NCBI GenBank assembly: GCA_038496445.1
Contig: JALMLS010000275.1
Location: 27,159-91,158, forward strand
DNA: 64,000 bases
Origin: Trichosphaerium sp. ATCC 40318
Lineage: Eukaryota > Protista > Tubulinea
Direction of reading: 5' to 3'
Part shown: positions 1 to 64,000 of the stretch, piece after piece
Layout of the letters: every line of letters begins with the position of its first letter
Position numbering within the stretch: the first letter of the stretch is position 1
The notes under the pieces: model-generated
The model's database searches: none
The model's input: the letters and a program-made list of their open reading frames with translations, nothing else
Told to the model about the DNA's origin: nothing
Program-made: the position numbers and the translations under genes

Positions 1-2035
1 TCTCTGGGATGGCATCCCAACGCCATTCATCGTCTTCAAGCATGTAGTACTCTACAAAAAATATTAGAACTTGTTACTCGTTCTTTCATCTTTAACGTGC
101 TTTTTAGATCGATGCCAGTCCAATCAGCATCAAGTCCTTCGTAGAGCATTTGTTGACGAATAAAATCCTCGAATTTTTGTTTTGCGACTGCACCATCAGA
201 TTTACCGACTGTATCAGGTATACTTGGTGGACGTTCCTTGAGAAAAAAAAACCATCAGTTTTGGGATCAAAAATAAATAAAAAAAGACTCTGAACTTACG
301 ATGTCATCACGTCTTTCTGGAATAGCAACATGGAGGCGATGAGCCTTTGCTTTAATTTCTCTGCTGAGTAATTTTTGCTCTGTACGTTGTGCGAGTAGGA
401 TCTCACATGCCTGAACAAAGGAAAGTTAGTTTATATTTCTTTGTAAATAAAAATGTTGTTTTTCTCGTACTGTTTCTTTTACTTTTGCAACATTATCCTC
501 ATTTACATTACTCATTGGAATAACTTGAACACTACCAGCTGCTGGGTTGTCTTTAACAATCTCATCAATCAAAGCACGGTCTGAGTCATTTAGTTCTTCA
601 AGCCTAAATAACAGAAATTTAGGAATAGACGGTTTTTACACAGTAAAAAAAAAAAGCAAAAAGTGCTCTTTAGGATTTAACACCAACACGTACTTTACAA
701 GATCAATCTTATTGAGTACCAATACAAGTGGTTTATTGGTAAAGAGAGGACGAATGTTTTTAAAGAGAGAAACCTATTAACATTTGTTATTCGAACGTCT
801 TTGTAGATGGAGAAAAAAAAACTCAGAAGTTTTGGTTGCATTTTATGAAAAAAATAATAAAAACGTACCTGTTGTTTTATGGAATATCCGCAGGCCTCAG
901 AAATATCAATAAAAAATAAAACGCAACATCTTAGATGAGCCAAAGCTGTGACAGACTGCATTTCAATTGTATTACGCTCTTGGATCTCATGATCAAGAAT
1001 TCCAGGAGTGTCAATTACCTATCAAACAAAAATAAGGAAAAAAACATTTACGATTTTTCTCTGATCCAAGACATTTGATGCGCTTGATTTTTTGTCTGCA
1101 TTAATAAGAAAATAATACGTACCTGCCATCGCAAGTATTTGTAGTCCATGTGTCCAACAAACAAAGATTTTGTTGTAAACGCATAAGGTTCAACTTCACA
1201 GTTGGCACGCGTTACTTTGTTCATAAAACTACTCTTACCAACATTTGGGTAACTAGTTTGAAAAAAAAACGTTAACAACAAAACCGAAGGAAAAAGAGTA
1301 AAAAAATTAGTGAATTTCACCCAGAAAGTGTAAAGAACATGCATTCCGCGAAAGATATGGTTATTTTACGTACCCACATACTAACAGTGTACGTGTGGAA
1401 GGATCAATAGATGGTAAACGAGCTAAATGCTGGCGTACTTGCTCTAAGTAAGCAAGACTGGCCTTTTGTTTCTTCAAAATTGTAACCATACTATAATAAG
1501 ACGTTAATACCATGTGTATTGCAGAATTAGGCGTTTTAGGAGCGAGCTTTTTTCTTTTTTGGTGTTTTTACTTACCGACCCAAAGCTGCGCGTTTTAATT
1601 GTTTGCAACGGTACATACTATCACCGTATTTGAGCAAGCGCACATAATCTTTAGAAAGAGTATCGATGAGATGACAAGCTGTGTTGAGTTGACCCAAAGC
1701 GAGTTTGTAGTGATCTTTATCGTATAGTACGTTAACCAAACTGGCGTAGAAAGGGTGTAACTCCTATTTGAGCTAGTTAGAAGAATGTACTTGCTTTTTT
1801 ACACAAATAACGTTACCTCCATCACAGGAAATTCGGTGATAATGCGCGAGAGGCGATCATGGGTAATTTGTTGACAATACCGTACTTTTCTCATGTAGAA
1901 TTTGCGTATTCTTGAAATATGGTAGTGTTTATGGACTACAGTAGGTGTTCCACGCATTGTTTTGGACAATACAATGTTAATAATCTCTGTTCCATCAGGA
2001 ACTACCTGTATGTTCTTGAAGTTGTATTGGACCAT
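1..2035 (-). CDS. NOG1: Nucleolar GTP-binding protein 1 (NOG1/GTPBP4), multi-exon, 3' end runs off the window
   Basis: [31 protein letters not shown]; [49 protein letters not shown]; GT-AG introns. Confidence 0.97.
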
Positions 2036-2385
2036 CTTTTACAGCAAACGGAAGAGGTACAACCAAAGCGTGAGAAAAATGAACGAAAAACTCTTGACTT
2101 TAACAAGACCACAGGTGCACACCGTCTCCTGAAAAAGGTGAAGTGCCTTTTGGTTTTGCTGTAGCGCTTACATTGTAATGCTTTGTCTGTAGCGCGTATG
2201 TGTATTTGTAGCATACAGAATAACGTGTTTTTGTTCGTACTACAACGCCCACAGAGAAAATATTTTGTTTTTACTTTACAGTATTTTTTCTTTCACTTTT
2301 AACGGCGTAAATAACTATTGGGGATGTTGTAAACATGTTTGTCATAGCTGGAAATTTGTTGGCGTCTGTGATAATCTCATTCTTT

Positions 2386-2871
2386 CTAGTAGATCATCGC
2401 ATGCTCGTCATGGCCGTGCTCGCTGTGGCCGTGTACTCTGTGGTGAACTAGAAGTGATTTAGAGGGCCAACGGCTCAATTGTTTTTGCGTTTTGTAAGAA
2501 TAATGCGCTTCTTTCGCTTATGTTCACTTACCATAGTTCTTCCACTTGTACGAGTATCTCATCATAACAGCAGTGGTAATTGAAAGAGCAATCCACATCT
2601 ACCCACGCTTTAGTTAATTTTACTTAATTTATACTTCCCAGCGCTTGTGAGAGCTTATTTGCACAATTGTCGCAAAGAAAAAAAATAAACGTACGTAACC
2701 AGTTCTGTATGGTCCAATTCTGTTCCAGAACCTGTGGTGCCAGGTTTCGATGGTAGGCAAGATAGGCGCATCACCCTTCATAGTCCTTATGTATTTGAGT
2801 GGCTCATGTGAGACATCTTTAGCGGCGGTTTTCAAGGCCTCAGCGGCTTTAGTGGTTGCTGGCTCTGTCAT
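2386..2871 (-). CDS. Small (~100 aa) 3-exon single-TM protein with His-rich C-terminus; possibly complex I NDUFB3-like subunit
   Basis: Spliced: MTEPA..ETWHHRFWNRIGPYRTGY|MWIALSITTAVMMRYSYKWKNY|VHHRVHGHSEHGHDEHAMIY*. Family assignment is tentative. Confidence 0.6.
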
Positions 2872-4940
2872 CCTGTGCTGAACTGAACTTAAGAATTATT
2901 GCGACTGGAAACTTAATCGCAGTCTGAATAGACTTCCAAGAGCACGCCCTTGTTATAATTAATATTGAGTGCGTTGTTGATACATTTGCTTGTTGCACTG
3001 CGTCCAAATCTCAGATACCTCAATGTTTTTAGCCCTCAGACATTTTCTGCTATTGTAGCACAAACCAGAAACAAATACCAGCAGCAGCAGATAGTAATGG
3101 GTAAGGGATCAAAGAGAAGAGGTGCAACGGTTGTGATTGTGTAATATCTCCTGCACGTGTGCAACAATTCATAGCTTGACCATTCAAGTATTTTCTTCTA
3201 TTGTGCATCTACGATGCTTCAATGCAACTTGTAAGCTGGAACTATTTCTGAACAGGATAGATTCGTTGGCGCGATCAATAACCAATGAACATATCGTCTA
3301 CGATAAGGCTGGACTGCAATTTATGTTATAACAGCTTACTTTCAGTCGTGTAGGATAACTCTGTTGAAGGTTCGTACACGCTGTTAATCTACGACACAAA
3401 ATTGCGCCAGTGGAGCAAGCATTAGAACTGGTGATCCAGTTGTCGCTACATAGTTATGTGAGAGGTAGGCGACCTGCTTTTGGAGTGTTTGCAGTTTAAG
3501 CAGAAAGGGAAGGTTTTTTAGATGTATAGGTAGCGTTAACGCCCTTGCTTGATGCAATGCAATTTTTTGCATGTAACCTTAGTGGCCTCGCGGAGTGATT
3601 TTAGTGAGTGTCACAAGACCTAGGGATTTTTACGGGCGAGTATTGACGGCGGTGACATACTTAGTAAAATTGTATTTAGCATCAATTATTAAATGACATT
3701 CAAGTGTCACTAGCACCAAAGAATGAAAGTTGTCTCTTTGCCAAATACTGTAATATTGGATAGGTGTTTTCAAGGTTGTAACTGTTTTATTTTTATTTCT
3801 TTATTTAACGTCAATAGAAGTCAACTAAGACAACTTCTCTTAGCATTAAGAGCACAGTTCATCAGGCCGTCGTACGGCGCTATTTAAGTTGGTTGTAACT
3901 GCACTACAGCGTACTAGACTTAAACGTGTTAAGTTTCCGAACTAAATTTAGGTCAATTTTCAGATAGCGCGAACAAGAATTGTGTTTCTTACAAACCTTC
4001 CCAAATCGTACTAAAACAGCTCTTGGTGAGTTTTAACGATACCCACAATTTTTTTTGACAAAGAAATGCAACTCTACAAAAACCTTTCCATCTTATCTAA
4101 AGCTTGAGGTGCATAGTTGTAGTGCTTCCCGACTGACGGTTGCGGCTGATTATACTTCGTTTTAACTGATTGGGGCTTTCAGGGTAATTACTTCGTTTCA
4201 TACTTCGCTTTCTCCCTGTTAGCCCTTTAAACCAACATTACAGCCTGATTTGCACTTGCGACATGATTATCTGCGATGCCGCGACAGAGCTGGCATCGCT
4301 TAAGGATAGTTGTGATTGCTTGGTGCTTATTCCGAAAGTCATATACTTCGCAAAATTGTTGTTTTCACGTAAAATACTTGTGCTGATTAAGGACACTGGA
4401 GATGAGTAAATCATCTACTTGTGTACCTTGGCACTACCTGAGGCACACTACGCGACCACCTCTTTTTGTTTTTGTCTACCCATGATCAGAAATACAGTCT
4501 CATCCAGTAAGGTCTCCTTCAGTGGTTGAAAGCACAAGCAGCTGGTAATAGCACGTAATAACAACAGCTGGACAGTAGTTTGGAATGCTTACTATACTGT
4601 ATTGTGTTTACATAGTTTATGACAGTGTACAAGAGGCCCACATAATTACCAGACATTGTCACAAAACTTGTTGGAAATGTTGGCACGTGGCTACTTGAAA
4701 TACCCATTTCAGTGATGTACCACAAGTAATATATAAAGGCTTTCTAAATCGATTTTTTTCCTTTGCTTTATTTTACAATTACAAGTGCAAAAAAAAACCT
4801 TCGATATTTGTTTTTGTCATGGTGAGAGGCATATAAAAAAAATAGAACACAATCACGTTATCAACTGAATACAGTTGATTTTGATTACGTTATAGTAGAA
4901 GTAATATCACTACGTGTTTTTACCAAGTGGTGGTTCTTAC

Positions 4941-7900
4941 TTATTTCTTAGTTATACTTAATTTCCTTTTTCTTTCTTTTTTACTGCGTTTTGGTGATTT
5001 TTCTGGAAGATCAAACTCCTCGAACTCAGGTAGAACAACAACAGGTCCTGAGTGACCCATAATTTGTGGTGTTGTTTTCTTTATACCTGTATACCATTTT
5101 CTCAAGTCTTTGGAGTTAGGTACACCTAAAGAAGAATATCAACAACACACACTGAAAAACCAAAATTGGAAGAAAACAATTTTGCATGCGTACCGAAGTA
5201 TAGTGTTGTTGCTCCTGACCATGATCCAGTATTGGATGGTTGTGCAATAGAAAACATTATCAATTTTGCTGATTCTCTGGATAGCTAAGTAGCGATTTAG
5301 CAAGAAACCAAGGTTATGTTATCTTTTCTTTTGTTTTTTTTTTTTCAATTTTCAACAACGTACACCTAATGTTGCCTTATCTACATTTGTAACGTTTGTT
5401 ACTGTAGTTCCCTTAAGATCAGTAATCTGATTTGGGTGTTTATCTCTCTTTTGTTTGTATTGGTACATTATACCATTACGTAGTACGATCCTAAAGGTAA
5501 ATACTGTCAGGAACATCAGAATAAAAATAAAAGACCTAAACAAAAACTTACCAGACTTTTTTGACTTCCTTAGAAAGCATGGCTTTTGGTGTGACACTAT
5601 AAAGGTATCCAGTATGCTCTACAACCTTAGGGTTTGAGCTAGGTGGTGCTACTCTATGAACAAGCAAGAATTTCTGAACTTCTTTGTCTCGAAGTAAGGC
5701 TTGCTTCTGTACTACTTGACGTAACCTAGAAAGAACAATGTAAGAACAGGTATATTGTCTTAATTATTTTGCGTACCAGTCCTCAAGTGATCTTTGTTGT
5801 TTTTCTACATTGAAAGGACTGAGTTGGTTGAACCACCCTTTGTTTGCCTTAAGGACAGGTACAGTATTTTTATAGCACAGACGCAACTAAACAAGAAGAG
5901 TAGAATATTAATGGCAAGCCGGATGAAGGTTAAAAAAAAAATTGTTTAAATATTCGTTCGCACGTACGTGTTTATGAAGGTCTCCAAAATCAGAATGGCG
6001 ACGGTAAACTGACCACCGACGGTCATTAGCTTCAATGACTAACTTGAAAATCTAATTCCAATAAGCAAGAATCCAAGGTAATAAAGAAGAAAATATGAAA
6101 AAAAAGAGAAAAACGTACAGTGTACAATCTATTCTCAGCGTTTCTCTTCATTGCTGTGTGATCAATAATATCAACGACAACGAGACCAGTGACCTTGAAT
6201 TCTGTAGGTTTTTGAGCTGCTGATGCACTTTTGTTTCCTTCATTGCCCATAGCACCAACCATAGTACTCAGGCGCCTAAGTAAAGGAATTAGCAGACTTA
6301 AAAAGCAAAGAATAGTGTAACTTGCCATAGTCTGGTAGCTCTATATTTGGATCTTGGAGAAACTAAGTCATTAAGTGGAGGAGTATTCGTAGCTCCACTT
6401 GTAGGCTTGTTTCTTGGAGGTAGTGGAGGACGAGGCCCAAATTGAGCAGTCTAATGGAACACGTCAGAGTTGTAAAGGAAAATGACTTACCCTTGGTCTT
6501 TGTCTTCTTGGAATTTGCATAGAAGCGCGTCTAGATGTGTTTTTGGTGTATGTACCACCCAAACCAGAGTTTGGAGCAGTAGGATCATAATCATCTTCAT
6601 GTGAGAAATCAGCGTGGAGTTTTGCCAACATTTGCTTGTCATATCCTACGCCACCAGAGGATGAATTCAAAATAGCCATGGATTTTCTCTTGGCCTGTCG
6701 AATTACTTGGTGAGCATGTCTTTCTGCAGATTGTTGGAGTTGTGAAGTGCTTTGTCTGAGACTCTGCTTTAAGTGTTCCATCTCTTCAGCAACCTTGAGT
6801 CTAGCGTCTTCACGTGTCATATCACGCAATGTGTTGGACTTGGCTTGGGCTGCTTCGCGTATCTTGGAGGCTTGTTGTTGGGCAGCTTCGGTAATGACAC
6901 GCCCTTCCTCTCGGCTGAGACTGCTGGCTTCTTGAAAAGCAATATCTTTTGAATAGAGTAAGCAATAATGATGCAAACAAAAAAGAAAAAAAAGTGGCTC
7001 ACCTTGCACGCGCTTAGCTTCTTCTTCAGCGGATAATGATATATCTTGTAATTGTTTCTCCAAAGCAATACGTGATTGTTGTTCTACATTTGAACGTAGT
7101 TTTTGCATCTCTTCTTCTGCTTCTGTTCTCATAATAATACTTCTTTCTTTAGCTTTTTCTAGCACTAATTTTGCTTCCTCTGATGCTTTGTTAAGCAAGG
7201 CATCTGCACGAGTTTGAGCAATCTCTAGTGCTTCTTTTTCGGCTTTCTTTGTGTAATCCTTTAATAGTTGTTGCTTGAATGATTCTACTTCACGATGCGC
7301 TTCTTGTTTGGCAAGTTCAGCATCACGTTCTGCTTTTTCTTTTACTCTCTTTGCGTTCTCTTCTAACTCGGCAATCCTTTGATTTATCATAAGCGATTCG
7401 TCTAACATTACGCTTTTACACTTATTACGTACCTTTCAGCGCTTATTTTTTGTTTCGCTTCGACTTGTGAATCAAGTTGTTTCAGTCTACAAAATTAGTC
7501 AGGTTTTGAATTGGTAACTCAAATGGAGGCCTTTTTACCTTATTTGTTGTTGGTTTTCGGCTTCTGCAAGCATCTCAAGTTTGGTTGATAGTTCGCGTTC
7601 CTTATTAGATAATTCGTTCAAACGTTTCTTGTTGCTAAGCTCTGTACGCTCAAGCTCTTGAAGACGTTGCATTCTTGCAATAAGTTCGCGTTCTCGTTGT
7701 GCGAGTTGTTGTTCTCTTTCGTTTAGTTCTTGCTCGCGCTTTAGCTTAGCACTGTGCTCGCTTTCAATAAGCTTTAACTTTGCTTTCTTAATAGCGTCAC
7801 TGGCTTCTCTTTGCTCCTTATTTTTCTTTTCACGTGCTTCTTTTAATTTGGCTTCTAAAACAAAGTAAATTAGAAAGAAGTAACAACAAAAATTTTGGCG

Positions 7901-9521
7901 CAAGGTTTTTTCATTATTAGACCCCACAGCATACCTCGTTCTAAGCGTGCTTGTTTCATCTTTTCAATCCTTAGTCTCTTCTCAGCTCGGTCTGGTTTTT
8001 TGATTTCCAAAGTTGGATCTACCCATTTACCTTGTACAAGTAAGTACTTTGTGAGAAATTATTTTTACGTACTTGTAGTTATTGTAAATGGACTTGCAAC
8101 AAGCTTTGAACCGCGTAAGAATACATCACAATTATATCTTCCTTCACTATCAAGCACAAACTCAACATCAAAGGAGTTATCACCGTTATCATATACATCA
8201 ATTTCAATCTGTTGTTGAGTATCTAAGAACTCTACTCTAATATCCTCTTCTTTGAAGTCTAAAGCAAGAAAAAAAACAATAAGATTAAAAGCTTACAATA
8301 GACATCTCTTTTTTCAATTCAAAAAAGTTGGAAAAGCATCATACCTCCTCCTTTTAAGTATACAGTGAATACTGTATCGGTATTAATAATTACAAGGTTT
8401 TCTATCGCTGGTCCTTCAACAATGGCAGTAAGAATGGTAGCTTTAAAAAAATCCGGAAGTTAGTGTCTGCTTTAAATTGTAATTAATGGTACTTACAATT
8501 ACCAACAACTACCTCTACTGATGGAAAAATTTCGTGCTCTCCATAAGGAAACCTGAATGTATAAATGCCTTCTGCACCTCGATGCCACTCAACGTCAAAA
8601 GTTTCATCGCCATTATCAAAAACTTGAGCATTGATAACATCACCTCCAGGCTCTAAACAAACGACATTAAATACACAAACTTTCAGAAAGAAAAAAAAAA
8701 AGAAGAAAAAATCGCCTTATATACTCACGAGTAACCTTGACCTTCAATTTGGCCATTTGTAACTCTAGTTCTGGAACACATACTGTGAACATTTGGCTTG
8801 CATTCTCCATATCAAGCGATTCTCCGTTAAAACCTATTAAAAGTATTACGACATGCAAAAGAGCGCATAGAATAAATGCTAAATTTATAGTGTATTTTTT
8901 TGAGCGTAAGTTGTTGTACCGTAACCAAATAGTGTCGTTTCGCTTGGTACTGCAAGTGCTCCATTTTCAAGAATAGTATAGCCAGTTGGGGCATCAGCTA
9001 GATGACTTGTATGAGTAACTGGTTAAACTTACGATAATACTACTTACCAGCTTCTTTCGCTACTACTGAGAAGGGGCTCCTTGCTGCTGGTGTTCCTCTA
9101 AAGAGAAAATTGTCAGGTAAGAATAAACTAAATAGATAATATTGTACCTCACTGATACGTGTATAATAAGCAATCCTGGAGCATCAGGTGTGTAGCCCAC
9201 GTCAAATGTACCGTCTCCGTTATCGTACACTGTTTTTGGGGTGAGAAGATCAATGAAGTGAAGACAAAAGCATACCGTCGTTGGTGACCACTTTCCCACT
9301 TGCGTCTAGCATCTAAGAAAGCGGTTAAAGGCACCAACTAACAATTATAAACGAAAAAAGAGTAAAAAAAGTACCTTCACTTCTACATCATCTTCGCTTA
9401 TATATAGCTCTTTTAAACCTTCCTGGACAGGTCTGACGAAGAAAATATTTTCCCAACCAACTGTAGCACTCTCAATACCTTCACCACCCACAAGTGCCGG
9501 TGCGAACACAGTAGCACTCAT
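4941..9521 (-). CDS. Filamin(ABP120)-repeat / long coiled-coil / PX / PH domain protein
   Basis: Filamin repeats (VYDNGDGTFDVGYTP; YDNGDNSFDVEFVL); E/K/Q-rich coiled coil 6464-7927; PX-like VYRRHSDFGDLHK; PH-like IVLRNGIMYQYKQKRDKHPNQITDLKG; ATG at 9521, TAA at 4941. Confidence 0.8.
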
Positions 9522-9615
9522 TGTTTTGTATGTTGGATAACTACTAAAATAATTGTAGTTTGACTTGAACGCTTCTAGTTTTCGATCGCTTTAGTACTTC
9601 TCCATACGCACAGAA

Positions 9616-9720
9616 AGGATTGGTTTCAAAACAAAATATCTTCACACATACCTAAAAAACCGTTCCAGCGTCAACGCTTATTATATCTACAGCTATTCTA
9701 TTTAGTTGTAGGATTGGTTT
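9616..9720. promoter_or_regulatory. Two AGGATTGGTTT (reverse CCAAT-box) motifs in the divergent promoter between the filamin gene and PABP
   Basis: Exact 11-mer at 9616-9626 and 9710-9720; the same 11-mer occurs at 57871-57881 upstream of CDC50. Confidence 0.45.
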
Positions 9721-9843
9721 TGTTACAATACGTAGCAAACCAAAGATATGGTAGACCTTTTTTTTTTGTGTTTCCTACGCAGCAAAAATTTGGTGGCGAA
9801 AATCTGCAGGAAAAACTGAGTAATAAATACACTAATACAAAAC

Positions 9844-12141
9844 ATGGCGGAGGTGCCTACCACAGTGGAACAGACCACTAAAAAGCGAATACCAGCTCTG
9901 TATGTCACAGACTTGACAAGGTAATTACAAATACTAGAATGACCAAATAACATATTTTACGTAGTAACGTCACTGAGCCTACACTATATGAGATATTCAA
10001 CACATTTGCACCTGTAGCTTCAGTTCGATGCTTGCGACCAACGCCACAGCGATCTAGAACGTATGCTTACGTTAATTTTTACAGTATTGAAGATGGTACG
10101 CCTTGCACCTGACAACTTTTTGTCTTTTGGGTTCTGGTATCGCCGCCAAGTCGCTGGCGATCGCCTATGTTGGTGTAATTGGAGAATTCACTCAGAATAG
10201 CCGAAAAAGCCCTAGAGGGAATGAGGGGTGGCATAATTGATGGAAAACCATGTAAAGTAATGTGGTCACAACAAAAGAGCAATTCCCGTAAATCTGTGGT
10301 ACTGTATAAACTAATTTTCCATTGTTTGTTAATCCAACCTAGCTTGGCCAGATTTTTGTTAAAAATCTCGATCCGTCTATCACTGATGATGACCTTCTAC
10401 ATACATTTGCCGCTTTTGGTGATATTCTATCTGCTAAAGTTGGTGCTGACCGTAACGGTGTATCTAGAGGTTACGGATTTGTTCATTTCAAAGAACCTGT
10501 AAGTGACACTTTTGTTTTTTATTGTGTTTTGTAAGTAACTTATTGATACGCAGGCCGCAGCTGCTAGAGCTGTAGAGAAAGTAAACGGACTTGTCCTTAT
10601 GAACAAAGTAATATACGTAGCTCCTTTTGTACCAAAGAAGGAACGCATGTCACATGTTCAGAGCGCTCCACAAACAAATGTTTATGTTAAAAACATTAAC
10701 AAAGTACGTAACTTTTACTTTTTTTCGCACCTTGCTTGTGCTGCGTTTACTAACTTGTAATAAGAGTTGGGATGAAGAAAAACTGAAAGAAGCCTTTTCT
10801 AAGTTTGGAGAGATTGCTAGCGCATTCGTAACACGTGATGCCGATGGCGCCAGTAGAGGTTTCGGGTTTGTTAATTTCACAAACAAGGAATCAGCAACAA
10901 AATGCATCGATTTCTGTGCAAGTGCAGAAAACGACCTTACAAATGAATCTGGTGTGAAAGTCTATGCTTCTCATGCACAAAAGAAAAATGAACGCGTAGC
11001 AGAATCACGTAAAATCACCTACGAAGTAAGCCATTAATCAAAAAAAAATCATCATAGTATTTCCACATTTTCATAATTTTCTGTGTTCCTCGTCAAACAA
11101 CCTGACTTTTTTCCTAGCAGCAGCAACAACAACAAATTAAAGAACCTATTCCAAATAGTAATCTTTATATTAAAAACTTGGATACTGATTTGGATGAATC
11201 ATTTCTTTTTGACCTATTTTCTGCTTTCGGTCAAACATTGTCTATCAAAGTAATGAGAGACGAGAATGGTGTATCTAAAGGATTTGGTTTTGTAAGCTTT
11301 GCTCAAAGTTCTGATGCATGGGCTGCTGTACAGGGTATGCATGGTACTCTCGTTGAAGGCTGTAAGAAACCTCTATACGTAAACTTCCACGAACCGAAAC
11401 ATATTCGGCAATCAAAGATGAAAGAGCATCATATGAATAGAGAATCACCAAGAGAAGGTGGTTGGCAACAACAATATTCCCATCCTGATAACAGACAATA
11501 CGAGGTAAACAAACACAATTTTCTCTTTTTTTTTTCTTTTTTTTTTCTTATTGTGACGTAAAAAACTCACCATCTTGTATTCAGGCTTATACCCAACACT
11601 ATCCTCTACCCCCTGTACAACCAGTAGTAGCGCCTAAAGAGGACCAAAAACCTCAAGTACTATCACTAAAGGAGCTTAATACATACCCGAAGGTACGACT
11701 TGAAAAATTACAATAGATTCTGTAGTTGGTACTGACTACTTGGGTTAGGAAAATCAGCGTATGGTAGTTGGAGAGCGTTTATATCCATTAATACTCGAAA
11801 AACAACCTCAACTTGCTGGAAAAATTACTGGAATGTTTCTATCAGCTTTTGATGATCCAGTCGACCTCTTACCTGTCCTAAATGATCCTACGAGGTTATC
11901 ACAAAAAGTAGATGAGGCTGTGGCAGTCCTAAATACAGGTAAGGAGCCAGGAGACAAACTTAACACCGAACTTTGAATACACTTTGTGCCATTATCAATA
12001 TCTGCTTTATTGACATTTGTTGTAGCGCAAGGAGCAAACCAAGCTGAACCCCAAGCCCCTGAAAATGTAGAAAAAACCAGTGACGATGCTACTGATGCAT
12101 CAACAAAGACTGAAAGTGATAAAACAGAAGCTAGTGCATGA
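9844..12141 (+). CDS. PABPC: Polyadenylate-binding protein (4 RRM + MLLE/PABC)
   Basis: RNP1 motifs [27 protein letters not shown]; C-terminal [16 protein letters not shown]. Confidence 0.93.
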
Positions 12142-12599
12142 TGAGATTTGGCATAGATAGACGTAATAAACTCCAGGATCCTCGCAAATACCAAGCCAGA
12201 GTCATGTCTGGTTTGTATTTTTCTCTCAAAACGCGCTGTATCAGCGCCGGTTGGTTCGTATTCTGGAGATCGGCAAGCATGAGTGTACAGGCGTGACGTT
12301 CCTTAGATTTGATCATAAAAAAAACTGCTGTAGTGCGAAAGGGAACAGAACAGATTGCTCTTTTATATTTGTTTACCATTACCTTTTTTTTATAAATAAA
12401 CGCAAAAACTACACAATCATGGTACTTTTCTCATATTATGCCTTGTCCAAAATGATTTTTGTGCCATAAACCTAGTTCAAATTCCAAAAGTGAACATCGG
12501 GTATCCCCATGAGCAACTAAATGAAGTGGGTGCGGCAAAGGCTCAGACTGCCGAATTTAAACAAAAACTTACGAAATAACAACATAAATGGTTTATTAG

Positions 12600-15430
12600 T
12601 TACAACTCACTAGCCATAGAGTCTAGTTTTCTACCCCTTTCCATAACAAATTGGTACATAAAAAATACCGCAAACATCATCACCACGATAACGATAGTCT
12701 CAACTCCTATTTTAATACCGCTTGTATACTCCCTGGCTCTCCTTAATAAATTCTTTGTTCCTTCCTATTGTACTGTGAGAATGAGAAAATATCTAAGAGA
12801 AAATGTGTGCCTTAAATTTCCTTATGGATGTTCTATCATCAGCGAGTCTTGTAACTACAACGTAATTTGGTTAGTAGTTACTTTTTTAAGCTCTGATATG
12901 TTTTTTTACTTGCCTCCTCCTACTCCGCATAGTTGAATTTTTTCCAAACATCTGGCAATAGCTTCAACTGTTCTAAAAGTACACAGTCATCTCTCAGAAT
13001 GAAAATAAAAAAAAAAAAGCAGCTCTCGACTTACAGCTTGTATTTGGTACTATCCCTATCAAACACTTCTCGTTTTGTGTAGTTGGAAACATACACTACT
13101 TCGTCGAATTCTACAAAGGGATTAAATAAATTAAACAAGCGTTTACTTACTGTCTTCTGCTTCGTCCCACTTTACTTTGTCAAGATTCGCATCTTGAATA
13201 GGAGCTTGCCCAGGGGCAGTGATTTCATCGTTTGCTTTGTCAATATGAGTGATGAGTACAATATATGGGATTCCTAGCAAATTTAAGTAAATACAAATAC
13301 AACACTGGCATACCTCTTTTCTTCAAGTCCGTTGCATAAGACTGAAGTGAACCTAGTGCGTTGCTATCTTTGTATTTTCCAACCAAGATCGCTAATTGGA
13401 TTTTATCTTTTTCTTGCTTTCCTCTAGCTCTCATATAATCCTTATCGTCCTGAGTTGGCAACGCTTCGATATCTGTGCACGTGGTCAGCTTTTTTTGGTT
13501 TGGATTTCAACGCGGCTACACGCACATTTTTCAATTTCTTCCCCGATCTTCTTCTCCTCAAGTGCATTGATAGACATTCCGCTTTTGATCGTTTCTTCCA
13601 GTAATGTCACGTGCTCCCCAATGTCTTGACCTGATGGAATGCCAGGAGTAGTCCTACGGAGGTATAAGAAGCAACCATTGAGGTTTAAGCACACCAAAAT
13701 TTCAAGAAGATGTTGTTGTGTAGCCGTAATCCAACTCGACTTGTAGTTCCAGTTATCGCCACTGTACTCTCACTATCGAAGGTTGCAGTTCGGTCTAAGC
13801 CTGAAGCAATAGATAGTATATTATTAAAGAAACATGTCTTGCCAGAACTTGGAGGACCGGCAACAGCGATGTTACAAGTAGAGCCCCAAGAAGGTGTAAA
13901 TTCAGCGATAGCTATTTCCAGCTCTTTAACAGATGGGTTTATTGCTAGTAGAGCAGCACGATTTATGTTCGCCTTTTGAATGATGTTCGGCTCGTTCCTA
14001 AAAGAGTTTGTTAGGCGCATACAAAGTGTGGATATTTCAGTTCCTTTAGGAACATTAACGTACACTGCCATACTATGTTGCGGGGTGTTGTACTGCCTGT
14101 TACAGGACTGTTTAAGAGGTAAACTGTATCCAAGCAGTGATGCAAGTTTTCGAGGTGTTATGCCATCCTTGTTGGTTGCTTGCATTAATGCCCCTACCAA
14201 GTAAAAGTGAACTTGTAACGATGAGATATCAAAAGTTTGTACCTTTGTCAATCAAAAATTTGAGTACATTTGTATTTTGTACTGCTACTGCCCAGAACAA
14301 AGGTGTGTCACCTCGTTCGTTTTTAGATTCGAGACATGCTCCTTTAGAAAGAAGATCTTCAGCATTTTCAACTGTACCATGTGCTGCTACGAAATGAAGT
14401 GCAGTATCTCCGTCTAGTTCTGTTAGTGACAAATGCTTGATGCAACGTACATCTATTACTACCACTTGAACCAAGTTTAGAGAGTGTGTATATGTAATCA
14501 AAACCATCAGGAAGGGTAGCCTCAGTCTGGTCTGCTGAGTCGCATAACAGGTAGCCACTTGAGTCATATCTTGATTGGTCTGAAGGGGGACCTGCCTTAT
14601 TCTCATCAGGGGTTTTAACACAATGGCCTGCAATCATTTGTTCGTGTGTAACATATTGAACTGCAACATGGTTTTTCGACCATCCATTAGCTTAAATAGA
14701 ACATTAGTAACATGTACGTAGAGTATTTGACATACCCGATAATACTCTTGTGCACAGTCTACAGGTTATACTTTGTATTGCCATGTTTACTTGTTCAATG
14801 CATAACGAGGAATGGTCAGGCATATAGGACTTGTGCACACATGTTCCTTGCTCCGTATAAAAGTAAATTGTAGATGGTGGCCAAAAATTAATTCCTCCAA
14901 CTGTTCCTAGAGCAAGTGTAAGGACATTCCAAAACTCTTCATTTCTAACCCCGCATTCCACAGTTAAGTAAAATAACATTAGGTGCGATACTTGTTATTG
15001 TAGGTTTGCCAAAGCCTATGACGTTATCAAAAGAAGTGTCACAAAGTGTTTCCAAACCAACCCATCCACATATAAGCCGTTACTTTAACAATGAATTCAA
15101 TAAGGAGTTCGCTCGATTGCTGCTTTAGTAGATTGTAAGAAACACATGTGATCATATAGGCACCATACCGAAAAAACACCAAACCGTAGGCATGCATCGA
15201 ACTTAAATGGGTGTCCATCCAATCTAACATTAATTCCTATCCAAACGATCATTTATTGTATTGTTAATACCAGTAAGTTGTACCTAATTGAACTCCATCA
15301 AAGCTGGCAACACCAGAAATATCAAAATTTCTTCGAATGTAATCTAAAAAATACATAGTTTTTTAGTACTAAGGATACTGGTATAATGATTGAGTCCATT
15401 CAGAGTAGGTAGAACTGCTGAAGAGCACAT
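12600..15430 (-). pseudogene. Copy A: N-terminal domain + ankyrin repeats + IFI44-like P-loop GTPase + C-terminal TM anchor; 2-bp frameshift near 15045
   Basis: GDTALHFVAAHG/GDTPLFWAV; NIAVAGPPSSGKTCFFN; FWTTPG; KDKIQLAILV; GIPYIVLITHIDK; VSNYTK; TM VETIVIVVMMFAVFFMYQFV; aaacacttt vs aaacacacttt in copy B. Confidence 0.75.
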
Positions 15431-15519
15431 GGTGGTACTAGAAAATGGAATGGCCCGTAACTTTAGACAGACGTTTTAGAATCTTTCGTTTCGCCTATCC
15501 AAGCGCATATTTATACCCG

Positions 15520-15972
15520 CAACATAATTTCAGCTTCAAAAAAAAACCAAATAAAAACACGTGATCCAAACGTCACGCAAAAAAAAAATGGATCTTGGTA
15601 GAATGTTTTTCGTTTACTAAAAGCTAATTACGTAGTTTTAGGCACGAAAATGCTTGCCTACCTCTTGGTTCGTCGTTTTCTCTAAGCTTCAATTGTTTAA
15701 AAGGTGATAGCCCTAGTTCCGGTTCAATAGTACACTGTACGTAGTATTTTGGTGCATCTTCTTTCACAGTCTACAAAGCAGTTAGTTTTAATACTATTGA
15801 GAGTCTTTACCAAACAAACGCATGGTTCTGGTGTTAAATACTTGTTCGAACGTTCATCGCCAAAGAAATGTACTGTAGTTTCAATATCCCCACAATCCAT
15901 TGTAGCGAAAGGTGAATCGCACGCTACAGACGGTAGAAGTGGAAATAGGCCTTCAAGTTGATTTGTCTCCAT
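15520..15972 (-). pseudogene. Upstream small spliced ORF (METNQLEGLFPLL..), duplicate of 20260-20770 with an internal deletion
   Basis: Near-identical to the 20462-20770 ORF but missing ~20 codons. Confidence 0.45.
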
Positions 15973-16117
15973 CTGGCGTATTTGTTCGAGTTAATAGTTT
16001 ATTTTTGATTGACCAAAACAAAACCATGTCGTTAAATTAACTGAATTTGTTCGAGACTAGCGCTAGTTAAGTCTTTTTGTGCTTATAATTTCGTACCATT
16101 ATCCTAATGAGTGTGCT

Positions 16118-19100
16118 CGTATACTCCCTGGCTCTCTTTAATAAATTCTTTGTTCCTTCCTATTGTACTGTGAGAATGAGAAAATGATATCTAAGAGAAA
16201 ATGTGTGCCTTAAATTTCCTTATGGATGTTCTATCATCAGCGAGTCTTGTAGTAGTTACTTTTTTAAGCTCTGATATGTTTTTTTACTTGCCTCCTCCTA
16301 CTCCGCATAGTTGAATTTTTTCCAAACATCTGGCAATAGCTTCAACCGTTCTAAAAATACACAGTCATCTCTCAGAATGAAAATAAAAAAAAAAAAGCAG
16401 CTCTCGACTTACAGCTTGTATTTGGTACTATCCCTATCAAACACTTCTCGTTTTGTGTAGTTGGAAACATACACTACTTCGTCGAATTCTACAAAGGGAT
16501 TAAATAAATTAAACAAGCGTTTACTTACTGTCTTCTGCTTCGTCCCACTTTACTTTGTCAAGATTCGCATCTTGAATAGGAGCTTGCCCAGGGGCAGTGA
16601 TTTCATCGTTTGCTTTGTCAATATGAGTGATGAGTACAATATATGGGATTCCTAGCGAATTTCAGAACCTTTGATGGGTAACCGTAATCCAAACTCTACT
16701 TGTAGTTCCAGTTAAAGCCACTGTACTCTCACTATCGAAGGTTGCAGTTCGGTCTAAGCCTGGAGCAATATATATTATACCATTAAAGAAACATGTCTTG
16801 CCAGAACTCGGAGGACCGACAATAGCGATGTTACAAGTAGATCCTGCTATAAAGATCTGGACAAACTTGAATAAAACGTGGAATACTCACTGCGACAAAC
16901 TGGAATCCAGTATGGATGAGATGATCTCTAATGTATCTAAGTTTAGAGTACAATTAAAATAGCATTAGAGCTATAGACCAATATGTCCTAGCGAAGGCAG
17001 CCTCAATCTTCAGTAGCAATCCCACACAAACTGTAAAGAAAATGGAAAAAATAATCCGAAAACATACACGTAAACTATGCAAATCCATCAATGAGCAAAA
17101 AGACGCAGACTATATGGCGGTTACAAGGAAGTTGTGAAAAATGTGATATGTGATATGCATTGAAGACAAGCAAATAGATATGGCAACACAATACTAACTG
17201 TGACAATTCAGCAATGGTTGCTGTTAAAAATGACAGACTACGGAACGCCCAAACATTTAACTCACAAGTAATATCCAAAATGGGCGATATCAAACTTCCT
17301 CCACCAGGAAACAGAGATGGACACTATCAAATACACGATAATTTTTTGGACACGTGGGGAGAAATAAACAGCAAAATATAATATACACTCCTAATGGCTG
17401 TACACGTGTTTTACTCCGTTACAGACATTTGGGTAAACTTCAGTTGACTTCGTATAAATCAACGACAACAACCGACAAAGCTTAAACAACATGGCGAGCA
17501 GCAATCACCCACACCCCACCCAAAAATTTCCTTTTCAATTTGTTTTAAAAAACTGTAAAAACCTTTCTTTATTTTCCAAGTGTTCTTGTATAATATAACA
17601 AATGCTTGGCACTGTAATAGAGCCACAAGACATTTTGGTTGGATGCATTCATATCTGTACCTTCGTATCTGGATGGTTTGGTCGATTCAGTTATCCAGCT
17701 GTCATCCCATGCCTTTTAATTTTCTTCTTTCCTTGATTTTTGGTAGTTGCCGTGTACAGCTATTCTGTTCTTACTATGAATTTATTGTCCCATTCCCAGT
17801 CATTCGTAGTGAGGTGTTATGATGTATTTGTTTTTGTCTACCTAATTTTGCTAGGTTATCTGCTTCTCTATTTCCTGTTTCTTTCTTTTGCATACGATAT
17901 TTATACAAAAATACAAGATGGGAACGTATGAAACTAGCAGATGTGAAATATGCGGAGATGAAGATGAAGAACAAGCAGAAGACATAAATTAATTACTCCG
18001 ACCTTACAAACCTTCCTAAACTCCACATCTGAAGTCATAGGACAGGTAAGTAAATATCAAAAAAGCACCAATGGCAACTTAGAAGGGATACAAGAGGTCA
18101 TACCAATAACAGGACACCTAGAAACAAATGTTGTCAAGAGTAAACTAAAGGAAAAACAAACAGAACAAAATACGCCACCTATGAACGTATATTCAATCAC
18201 ACGAATATGTTCATGAGATATAGAAACCCAAATAGAAGTATATCACCAGAATTATGGCTCTTGGCCATTCTGGGATTCAACAAAAGAGACTACACTAACA
18301 GGAATCACATGCAAAGACAGCATGAAATACCCGACATTCTACAACGAAATGTTATACGTATCGAGAATGATATCCTGGGCTCACAGTTCCAATCATGCTT
18401 TGGATATATTGCATTCCAAACGGCCACACGCCTATCGACAGAATATCACAAGGAATTAGCGATAAATCTACTATCAAGAGCTTAGAAAAACAGTATTAGA
18501 GATGGCACAACAGAAGACTTGAGGAATACAGATGAAGATTAGTTTACTAACAAAAACTTTTAGGGGCAATTCCAGGTTCTATGGAGAGCTTGTGTTGTAC
18601 TATATAATGTAACGTAATATGCGCCTTGAGTAAGCTTTGCGAAATCAAAATAAACCATACAAGTAGATCCCAAGGAGGAGCAAATTCAGCGATAGCTATT
18701 TCCAGCTGTTTAACAGATGGGTTTATTGCTAGTAGAGCATGATTTATGTTCGCCTTCGGCTCATTCCTAAAAGAGTTTATTAGGCACATACAAAGTATAG
18801 ATATTTCAGTTGTAGGAACATAACGTACGCTGCCATACAGTAATACCCAAGAGGTAAACTGTATCCAAGCAGTGATGCAAGTTTTCGAGGTGTTATACCA
18901 TCCTTGTTGGTTGCTTGCGTTAATGCCCCTACCAAGTAAAAGTGAACTTGTAACGCGATGAGATATCAAAAGTTTGTGTACCTTTGTCAATCAAAAATTT
19001 GAGTACATTTGTATTTTGTACTGCTACTGCCCAGAACAAAGGTGTGTCACCTCGTTCGTTTTTAGATTCGAGACATGCTCCTTTAGAAAGAAGATCTTCA

Positions 19101-20175
19101 GCATTTTCAACTGTACCATGTGCTGCTACGAAATGAAGTGCGGTATCTCCGGCTAGTTATGTTAGTGACAAATGCTTGACGCAACGTACATCTATTACTA
19201 CCACTTGAACCAAGTTTAGAGAGTGTGTATATGTAATCAAAACCATCAGGAAGGGTAGACTCAGTCTGGTCTGCTGAGTCGCATAACCGGTAGTCGCTTG
19301 AGTCATATCTTGATTGGTCTGAAGGGGGACCTGCCTTATTCTCATCAGGGGTTTTAACACAATGGCCTGCAATCATTTGTCCTAATGTAACATATTGAAC
19401 TGCAACATGGTTTTTCGACCATCCATTAGCTTAAATAGAACATTAGTAACATGTACGTAGAGTATTTGACATACCCGATAATACTCTTGCGTACAGTGTA
19501 CAGGTTATACTTTGTATTGCCATGTTTACTTGTTCAATGCATTTCGAGGAATGGTAAGGTATATGGGACTCGTGCACACATATTCCTTGCTCCGTATAAA
19601 AGTAAATTGTAGATGGTGGCCAAAAATTAATTCCTCCAACTGTTCCTAGAGCAAGTGTAAGAACATTCCAAAACTCTTCATTTCTAACCCCGCATTCCAC
19701 AGTTAAGTAAAATAACATTAGGTGCGATACTTGTTATTGTAGGTTTGTCAATGTCATCTATGCTGTTATCAAAAGAAGTGTCACAAAGTGTGTTTCTAAA
19801 CCAACCCATCCGCATATAAGCCGTTACTTTAACAATGAATTCAATAAGGAGTTCGCTCGATTGCTGCTTTAGTAGATTGTAAGAAACACATGTAATCATA
19901 TAGGCACCATACCGAAAAAACACCAAACCGTAGGCGTGCATCGAACTTAAATGGGTGTCCATCCAATCTAACATTAATTCCTATCCAAACGATCATTTAT
20001 TGTATTGTTAATACCAGTAAGTTGTACCTAATTGAACTCCATCAAACGTGGCAACACCGTATGGATCAAAATTTCTTCGAATGTAATCTAAAAAATACAT
20101 AGTTTTTTTAGTACTACGGACACTGGTTTAACGATTGAGTCCATTCAGAGTAGGTAGAACTGCTGAAGAGCACAT
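16118..20175 (-). pseudogene. Copy B of the ankyrin/IFI44-like GTPase gene, disrupted by a retrotransposon insertion and deletions
   Basis: 5' exons open (18870-20175); P-loop fragment NIAIVGPPSSGKTCFFNG at ~16780-16845; 3' exons 16118-16660 near-identical to copy A. Confidence 0.8.
16845..18657 (+). mobile_element. 5'-truncated, degenerate non-LTR retrotransposon with an internally inverted RNase H segment
   Basis: 13-bp TSD TACAAGTAGATCC at 16832-16844 and 18658-18670; empty site in copy A (~13872); RT-thumb-like peptide on +; GNREADNLAKLG on - (17840-17875); zf-like SRCEICGDEDEE on +. Confidence 0.8.
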
Positions 20176-20259
20176 GGTGGTACTAGAAAATGGAATGGCC
20201 CGTAACTTTAGACGGACGATTTAGATCTTTCGTTTCGCCTATCCAAGCGCATATTTATA

Positions 20260-20770
20260 CCCGCAACATAATTTCAGCTTCAAAAAAAACCAAATAAAAA
20301 CACGTGATCCAAACGTCACGCAAAAAAAATGGATCTTGGTAGAATGTTTTTCGTTTACTAAAAGCTAATTACGTAGTTTAAGGCCCTTAAACGCTTGCCT
20401 ACCTCTTGGTTCGTCGTTTTCTCTAAGCTTCAATTGTTTAAAAGGTGATAGCCCTTCCGGTTCAATAATACACTCTACGAAGTATTGTGGTGCATCTTCT
20501 TTCACAGTCTACAAAGCAGTTAGTTTTAATACTATTGAGAGTCTTTACCAAACGAACGCGTGGTTCTGGTGTTAAATACTTGTTCGAACGTTCATCGCCA
20601 AAGAAATGTACTCTAGTTTCAATATCCCCACAATCCATTTTAGCGACAGGTTTTTTAATATCGTCTATCTCTGGCTGGTGTGTGTTCGCTGTGTCATCGC
20701 TTGTAGCAAAATATGAATCGCACGCTACAGACGGTAGAAGTGGAAATAGGCCTTCAAGTTGATTCTCCAT
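20260..20770 (-). CDS. Small spliced hypothetical protein or gene fragment (MENQLEGLFPLLPS..)
   Basis: ORF continues after GT-AG introns (..EPRVRL|TVKEDAPQYFVECIIEP..); duplicated at 15.5-16.0 kb. Confidence 0.4.
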
Positions 20771-20964
20771 CTGGCGTATTTGTTCGAGTTAATAGTTTAT
20801 TTTTGATTGACCAAAACAAAACCATGTCGTTAAATTAACTGAATTTGTTCGAGACTAGCGCTAGTTAAGTCTTTTTGTGCTTATAATTTCGTACCATTAT
20901 CGTCGGGTCTACATACGTAAAGATAAATAATCAATATACTACCGCTAATAAGCATTTAGAGCAA

Positions 20965-23093
20965 TGGAATTGATTCAAAAAACGCTAGACGGTTCGTTTA
21001 CTGTTTCCTTTTTATGTTTCCCCCGTTTCTCACAAATTAAAAAGAAGGAGAAACGTTGCTTCACGCAGCGGTAAATGAAAAAAACCACGACGCTGTCATA
21101 TTACTGTTAAACAACGGGTGTGATGTAAATGCGAAAACTAAAAAAAGAGGCATAACTCCACTGCACCTAGCCGCGGTGAAAGGTGAAGCTCGTATCTTTG
21201 ACACTCTCCTAAAAGCAGGTACTGCTCATTGTTTAGCTCAATCATATTCTTTCCTCACTTTTTTTTTACTATTGTAGGAGCTGATGTCAATGCAACTACA
21301 ACTGATGGTTTGACACCAGCCAGAGCAGCCCGAATTTTTGGTGAAGTGAAAGAGCAACACAAAGGATCTATGCGCAAAGAAAACGCATACAATGTACAAA
21401 CCACAAGTTCATACAGTTCAAGAACAAGTGCTCATTTGACACTTGAATCACCTCCAGAAAAGATACAAGAAGAAAAGTCACGTGAATTTAAACCTATCCC
21501 AGAAACCGTTTTCTCTTCTTCACCGAAAATTTGTGGCAACAAACCAATATCATCTCAAGGGAAATATCACGATAGGAGTTTTAAATGCATACTCGCGATA
21601 ATGTTGGCACAAGGTCGAAACATGAGTGTAAGTTTCCTTCTCGCTTTTCTTCTTTTTTGCTTTCCTTGACTCCAATTGTGAATTTGTTACTCACTCTCAT
21701 AAGATCCCGGAACCTGTATATCATGCAAACCCATTTGCAAACCGTGAACCAATTAGAGTGATTCTTCCTGGTAATGACATAACAAAATATGAATGTGAGG
21801 TTACACATCAGAATAAAAAAGAGTTAACACGAACATTCAAATGTGGCGATCCAAACCTAAAATATAATAAGAAAAAAGGGAGACATCCAGTATTGGAGAA
21901 ACGACAATCATCTACAAAAACGCCAGACGGAAATTTACAATACAACTTGGTATTGGTACTTGCTCACAGTGGGTGGTACACCGCGACCATCAGCCACATT
22001 GACTCCAAAGAAATTTATAAGATAACCATCCGCGCTTACTCTCGCAATTCCAATTACAAAGGCCTCAAAGATAAAATAAAATACTACACATCTGAAAAGC
22101 AAGTAACCGAACAAGAAAAGAACCTCAGAAGTCGTGGAAACCAAAATACAAAGCAGTATGTTATCAGCTTAAGCTACAGTTCGCTAATGTAAAGTAAGGC
22201 CTACAAACAATCCTCAAACAAGACAAGACACAGAAAAGCCTGTTACATTATTGCAAATACGAAATTCGGATGAAATCCTGATGGAGAAAATGTCCAAAAA
22301 GCGAAAAAATACACACAAGCACGTCATTTCAATTTTAGCTACAACTGCTAATATTAATTTTAGGCCTACAAACAATTCTCAAAAAAGACAAAGAACAGGA
22401 AAGCCTATGACATTGCACAACAGTAATTCAGTTGAAATCCTGCGGGAGAAAATGTCGAATCTGCTTGTTGGCAAAAAGCATACTTCAACATTCTATATCA
22501 ACTTGCTTGGTAAACCCGTACTCACAAAAGAACAACTCGATAATGGATGTACACCTACAACTATCTGGGGCACCGAACCTGATCCGAGAAAAGTTACAAT
22601 TACCACTCATGCCATCAATACTCCTTCTGAAAAAGAACTTAACGAGCTTCTCATGGAAGCCTCTCGTCTCATTTATGGCTCCAAAGAAATTATCATACAA
22701 AATCTACACAATAAAAGCGCTGGTTTGGAGATCACCAGAAACTCCTATATCATCACAGTGCGAGATTCTGACAGCATCCCTTTATCTTCAAAAGAGAGCT
22801 GTTTTTTTATTCATGGTCTACTTTGGTCAGCTGTGGCTCGCCTCCCTATAGTTCAAGAGGTTCGCTTTTCAGGTATTCCAGTACCTATTATTGAAAGTGA
22901 CTTTTCAGCTTTTGTGGCTCAGCAGTTCAATGCCACTGTTATTGATGGAAAACGAGTACTTTTAAACAATTTCCCAACTAAAGACATTATCATTTCTCTT
23001 GGTGAAGCATGTGATAAGCTCATGGAAGGGACATTCTCTTTACACCTCCAGCGCGAAGAATTACATATCATATACAAAACCATTAAGAGTTAA
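20965..23093 (+). CDS. Ankyrin-repeat protein with an unknown central beta-rich domain and C-terminal domain
   Basis: MELIQKTLDG|ETLLHAAVNEKN..GITPLHLAAVKG..|ADVNATTTDGLTP; exons continue to TAA at 23093. Confidence 0.75.
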
Positions 23094-24084
23094 GCTAGGG
23101 TTTTCATAATCCACTAAAACTGTTTTGTTCTCCGTATTCCATTGTAAAATAAACTTAACATTTGCATTTTGACTTCGCTAATTTAAACAACCCAAGAACA
23201 TCTTCATTATGTGTTTTCACAGTAGGTAATAAAGGTCTTCGCCTAGAATTTGGTAAAAAACATCAAGATAAAAATGCGAGCGAAAGGTGGCACTTAGCCT
23301 AGTCCAACACTACCAGATTGGAGGAGACTCCGTCTCGCTCGGTTGCGACCCTATTTGGATCAACGTAGCCAGAAACCCTTCCCATTTATTGGATTGATCT
23401 CTTGTACAAATCAATAAATTACATTAAACAAACTTTTTCTATCGTAATCTGGCATTGAGCACGTTTATTATCCTCAAGATGCAAACCATCCAGATAATAC
23501 AAGGCTTGATACAAATGTCGGTACATGAGTTTTAGTGGTCTGTTCAGCTATACCAACTTGAAGATAACAATCAGCAGTGAAAAGGTTTACACAGATTGTT
23601 GTGGTTACTATTGGCTCAGGATGCGTAGTTTTAAAATTTTAAGAGCTAACAGCTAAAACGAACCAGAAAACGCATAGCAAAAGACTTCTATTGGTAAAGT
23701 AGTATCAGGAGAGAATTTCGTTAAGCAGTTCTACTACTGGTTTAACGATTGAGTCCACTCAGAGTAGGTATAACTGATGAAGAGCACATGGGCTATGAAC
23801 GTGGAAATTGAGAATCAGATATGCCTCGAAAATGTTGATTTTATCTCAGCAATAAAAACTCTGTCCTGTCAACTGTGAACGTGTCTTTCAACTTCTTTAC
23901 TACGGACCCAGTCATGTTTTTATCACCTTAATAATATCAAGTACGTACTAGCCCATCCACACGATGGAGGGAAATACTTATCGTTTTACCATTGATAGAA
24001 AGGTAGGTATGTTGTGCCTATCCTTGAGTTTGGAATAACTACTGCTTCCGGAGGACGATAACTGAGCAGTGATTTATATATTTT

Positions 24085-26020
24085 CTGGCGGGTTCATAGG
24101 AAAAAAAACTCCCGGTTCATAAGAATTTCAACTTTTTTCAACGCAACCATACACACAGCAGTCAACTTTTAATTGTTTGTTTCTTTTTACAGGTATGGGA
24201 ATCATGCTCAATATTGTATACAAACAGCAAAATCTCATATTGAAGCATTTGATAGGCCGGGACATGACGAAATTCACAGCGTCCACATTTTTCTGTTTTT
24301 TTTAGCAGTGTCCATGAATTGATCACGCACCACCTGAGATAATACAAAATAACGTGATATGGTTGCTGTATAGGCAAGTGACATAGAGTGTTCAATACAA
24401 GACCCCATTGAGAATATCAATGTCATTAAAATGAGTGACATACATTTCCCTACGAACTGAAATTTGAGAGTTTAGTAGTAATGCATACACTTGTAGTCAT
24501 TGTAAGACTCTAAAATGTCTACAAGATTAGTGCTAGGGCAATAAAATAGATGTGGCTTCAGTTATGGATCTTTGGAGTTGTCACATAATACACACGCAAA
24601 ATTCAAGCAACCGGGCAGACACTTAAATATGTACCCTTTGTGTTGAATCCAACGTTGCGCCTATTGATTGGTCGTTTTTTGAAACTTTCGCTACTAAAAT
24701 CGTTAGTATGATAAACAAAGTGTTGTAGAAGATCCTTTATGAATTGTAACGCGTGATAAGTTGTGTACAAGCTTGTTAAACCAGAAAATGTTGTAATGTA
24801 CACTAAACGACACGCCATGACACGCCATGACAAACTACGTACTGTTTTTAAACCATGTGATTGATTCTTATGAATGGGGTAGTCTTTTTCTGTTTTTTTA
24901 CTAGATGGGAGTTGACACTTTTATATTTGTGATTCTAATAATTCAGTCTCGGGCATATGGTCAAATCCCAGTCTTGAAAATATGCGCGTACTTTTGTAAA
25001 GTCGATTATTCTGCGCTCTAGCTGTACTGGTTTTACTCAGCCAAATTTTGTGCGTGTGTTTGTGGTATCAAATAATTTTTTGCTACACACAGTACTGAGA
25101 AATCGCGAAAAAACATACACGCCAGTAACAGCTGGTGCTCTTGTGTGGCTTGAAAATTAACACGAACTTGTTCGGGCTGTATGGCATCGTAAAAAATGTG
25201 GACCTGCATGTGGGAGGAGAAAAGCTGTATTTACCTGTTCCATCATTGTTTTTTTTTATTATGTGGTTGCATTGTATTACATCTTGTGGTAATTTATTTC
25301 ACCAGTAGGGATTGTAAAAATCAACTACAGTAGTGAAAATTGCACTAATTTTCAATTTTAAAAAAGTTTTTCACTAAATTTGGTAATAAATTGCGAAAGT
25401 CGTGCACCAAAGTACTTTATTGAATTTCATATAGCTATAAACGATGAAAATTAAATACATACAATACACTGGGCGCTTTTTACAAAAATGTAACGGTTTA
25501 ACAGCAAATAAGAGGTGTACTTCTACTATTTGGATTTCTAGGCGCGTATAAAGCAACAATAACCACTTCTTGGGAGTGTTAGTTGTATAGAAAATCAGAA
25601 AAAGCTGTTTTTCTTATACAGGCGCCACAGCGCCTATAATATTGTACCAACGCTTCTCACAATTATAAGATTGTGCTTTATGGTGTTTTTTTGCAGATCA
25701 AGGGTGTGCTGTGCATGAAAACAGAGTTTGTGAACAAACAACACTCATGCTCCCCATAGATACTTTAAACCACATAGTGCATGTAATGCGCCATTAAACA
25801 GGACGAGTGTACTTTTTTTTCTCTTGTGCCAAAACCAAAAATAACCAAAATACTTGCGATGTATTTACACACGTAAAACACCATGTTAAAACACATTAAC
25901 GGCCATTATTATTAAGTCACAACTTGCTTATCAAGAGCGACTTGTGCCATACACTATGAATGGGGAGTTCAAAAAGTTAAGTCTTATGAATGGGGATATT
26001 AAGTCGTAAGATCTCGGCAG
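24085..26020 (-). mobile_element. Degenerate piggyBac-like DNA transposon relic
   Basis: Minus-strand fragments FIKDLLQHFVYHTNDF, QWGLVLNTLCH, LYYLRWCVINSWTLLK in piggyBac motif order; imperfect inverted TTCATAAG/CTTATGAA end repeats. Confidence 0.5.
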
Positions 26021-26092
26021 ATTTTAGTATAAACTTGGTACAGTATTGCGAAATAACAGCATAAATGGTTTATTTAGCGAAAAATTCTCTAG

Positions 26093-28045
26093 TTACAACT
26101 CACTAGCCATAGAGTCTAGTTTTCTACCCCTTTGCATAACAAATTGGTACATAAAAAATACCGCAAACATCATCACCACGATAACGATAGTCTCAACTCC
26201 TATTTTAATACCGCTTGTATACTCCCTGGCTCTCCTTAATAAATTCTTTGTTCCTTCCTATTGTACTGTGAGAATGAGAAAATGATATCTAAGAGAAAAT
26301 GTGTGCCTTAAATTTCCTTATGGATGTTCTATCATCAGCGAGTCTTGTAACTACAACGTAATTTGGTTAGTAGTTACTTTTTTGGCTCTGATATCTTTTT
26401 TTACTTGCCTCCTCCTACTCCACATAGTTGAATTTTTTCCAAACATCTGGCAATAGCTTCAACCGTTCTAAAAATACACAGTCATCTCTCAGAATGAAAA
26501 TAAAAAAAAAAAGCAGCTCTCAACTTACAGCTTGTATTTGGTACTATCCCTATCAAACACTTCTCGTTTTGTGTAGTTGGAAACATACACTACTTCGTCG
26601 AATTCTACAAAGGGATTAAATAAATTAAACAAGTGTTTACTTACTGTCTTCTGCTTCGTCCCACTTTACTTTGTCAAGATTCGCATCTTGAATAGGAGCT
26701 TGCCCAGGGGCAGTGATTTCATCGTTTGCTTTGTCAATATGAGTGATGAGTACAATGTATGGGATTCCTAGCGAATTTAAATAAATACAAATACAACACT
26801 GGCATACCTCTTTTCTTCAAGTCCGTTGCATAAGACTGAAGTGAATCTAGTGACTTGCTATCTTTGTATTTTCCAACCAAGATCGCTAATTGGATTTTAT
26901 CTTTTTCTTGCTTTCCTCTAGCTCTCATATAATTCTTAGCGTCCTGAGTTGGCAACGCTTCGATATCTGTGCACGTGGTCAGCTTTTTTTGGTTTGGATT
27001 TCAACGCACATTTTTCAATTTCTTCCCCGATCTTCTTCTCCTCAAGTGCATTGATAGACATTCCGCTTTTGATCGTTTCTTCCAGTAATGTCACGTGCTC
27101 CCCAATGTCTTGACCTGATGGAATGCCAGGAGTAGTCCTACGGAGGTGTAAGAAGCAACCTTTGAGGTTTAAGCACACCAAACTTTCAAGAAGATGTTGT
27201 TGGGTAACCGCAATCCAACCCGAATTGTAGTTCCAGTTATCGCCAGTGTACTCTCATTATCGAACTTTGCGGTTCGGTCTAAGCCTGAAGCAATAGCGAC
27301 CCAACCATTAAAGAAACATGTCTTGCCAGTAGCCTCCTTACCGAAAATAGCGATGTTACAATCAGACGGCCAATAAGGGAAAAATTCGCTGATAGCTATA
27401 CACAGCTGTTTAACAGATGGGTTTTTTGCTGTTAGAGCTTTAAGGGTTATGTTCGCCTTTTGAATCATGTTCGGCTCGTTCCTGAAAGAGTTTGTTAGGC
27501 GCATACAAAGTATGGATATTTCAGTTCCTTTAGGAACATTAGCGTACGCTGCCATACTGTGTCGCGAGGTGTTGCGCTGACTGTTATAGTACTGTCGAGA
27601 GGTGTTCCTGTTGTTAACAAAGTGTTTTGTTTGTGAACTGACCGTTTTTTAAAACGTGATGACTCATCACAGGAACAGGAACTCTTGAACAAAAACCAAT
27701 CACGTATTTTCAAAAAACAATGGAGAAAGAAAAAGTAGCAGTATTTGTTCGAGACATCCCTAGCCATGTGGAACACGCTGAAAGTTTTTTCAACCAGAAA
27801 GAATATCAAAAGTTCGAATATGTGTTTGTAAAGTTAACGAACGCTGGTATCAATGACCCCAATAATTCTGTACGTTCCACGTAGGTCTAGAACAAAAACC
27901 CTTCAACTAATTCTAACTGCAGTTTGTATACCATGACGCTATTCGCAGAGGATGCGATGCAAGCGACAAGCACATGATATTGTATGTCGACCACGATGGG
28001 AGTGGTCGCATTGGTACAGATAACAATGCGCGCGATGGGTCTCAT
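26093..28045 (-). CDS. Copy C: IFI44-like GTPase + TM anchor with a different, non-ankyrin 5' region; 5' structure uncertain, possibly a pseudogene
   Basis: NIAIFGKEATGKTCFFN..WTTPG..LITHIDK..TM; 3' exons near-identical to copy A; homology to A ends at ~27600. Confidence 0.7.
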
Positions 28046-28164
28046 AGTGCGTTTCTAAGAGCCCTTAAAAACGTAAACGTTGATTCTGGTACAATTGACT
28101 TGGTTTCAAACCTTTCTTACTTACACGTGTTCATTTAGTGTTTTTACTGATTGACCGCAAAGAT

Positions 28165-28864
28165 ATGAAGGATTACAACAGAACTAATGTTAAACAACAG
28201 TCTTTCGTAAAACAAATAATTCCAGAGCGTCGCATTCTATGGACCAGTGGTACGTGACAAACTGCCCCAACATACACTAATAATAACTACTTGATAGACA
28301 ACACAAACGAGGAAATTGTGGCCAAGATTACAAACGGACCCACCGATAGATCTCATTTTAAATTACACTCAGATGGATTCAAAATCCGGTGGAACGTAGT
28401 CATTGGTATAGCATTATTTATCGCTATTGGGATTGTTGGTACGAACTTGGCATTTGTAATAGCTTGTGACACTTTTAGTTGTGCTCCTGGGGCAGGGTGA
28501 GAAATGTGACAATATTACAATAAGTTTTCAAGACAGGCTAAACAAGATGACAGGTAAATTAGATGAGTCTACGACGAGAAATAGCATTTTGGCAGCCGAT
28601 TTATTAACACAAACAAAATTAAAAGAAAATGTTATACAAAAAGGAAGTGAAAATATGGGACTACTCCCCATGATGAGCAGTAAATTAAATACAATAAACG
28701 GTGTGGTAAAGGCGCAGGCTGCCGAATTCAAACAAAAACTGGAGGCTGCTATGAAAGTGCAAATTGAGAATCAGATAGAAATGGAGAATCAAATTGCTGA
28801 ATTTACCCGAGACATAAAGAAGATGGAAAGAGAGTGGCAAGAATTCGTCGAAGCTCAAGGCTAA
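28165..28864 (+). CDS. Type II single-pass membrane protein with a long C-terminal coiled coil (3 exons)
   Basis: Spliced ..RWNVVIGIALFIAIGIV|VVLLGQGEKCDNITISF..KAQAAEFKQKLEAAMKVQIENQIEMENQIAEF..*. Confidence 0.7.
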
Positions 28865-29103
28865 GTATGCCTTGAAAAAGTTGATTTTATCTTAGCAATA
28901 AAAACTCTGTCCTGTCAAATATGAACGTCTTTCACTTCTTTACTAAGGCGCCAGTCAGATATTTTTATCCCTAGTACCCTGTCAAGTACTACGCCAATCC
29001 TCAAACGGTGGAGTGAGAATACATGGCACAATGTGACACCTTCCTAAGCCACGTGTCTAATGTGATCCAATTTTTACTTAACCATTTGACTCATAATACG
29101 CTC

Positions 29104-30165
29104 ATGTATCGTGTGCTTGTATTACTCGTGATTTTGTTATTAACTGGCTCTGCTATTGCTGCCAACAAGAAACCAAAGCTTGGCGCTTGTATGTCTCCAA
29201 AACATACTTTATGCGCGGATTTTGATAATATGGATAATATGGCTTGGTTTTACGACTGGAGTGGGGCTATGAAATCATTTAATACCCAGAACTGTTCAAA
29301 GACTAGTTATGAAAGCGTCGAGTACGTACCGCAAATCTGGGGGAAAAATGTCGTTTGTACGCACGTGATCACTATTTCTTCCCTTTTTCACCTTTCTACA
29401 GTGTCTGATACAACTATACTTCAACAAGCGTCGTATTTGATAGGGTTTAACGAACCTAGTCATCAAAAACAATCCAATGCACGTATTTTTTTTTTGGTCA
29501 ATTGTTTTATTGTTTGACTTCTACAAGGTTTCTCCTGAAGAAGCAGCACATCTATGGAAGCAACTTGAAGCTTATGCTGTTCAATATAATCTCAAGTTAG
29601 TTAGTCCATGTGTTGCAAACTTCAATGCTGCCGCGCCTGCATTGTGGTTTGAGGAATGGTACGTTAGTAGAATGCCTTTCATTAAGCTAATAAATTAAGG
29701 TTTTCAAATTGTACTGAACTTTATGGCAACGCCGGGTGTCATGTCGACTTTATGTGTACACATGCTTATTATAATCCTGGTGGCGCTAACACAATGATGA
29801 CAATGATTGACAAGTTGTATAAAAAGTATGGCAAGCAAGTTTGGATAACTGAGTACGTAACTACCTTGTTGTTTTTACTCCTTCTACTACTTAACTGATA
29901 ATTCGTTTAGATTTGCATGTCCACCTTGGAATGACTGTACCGCTGCTAACAATCTTAAGTTCATGAAAGAGATTCTACCAAAACTTGACGCCTCTAGTGC
30001 TGTTTTTAGGTATTCTTGGTTTTCGTCTAGGTGTGGGGAGCAAGGAGGTTGCGGTTTGTTGAACTATACTAGCTCACAGTTGACGGAACTTGGTATGTAT
30101 AATTGTGCAAATATTGTTGTGATTAAATGACAATAGGAGAGTGGTACAACACTTATGCTGGTTAA
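29104..30165 (+). CDS. Secreted GH128/Asl1-like glycoside hydrolase (putative beta-1,3-glucanase)
   Basis: Signal peptide; WFYDWS, EYVPQIWG, LIGFNEP, KQVWITEFA, VFRYSWF. Confidence 0.88.
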
Positions 30166-31571
30166 CAATTAAAAGTTTTACTGTCCTCTGAATAAACGCA
30201 CTTATTCAGCAACGCATGTATTGTTGCATAAATCTGCATGTATCTCTGTTGTAATGTAATCTCGTGATTGATTACCAGAGCCTTGATAATCGTTACAGAA
30301 GATGATAAAACGAATGAAAAATGATTGAAATACTTTGAGAAAGTTACATTCTGATTAATAATTTGATTGATCACGGGATAATTCGTTATGTAGTCTCATA
30401 TCATAGGTTGATGAACATAGACTTAGGTATTACATATCTATCAGTGATATCAATCAGCCTTGAGCGATTTAGAGTATTCATCAATTGATGTTCGTTTCAA
30501 AATTTTTTTAGTACAGCATTTCAATCAAGACACTCGGCTTGCTTTTAAATATCTTCATTCATTTCGAATATAAAGATTTCTTATTTAGAGCATAGCTATA
30601 CTTAGGATATTGTAGTACAAGCTTTAAAAGTACGACGGATGGGATGTACGAAAACTGCTAGATACATAGCATTTCGCAAGGCAGTTTGTACAATTTAAAT
30701 CGAACTTTTTTTAAGCTTATAAGAACAATACACACCACTTTTTTTCTATACACGGACTTTAGAACAGATTGTGAAGCGTTGTGTATCATACAAACTCGAC
30801 CACTTTTTGCGTGAAGCTAAGGACTTCTTGCTATACCAACACTTCTTCTCAGGTAGGTTTTTGTCAATAGAAAAAGGGTACTTCCTCCGTTGATAGGAAG
30901 TAGTGAATGATAACGCGAACATTTAAAAGAGGACAAATAAAGGAGTTTTTCACGACAAACTATTATTGTAATTAAACGCGCTAATTATGATATTGATAAT
31001 AAGCTATAATGAATATCACGTGCGTAAAAAACAAACGTAAAATAATGACGCGCTGTTTATACGATACTTTTGTTGATGTCATCTACTACGTAGGTATATG
31101 TATAGATATATCTATTGCCAAGGTTTCCTGTTCGTGAAAGTGACTTGTGGGCAAACTCGACTGAAAAAGGAGTTTGTGCTATACTGCTCGGAGACAGAGT
31201 TAAAAAACAGCTCCGAAAGGATTTTATCTAATGGCACGTGCGGTTATATAGTTTAAAATAAAAAATATTAGTGCGGAAGTGTGTTCTGTACCGTCGCAGT
31301 AAAAGACCTTCAAAATATTAAAAAGTAGAAGCTATTGAAGTATTTTATTTTATTATTTCCATTAAAGAAGAAAATAACAAATATTGGGATTCTTTTTTTG
31401 TTTTTTTAGCAAGTCCTGAAGAATACACAACTACTAGTTGATTGTGATTCTATCTGTATCGCGTTATATAACTAGTTAGTTCTAGTGTTTTGTGATCTTT
31501 AAACCCTGGCTTTATTTTTGACACATAACAACAAACTTTCAAAGCAATCAACAACACTTCCTCGGTTTACA

Positions 31572-34092
31572 ATGTATCCACAACATCTGATAACTGTACG
31601 TACATGTTTTCGCTGTATTCGCTCTCACTCAGAAGAACTTACGAACGTATACAGATACTAGCTTGCGTGTTGTTCCTCTCAACAACTAGCGCAACACCAG
31701 ACTTCTCTTCTCTTGCTTCAGCTATGACAGGAAATGTCTTTCTCCCAGGAAGCCCGCAATACGCTTCAAGGCTGTAAGTTTCTTTTGAAAAGCAAAGTTA
31801 CAATATTGTATCACGTGACACGCATGTTTTTTTAGGTATTCAATCTTTACTGTACCAGCTGATTTTATTCCACCACTCGCAATCGTTCAACCCGCTTCAC
31901 CTCAAGATGTAGCACTTGCTGTACAGTTTGCAAAAAACCATAGTGTTCAAGTTACTGGTAAAGGAGGTAAGTTTTTATTCGTGTATCTCCGATCGTTCCG
32001 AGAAATCTCCGCCTGATCACAACTTTTAATTTTATTTTCCTACTTCGTAATATCACAAAAACTTATGTTTCCTTTGCAGGTGGTCATCATACTGATGGCT
32101 TCAATCTTCCACAGTATGGCTTTCAGCTCAATTTTGAATTGATGAATGAAATAACTGTTGATCCAAGTGCCAAGCTCGCAACAGCGCAACCAGGTATGAA
32201 CCTATCATGTGCTTACAATTTACTTACAAAATATCAAATAGGAGCTATAGTTAAAGACGTCATTACTACTCTTGCGCCACATAATCTTGGTCATGCTGTT
32301 GGTAATTGTCCAGTTATTGGAGTACCTGGATTCATCTCATACGGTGGTTGGGGTCTGTGGTCAAGAAACAAAGGTACCAAAGTTCATTTCGTTATAGTTT
32401 TATTTACTGGTTCAAGGCTTGGCAATCGACAATGTCGTTGAGTACGAGGTCGTCACTTCCGATGGAGAAATTCGCATTGTTAACAGTACATCTCACCCTG
32501 ACTTATTCTGGGCACTTCGAGGAGCAGCACCAAGCTATGTGATGGTCACGAAGTTTACGTTCAAAGTATTTGATAATTCTGATTTCTATGGTGGGCATTG
32601 GACTTTTTCAGGATCACTTGAAGGCCTCAAAGATTGGTGGCATCGTGTTGATGACTCTAATCTCTCAAACGATCCTAATTTTATTTCACGTATCACTATG
32701 GCAAGACTACCAGCTAGCTTCTTAACGCCAACAGTTCAAACCTGTCAGTTCGTTTGTACGTTCTATCTTTCAAGTTCTTTGCTTACCTTGAGTTAGTTGA
32801 GATTGCTCTCTTCGGGAATATGACACATGAAGAGAAAGACGCTCTATTACTTGACGAGTTAGCATTCAATGTGTCTAATCCAAATGACCCTGGCTTCATT
32901 GGTTCAGTGATCAAAGCGTCATGGAATGAAAACTACACATACTACAACACCTTTAATACTCAGTCTTTCGAAAATGGACTTGTTCCTGGTACCAAACAAT
33001 GGATGAGACATGGATTCTTTGACGAGCTTACTGACGATATCTTGGATACATTTTGGCAGGGATTTGATGACAGTAAGTCTCAACAACCACACGTGTGAAC
33101 CTACAACCTTCTCTAACAGATTTACTATAGGTACAACTACAAACGAAGAAATGTCTCGATTCCAATCAGGTGAACTATCCATCGCTGGAGGGCGCTTTTC
33201 AGAGATAGATCAATCAGAAACATCTTACTTTAATCGACGTAACGCAAAGTGGATGTGGGGATTTTGGGTAGGGGCTTTACCTATCCCTGGATTTGCTTCT
33301 TTCGATAGCTTGAAAACTCATTATGATGAAATAGCTGATGAATTATACTATGAAGTTGCTAAGCAACGCGGATTTTATGCCAACTTAAACTCTATCGTTC
33401 AAGGTACGCATCTTTTAGCTAATGTAACTTTTCTTGCTATCACGTGTCTAAATATTGTACTAGGGTCTGAGTTTGATGCTTTTGGGACTAACTTGGTGAA
33501 ACTCGAACACGTCAAGAGCGTATATGACCCAGATAACTTGTTTTCTCGTGGTTTTGATATTGCAACAAGACCAGGTGCTAATTGCATCAACTACGTAAAC
33601 GGTGACTTTGTAACACCAACCCACGCTGAGATTCAACTCCATGACTTTACGTTGTTAAACGATATGGTTCTGTTTCAGTACAACTTTAACGAGTCTTATA
33701 ATCCAGGAAATATGTCACGTGATGCTCACTTTTCTATTGCTATTTATGACGGTCACTACAATCTAAAGTACGAAAAGGTTTACGAAGCATGGGATTCACC
33801 TCAAGCTCAACAGTACGTAAACGGATGGAAGAAGGATCATATCGATGGCGAGTGGTTTCACAGCATAATTTTACCTCACGAGAGCGGCGATACCATAACG
33901 TACATTCGAGGAGGAAACTACAGTGGAAACTTTCTTGGAGAGGCAGACACGTTGCCTATCACGGGAAATCAAGCGACAAATGTCAAGTTGATAGTGAGGT
34001 TGGAGTTTGGCAATGAAAACTGTATCCATGTTGAGTTCACTGAAGATATGGTGACGTATGAGTCCCATAAGAGGCTACTGGCTTCTTTTTAA
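31572..34092 (+). CDS. Secreted FAD-linked oxidase (berberine bridge enzyme-like) with a C-terminal extension
   Basis: PLAIVQPASPQDVALAV, KGGGHH, GNCPVIGVPGFISYGGWG, HPDLFWALRGA, KSVYDPDNLF. Confidence 0.9.
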
Positions 34093-34217
34093 TTCCTATG
34101 TACTTTTTAGTATGAAGGTTTAACACATTGTTCATAATAAAACCATTCATTGTTAAAGTCGCTTTTAGCTCCAACACAGTTTACATAGTAGTGTATTTCA
34201 CAAAAACTGACCTGATA

Positions 34218-34740
34218 TTATTGCTTAGTAACAATTAGGTAACATATACAAGTGTATACCAACGCCAAGATGGCATGGATACATGCCTCTGATATGTTTT
34301 TACAATAGTTCAAGTGGCTAGTGTCGACATTGTTACCATCATCGGTTATGTTAAGGCAATCTGTGCCTTTATCTGTTACATTAGTAGATGCTAGGTAAGC
34401 CGTTGATTTCAAGCCTTCGTCTGTTGCTTCGGCATGAATGGTGTGTACACCCAAGCGCCTCGTTGCCGTTGTTTGTTATTTTCTTACACCTATATAAGTT
34501 GGTGTACGCCGGCCATCACCTCTGTTTTGTTTACGCCTGAAAGTAACTGCAAGTGATGCTTGCTAACATCACTAACATTGATATGTGCAACTTTATAGTT
34601 GTATTTTGAAGCAAAGGACTGCCGGAGAGAATCAACAATTGATCTTCGTTTGAAACACTTCGAAAAGCGCTGTAAATACAAAGACGGTAATAGATCCACA
34701 GCCGTGCAGGCTTTTGTGTTACTGTATTTAACTTTCCGAG
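34218..34740 (-). pseudogene. Degenerate LRR paralog of the adjacent gene
   Basis: GVHTIHAEATDEGLKS..VTDKG..LNITDDG..YCKNIS fragments with frameshifts. Confidence 0.55.
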
Positions 34741-34819
34741 TTACCAACAACTAGCCTTTTGTATGAAGAATTATCTATTTATTACACGTGCTCAGTAGGC
34801 ATTTTTAATGATGTTTGTT

Positions 34820-35834
34820 TTATGCGTCAAATTGTATTCCAGAGTCTCGAAGGTAGAACCTTCCTTCCCTAGTGATGTTCTCACAATACCTTAGATCCAT
34901 TACTTTAAGACCAGCGTCAACCATAACTTTCAACATTTTATCAGTAACTCCAGTGCAAGCGACACTTATTATCTCTACTCCAGCAAGCGCCATCACACCT
35001 TCATCAGTTATTGAAGGCTGTGCATTATTCGTCAAATCTACGTTCTTTGCGCCTGCTAAGGCTTTCAATCCTTCATCGCTTATTCTAGGGCAATTTGGTA
35101 TGCTTATCTTGTATACACCTTTTAAAGCCTTTAATGCTTCATCAGTTATGTTCAAGAAGCCCAATAGAATAGTATGGATTCCTGCATGGGCTTTGACGCC
35201 TTCATCTGTAATTTGGTGGCATCTACGAATATCCAAGCTTTCACAACCGGCAAGAGGTATTATGCCCTTGTCAGTGATTTGTTTACAGTAGTATAAGCAT
35301 ACGTTGCGAGCTCCTGCTAAAGCAGCAACTCCAGTGTCTGTTACGTTTGGGCAGCCACTAAGATCGATGTTTTGTACGCCAGATAGTGCTTTTAAACCTG
35401 AATCGCCAACATACGTGCCAGTAAGATTAATGGCACTTATACCAGCCAAAGCTGAGATACCAACGTCTGTGATCTGCCTACATCCTGATAAACTCATAGT
35501 GTGGGCGCCAGCAAGACTTTTAAGACCGTAGTCGCGTAGTTCTGTGCGGCATTGATTATCTGCTTCCAAAATGAGCCGCTTAGCTCCTGCGAGTAGCTTT
35601 ATGTTCTCGTTGGTAGTACGGGGATCGACTCTATGGAATTGTTAATTTCCTTTATTGTTGAATAGTGTTTCAATCTAAAAGTACCAATCGCTCTACGTAC
35701 CTTATAGTGATGATTTGTAGTAACTTTTTGCGCTTAAGTAATTCGTGGATTGTTTTATTGTTTACAACCCCAGAAGGGCCACATGTGCATACAGTAGCGG
35801 AACAACCTTTGCAAGCGGGGGTGTTTTGAGCCAT
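34820..35834 (-). CDS. Cys-containing leucine-rich repeat protein (AMN1/FBXL-type repeats)
   Basis: Repeats of LxGxxxIxLxxCxxITDxG; short first exon MAQNTPACKGC.. Confidence 0.85.
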
Positions 35835-36255
35835 TTTTGTGAGAGAGAAGCTGTTGTGTTGGTTTTGTTTTGGAAATTATGTAATTTTACGACAACAGTA
35901 CAATAATTACTTTAACTGAATATGAATTGCGCAAGCGAGTTGCACATCAATCTAGGAGGCCTAAGAACTATAGACAATAGCGTACAGAAGGGTAAGCAAT
36001 TTTTGGTGATTGATGAAACTATCACTCAAAACGCAGATTGATCATAGATTGATATGATAGCACTGGATAATAAATGGCTTGTGATTACATGCGTTCGTGT
36101 TGTCGTAACATGTCGTGTATCCCGCTGATTGTTCCAATTCCTTTCGCGGAATAACGAGCGGGGTTCGCTTAAGGGTGTATGCAGACAGGCTTTTAAGTCA
36201 TGATTTTTTTCAAAGATAAATGCGTAAAAGTGCGCCAAAAAACTCATAATTGAAC

Positions 36256-38875
36256 ATGGACATTTCTATGGATGATGATTACCTTCTTAAACAAGCTGAT
36301 TTTGATTTTGACCTTGACGGCATAGATGATATCGATTTACCAGTTGATGATGTTCGTTCGCTGAGCAGTGAAGATGATGATCTATTAAATGAGTGCGTAA
36401 CCAAAAAATTACTTCAGCAATTAAATAACGTTGTAGTAGCGTCCCTTACTTTAAATCATCCCAACAGAGTACGTTAGATAGTTGTAAAATTCATAAAGGC
36501 GCTTTTCGTGAATTACGGTTCTAATCCAACCAAAGCGCGTCGATCAACGCGGATACAAAACAAAATAGACCAAGGAGAGGCCAGACGCGAAATGCAGATT
36601 GAACTAGCCGAAGGAAAGCCGCCACAGGACGCTTTAAAAAAAAATCATCAGTACTCGCTTGATGCTATAGTTAAAGCAACAAAGAAAGACAAGGAGAGGC
36701 AGGAGTACTTTAACATCTCGCTTGATACTCAAGGAACAGACGAAATAACGATGGAGGAGAATGTGGGATTATTGCAGTCTGGTACAGCAGCCATACAGGC
36801 ACGTTAAAGTTTGACACTTTAAATCTCAAAAAAAACTCCGACAAAATTTAAGGTTTCAACTTTCCTCATTTACTGTTCATCTATGTAATCAAATAGACTT
36901 ATAGTAGTATAGATAGGCGAAAATGCAACCAGGAGAGAAGCTTTATTAAAGACACAGTCGTTTTTCACGTCGTGGAAGGATACAAACGTAAAAAAAAATG
37001 AAAAAAAAATCCAATCTCGAATTGATTTTGTCATTTAGTCGTTTCCAGTGACACCATTACAACTAGCAAAGAATGATACTTTACACTTATTTTTACATCA
37101 ACGTACGTATACATACCTGAAATAACCACACAAAGCTAAGACTGATTTCTTGTAAAAGATGCACTTCAACGTGTTGAAAGAGGATTGCTTCTTGACTTGT
37201 TTACCTCTATTTCTGCTGTTAGACCTTCTACAGAGCTAATGGAATGGCTATACCATCTTGGTACGTTTAGTGTATTACTAACAAGAACTCCACCTCAGGT
37301 TTTGTGTACCACCCTTACAAAAACTTTTTCTCACCAATGCAAAAATAGTCGCGTATAAGTGGAACCCAGCTGTAGTCCGTGGTGCATATAAGTGTTTGAA
37401 GTATATTTATAAAAACAAAACTGTACGACTCACCTTTTATCAATTAACCATGTAATGGCTTGAAATATTGTTGACACCTTACAGAAATAATAATTCTGTA
37501 TTTTTACTGTTTTTTTCTTTTTTTGTTCTTCCTTTTATTCATCCAAATAGCCCTGACTGGATTTTTCATAGCGTAAATATAAATGGAAGCCTGCAATACA
37601 ATTTATTATAACGCCGTTGAGCTACTATGGAGCAGACTTGAAAGACGCTTTATTGAAAGAACAACAACAGTCATGGAGCCGTCCCAAGTACTCGTACACT
37701 TGATTATCTTGTATTATCTTATCTCATTTCGTTTGCAAGAAATACAAAGCGTAAGAGAAACATGGATGTACCTATTAGAGAACGCGCACGAAATAAAGAC
37801 GAAGCCTCTAAATTTCCACTACATAATTTAAGTGGTGTAATGAAGGTTTTGTCATTACTGATACAAAAGGGGCACGTCATATCAATAGGTTCGTGTAATA
37901 CACCTAACAATTTGGTAGGGAATGGCCTAGTGACAAACTTTTGATGTTACTTACAACGCTATACAAGTACGTGCCCGTTAACAAGCAAGATACAACTTTT
38001 TTTGATAAGTTTATTTCAATAGGATTTTGGTTGATCCCGTTTGTGACAGTGTAAAAGCAGATGTAGGTAAAGGTAAGCGATATCATTGTACTCATCTTTA
38101 CTCGGCCATATAATTGATGATTTGTTTTAGCTATAAATGAGACTATAAAAGTACTCTATGAAGTGGCAAACCGTAGGGAAATGTTTCAAGCGCTGTTAAG
38201 TATGTTGGTTTTTTTTTCACTCCGTAAAAAAAGTTGATAAGATTGTTCGTCTCTAATTCTATTTCTATCATAGATGTATCCGAAACAAATGACAAAGCAG
38301 TTATAGTTAATGTAATAAAGTCTATGCCTGTTTCTAGCCGTAGTGCATCTGAAATAAAGAGAGCTATGGCATTTTGTTTCATTCATACACTTCTTAAAAG
38401 AAAGATGGTACATACCTTCATTTAACTCTTGTATTTTAGGTTTTTACTATATACAACCTTACCTTACTTGCTTACTAATGATTTTTATGTAGCCGAGGAC
38501 CTTATCTACCAAAGCGCTGACTGAATGCTTGGATAACATTGGTGTTGCAAAAGATACACCGCATAAAGAGATTGTTGTACTTGCAATGATTATAAAACTT
38601 GTTTCTCATGCGTACTACTTGAATGTATCCTCAATTCAAAAAAAAGATGTGGATGGACTTAGACAGCAACTCTTACGGATCAATAATAATGTTAGAGGAC
38701 AAACTGAAACAATAGTGGAGGTAAGCTCTTCTTTTTTGTTTTTTTTTCTTGAGTTTATTTTTTAATTGTTTGTTAGCTTAAAACAGACTTGGTATTATTA
38801 CGGTCTAACTTGAATATTATTTGTCACACATATGGTCGTAATACGAAAGTACAGACCAAACTGTACACGCTATAA
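36256..38875 (+). CDS. Multi-exon hypothetical protein with an acidic N-terminus and helical C-terminus; weak resemblance to SLF2/Nse6
   Basis: Exons joined by GT/GC-AG introns, ending ..KVQTKLYTL*; family call is speculative. Confidence 0.55.
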
Positions 38876-39539
38876 AAAGAAAACTTTGTATAAAGCAGCC
38901 ATCTCAACAAAAAAACAGTTAACATTATTTCACAAGTGTGAATACAAAAGCTATGTTCAACAAAAGATAATTTATTTGTGTTACGTTTTTGCGGGACGTT
39001 GTGCACAATTGTGTTGTTCTCTCCAAGCACCTGAATCGTCATATGTTTTGAGGTATACCTGCTAACTACCGGACACGGTACCATCTAAGTATGTTGGCAT
39101 TATGGCCGATAAAATGTTTCGGGATTGTGTTACCAAATCCTTTGTCGGCTCTTTCCTTAATTTTTTGGTATGTAAGCGGAACTTAAGACCTGCATGCAGC
39201 GAATAATTGTCACAAGAAAACTCAAAGTCTTACTCCAAAAGATGCAGGGTTTATTGTTTCTTTCCGAAGTCGTAACCGTAGCTTGTTTTATCATCCCCGA
39301 ATTCGCCCAACAAACCCGAATTTGACAGCCAAAACAGTTGTGCTCCACATACGCAATTTTTTGGTAATCTAAAGGAAAGTCGTTATTCGCTTGGCAAAGA
39401 ATGACATGGGGCCATCAGGAGTAAATAACTCTCATGGCCCATAAAGTTCCAAAATCTCCGAAAAGTTGACAGCTTTTGGACCTGTTTTGACTTTCATTAC
39501 AATAACAACATTCCATAAACAGCATCTCTCGCTCACGCA

Positions 39540-40880
39540 ATGACTACTACCTCAACAATAGCTTCCATCGTACTATTTTCTCTAATATGTATGACACTTG
39601 CACAACAAATAACAAAGGATACCGATTGGCAACTAACAGCTGATACCACTGGCGGTTCCTTGCGTGTTACAAGCTTAAAGCGTTTCTTTAATGGATTATG
39701 GTACTCTTCCCTTGAAATCAACAAGGATAAGACTAGCGGCAACTTGAACTACATCTCAGGAGGTACGTTGATCAAACTGTTTGTTATTTTGTTCGATGAC
39801 ACTAAACTTCTCAAAGCAAGTGCTGCTCCGCTTCTCGGCTCTGCAATTGCTCATTTCCCAGCTGCTACTCTTGGATTCTTTGGTGCTCAAGTAACTGTAG
39901 AAGAACCAACGCAAGATGACGTAAGTGCGAACAACTCTAATGTTCTTATTAATTCATAGCCTTTTAAACTTGAAGTTGACCTTGCTGCTGGTTTTATGGC
40001 CACTTCTTTCTACAAACTAGAAGAAAAAAATACTACTGGACACGTCGTCGATGAGTTCTTTCTAAACGTACAAGTTCAAAGTCACGTTTTTCGTTTAGTA
40101 CTAAACACGTGATTAGAGAAACAACTACCAACTTACAGATGTTGGACAACAAGATTCTCTTAAATGGGCAACATACACTGCTAGATTGGTAAGAAGAGGA
40201 GGTCTTATCCCACCTGATACTGATTACCGCGGTGACCTTGCTATTACGTTCATGATTTCTGACGCAGCCGGAACATCCAACTTTAACACACAAGTCGGCC
40301 CTACAACACTTGTACGTTAAGTGGTTTTTTTTTTAGTTGTCTTATCAGATTTTTCTTAACTATCCTAATAGGAGAGTATCATTCAAATTTCAGGATACCA
40401 ATACGCTGATCCTTCTAATAGCTTAGTTCTTATTATGGGTGTTGCATCTGGAAGTGCTTCTTGGGAAGGTGAAGTTGGAGTTGTAACACAACAAACAACA
40501 GATAATCCTGTATTTTTTAAAGTCGCCAAAGAAGCCGTTTACAATTTAGAAACTAAGCCAGTACGTTTGGAGGTTTTTTTCAGTATCACACAATATGTGG
40601 CATACTCTAATAGTTTTCAAAGGTTAAGGTATCAGCTTTCAAGACAGCTACATTCGAAGCTGCTTTTGGTAACAACGTTCAGCTTGAGGCTCAATTAAAA
40701 TCAAAATTCAATGCAGCTTGGGAAGCTAGGATTGTCGAGGTTGAGTTTGATGCAGGTGCTGATTTAATAACTTACGATCCAACTCTTGGAGCGGGAGTTG
40801 ATGATTCTGAAACATCCAATGCTTTCATAAACAGTGGTTTATTACTGTTACTTGCAATTGTTGTCGCCTTATCACTTTAA
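39540..40880 (+). CDS. Secreted, probably GPI-anchored beta-sandwich surface protein
   Basis: Signal peptide MTTTSTIASIVLFSLICMTLA; ITYDPTLG; hydrophobic tail SNAFINSGLLLLLAIVVALSL*. Confidence 0.75.
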
Positions 40881-42032
40881 ATAAACTCTTGATTTACTAT
40901 CAGTTACATGCTTGAGCTCTACATCATTCAACACTACGTGCTTTACTTCATATAAGTACTACACAAGACACACGAGACTCGTGAATTTTAGCCGTGAAAA
41001 ATATCAGTCAAGTGCGTCAAACTAGTAAAGTCTTTTTCTTTTGTCTCATTCGTTAGAGCTTGTTTTGATATTGAAAAATCACGCTCCTTGATACTTTGTA
41101 TTAAAAATAACACGTGTTTTCTTATAATTTTACCTAAAAAAACCCACCAATCAGCTGTTATCTATGTTACACGTTTGTTTTAAAACAGATATTCCACCTT
41201 GTCTTCAGCACCAACTCTTCAAAATATCCCTGCTACAACACCGAATACTCAGAATATGGAAGTAGGAACCAAATGCAGCGCCTTGAATGACAACTTCGAT
41301 TTCCTGCACGAATGAAGAACACAGAAGACGAGAATGAAGAAGACAATGTCAAAGATCCTTCAATATGCCGTTTGCATTTGACCGTAGCACCTAGTGCTTG
41401 AGTTGTCCATTTTTGTACCACTCCTTCCATTCGCCGTTGACAAAAGGGGATACTACTTTCTGTATGCAGTGCGTGCAAAGCGAGCGATAGTAATTCAGTG
41501 CATCTATAACTTTGAGAGCTATTCTCTCGCAGTTGTCGTTTCGCTACGCTTTCATTACGCGACAACTCTTACTATCCCATACGATTGTATTTGATAATGA
41601 GCGGTATCAGTTGTAGTTAATTGTGGTATTTCATGTTATATAAGTTCATCTTTGTAAGCCAAGCACGCTTTTGAGATATTAGACATTTCAAAGTAGCTAT
41701 CTAGTAGACTCAAAGAAATACTCAATCAAGTCTGTACCTATTGAGTGTCACATTACACTTGAATGTTAATACTAGCACTGTCATATTAGCACCATAGCAC
41801 CACATAACCATTATTAACAACAATCAAACATAAACCACGGAGGTACAAGAACTCACCAGAATGTGTTTATAGCCTATATCACAAGTAGGCAAGTGTTACA
41901 TTTACGTAGACTCAAGACAAATAGCTCTTAACTTTTATTGTTATCCATACCACAACCTAAAAATACTTGTGTTCCTGGTTATCAACTAGTTGAAGTTAAA
42001 CAAATTTGTGAGAATAAAAAAAGAAGCCGTCA

Positions 42033-43688
42033 CTAAGCTTTATTTACACTACTTTCTACGACACTGCCCATTTCTACATTCGATTTATTTGATGTGTTCC
42101 CACTCATCTTACTTGAAGTCTTTCTATGTACTCTAGAAGGTAAGAAACTAAGTACTTGTATTACTGAAAGTGCATTAAAGTTAATGACTGCCATAGACCA
42201 ATATGCAAGCTTTGAAAGAGGTTCTGTTCGTACAGCAGGAAATATAATAAAACTCGCTGCTTGTACAACAAGTCCCACCATTATGATTAAGCTAGATATT
42301 ACACGTATCAAAAGTCTTGTTATCATCCCATTAGAACCGGATTTTGACTGTCTAAGACGTTTCCATAGCTTGTATGAGATGATAATTAAATAAATAATGA
42401 TAGAAACATTAGCAGAGGTATGAAATACAGCCGTAGCATAGAGCGTGTATGCGAGATCATACTTTGGAAAGAGAGCTATGCGTACAACTGATAAAAGTGT
42501 TTCAGAGAATACTAGCATACTAGCCAGTACATAGAAAGGTATTGCCATTCTTTGAAGGTAAGGCGTTACTTCTAGGCTGAGAGAAGTCATTGATTCATGC
42601 CAATAAAGAACAATCAACAAATTCGATATATTGGAGAACAAAGTGTAGTACACCTTGAAGACTTCATCATACCTAGATACATGATATTAGCGTTTTGAAG
42701 AGAAACCTATAGTCAACATACCATCCAGGAAGGAAAAATAAGTATCCATGAGGATCTGGAATACACCATGCTAAGCGGAAAATGTTTGCTACAATTTCTA
42801 TTGCAATCCCAACTTTAGGAATTGTGATTTTAAGTCCGTCAATTAGTACGAATTGCATCATCCTAATACGACAAATCAGTGTATAATAGCATTCATGTAA
42901 CAAGAACACACCTTACAATTGCAACAGAAAACGATGCTCCTGATATTAGTACCAAAAACACGTGGATAGCTGATAATAATAATTTGTTAAGACTGGTGCG
43001 ATATTGCAAGAAAGAAGAGAACATACCTATTACCCATGGGCTCATAAAAACGTTGTACCACTCATTCTCACAGTGATTGAAAGTAATTTTCGTCCCTGGT
43101 TTTATAGACTCTACATAACGCTGTCCAAAAATAGGAACTCCGAGATTTTGCAATGCGTCTACACGTGTTTTAATAACGAAAAAAAAAATACGAAATACAG
43201 CCGACCAAAAGCTCTTACCTCCGTTCAGCTTAATAAAGTTGCCTTTGCCAACTCCTAGGTCGCTTATTGAATCAAAATACTCGACAATAGCAACTACGCC
43301 TTGAGATACCCATTTTCTGTACAGTTTTCGGTCTTCAGGGTATCTACCCAGAACAGCGTTCCCTAGTATTTGAATTGAACAGACAGTTTTTTGACACCTT
43401 CTTTGTTTCAGAAGGTTCAGTTGAAAAGTACCTGAAATGTTACTGCTGGTATGTGGCGACACAATCGTGGCGTTAAACGTTGATATTTTAATTTTAGAAT
43501 TTCTGCCGAAGAAATAAGGGATGGCTGCATACTCCGTAGAAGTACCTACATGAACAATTAGTTTTCATGGTTTAACGATAATGTAATTTCTGAAAAAGTT
43601 GTTTTAAACTCTCGCCGTTATGATGTAAAGTAATTTCAGCTGTGGCTATGCATATCAGGGCCAAGATGAGGTGTACTATTGTTAACAT
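42033..43688 (-). CDS. Signal peptide + extracellular domain + 7TM (GPCR-like/THH1-TOM1-like) protein, copy 1
   Basis: MLTIVHLILALICIATA; multiple TM helices; WCIPDPHG; Ser-rich tail. Confidence 0.8.
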
Positions 43689-44429
43689 TTGGGAGTTATA
43701 TAAGCCAAGTTGGTGAACTCCGGTGATTTGAACAACTGCTCCACATATTGGAAATATCATGTGATAAACGCTGGGGTGCTCTCATTGAAACCATGGCTTT
43801 ATTGGAATGATTGTGGTATTATTTAATGGAACTGTGATACGAAACAAATAAGTGCGTTCAAGCGTTGAGGTATGTCATAGCGTAGGTACTTTGGTTCACT
43901 TATTATATTCGCGAAACAAGAAAGAACTCCTTGACTATCCACAAACTAAGTCGGTCTAAACAGGCAAGTCGCATTGGTATTGTTAGAATTTTGCTTTGTA
44001 AACTAAAACAAGCCAAAAACAGTGCCAGTGTTGCAAGCATCGTCAAAAGTAGGAAATCCCAAATATAAGACAAGAGGATACGACAAACATACCCTTGTAC
44101 AATTCGCTATAGAACTACACTGTGACTTTGTCATCAATAGCATGGAAGGATTCAAGAACTATAATTTAGAGAAGCTTGAAATGAACTACTTCCATGCAGT
44201 CAAAAGAGTTGTGAAACTGTAAAACACGTGCAATATTTATTGCTTGACAAAATGTCACGACCATAAGTGTTCTATTCAACAGTTACCAGCCTGAAATGTT
44301 ATAGAACCTAATTTTAGGTTTGAGAGCACGCTTACAAATGTGCATGAATTACCTACAAAAGAGCACATGATTACCAATACAGGCAGAGAATTAATGTTAC
44401 AATATACTCTTTACGAAAATGTGATCAAC

Positions 44430-44795
44430 TAACGCCCTTCCGTTATGAATACAAGCAATATTCATATTCATTGTCCCGTAAGCCATATTCATTAATATTC
44501 ATTCATGAATATTCATGGGCGTTTGGCAGTCAGGAAGTTGAGCAGCTTTTGGTTTGTAGCACCTAGCGATGTTCCAAATGGATAGATTCAACAAGTTGCA
44601 TTTGAAAACCGAATCGGAATAGTCAACAGAACACCAAAACCCACAAATCCAGTCAAAATCAGCCATCAAATTGCACAATTTTCGACCGTTTACTGTTGTG
44701 CATGAATAATGAATGAATTTTTTTAGTCGTGAATATTTGTGAATGTAGGCTGTATTTGAATATTCAAATTATTCATTCATAACGGAAGGGCGTTA
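44430..44795. mobile_element. Non-autonomous hAT-type MITE (366 bp)
   Basis: Perfect 21-bp TIR TAACGCCCTTCCGTTATGAAT; 8-bp TSD TGATCAAC (44422-44429, 44796-44803); subterminal ATTC/GAAT repeats. Confidence 0.92.
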
Positions 44796-44898
44796 TGATC
44801 AACTAGTTGATGTTAAACAAATATGTGAGAAAACAGAAAGCCGTTACTAAGCTTTATTTACACTACTTTCTACGACATTGCTCATTTCTACATTCGAT

Positions 44899-46508
44899 TT
44901 ATTTGATGCTTGCGATGCTCCCACTCATCTTACTTGAAGTCCGTCTATGTGCTCTAGAAGGCAAGAAACTAAGTACTTGTATTACTGAAAGTGCATTAAA
45001 GTTAATGACTGCCATAGACCAATATGCAAGCTTTGAAAGAGGCTCTGTTCGTACAGCAGGAAATATAATAAAACTCGCCGCTTGTGCAACAAGTCCTACC
45101 ATAATTATCAAGCTAGATATTACACGTATCAAAAGTCTTGTTATCATCCCATTAGAGCCGGACTTTGATTGTCTAAGGCGTTTACATAGCCTGTACGAGA
45201 TGATAATTAAATAAACAATGATAGAAACATTAGCAGAGGTGTGAAATACAGCCGTAGCATAGATCGTGTATGCGAGGTCATACTTTGGAAAGAGAGCTAT
45301 GCGTACAACTGATAAAAGTGTTTCGGAGAATACTAGCATACTCGCTAGTACATAGAAAGGTATTGCCATTCTTTGAAGGTAAGGCGTTACTTCTAGGCTG
45401 AGAGAAGTCATTGATTCATGCCAATAAAGAACAATCAACAAATTCGATATATTGGAGAACAAAGTGTAGTACACCTTGAAGACTTCATCATACCTAGATT
45501 GATGATATTAGTATCCTGAAGGGAAACCTATAGCCCACATACCATCCAGGAAGGAAAAATAAGTATCCATGAGGATCCGGAATACACCATGCCAAGCGAA
45601 AAATGTTTGCTACAATTTCTATTGCAATCCCAACTTTAGGAATTGTGATTTTAAGTCCGTCAATAAGTACAAATTGCGTCATCCTAATACAACAAATCAG
45701 TGCGTAACAGTAGTCATCTAACAAGGGGTATACCTTACAATTGCAACAGAAAACGATGCTCCTGATATTAGTACCAAAAACACGTGGATAGCTGATAATA
45801 ATAATTTGTTAAGACTGGTGCGATATTGCAAGAAAGAAGAGAACATACCTATTACCCATGGGCTCATAAAAACGTTATACCACTCATTCTCACAGTGATT
45901 GAAAGTAATTTTCGTCCCTGGTTTTATAGACTCTACATGACGTTGTCCAAAAATAGGAACTCCGAGATTTTCCAATGCGTCTACACGTGATTAACAACGA
46001 AAAAAATAAAATACGAAATAAAGCTCTTACCTCCATTCAGCTTAATAAAGTTGCCTTTGCCAACTCCCAAGTCGCTTATTGAATCAAAATACTCGACAAT
46101 AGCAACAACGCCTTGAGATACCCATTTTCTGTACAGTTTTCGGTCTTCAGGGTATCTACCCAGAACAGCGTTCCCTAGTATTTGAATTGAACAGGCAGTT
46201 TTTTTGGCAGTTTTGACTTTCTTTTTTCAGAAGTTTCAGTTGAAAAGTACCTGAAATGTTACTGCTGGTATGTGGCGACACAATCGTGGCGTTAAACGTT
46301 GATATTTTAATTTTAGAATTTCTGCCGAAGAAATAAGGGATGGCTGCATACTCTGTAGAAGTACCTACATGAACAATTAGCTTACATAATTTATACGATA
46401 ATGAAATTTCTGTAAAAGTTGTTTTAAACTCTCGCCGTTATGATGTAAAGTAATTTCTGCTGTGGCTATGCATATCAGGGCCAAGATGAGGTGTACTATT
46501 GTTAACAT
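44899..46508 (-). CDS. 7TM protein copy 2 (tandem paralog) with a frameshifted, shortened C-tail
   Basis: Near-identical to 42033-43688; net +7 nt near 44905-44920. Confidence 0.8.
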
Positions 46509-47049
46509 TGGGGAGTTGTATAAGCCAAGTGGTGAACTCCGGTGATTTGAAAAACTGCGCCACATAGAAATATCATGTGATAAACGCTGGGGTGCTCTCA
46601 TTGAAACCACTGCTTTATTGGCATGATTGTGGTATTTATGGAACTGTGATATACGAAACAAATAAATGCGTTTTCAAGTGTTGATGTATGTCATAGCGTA
46701 GGTACTTTGGTTCACTGAGTTCACGAGAGAAGAAAGAACTCCTTGACTATACACAAACAAAGTTTATTGAAGGTGTAAGCTTACCGACAGTTGTCGCCAG
46801 AACCAATAAATAGTGGGCTCTTTCTTTATAATTGACTTTGTTGTTGTCCATTAACACATAGGTAGGCGTGCCCGCTTAATGTTAAGAAAGTTGCTTCCCA
46901 TATAATTCTAAAAACTACGGGATACATAGTTCTTTTGTTTCCTGACACAACAGCGCATTTATCATTTAATATCTCTAATGGAATCGTTGAGATACTTATT
47001 GAAGTCATATGTTCTGCTCAGATTGTCCAAAAAAACTAAATGATTTGCA

Positions 47050-47167
47050 GCAAGTTCGATGTAAAATGACGTAATGGATTTTTTATTTATTAATAAACGT
47101 TAGCCTAAACTACCTAAGGTACGTTTATTAATAGAAAATCCATTACGTCATTTTACATCGAACTTGC
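47050..47167. repeat. Long inverted repeat (~47-bp stem, 20-nt loop)
   Basis: GCAAGTTCGATGTAAAATGACGTAATGGATTTT..TATTAATAAACGT and its reverse complement at 47121-47167. Confidence 0.93.
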
Positions 47168-48071
47168 GGTTGAACATTAAAACTACAAAGCGACTAATTC
47201 GAATATATTCGAATACATCCGAATATCTCTGTGCGCTGAATAGCTAAAAGGCGACCTATTACACTCCCGAGGAGTTGACCTGAAATAACGCTATTCCGAA
47301 TAGTGTCAACCATCCATGCCACATTTTTTGCATTTTCACTGCTAGATTAAAGAACAGCGGAGATGATTCCGGAAGGTTTTAATTAATAACAGTGAGTTTG
47401 GCTTATTCAGAGAAGGTTGCGATGAACTACATCTGCTCAGTCAAAAAGAGTCATGTAACACGTTTATAAAACATAAAACACGTGCATAGTTAATTTTTTA
47501 TTTCCTGACAAAATGTCAACGACACAAGTGTTCTATTCAACAGTTACCACCAGAGACTTTGGTGCATACTCTACGTAATTTGCGGAGGAAACATTGCATT
47601 AGAACCTGTGCAGTATCTCATATGAAAGGTATCCAATCAAACATCAAAAGGCAAATTAATCTGGGTTGGACTACAAATGGTACCTACACCAACTTGCTGG
47701 GTACTCAATCTTGTAGTAGCAAATAGACAACAACTGAACCGTAAGTTACCCTAGGTTGCTAACTAAGGTAAAAGCTGCAATGACTTTACAGGTGTATTTG
47801 AGTACTGACGGTTCATGTGCAATGAGATGCAACTGCACCCTTATATGCCGAACTTATGAGTGTTGTAGTAACATATTACTTGAATTCCAACAGGCACCAG
47901 CGTGAGTCTCCAAGAAACATAAAAAAAACCCAAAGTCAAGTATTGTAACAAAGATATTTATAATACATCTAAACAAAGCTACTATTTTACAGAGTTGTGT
48001 ATGTACAAGTTTTAAAAAATGGTATTTCCTTTTATCTTCCTTTCTTTTTTGTGAACAAAGTATTTTCAAGT

Positions 48072-51000
48072 TCAAGGCGTGGGTGTTACTACAAGAAAAC
48101 GTCTTCGTGAAGACTTTGATAATGTTCGTTTTGTAACACCTTTAGGTAATACTTTCTTAGGTTCTTTTTTCTCTGTACGTGGTGTTCTAACAACACGTTC
48201 ACATACATTAATAGCTAAGCACAAGAGTAAGCAAAAAACAAAGGACAACAACAAATTAAAAAAAAACGGAATAAAAGAAGAATGATGGTAAAAGTCAGAG
48301 GTGATAAGAATACATCAAACACGTGCTCTGTATTTTGTATTACGTACGTTTTGGCACATTACCAAGGCGTTCTATTTCACGTGCTAGAAAGTCTGCACCG
48401 TTTACAGCATTCTCAGTATTAGCATGAAACTGTAATTCAGTTTCACGAAGAGCTTGAGAACTTTGTTTCTTTGTTTTGAAAGGAGATAACTTTGCAGCTT
48501 TCTTTTTAATTCCTTCCATCACTGTTCGTGATTGCGTTGTTCCACGAGACTATAATAAGTCAGAAAAAGTCCAAGAAAACAAAAGCCAGGCTTGAACTTT
48601 CAACAATACAATAAAAAGCAAAGTGACTATCAATAAGGCTCAGGAAGGACACGCAAATGCCCTTACAGAAAAATCCGCGACAATGCAACAATGAGGTACA
48701 GTAAAAGCGCAAGGAGGTTTTCGTGATCAAAAAAAATAGGCACGTGCCCAAACAAAGCATAAAAAAATTGCAACGTACTTTCTTTGGTTGTTGTACAGAC
48801 GGCTGCATAGCTGCTATCCTATCTCTATTTTCAGCTAATAACTGTTTTAATTGCATAGCTGTGAAACTCGCTTTTTCCCATTCCCACTAAAAGAGGTGTT
48901 AACTATTACAGAAACTAAGAAAAAGAAAAAGGTAGCTTACTCCGCCTTCACCGACTAACCAAGGTCCACGTGGTTGTGGTTTTTTCAAAGCGGTCCACTT
49001 TTCTTCTTCATCAACAAAGAGTTGATAGTGTAAGCGTTGTGCTGAAGGAAATAATGTTAACAACAAAATAACATAATATGTCAAACGAGTTAGTGAGTTA
49101 ATTAATGTGTACCTTTCTTTGTTGCTCCGCCTTTTGATTCAAAAATAGAATTTACAGTAGTCTCAAATGTAGTTTGAAATAATGTAAGAGCAGCCGGCTC
49201 TCTAGCACAAATGATAAACGTAGGGACCTAAACAAAAGACACTAAGCCAAATAATAAAAAAAAATAATAAAAAAATGAGAAACTGGAGTTTACCTCTGGA
49301 TTTACAATCTGGAACCAAGCTGCCATTGTGTACTGATATAAAACGTGAGTAAAACAATAAGAAAAGGTGACAAAAAAAACTCTCAGGACAAACCTTTTTA
49401 GAGCTAAACCAACGCGTGTTATTGTAACACTTTGGAGGTGTTGTTACAAAATTACGCGTTGACACAGATCTATCCTTCTCAGGAGAGAATATAGAGTCTT
49501 CTAAATGATCATCCAAATGATCTATTTGCCTAGTATCAATAGCAGTTGTGTTTCTCCTTTGAAGGTCATGATTTGTTGGACTTTCTGGTATTCTTTGTGC
49601 TTCATCTGTTCTGGGAGGTTGTTTTTGCAAAAAAGTATTCCAAAGCTCAGGGAAACCTAACGCTTCGTATTTCTTTGATTGTGGATCAAATACGGTAATC
49701 AACATACGGTCCCTAAATAATAGTAATAGATGAGCACGTGCGATTGCGGATACTACAAAAGAAAAGTATGAAAGTACGTACGAGAATATGTAAATCTTGG
49801 CTTTTCTAAGTTTTCCGTTATCCATCACAAGTTCAAACTCTTGCTCAGATACAAACACACGTGAAGGAGAAATAAGTGTTTTCTATCATAAGATAAGTAT
49901 TTCATGATGTTTACAAACGATCAGGTTTCTAATACGTACCTCTGTAAGAGGTAATACTTCTTGTATTCGTAAAGTCTTGTTATATATTTCTGTTAGTTTG
50001 AAAGAACTTTCTATCTTTTTTAAGGCATCATTAATATCATTAGCCGTCTTTGATACAATATCTAAAGCATCCTTCAAGTGAGAATAGTCTAATACATAAC
50101 ATTAAAACCCACAATAGACATTTGAAAGTCAGGAAAAAATGATATTTACCAGGGTGCATTTTTGGAGTGTACTTCAACAAACTCTCCAAGAGAAGACGAT
50201 ACCTCGGTATACCTGCATTTAACATTAGCGATTTCATACAAATGTTTAACATACGTTGTACTGGCATAATTAAAAAATCGTGAAGGTCTAAACCTTGGCA
50301 TGCAGGATTCTTGACATTATTCTAGATAGACAACAATAAGTTTTCCAAAAAAAGAAATAAAAATAGCTCTTCACGTGCCTGTAAGAAACTTTTGAATTTA
50401 TAATCTTTCTGCTTCTTGATGACAAAATCAATAGCATTTTCATACTTTGAACAATAATCTGTATACAGCCTCAAAAACGGCACCTTTTCGCGGATAAGAA
50501 CAAGCACCCAAAAAAAAAAAAGTACATTTAATTAAGACAAACTGACGAACGTACTAGTTTAACAAATACTTTCCCAAGCATCTGACTTTGTGGTGAAAAT
50601 TTTTTCCAACGTTTCATTCGCCGTTCAATGTTGTGCAAAAAGTGTTTTTCGTGAAACTAGAGCAGTTAGTATCTTCTCTAACCAACCAAAAACAAGAAAA
50701 AAGGATTCAAGTTACCTTTGCAATAGAATCAAGGTTACTAAATACCAACTTCTCCTCAGCTTCGCTAAGAAGTTTTTTCGAACGCATAGGCTTTTTATAA
50801 CACTAGAAGTAAAGTTAACTTGACATAGTGTAACCAATCAAAGACAAGAATTTTTACGGAAAAATACATACCTTTATGAGGACTTTCAGATTTGTATCGT
50901 AAGTATGCTCCGTGCTTAAAATCTCGCGCGCTGCACAAACTCTTTGCGTGTAGTTCACACTGAGAGGGTTAGACGATGATGAAGTGCATATATCGCGCTT

Positions 51001-51985
51001 AGGTGGTGAAGAAGTGAGCATAGGCGAACTGACAGGGCGTCTGCGCGAGAAATTGTCAATATCAGGTACAGGAGAACACAAAGAGCCCTTATCTTCTCCT
51101 TTAGGTGAAGCCACTTCGTCTGATACTGACATAGATTTAATAGCCGAATCGGACAAGTTTGGTTGTTCAGAGGAAGCAAGCACTTCTGATCCTTCAGTTC
51201 CTTGTTCTTGTGTATCGTTTGACATGCTTTTTTCCTCTGTATCTAAGTCTGGTTGTTCTGAATCCGCCAATGCTTCTTTCTGATTGTTTTTAAAGTGCCG
51301 CAAATTGGATGGCGAACCACGACTGTTTGACGCTAGTTTACGTGACATAGGGGATAGTAGATGATAATCTGGTAGTGGTGGATCGCTCAGATAGGATTCA
51401 GAGTCCAGTGACATGGGCTACAAATAGTAAGCATAACGGCGAGGTGCGAATGGTACTTACATCGTCCTCTCCACGCGCTGATGGTGGTGGCGAAATAACT
51501 ATGCCTGGTGAATTAAAGCCAAACGGCTTTTCTGGGTTTTGTCGTTGTCGTTTGGTGTAGTTGCCGCTACCTCGAGGATATATACTCGGTGGGGATATAG
51601 GTTTTCGGAGACGTTGCTCTTTCGCAACCGATAGTTTTGCGCTTACGTTCGGAGGGGGTGAAGACATTGTCTCGCTTGCAGGCATAGAGGTAGAATTGTG
51701 TCCGCTTTTCGTGTCCATTTTGTCTATATCCTCCTCTGCGTTTGTACTTTTGACTGAGGGCGCGGTTTGTGCCGTTACTTTTTTATTTGGTGGTAGTGGA
51801 GGCGCAATTGGCACATTTTGGGTTGTAACCTTTTTCCAGTATTTAATATGTTCTTCACGATCGAGAACTTTCGAATTTCCGTCTTTTTTGTGCTTTCGTT
51901 TATCGGCAATCTTCTGTCGTTTTGATGGACGCCGTAACCCCTCATAGAAGTTTATGAGCGCTCGTAACCGCTTGTTGCCTGACAT
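48072..51985 (-). CDS. RhoGEF (DH-PH) with a long low-complexity N-terminus
   Basis: REILSTEHTYDTNLKVL, FLRLYTDYCSKYENA, GLDLHDFLIMPVQRIPRYRLLLESLLKYT, INDALK; PH-like exons follow. Confidence 0.92.
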
Positions 51986-52229
51986 CTAGGCTGTTTGCGT
52001 TACTATAACGGTAAATTAAGTTAACACCAAAAATGGTGGGAAAATATGTTTTTTGCGTAGTGATTTACAACCCATTACGTGATTAATCACGTTGCAAGAA
52101 GAATCATGTTGAGTTTAAGTTTTGGTTACAACGTGGTTTAAAATTCAAAAAACTTTCAAAAAAACAACTATACAAGTCAGTCAGTTAACATTCAATTTAT
52201 CAAAATGGCGTATTTGTATTACAATGAAT

Positions 52230-52583
52230 GCGCTTTACACGTTATTAGACCAGTTGGGTCAACGAGTACACTATCTGAGTGCGTACTTCTTTACTTTGTC
52301 GATATTGGCAGCGCTTTCGTTAGTACACCTCTGGGAAATTTCAAGTTCTCTCATCAATGCGTCTGGGGATCTTTTAGTTCTTCCGAGTTGATCTCTTCTA
52401 CAAGGTCACCCTCCTTTTCGGATTCTTGTTTTCGCCCAGTTTGGTAGCCAATGCAGTATTTATACTCCTTGTTATTTCCTACGCACGTATAAGAACAACT
52501 CCCTTACACAGGCGTACAACCCGCAAGAAGTAAAAAAGATTTCCGCCAAAAAAAAAAACCGATTTCGTTTACATACCTTCATA
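52230..52583 (-). pseudogene. Frameshifted paralog of the 52648-53290 gene
   Basis: Homologous intron and exon 2 (EITRSINTALATK..RCTNE) with stops and frameshifts. Confidence 0.65.
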
Positions 52584-52647
52584 ACTAGTCACACGTGCTA
52601 ACAATGCCAATTTACTGTATGTACCAGAATTGTACAATAAAAGTAGG

Positions 52648-53290
52648 TTACACTTCATGCGCTATTGGTTCTACAAGTACAATATCTGCTGAGTCAGCGT
52701 CCTGTCTGGCTTTCTCAATATTGGCAACGATTTCATTGGTACACCTCTTGAATATCTCAAGTTCTCTGGCTAATTCGTCCCTCTCAGTTTTGTACCTTTT
52801 GGCTGAGTTTAATTCTACCTTGAGCTTGTCTCTTTCTCGCACAACGTCATCGTATTTTCTTTTGAGATCTTTGTTTTTAAATGCTTCAGTAGCCAACTCT
52901 GTAATTATAGTCTCTGTGACTTCCTACGCACGGCATAAGGACAACTCCAAAAGGAGGGGAAAGATAGCCGCCCAAGACGATGTACCAAGCTTTCACCTTC
53001 AACTTGCTCTTACACAGGCGTATAACCCGCGAGAAAGCAGAAGGTTGCCGCAAGGACCGCGTTTGGGCTTGAGTTTTTTGGCTTTCAGCTTTCCACTGCT
53101 CTTACACAGGCGTATAACCCGCGAGAAGTAAAAAAGCTTTCCGCCTAAAAATTCGCTTTCGGTTACGTGCCTGGCGCTTATCATGAACTTCCTTAGCCTG
53201 ATCATCGAGGGTGGTGATTTGCGTCATGTATTTCGCAACAAACTGCCGTACAACCTTACTTCTTGGCTTGGTAGAATCTTGAGCGCTCAT
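52648..53290 (-). CDS. Small 2-exon coiled-coil protein (~131 aa)
   Basis: MSAQDSTKPRSK..HDKRQ|EVTETIITELATEAFKNK..AHEV*, joined by GC-AG intron 52924-53170. Confidence 0.65.
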
Positions 53291-53604
53291 TGTGGTTGTT
53301 TGTATTAACTGTAGAACAAATAGCTTCAATAGATTTATTTGACCCTGTAGACTTATATCTGGTTGTAGTAACACATTGCAGAATGAGCATGCAGAATTGA
53401 ATAAAAAAAGTCTTTGTCTTTCAAAGAAGGCCACTGTGCGCTGTTTGTTGCTACCAACTCACCACTTTACATTCAGTGCGGCCTTTCGCCATTCTTTTAA
53501 GCTGCCAGATCATTTTGTACACATGTACAAGATTTTGACAGGGAATTTGGGTACATTTTCACGTGCTGACTGTTCAAGTTATTCGCTGACTACACACTAA
53601 AGAG

Positions 53605-54698
53605 ATGGCACAAAACAAGAAAATAATTGCTTTGTTCGATGTTGACGGTACTGATATTACGCTTAGCTATAACTAACGCACTGTAGGAACGCTAACACCT
53701 GCTCGTAAAGTGCGTTTCCACTGAGACTTACTATTTTTATGGTTTAATGCGCACTGTAGAAGGTCACCGCTGATGTACTCGAGAGTTTGCGCAAACTGCG
53801 CGAAAAGATTGTAGTTGGGGTAGTTGGAGGTTCAGACTTCCCCAAACAAAGGGAACAACTCGGTGATAATGGTACGTAGCGTGCTATCGTATTTACGCAG
53901 TGTCATATTAATTTTTCGCTCAGTACTTGAGTTGGTCGATTACTCCTTCTCTGAGAACGGTCTAGTGGCCTACAAAGACGGCAAGCTCATCCACAAAAAA
54001 GTACTTCCCTCACAGTGATTAAAAAGCGTTACAACTAATCGCATTCACCTAGACCATCAAAGATGAGCTTGGTAACGCCAAAATTCGCCAATTCGTCGAT
54101 ACTACGTTAGCAGAAATCTCAAAAATTGACTTGGACGTTAAAAGGGGTACATTTATCGAGTTCCGTACTGGCATGTTCAATATCTCTCCAATTGGGCGTA
54201 ACTGCTCCCAAGAAGAGCGCGACTGGTTTGAAAAGCATGACGCAGTACGCAAAACACCTCAATTCCTCAGTACTGAAAGCCTACAGGAGCATGGAATTAG
54301 AGCAAAACTCCTAAACACTCTGAAAGCCAAGTTTGGTGAAGCTTTCAACCTTCAATTCTCAGTTGGTGGTCAAATTTCAATGGATGTATTCCCAAAGGGT
54401 AGGCAAAGCGACTGTTCATTTTTTTTGATGTTTGATGACTAGGTTGGGATAAAACATATTGCTTGCAACACCTTGAAGGTTTTGATGAAATTCACTTCTT
54501 CGGTGATAAAACATACAAGGTATTGTTTCTTTTTTCTTTTTTTTTGATCTCTTTCGATATGATCGCACTTTGCTGATACCAGAGTAGGGTGGTAACGACT
54601 ATGAGATATTTGAAGACCCTACTACCATTGGACATACCGTCAAGTGCCCTGCTGATACACTAAAGCTTCTTGATGACTTATGGTTGAACCCAAAATAA
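53605..54698 (+). CDS. PMM: Phosphomannomutase (eukaryotic HAD type)
   Basis: [75 protein letters not shown]. Confidence 0.97.
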
Positions 54699-54772
54699 TT
54701 ACTTCAAAAAAAATAAATTGTTTATTTTCAATTTTTTTTGTTTGTTTTTTGCTACGATCATATGTCTTTTTT

Positions 54773-56514
54773 TTACTTCTTAAGATCATCCCTTGGTACC
54801 CAATTCTTTGCAAATGTTTGGGCTACAACAATAGGAAATACGAGCGTAGCTTCTGCGTACAACTAAAAGACGGATAAGCCCAAGACAATATTGCAAAGAA
54901 TTTTTTCAAAAAACGCGAAAATCATACCTTGACAGATTTAGCGCCACTCTTGATTTTACCCCAAGATACAGCCTCATCAGGTCTCGCACCGGCATCAGAA
55001 CCGTCAAATTCTTGCGCTAGAAAAAAAAAGTCAGATAAAAAAGCAAGTAATAAAGTACCTGTGTTGATAAACACTGCGTGATCAGCACCATTACGCATCA
55101 GATTGGCATTGCAAATATGATGTTTAATTAAACCACCACCTACATGTTTGTAAGTATATTATTGAACATGAGTTAAATCTAACCCAATAGAATCATGCCA
55201 GTATGTGGAGCAAAAACAGCAAGTTGATTAATTTTGCGAATATCTTGAGCAATATCTACGATAAGATTGACTCCATTCTTACCCTCAAAGTTTCTGAAGG
55301 TGTGCATGTAGATCATATCACCGATAGAACCATCAGTAATAGCTGGACTGAAAACTGGAATGTCATTCTTGAATTACTTGTCAGCAGTGTACTGGAACAA
55401 AAAACTGGAAAAAGATTTGAATAGTACCTTCCAGCACCAATAGTAAACTGATCTCTCGTCATTGATTTCTTTACCAAAGCGCTTGATCATTTTAGATGGT
55501 GACCATACGGTGCCCTATAATCTAAGTGTTAATACCACACGCGAGGTACAATACTCAAAAATATGTTACTTGCTTCTTGTTGTTCAATAACCATTTGGTC
55601 AAGGATTGGCATTATCCAGTCATCAAATTTACCGTAGTTGTTATTAGGTACAAGTAAGTTACCAATACGATTCACACCTGAATTAGTTAGTATTCAAAGA
55701 ATATTACGAACTGAGAAAAGAATTTACAAAAATTATTTGTGGAGTTGCTCAAAAAAAACGTTTTTGGCTTTTTTAGGGTCATTTGTTGAGGAACTGTCGG
55801 TTGATTCTGTTGTTTAGATTTCTTTGAAATGAACTAGTTGTTTGGTACCTTTATCCCTGAGGGTAGCACCGTCGAGTTTAAAGTCTCCAATGTACGTTGG
55901 GGCAAGACATTTGATGAAATCTTCTTCAATGCCACCAGCAGTTGTTACAATGTAGTCAATCTACAAGTGAGTTAATGACATTTACAGCTACAAACTGGGT
56001 TATGGTACCATCTTGTTCTTGGCCAAGTAAACAATTGTTTCTCTCAAACCTGAAGAGATCAGATTGGATGTGTAGCCAAAGAATATCTTTGTGCGTGTCT
56101 TTTTACGCTTCTCAGGGTCTCTGAAAAAATTCTTCAGTTGTACATTGTAGAAAACAAGCGTGCGTTACCTTTCGTCTAGAGGGGTATCTTCTGTGATCTC
56201 TTCGTCGCTTTGACGCCATTTTAACTAAAAAATTCTTAACGTGGCCACATACACTTTTTTATACCATGTCGTTAATTTCTTCGATGCAGCGGCCAAGATT
56301 AGTCGATTGGAAGCCTGCTGTAAGGTATGATTTGAACAAAGCGTCATAATCTACTTCTTTGGTGTCCCATGTATACCCACGTACTTCAGCGCCCTATTAC
56401 AATTACATGATACATTTATCAATGCTGTCGTACTTTCAAGTCCTCTGGCATCTCTGATTCTACTAGCACGGCACTTTGCACGCGCTCCAATTCTGTTTTA
56501 CCTTGTAGTGACAT
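54773..56514 (-). CDS. DHPS: Deoxyhypusine synthase
   Basis: [86 protein letters not shown]. Confidence 0.97.
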
Positions 56515-56606
56515 GCTGTTAGTGAAATAGCGTTGGTACAAAAGTTCGTTTTGATTAAGCAAACGTAAATCTTAACATAACCGCGTAAAACGCTCCCATT
56601 AACATC

Positions 56607-57212
56607 ATGATGCGATACGTTGTATTATGCGCATTACTAGCAACGGTGTGTTACTGCAAAGATATTAAAGGCACGTAGCTAACCTGGAAACGAACCTAAT
56701 TCAATGTTACAGTATCATATTGGAATGATACAGCCAATTGCAAAACTAGTGCAACACAAGAAGAGACATACATCGAAAATCAGTGCTACAACATCAACGA
56801 TACAGCGTTACCTCAAAGCTTCAAATATGACTGTGGTTTTGGCTTGGTGCGCACTTTTCGGAGTTGGACTTGTGACTCTTGAAACAACAGTATCTAACGA
56901 GTCTCAGGTTACTCGACGCGCGTACCTTGGACTTGATTGTGAAAATCTACAACATACTTCAACGGTAACAATTAACCGATTTGTTAAGAAAGCTGACCAT
57001 CTTAGACACTCGATAAAGCCTGTTCTCAGTCCAGCTTTGACATTAGATACAAGGCTTACAAGGCAACTTGTGGTACACCAAACAGGATTGTACTTATAGC
57101 GATCATTGTGGCAGGATGTGTAGCTCTGTTGCTCGCATTAGGTTTATTGTTGTTTATTTGTTGCTGTTGTGGTTGCTGCGCATGTTGTTGTAGAACTTTT
57201 ACACGCGCGTAA
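56607..57212 (+). CDS. Small type I membrane protein with a Cys-string cytosolic tail
   Basis: Signal peptide, 3 introns (the first GC-AG), TM, then ICCCCGCCACCCRTFTRA*. Confidence 0.8.
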
Positions 57213-57287
57213 ATTGATTGACACATAGAGACTTAATAAAGCACTTGTTAAGGCTAGTTAAAAAATTCTTGTAAGCGTTAAAACAAC

Positions 57288-57801
57288 ATGGCTCAAAAAG
57301 AATCTCAAATGCCCCCTACTCCTCGCGTAACCGGATCTACAATCCAAAACTATCGCAACCCCCCACACAACATTGTTCGCTTAGTGGGCACTGTACAAAA
57401 GAAAGCACCTGGTAGCGTTGAAATACTGGCGTCTGATGGCGTACGATTGAAAAATTATGAGCGGTTATTAAATGCGGCGTAGGTTGTAGTAAATGTCAAA
57501 TTATTAGGCACAGATTATTCAGTGGTATGTTGTGATGCTAATATCGCGCACTAAGCTTTCTGTAGGGTACTGTTTTCGAGCTATTGGTTAAAGTAGAACC
57601 TACTGGAGAAGTAAAAGAATGTGGCGCCATGCCAGCGTATCTAGAAGAGCGTGGTCACAAATTTGGTATTACTTTTACAAACCCGCCAAAAACTTTATGC
57701 ATAGTTCTTGCTAGCTAATTTCTTTTGCAGACATGAAGCTTTACAACGATCTCACTGATCTAACACAGCGTTATCCAGAGGTTTTCGGTCTCCGATCGTA
57801 A
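57288..57801 (+). CDS. RPA3: Replication protein A 14-kDa subunit
   Basis: TPRV..VRLVGTV..ASDG..FDMKLYNDL..YPEVF. Confidence 0.75.
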
Positions 57802-57987
57802 AATAAAAAAAAAGCCTTGTACATAAAATGCTTGATTTCTATTTCATTTGTATTGTTATCTGACGTGTAGAGGATTGGTTTGTTGTACATGTAATTGGCA
57901 TCATTTTGCGTGCTTTGAGAAAGTGCTTAGCCTGATTGCGTTAAGTCTTAACGTCGCGATACTCACACAACAGGTTTCGCATACGCA

Positions 57988-59514
57988 ATGAAACTAGTAG
58001 CAAATTCTAAAAAGCCTGGGAGTGCGTGGCTTCAATCGCGTCCGTTTTGTAGCTAATGCCTTCAACTAGAGTCGCGCTTTAAGCAACAACAGCTCCCAGC
58101 GTGGCAGCCTATCCTAACGCCACGAACAGTGATTATTGCGTTTTTTGTAATTGGCATCATATTTATTCCGGTCGGTGTTGCGTTTTATATCACATCAGAC
58201 GGTGTAAGTATTACCAACAGCTTTTTTATCTTTTTTGTATTTCTCTCCAAATCGCTCTAACGCGCTCCTCGGCACTCTCACTTGCCTAAGATTAAATACC
58301 CTCGCAAATAATCAAGAAAAAATTGCATGCGTTACCTTTTACATCTTTCTAATGGTTACAAGGTGCAAGAGACTGAGCTTCGCTATGATGATATTTGCGG
58401 AGCACCAAATCCAAATACAACAGAGCCGTGTGTCATTACTTTCGACGACCTAGACATGAAGCCACCTGTATACCTTTACTACAAATTAACCAACTTCTTT
58501 CAAAACCACAGAAGGTAACGCTTGAAATATTTAGTGAATGCCTGGCTTTGACACTTTATATTCTAGATATGTCAGATCTAGAAACGATGCTCAGCTTGCC
58601 GGTGATGCAGATGTCTCTGCTGGTTCTTTAAGCGACTGTTCACCTTTAGATAAGATAAACAATAGACCAATCCTTCCTTGTGGTCTCATTGCTAATAGCC
58701 AGTTCAATGGTACGTTTGCCCAGAGAGCACAAAAAGTTAATTGTGTTTATGTGTCGTTTTCTAGATTCTTTTATGATGCATGATGCCAATGGCACTGCAG
58801 TACCTTTGCGATCTAAGGGTATAGCCTGGAAATCAGATGTTGACAGAAAGGTACACGCGCAAGGATTTTTATTTATTTATTTTTGTGTTTCTTATACGCC
58901 TAGTTCAACAATCCTGGTGCTAGCAGCATAGGCGCCGTTAGAGTTATTCCAGACTTTGAAAATGAAGATTTTATCGTTTGGATGCGTGTTGCTGCTCTAC
59001 CAACATTCAAGAAACTACATAGGCACGCTTAGTAGTTATAACACAATTGGTATTATGTGTTTTGTACTTATACGCTTTGTAGAATCATAGATGTTGAGCT
59101 AAAGGGTAACTTTACTCTAATGATCATGAACAGTATCCTTTTTTTTCTTTTAAATGGCCAGCGTCGGGTCTCTTTTAGACGTGTTATTAGTCTTATGATT
59201 CCTTTACAATATTCAAGATTATCCTGTTGAAGGCTTCAAGGGTAAAAAGTTTGTTGTTTTATCTGAGACTTCCTTCCTTGGCGGAAAGAACCAATTCTTG
59301 GGTATTGCTTACTTGGTAGTTGGTGGTCTTGCTATTTTACAAGCAATAGTATTTTTAATTGCTCACTTAATTAACGGAAGGTACTGTTTGTTTTCCGTTT
59401 TTAAAGAAAAGAAAAGTGTGACACTTTTTTTTGTGTTTTTGTAGAGTACTTACCAATTGCATTTATAGAAAACTGGGTGATACACGTTACTTGGCGTGGA
59501 ATAAAGGAAATTAA
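57988..59514 (+). CDS. CDC50: CDC50/LEM3 flippase beta-subunit
   Basis: [75 protein letters not shown]. Confidence 0.97.
59133..59217 (+). other. U12-type (minor spliceosome) GT-AG intron in CDC50
   Basis: Donor GTATCCTT, branch TTCCTTTAC (59199-59207) close to the AG; splicing restores [12 protein letters not shown]. Confidence 0.85.
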
Positions 59515-59759
59515 TTATATCATCTTTGTGCAGTTCGTCTTTGAAAACAAAACTGTCAAGATAACGGCACACTGCTATGAGGTCGTTGTAAATAACTTAC
59601 GAATCAAAAAAAAAAAGTTGTTGATGTAATAGTTTAACGCGTAGTTGAGTGGAATACTATTGTTTTTATGCTTTGTCGAGTGACATTGAATGTTGTGACA
59701 TTTAGATGCATCTTCAGCCGTTAAGGAACAAATGTGACATTTAAAATTCATAACGCACA

Positions 59760-61716
59760 ATGAGAGCGCTTGTACTCAACAAAGCCCTCAAATGGGAGGT
59801 AACAACGGTACCAAAGCCTGAAGTAGTGTATGTTTGGCCATTTATCGTTAAAATGTCTATGCATTGCTTCTAACGCTAGTTAATCAAGACAGGGGACTGC
59901 GCTGGTGAAAATACATGCAGCTGCGTTTAACAGGTTGGCAAATTGTAATTTATGCATCGTATGTAACTAAATACAACTCTAGGAGAGATTTTTGGATGAC
60001 TTTAGGACTTTACCCGGGCATCAAGGTAATAAATGAAATACCAACGTGAAAGTCGTTACTTCACTATTGTCGCTCTGAAACCGTTATTTCCATGCGTGTC
60101 ATCTTATCCTCAACTTCAATTCACGACTTCCTTACAAATTGTATTTTAGACGCCGTCAATACTCGGTTCTGATGGCTCAGGTGAAGTAGTTAAGGTTGGA
60201 TCCAACAAAGACAAACGTCCGTTGCTTTTTGACACTGTTTTGCGAATAGTGACCAACACTAGATTGGCTTGGCGAAAGAGTTATTATAAACCCGTCCTTC
60301 AACTGGGGTAATGATGAAAGAGTGCAGTCAAAACGATTTAAGATACTTGGTATGCCTGTGGACGGAACCTTTGCAGAGTAAGTCAAGCATTCAAAAAAAA
60401 AAAAAGGCAAAAAACATGTTTTATTTGACATTGTTCTGCACGTGGTTTATATGCATAAATACTGCAAAATGCGCACTTGTAGGCATTTTTCATATATTGA
60501 TTATTTCTTTAGGTATATTAGAGTTCCTGTTAAGCAGTATGTAAAGTAATATTTCACGGTGTTGCAAACTCATTTTGTGTGTAGACTTCACAGAATGCCT
60601 AAACATTTAAGTCATACTACTGCAGCAGCATTACCTCTTGCTGGTGTAACAGCATATAGGTAAAATATTGAAGATCTAATTTATTCTCTTACATTAATAA
60701 TAGAGCTTTGTTTGTGCAAGGAGGTTGTCAGATCAACGATAGAGTTCTCGTAACAGGTAGGCTTAGATTTACCAAATAGTATTGGGTTTTCATGTCGTGC
60801 TCAGCGTATTCTAGGTATTGGTGGAGGTGTAGCGCAATATGTAGCGCAGTTTGCCAGTGCTGCAGGCGCCAATGTCTACGTAAGAGAAAGTAGTACTTTG
60901 TAAGTATTGATTAAATTAAAAAGGTCACAAGTGGTTCGCAAGAAAAAATTGAGCGGAGCAAGAAGCTGTTTGGTGTCAAAGACGGAGCGAACTACAATGA
61001 AAAGGTAATAATTTACGATTACTACAAAGTGGTATCTCATATTTACGTAGAAATGGAGACGAAAGGTACACGTGCTGCTTCATGTCAGGTGAAGTTTTTT
61101 AACAAAATGTCATGTAGTTAGTTCAGTTGGCTGGAGGACCATTTGATCTTATCATTGGTACCTTTCTATTATTTCGATAAAACGCGGCTTCTTATGTTAA
61201 TTTTATAGACGGTGCTGGTGGTAAAGGGTTCAATAAATTATTGAATATAGCAAAGTTGGGTGGTACCATTGTTTCGTAAGTTAACAATTGAATCAAAGAA
61301 TTCTTCAACTTCTTTTCTTGAACGGAAGCTGCGGTTTATTTCTAATTTCTGTTAATAGGTATGGCGCCACAGCGCTTAATCCAAATAAACTTGTTCTACC
61401 GCGTCTCTTTTTGAAACAACTAAGGATCATAGGATCTACTATGGGATCAGATAGGTAAGTACTTCTAAAATAGGATTCGAAGTCAAGTTTTTTGTGCTTA
61501 TTTTTTTTTGTTCCTTTTCGCTTCATTCTGTTCTGACACTAGTTGTAATAAAGGGATTTTGAAAATATGGTAAAGTTTGTTGTATCCCATAAGATACATC
61601 CTCATCTTGACTGTGTAATACCTATTTCACGTACTGGAGCAGCTCATGAAAGACTAAAGAATTGTGAACACTTTGGAAAGATTGTTATTGATTTCTCTTT
61701 AAAAGCGAGCCTGTAG
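59760..61716 (+). CDS. MDR-family (quinone/enoyl) oxidoreductase, ~14 introns
   Basis: VKIHAAAFNRRD, ILGSDGSG, AAALPLAGVTAYRAL, VLVTGIGGGVA, GSTMGS, EHFGKIV. Confidence 0.9.
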
Positions 61717-62165
61717 AGCAGCTCCTACGCCAATAAAAACGTTTACACATACACTCTTCGTGATCTTTGCAAGCTTAATTGTTGCAGCAACTTTTAAAAC
61801 AAAATCTTTGTGATAGTGATGGTTGGAAAAAAAACTTTAACAAATCAAGATCTTTCCTTTTGGTACTGATTCCTCACGTGAGAATCATGAGATTCGTTCT
61901 CAATAATTTTTTTCAATTCTTTGCTTATACGATACTAGACCAATAGATCGTTCTAAGGACCTGCCTTTTGCTACCTCAATTGCAAAATACGGCCTTAGAC
62001 AACCATTTCAGCGACTTAAGGTGTTATTTGCTCTTAAAAAAGAACCAAGAAACGTTTCGTTCGCACCTGATCTCAGAATCTTATAAAACACTTCTAATAC
62101 GTTACAGGTAACCAATCTACATTTATTTGAAACGCATAATTTAACACTTGGCCGAAAATTAGAAT

Positions 62166-62798
62166 ATGGCCTACCAGACGCCTATGTGTGTTATGGAATT
62201 GCCGTTGGAGCTTCAACATATCATTTTTGAGACAAGTGGAGATATATTCATAAAATGGCCTTCACTTTGTTTGTATGCAGCAAAGACTAGTAGATTTAAC
62301 GATTCATTGGAAAAGAATGGATGTTTCAGAAGGTATGACTCGTCAAACAGGTTAAAAATAAAATGTTACTTCAAAAACGGTTTGCTCCACGGGAAGTACA
62401 TTGAGATGAATGACTCTGGTCAAACACTTACAAGATGCTCTTATAACAACAATAAGCTACATGGATTGTATACATCTCATTACGATAATGGGAAAATGAA
62501 GAAACAAGTCATGTATGATAATGGTGTGCGTAATGGAGATGTAAAAACTTGGTATGAAGATGGACAGATGAGGTATCATCTACAGTTCAAGGATAATATA
62601 CCACATGGTGAGTTTAGGTATTGGCATGGTAATGGTATGCTTCAGACTGTATTTACATATGATAATGGAAAGAGACATGGTGAATCAATGTGGTATACTT
62701 TAACGGGAACTTTGTTTGAGCATAAAGTTTTTCAGTTTGGAAAAGAGACGTCAATCTTGACTAATATTTCTTTATCAACGTCTAAAAGTATAATATAA
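62166..62798 (+). CDS. Intronless F-box-like + MORN2 (YwqK-like) repeat protein
   Basis: MELPLELQHIIF; repeats of YxNGxxHGxxxxWYxNG. Confidence 0.8.
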   Translation: MAYQTPMCVMELPLELQHIIFETSGDIFIKWPSLCLYAAKTSRFNDSLEKNGCFRRYDSSNRLKIKCYFKNGLLHGKYIEMNDSGQTLTRCSYNNNKLHGLYTSHYDNGKMKKQVMYDNGVRNGDVKTWYEDGQMRYHLQFKDNIPHGEFRYWHGNGMLQTVFTYDNGKRHGESMWYTLTGTLFEHKVFQFGKETSILTNISLSTSKSII

Positions 62799-62940
62799 GT
62801 TGGTCTTACTCTTGTACTATTCATAGATTCTACATAATTGTTGATTGAATAAAAAAAAATTGATCGAAAAATAGGGTTGTTGTATTGTATTTATTATTTT
62901 ATTGTACATAGTTTAAAGAATTGGTTTTTTTGTTAGCTAC

Positions 62941-64000
62941 TTAGTTCTGGTAAGTGTTTGCAACTTCGAGGTTATCTGCCGAATAGATACGTCCTTGTGT
63001 GTCACCAAGCATTACTGGTGAAGCATAAGTTACTGGTGGTCCATCAACTCTGACATCAGGTCTTGAATGGTCCTCACCAGGAATATGAAAACGACCTAGT
63101 TGTGGAGGTGGCATCGAGATCTTTTTTGGTGGTTTAAGCTCGCTTTTATCCTCTGTTGTATTCATGGAAAGCGCTAGTGGCCGTGGTGGAAGTTCAGGGA
63201 CTGTTGTCTCTTCAGAGCCTTCTATAGGTATCAAAAATCCTCCTATAGCTATGGGGGTATCTTCTAGCGGTCTTGCAAGTACTGGAAGTTGTCGGTTAAT
63301 GTCACTAGAATCACTTGATTCTTTTGTTTGATTCATCATTGGTATGAAGTATCCGGTCTTAGGAGGTTCTGGTAAAGGCTTCGGAAGGTTCGATGAATCT
63401 ACTTCTCCAGGTAGACCAAACATAAATCTTGTAGTTGAACCAGCTCTGCTCTTTTTAAATTTTGCTAGTTTCTCTTCAACTTCTTTTGACACTGATCTTC
63501 TTTTATGTCTTAGATATAAAAACACTATAGTGGTAGCTACTACAGAAAAGAATACTGCCTGAAAATACATTAGTGATCATTAAATAACAGAGTCAATCAG
63601 GGTGTTCCTTTTTCAAAAAGTGAAGTAGTTTTGAATGGAATGAAAGAAACTAGTTGCAGAACTAACCCAGCACACCACCACCAATGTAGTAATATAAGGT
63701 TACTGTGGCTTGCTCTTCCTCATCTGCATCTCTTACAGGTACATCCCCGTATATGTTTGGATCAAGCAGGAGAGTCAAATCAGGATCGTAGAACAAACTA
63801 TGTAGTTTAGATTTTGTTGAAAAAGGGAATAACCCTTTTAAGGTGTTTTAACTTTACTTACTCTCAGTGATATTAAACCCAAAGTAAGCAAATGTACCAA
63901 CACAAACAGAAAGTTCGCCATTAAGCAAGCTACACACACGAACTAGAAACAAACAGTAAGGAGAAGGCAATTACCCTGATTTTGTTTGGAGATTTTTTTT
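62941..64000 (-). CDS. 3' part of a type I surface receptor (YDPD motif, TM, Pro-rich tail); 5' end lies beyond the window
   Basis: Spliced ..LFYDPDLTLLLDP..YYIGGGVL|VFFSVVATTIVFLYLRHKRR.. followed by a Pro-rich tail ending TYQN*. Confidence 0.7.

Follow-up and report, generated by a model that had tools for sequence, protein, structure and literature searches.

Three copies of a putative GTPase gene and one unrelated ankyrin-repeat gene were identified between positions 12600 and 28045 of a 64,000-nucleotide stretch of the genome of Trichosphaerium sp. ATCC 40318, a marine amoebozoan. This whole stretch is referred to as the window, and all coordinates are window positions.

12600..15972, minus strand: copy 1, intact long gene; 17-exon model encoding 769 aa
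16115..20901, minus strand: copy 2, tandem duplicate of 12720-16103 by blastn map; transcribed pseudogene
16845..18657, strand not given: copy 2, 1.8-kb insertion interrupting the P-loop exon, with a 13-bp direct repeat on either side
20964..22190, plus strand: ankyrin-repeat gene without a P-loop, unrelated and not a family member
26093..27555, minus strand: copy 3, intact short paralogue; 9 exons, 354 codons; GTPase and tail anchor, no ankyrin repeats

The reading frame of copy 1 is unbroken through all 17 modelled exons, which specify, in order, an uncharacterised N-terminal region of ~320 aa, about three ankyrin repeats, a linker, a P-loop GTPase, a helical stalk and a C-terminal tail anchor. 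Exons 10-17 are colinear with the expressed transcript P0001, as is the short frame of copy 1, an intact 354-codon CDS. The ankyrin-to-GTPase junction is backed by analogy with transcript P0002, which derives from copy 2 and in which a single reading frame runs from the ankyrin exons into the beginning of the G-domain region. Upstream of the point in exon 6 where P0002 starts, the model (exons 1-5 and the first part of exon 6) was built from open frames and GT-AG sites only; these 5' exons of the long form are without transcript support, and comparison of the N-terminal halves of copies 1 and 2 revealed no coding constraint. The following exons of copy 1 carry the elements on which its architecture was assigned.

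14064..14413, minus strand: two exons with ankyrin repeats, 14243-14413 and 14064-14193, with a 49-nt intron between them
13695..13997, minus strand: P-loop exon; helix before beta1, G1 (GPPSSGKT), switch I (TGTT.RVG) and beta2/beta3; holds the variable patch
13526..13653, minus strand: WTTPG exon; G3-like, with Thr in place of the usual Asp, then the switch II helix
13314..13472, minus strand: KDKIQLAILV exon; strand beta4, then a helix
13151..13273, minus strand: GIPYIVLITHID exon; G4 motif in its THxD form
13035..13110, minus strand: VVYVSNYT exon; G5 position
12600..12764, minus strand: last exon; tail anchor made up of a basic stretch, the transmembrane segment and 13 further residues before the stop codon

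Pfam analysis of 14244-14417 matched Ank (E=1.3e-10, 41.3 bits) and Ank_2 (E=7.8e-9, 36.4 bits), both above the Pfam gathering score; Ank was matched in P0002 too, and the third repeat of copy 1 runs on into the next exon. The MMR_HSR1 and small_GTP models both align to the P-loop exon, the small_GTP alignment extending to WTTPG, while the order of secondary structure around KDKIQLAILV was taken from a low-confidence model. The transmembrane segment spans residues 732-756 of 769, with a Kyte-Doolittle peak of 2.37 at 738-756; no 19-residue window elsewhere in the protein exceeds 1.6, a single hydrophobic segment within about 40 residues of the C-terminus being the pattern of a tail anchor. The spliced architecture of ankyrin repeats, P-loop GTPase and tail anchor proposed in the first-pass annotation is thus borne out for copy 1: all the quoted motifs are present in the stated order (ankyrin, GPPSSGKTCFFN, WTTPG, KDKIQLAILV, GIPYIVLITHID, VSNYT), and the claimed C-terminal transmembrane helix corresponds to a strongly hydrophobic segment 13 residues before the C-terminus.

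Copy 2 is a dead, degenerate duplicate. A 413-bp deletion (equivalent to 13285-13697 of copy 1) takes out the G3 (WTTPG) and beta4 (KDKIQ) exons, and the last exon stops without a transmembrane segment, so that the membrane anchor is lost. The 1.8-kb insertion is flanked by a perfect 13-bp repeat, TACAAGTAGATCC, at 16832-16844 and 18658-18670; this is a target duplication, the target being present once in copy 1 (TACAAGTAGAGCC). The insert occurs only once in the window. P0002 (MMETSP0405, taxid 498012, Trichosphaerium sp. ATCC 40318) matches the copy 2 exons at 100% and continues into the insertion. The organism assignment is supported by this match, and also by GC content and intron sizes, which agree with those of the published genome.

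The spliced CDS of copy 3 is open and colinear with P0001, an in-frame stop lies upstream of its ATG, and homology to copy 1 is confined to 26090-27595. Ankyrin repeats are absent from both copy 3 and P0001. The plus-strand gene matched Pfam Ank (E=1.5e-11 on 21056-21240), the remainder being without family match. P0001 and P0005 are MMETSP transcripts, and P0001, P0002 and P0005 all come from MMETSP0405, representing baseline expression. Intact, expressed members of the family therefore exist (transcripts P0001 and P0005; open frames of copies 1 and 3), and the gene duplication suggested for this locus is supported by copy 2. The description of the interval as a tandem family of ankyrin, GTPase and tail-anchor genes is only partly confirmed and goes too far: the full architecture is found in copy 1 only, copy 2 being degenerate and copy 3 without ankyrin repeats. 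Within the interval, 20.96-23.1 kb holds the unrelated ankyrin gene, and no similarity to copy 1 was seen at 27.6-28.05 kb. The notion of an expanding family is not upheld, with one of the three copies dead and ankyrin repeats in one of the three only.

The G domain was characterized by its motifs and by profile searches. A Walker A G1 motif, GxxxxGK[ST], follows a hydrophobic strand in copy 1, copy 3, P0001 and L001, a homologue of ~40% identity on an unrelated ENA contig whose introns lie at matching positions and whose C-terminus has a hydrophobic stretch. The G3 consensus DxxG is altered to TTPG in Trichosphaerium and STPG in L001, so that Asp is replaced in all members, at a position coinciding with G3 of the small_GTP model. 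The G4 consensus [NT]KxD, which confers guanine specificity, takes the form THID with its Asp kept, also in L001; BLASTP aligned LITHIDKAND to VVNKVDKAND of a Der GTPase, in an alignment spanning G1 to G4. Even the 40%-identical homologue retains the Gly and Lys-Thr/Ser of G1, the switch I TGTT, the G4 Asp and Ser/Ala-Asn at G5.

Pfam MMR_HSR1 scored 23.2 bits on P0001 (cut-off 21.9), and TIGR00231 small_GTP gave E=7e-5 across G1-G3. A PDB match to EngA/Der (E=2.5e-5) is essentially confined to the P-loop, as is the similarity to bacterial GTPases of this kind scored at 30-35 bits in a homology search, and the significant database matches all span little beyond it; past the P-loop, PDB gave just weak ankyrin-like matches to P0001 residues 110-135, none significant alone. 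Two AlphaFold2 runs (pLDDT 39 and 34) predicted an order of strands and helices compatible with a Ras-like alpha/beta fold. Because neither is a confident three-dimensional model, the GTPase fold is assigned solely by the motifs and by weak profile matches, and the protein is classifiable as a GTPase in generic terms only.

We consider it probable that these genes represent a small family, in Trichosphaerium and a close relative, of tail-anchored TRAFAC P-loop GTPases of the generic MMR_HSR1 type. The protein would be inserted post-translationally into an organelle or the ER membrane by its single C-terminal transmembrane segment, which follows a predicted helical stalk, leaving the predicted G domain in the cytosol. 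The putative G domain would bind GTP and would probably be switched on by nucleotide-dependent G-domain pairing rather than by a classical GAP, by analogy with Toc34, GIMAP, septins, IRG and EngA; in the amoeba family a hydrophobic residue occupies the position of the Ras catalytic glutamine, a replacement that implies activation by pairing. In the long form (copy 1), the ankyrin repeats and the ~320-aa N-terminal region would recruit a partner protein to the membrane; the short form (copy 3, P0001) has neither.

Several known GTPases share parts of this design. EngA/Der, Era and EngB provide the sole statistically supported matches, with a consistent G1 to G4 alignment, but they act in ribosome assembly as soluble proteins, carry KH or tandem G domains, and lack a membrane anchor and ankyrin repeats. 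In Toc34 and several GIMAPs a tail anchor lies behind the G domain and a helical stalk. The amoeba family resembles Toc34/Toc33 and GIMAP/AIG1 in this arrangement, in its clustered duplicated genes and in the hydrophobic residue replacing the catalytic Gln, and we know of no ankyrin fusion in either family. It is also possible that the genes belong to a Toc34/AIG1(GIMAP)/septin-like group, many members of which carry a C-terminal anchor, and would serve organelle or endomembrane homeostasis, not pathogen sensing. A G4 of the form TH.D and a hydrophobic residue following G3 would suit such a group; the L001 P-loop exon matched Toc34/Toc33 in PDB from G1 to beta3 (E=0.03-0.09), and septin CDC10 was matched at E ~0.7-1. 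AIG1 families are, moreover, expanded in the amoebozoan Entamoeba (PMC12930195). The Toc34 matches, however, are below significance and outranked by EngA/Der, P0001 gave no match to Pfam AIG1 (PF04548) or Septin (PF00735) at E<=1, and the AIG1 conserved box was not recognised in the amoeba family. We therefore regard membership of this group as unlikely.

Likeness to the IRG proteins (p47 immunity-related GTPases) is of a similar order. The G3 context of Irga6 is W-x-x-P-G-I, as in the amoeba family, and a weak 85-residue profile alignment runs from the helix before G1 through G3. None of the scores is significant (Irga6, E ~0.5, and 1.6 with the copy 1 exon; Irgb10 in PDB, E ~0.8-1.7). The IIGP model (PF05049) found no match to P0001 at E<=1, IRG-type flanking helical domains are absent from the amoeba family, and its anchor is a transmembrane segment rather than a lipid or amphipathic helix.

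Copies 1 and 3 differ mainly in a variable patch at and around the P-loop. In the P-loop exon, the second of the short-form CDS, their identity is 81%, compared with ~95% for most introns, flanking ones included, and 97-100% for the other exons; this segment is also the most variable in comparison with P0001. dN is 0.225 in the P-loop exon and 0.010 elsewhere in the gene, giving an omega of 1.2 over the whole exon and 1.6-1.8 in its first two thirds; dS is raised there too (0.19 versus 0.02). The patch extends from the strand before the P-loop, through four inner P-loop residues that differ in every copy (PPSS, KEAT, PPGF, RPNV), to the start of helix 1. Such GTPases pair by this surface, and the copies may therefore differ in pairing or partner specificity. 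Patchy gene conversion would, however, account for the patch as well as selection does.

Together with the Thr or Ser in place of the G3 Asp in all members, a P-loop interior that varies from copy to copy, which is unusual for an active site, could mean that nucleotide handling is weakened or lost. The proteins would then be pseudo-GTPases, membrane-anchored scaffolds that keep the P-loop fold but no longer cycle nucleotide and whose ankyrin repeats are the functional part, a reading with which the dN/dS of ~1.2-1.8 over this stretch is also consistent. We judge this very unlikely, as conservation of the G1 Gly and Lys-Thr/Ser, TGTT, the G4 Asp and the G5 residues extends to the 40%-identical homologue, and the short form is intact and expressed without ankyrin repeats.

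The order of motifs had been read in the first-pass annotation as that of the animal interferon-induced proteins IFI44/IFI44L. IFI44 has FFN after GK[ST], a KD.I strand, THxD and SNY in common with the amoeba family, giving similar local strings at G1, beta4, G4 and G5. The order in question, however, is G1, G3, beta4, G4, G5, which every TRAFAC GTPase possesses, so that the claimed match does not single out IFI44; the quoted motifs are universal G-domain elements, and a similarly weak likeness extends to IRG, Toc34 and EngA. IFI44 also has the G3 Asp, which is missing in the amoeba family. Other features are shared: P0001 and IFI44-type proteins are both labelled by the generic MMR_HSR1 model alone, and IFI44/IFI44L genes are multi-copy in some invertebrates, as here. 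Oyster IFI44L has been described as TLDc plus MMR_HSR1 (PMC11682996). By contrast, TLDc (Pfam PF07534) gave no match at E<=1 in model exons 1, 2, 6 and 7 of the N-terminal region, scanned singly with the three shortest exons (12-22 aa) excluded; the amoeba family has ankyrin repeats and a C-terminal membrane anchor instead. No IFI44-named protein was returned by representative or homology searches, which could miss one through word sharing, length windows and the single-exon query.

The duplication, the dead copy and a patch with dN at or above dS form a pattern common in defence genes, and the host genome holds ~1,581 genes of giant-virus origin (PMC10521059), a record of traffic with such viruses. 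The raised dS in the variable exon nevertheless fits gene conversion equally well. True homology of the G domain to IFI44/IFI44L, in a membrane-anchored innate-immunity sensor diversifying against giant viruses or intracellular bacteria, seems distinctly unlikely; an immune or antiviral role is a guess from analogy, the variable patch and the host's giant-virus traffic. Still broader, and to our minds highly improbable, is the proposal of a deep-branching relative of IFI44 and/or IRG acting as a membrane-anchored, cell-autonomous amoeba defence switch against these pathogens, with the P-loop patch as the surface of host-pathogen conflict. If this were true, that branch of cell-autonomous immunity would have arisen before animals did.

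The family of tail-anchored GTPases that we favour appears to be restricted to Trichosphaerium and a close relative. A search of 1.84 billion representative proteins gave 4 matches, word-indexed protein searches and contig scans produced no further relatives, and among billions of proteins only one relative was found outside Trichosphaerium. Consistent with the earlier statement that this architecture had not been described, a targeted literature search found no published description. As a narrowly distributed, uncharacterised family, its value is that of a lead rather than a finding. If the G domain turns out to be a relative of defence GTPases of the IFI44, IRG or GIMAP type, it would be a rare example from outside animals and plants and, given the heavy giant-virus gene traffic of the host, therefore a tractable system for the original function of such GTPases. 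Even without a defence link, three things can be read from these 15 kb: the addition of a partner-binding ankyrin module to a membrane-anchored GTPase, the death of a duplicate through an insertion, and the maintenance of differences between paralogues at the surface of the nucleotide pocket.

The gene family is real, and comparison of the window with itself revealed three copies of it:

12600-15972, minus strand: copy 1, the long gene (N-terminal region, ankyrin repeats, GTPase and tail anchor)
16115-20901, minus strand: copy 2, a tandem duplicate
26093-27555, minus strand: copy 3, a short paralogue (GTPase and anchor)

The first-pass annotation had proposed a tandem family of ankyrin, IFI44-like GTPase and tail-anchor genes; one gene does combine ankyrin repeats, GTPase and tail anchor, and the other two are a dead duplicate and a short paralogue. 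GT-AG splicing of the minus strand across 12600-14419 recovered all of the motifs that the annotation had quoted, in the order claimed: ankyrin repeats (Pfam Ank, E=1e-10), GPPSSGKTCFFN, WTTPG, KDKIQLAILV, GIPYIVLITHID, VSNYT and a C-terminal hydrophobic segment. An independent template for exon structure was provided by P0001, a transcript-derived paralogue of 354 amino acids, which exposed a small exon, TRLADDRTSIRKFK, fixed the exact C-terminus, and revealed that a seeming single exon holds a further 66-nucleotide in-frame intron. With these corrections made, copy 1 (read from an internal Met) and copy 3 each form an uninterrupted 354-codon frame colinear with P0001. The long form of copy 1, modelled with 17 exons, is open for 769 codons and contains only one strongly hydrophobic segment, at residues 732-756. 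Its ankyrin-to-GTPase junction is backed by P0002, a transcript-derived protein belonging to copy 2, in which the equivalent exons read in one frame. Exons 1-5 of copy 1 and the upstream portion of exon 6 were modelled from open frames and splice signals only, and copies 1 and 2, when compared, gave no sign of coding constraint over the N-terminal half.

The 66-nucleotide intron (13998-14063 in copy 1; 27482-27547 in copy 3) is in frame, lacks stop codons and is removed in both known transcripts. It is 95% conserved between copies 1 and 3, compared with 81% for the next exon, and may be an alternative coding segment that adds 22 residues if retained. Two consecutive introns are of the GC-AG type (12855-12913 and 12765-12810 in copy 1; 26351-26408 and 26258-26306 in copy 3); they begin GCAAGT and GCACAC, with junctions set by the P0001 transcript.

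Copy 1, which spans 12597-16103 in the self-comparison, is intact. Copy 2 duplicates 12720-16103 head-to-tail and is broken in three ways: its P-loop exon is split by a 1.8-kb insertion, the WTTPG and KDKIQ exons are lost in a 413-bp deletion, and the last exon is cut by the duplication boundary, leaving a product with no membrane segment at its end. Copy 2 is nevertheless transcribed, as P0002 demonstrates. Its first exon (20549-20770) is about 20 codons longer, in frame, than that of copy 1 (15811-15972), encoding 74 rather than 54 amino acids. The insert (16832-18670 with flanks) is bordered by a perfect 13-bp target-site duplication, TACAAGTAGATCC; a search for terminal inverted repeats or long terminal repeats was negative, and the insert occurs only once in the window. 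It could be a mobile element, either non-LTR or of some unclassified kind. Homology of copy 3 to copy 1 is limited to 26090-27595, at 93% identity. Copy 3 has an ATG start preceded by an in-frame stop and lacks the ankyrin part, giving the same short form as P0001. A minus-strand ORF at 27887-28045, included in the first-pass annotation, was rejected as part of copy 3: it has no homology to copy 1, the self-comparison having found none across 27.6-28.05 kb, and the ATG of copy 3 is preceded by an in-frame stop. The ankyrin gene at 20.96-23.1 kb, on the plus strand, is a different one without a P-loop. Elsewhere in the genome there are at least two more expressed paralogues or alleles, represented by P0001 and P0005, another transcript-derived protein, which differ at 6 positions.

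Between copies 1 and 3, eight of the nine short-form exons share 97-100% identity, and most introns about 95%. Identity in the P-loop exon is only 81%, a feature absent from the first-pass annotation. Divergence peaks sharply and locally at 13837-13911 versus 27321-27395, where 26 of 75 nucleotides differ and the P-loop codons lie at the centre. Inside the P-loop, the inner residues are unlike in every copy (PPSS, KEAT and PPGF, with RPNV in a distant homologue), and residues 30-67 are the least conserved segment in all pairwise comparisons with P0001.

Table. Substitution between copies 1 and 3; counts are small, and significance is limited to the obvious non-uniformity.
P-loop exon, codons 4-104: dN 0.225, dS 0.188, omega 1.2
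P-loop exon, first two thirds: omega 1.6-1.8
P-loop exon, last third (switch I): omega 0.44
Rest of gene: dN 0.010, dS 0.019, omega 0.53

This patch may reflect diversifying selection acting on the surface around the nucleotide pocket, or patchy gene conversion that has homogenized all but the P-loop exon. The raised dS in the P-loop exon favours gene conversion.

Pfam MMR_HSR1 was the sole curated family to reach threshold (23.2 bits, cut-off 21.9). Other matches were as follows.

Table. Matches to other GTPases.
TIGR00231 small_GTP: E=7e-5, aligned over G1-G3
PDB EngA/Der: E=2.5e-5, essentially the P-loop only
A Der GTPase (BLASTP): G1 through G4, with THID aligned on NKVD
Irga6 (IRG): E about 0.5 over 85 residues, not significant
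Septin CDC10: E about 1, not significant
Toc34/Toc33, with an exon of the distant homologue as query: E 0.03-0.09, not significant

Matches to NCBIfam were all sub-threshold and generic (small_GTP, Era, EF-G and two non-GTPase P-loop families). Pfam AIG1, Septin, IIGP, GBP and TLD gave no match at E<=1, and the PADLOC library gave none. In all members the G3 aspartate is replaced by Thr or Ser, and a hydrophobic residue directly follows the G3 glycine. A hydrophobic residue at this position marks GTPases without the Ras-type catalytic glutamine, whose activation depends on G-domain pairing, as in the Era, EngA, septin, Toc, GIMAP, IRG and dynamin groups. AlphaFold2 models built from a shallow alignment were of low confidence (pLDDT 39; 34 for the G domain alone). 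A query without the P-loop matched only designed ankyrin proteins in the PDB, repeatedly and weakly, at residues 110-135 of P0001; because no single stretch was significant, we judged that the switch II helix resembles ankyrin here by chance. The family is most suitably classed among tail-anchored TRAFAC GTPases.

The strings that the first-pass annotation had likened to animal IFI44 are the G1, beta4, G4 and G5 elements. These occur in the same order in every TRAFAC GTPase, and motif order is therefore uninformative on IFI44. The local resemblances (FFN following the lysine, THxD and SNY) are genuine leads; similar strings recur in IRG, Toc34 and GIMAP proteins. Scans for TLDc, the defining N-terminal domain of IFI44, were negative, and the homology searches, each with limits able to hide one, returned no IFI44-named protein. 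The best profile match was generic rather than to a rival GTPase class, and intact family members are expressed; by the annotation's own refuting conditions, neither result counts against the IFI44 proposal. IFI44-like proteins also carry the generic MMR_HSR1 label (PMC11682996), so that sharing it is compatible with the IFI44 claim and not specific to IFI44.

A full HMMER search with the 165-residue P-loop exon against 1.84 billion representative proteins gave four matches: two Trichosphaerium transcripts, a 102-residue fragment of an ENA assembly, and one mollusc protein, matched through ankyrin repeats only. Word-indexed searches with P0001 or its G domain alone yielded no further relative, and with a four-row profile, A2, the candidates were dominated by thousands of bacterial Der/EngA P-loops. 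No relative appeared in scans of JGI metagenome and IMG/VR contigs, and exact look-ups of window ORFs and P0001 in assemblies gave no match. The scans of viral and metagenome contigs leave a viral origin without support, and the genes are rich in introns. The only non-Trichosphaerium homologue found lies on a 13.4-kb eukaryotic contig (ENA ERZ25072490, ctg171434; 45% GC, 2.15x coverage), where it occupies 1-1530 at the contig end and adjoins a TCP-1/Cpn60 chaperonin gene. Its identity is about 40%, its introns fall at the same positions, it carries G1 GRPNVGKS, STPG, KSKIHMALLI, VVTHIDK and ANY, and its C-terminus includes a hydrophobic stretch. The reading frame is inconsistent at two places, near the G5 exon and at the final exon junction, owing perhaps to misassembly or to decay. 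Because metagenome, viral and word-indexed searches gave no more relatives, the family appears very narrow or very fast-evolving.

The window is eukaryotic (36-40% GC, introns of about 40-70 nucleotides), in agreement with the published Trichosphaerium draft genome (37.7% GC, mean intron 75 bp; PMC10521059). P0001 and P0002, both recovered by the full HMMER search, belong to the MMETSP0405 transcriptome, made from the marine amoebozoan Trichosphaerium sp. ATCC 40318. Since P0002 matches the copy 2 exons at 100%, the window derives from the genome of ATCC 40318 or of a near-identical strain. Neighbours of the locus are ordinary cellular genes: a poly(A)-binding protein with RRM and MLLE domains immediately upstream, a glycosyl hydrolase, an LRR protein and a MORN-repeat protein. 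Further observations in the window were:

34820-35569, minus strand: ORF of 249 amino acids with LRR_6-type leucine-rich repeats (Pfam E=8.5e-23)
42033-42653 and 44899-45474, minus strand: two near-identical ORFs (about 190-206 amino acids) with multi-pass hydrophobic products and no Pfam match, another local tandem duplication
15376-15432 / 23735-23791 and 23820-23882 / 28866-28928: dispersed repeats of 57-63 nucleotides, 91-92% identical, one of them in long intron 2 of copy 1, which may be pieces of a small repeated element

To our knowledge, the architecture of this family is undescribed. An immune role is possible by analogy and context, and the IFI44 and immunity account is a hypothesis. 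Members share conserved G1, switch-I, G4 and G5 residues and one C-terminal membrane segment, the long form adds ankyrin repeats, and members are expressed. Such proteins would enter the membrane of an organelle or of the ER post-translationally, keep the G domain cytosolic, and switch by GTP-dependent pairing. The ankyrin repeats and N-terminal region would form a module recruiting a partner, and the variable patch may make pairing or partner choice specific to each paralogue.
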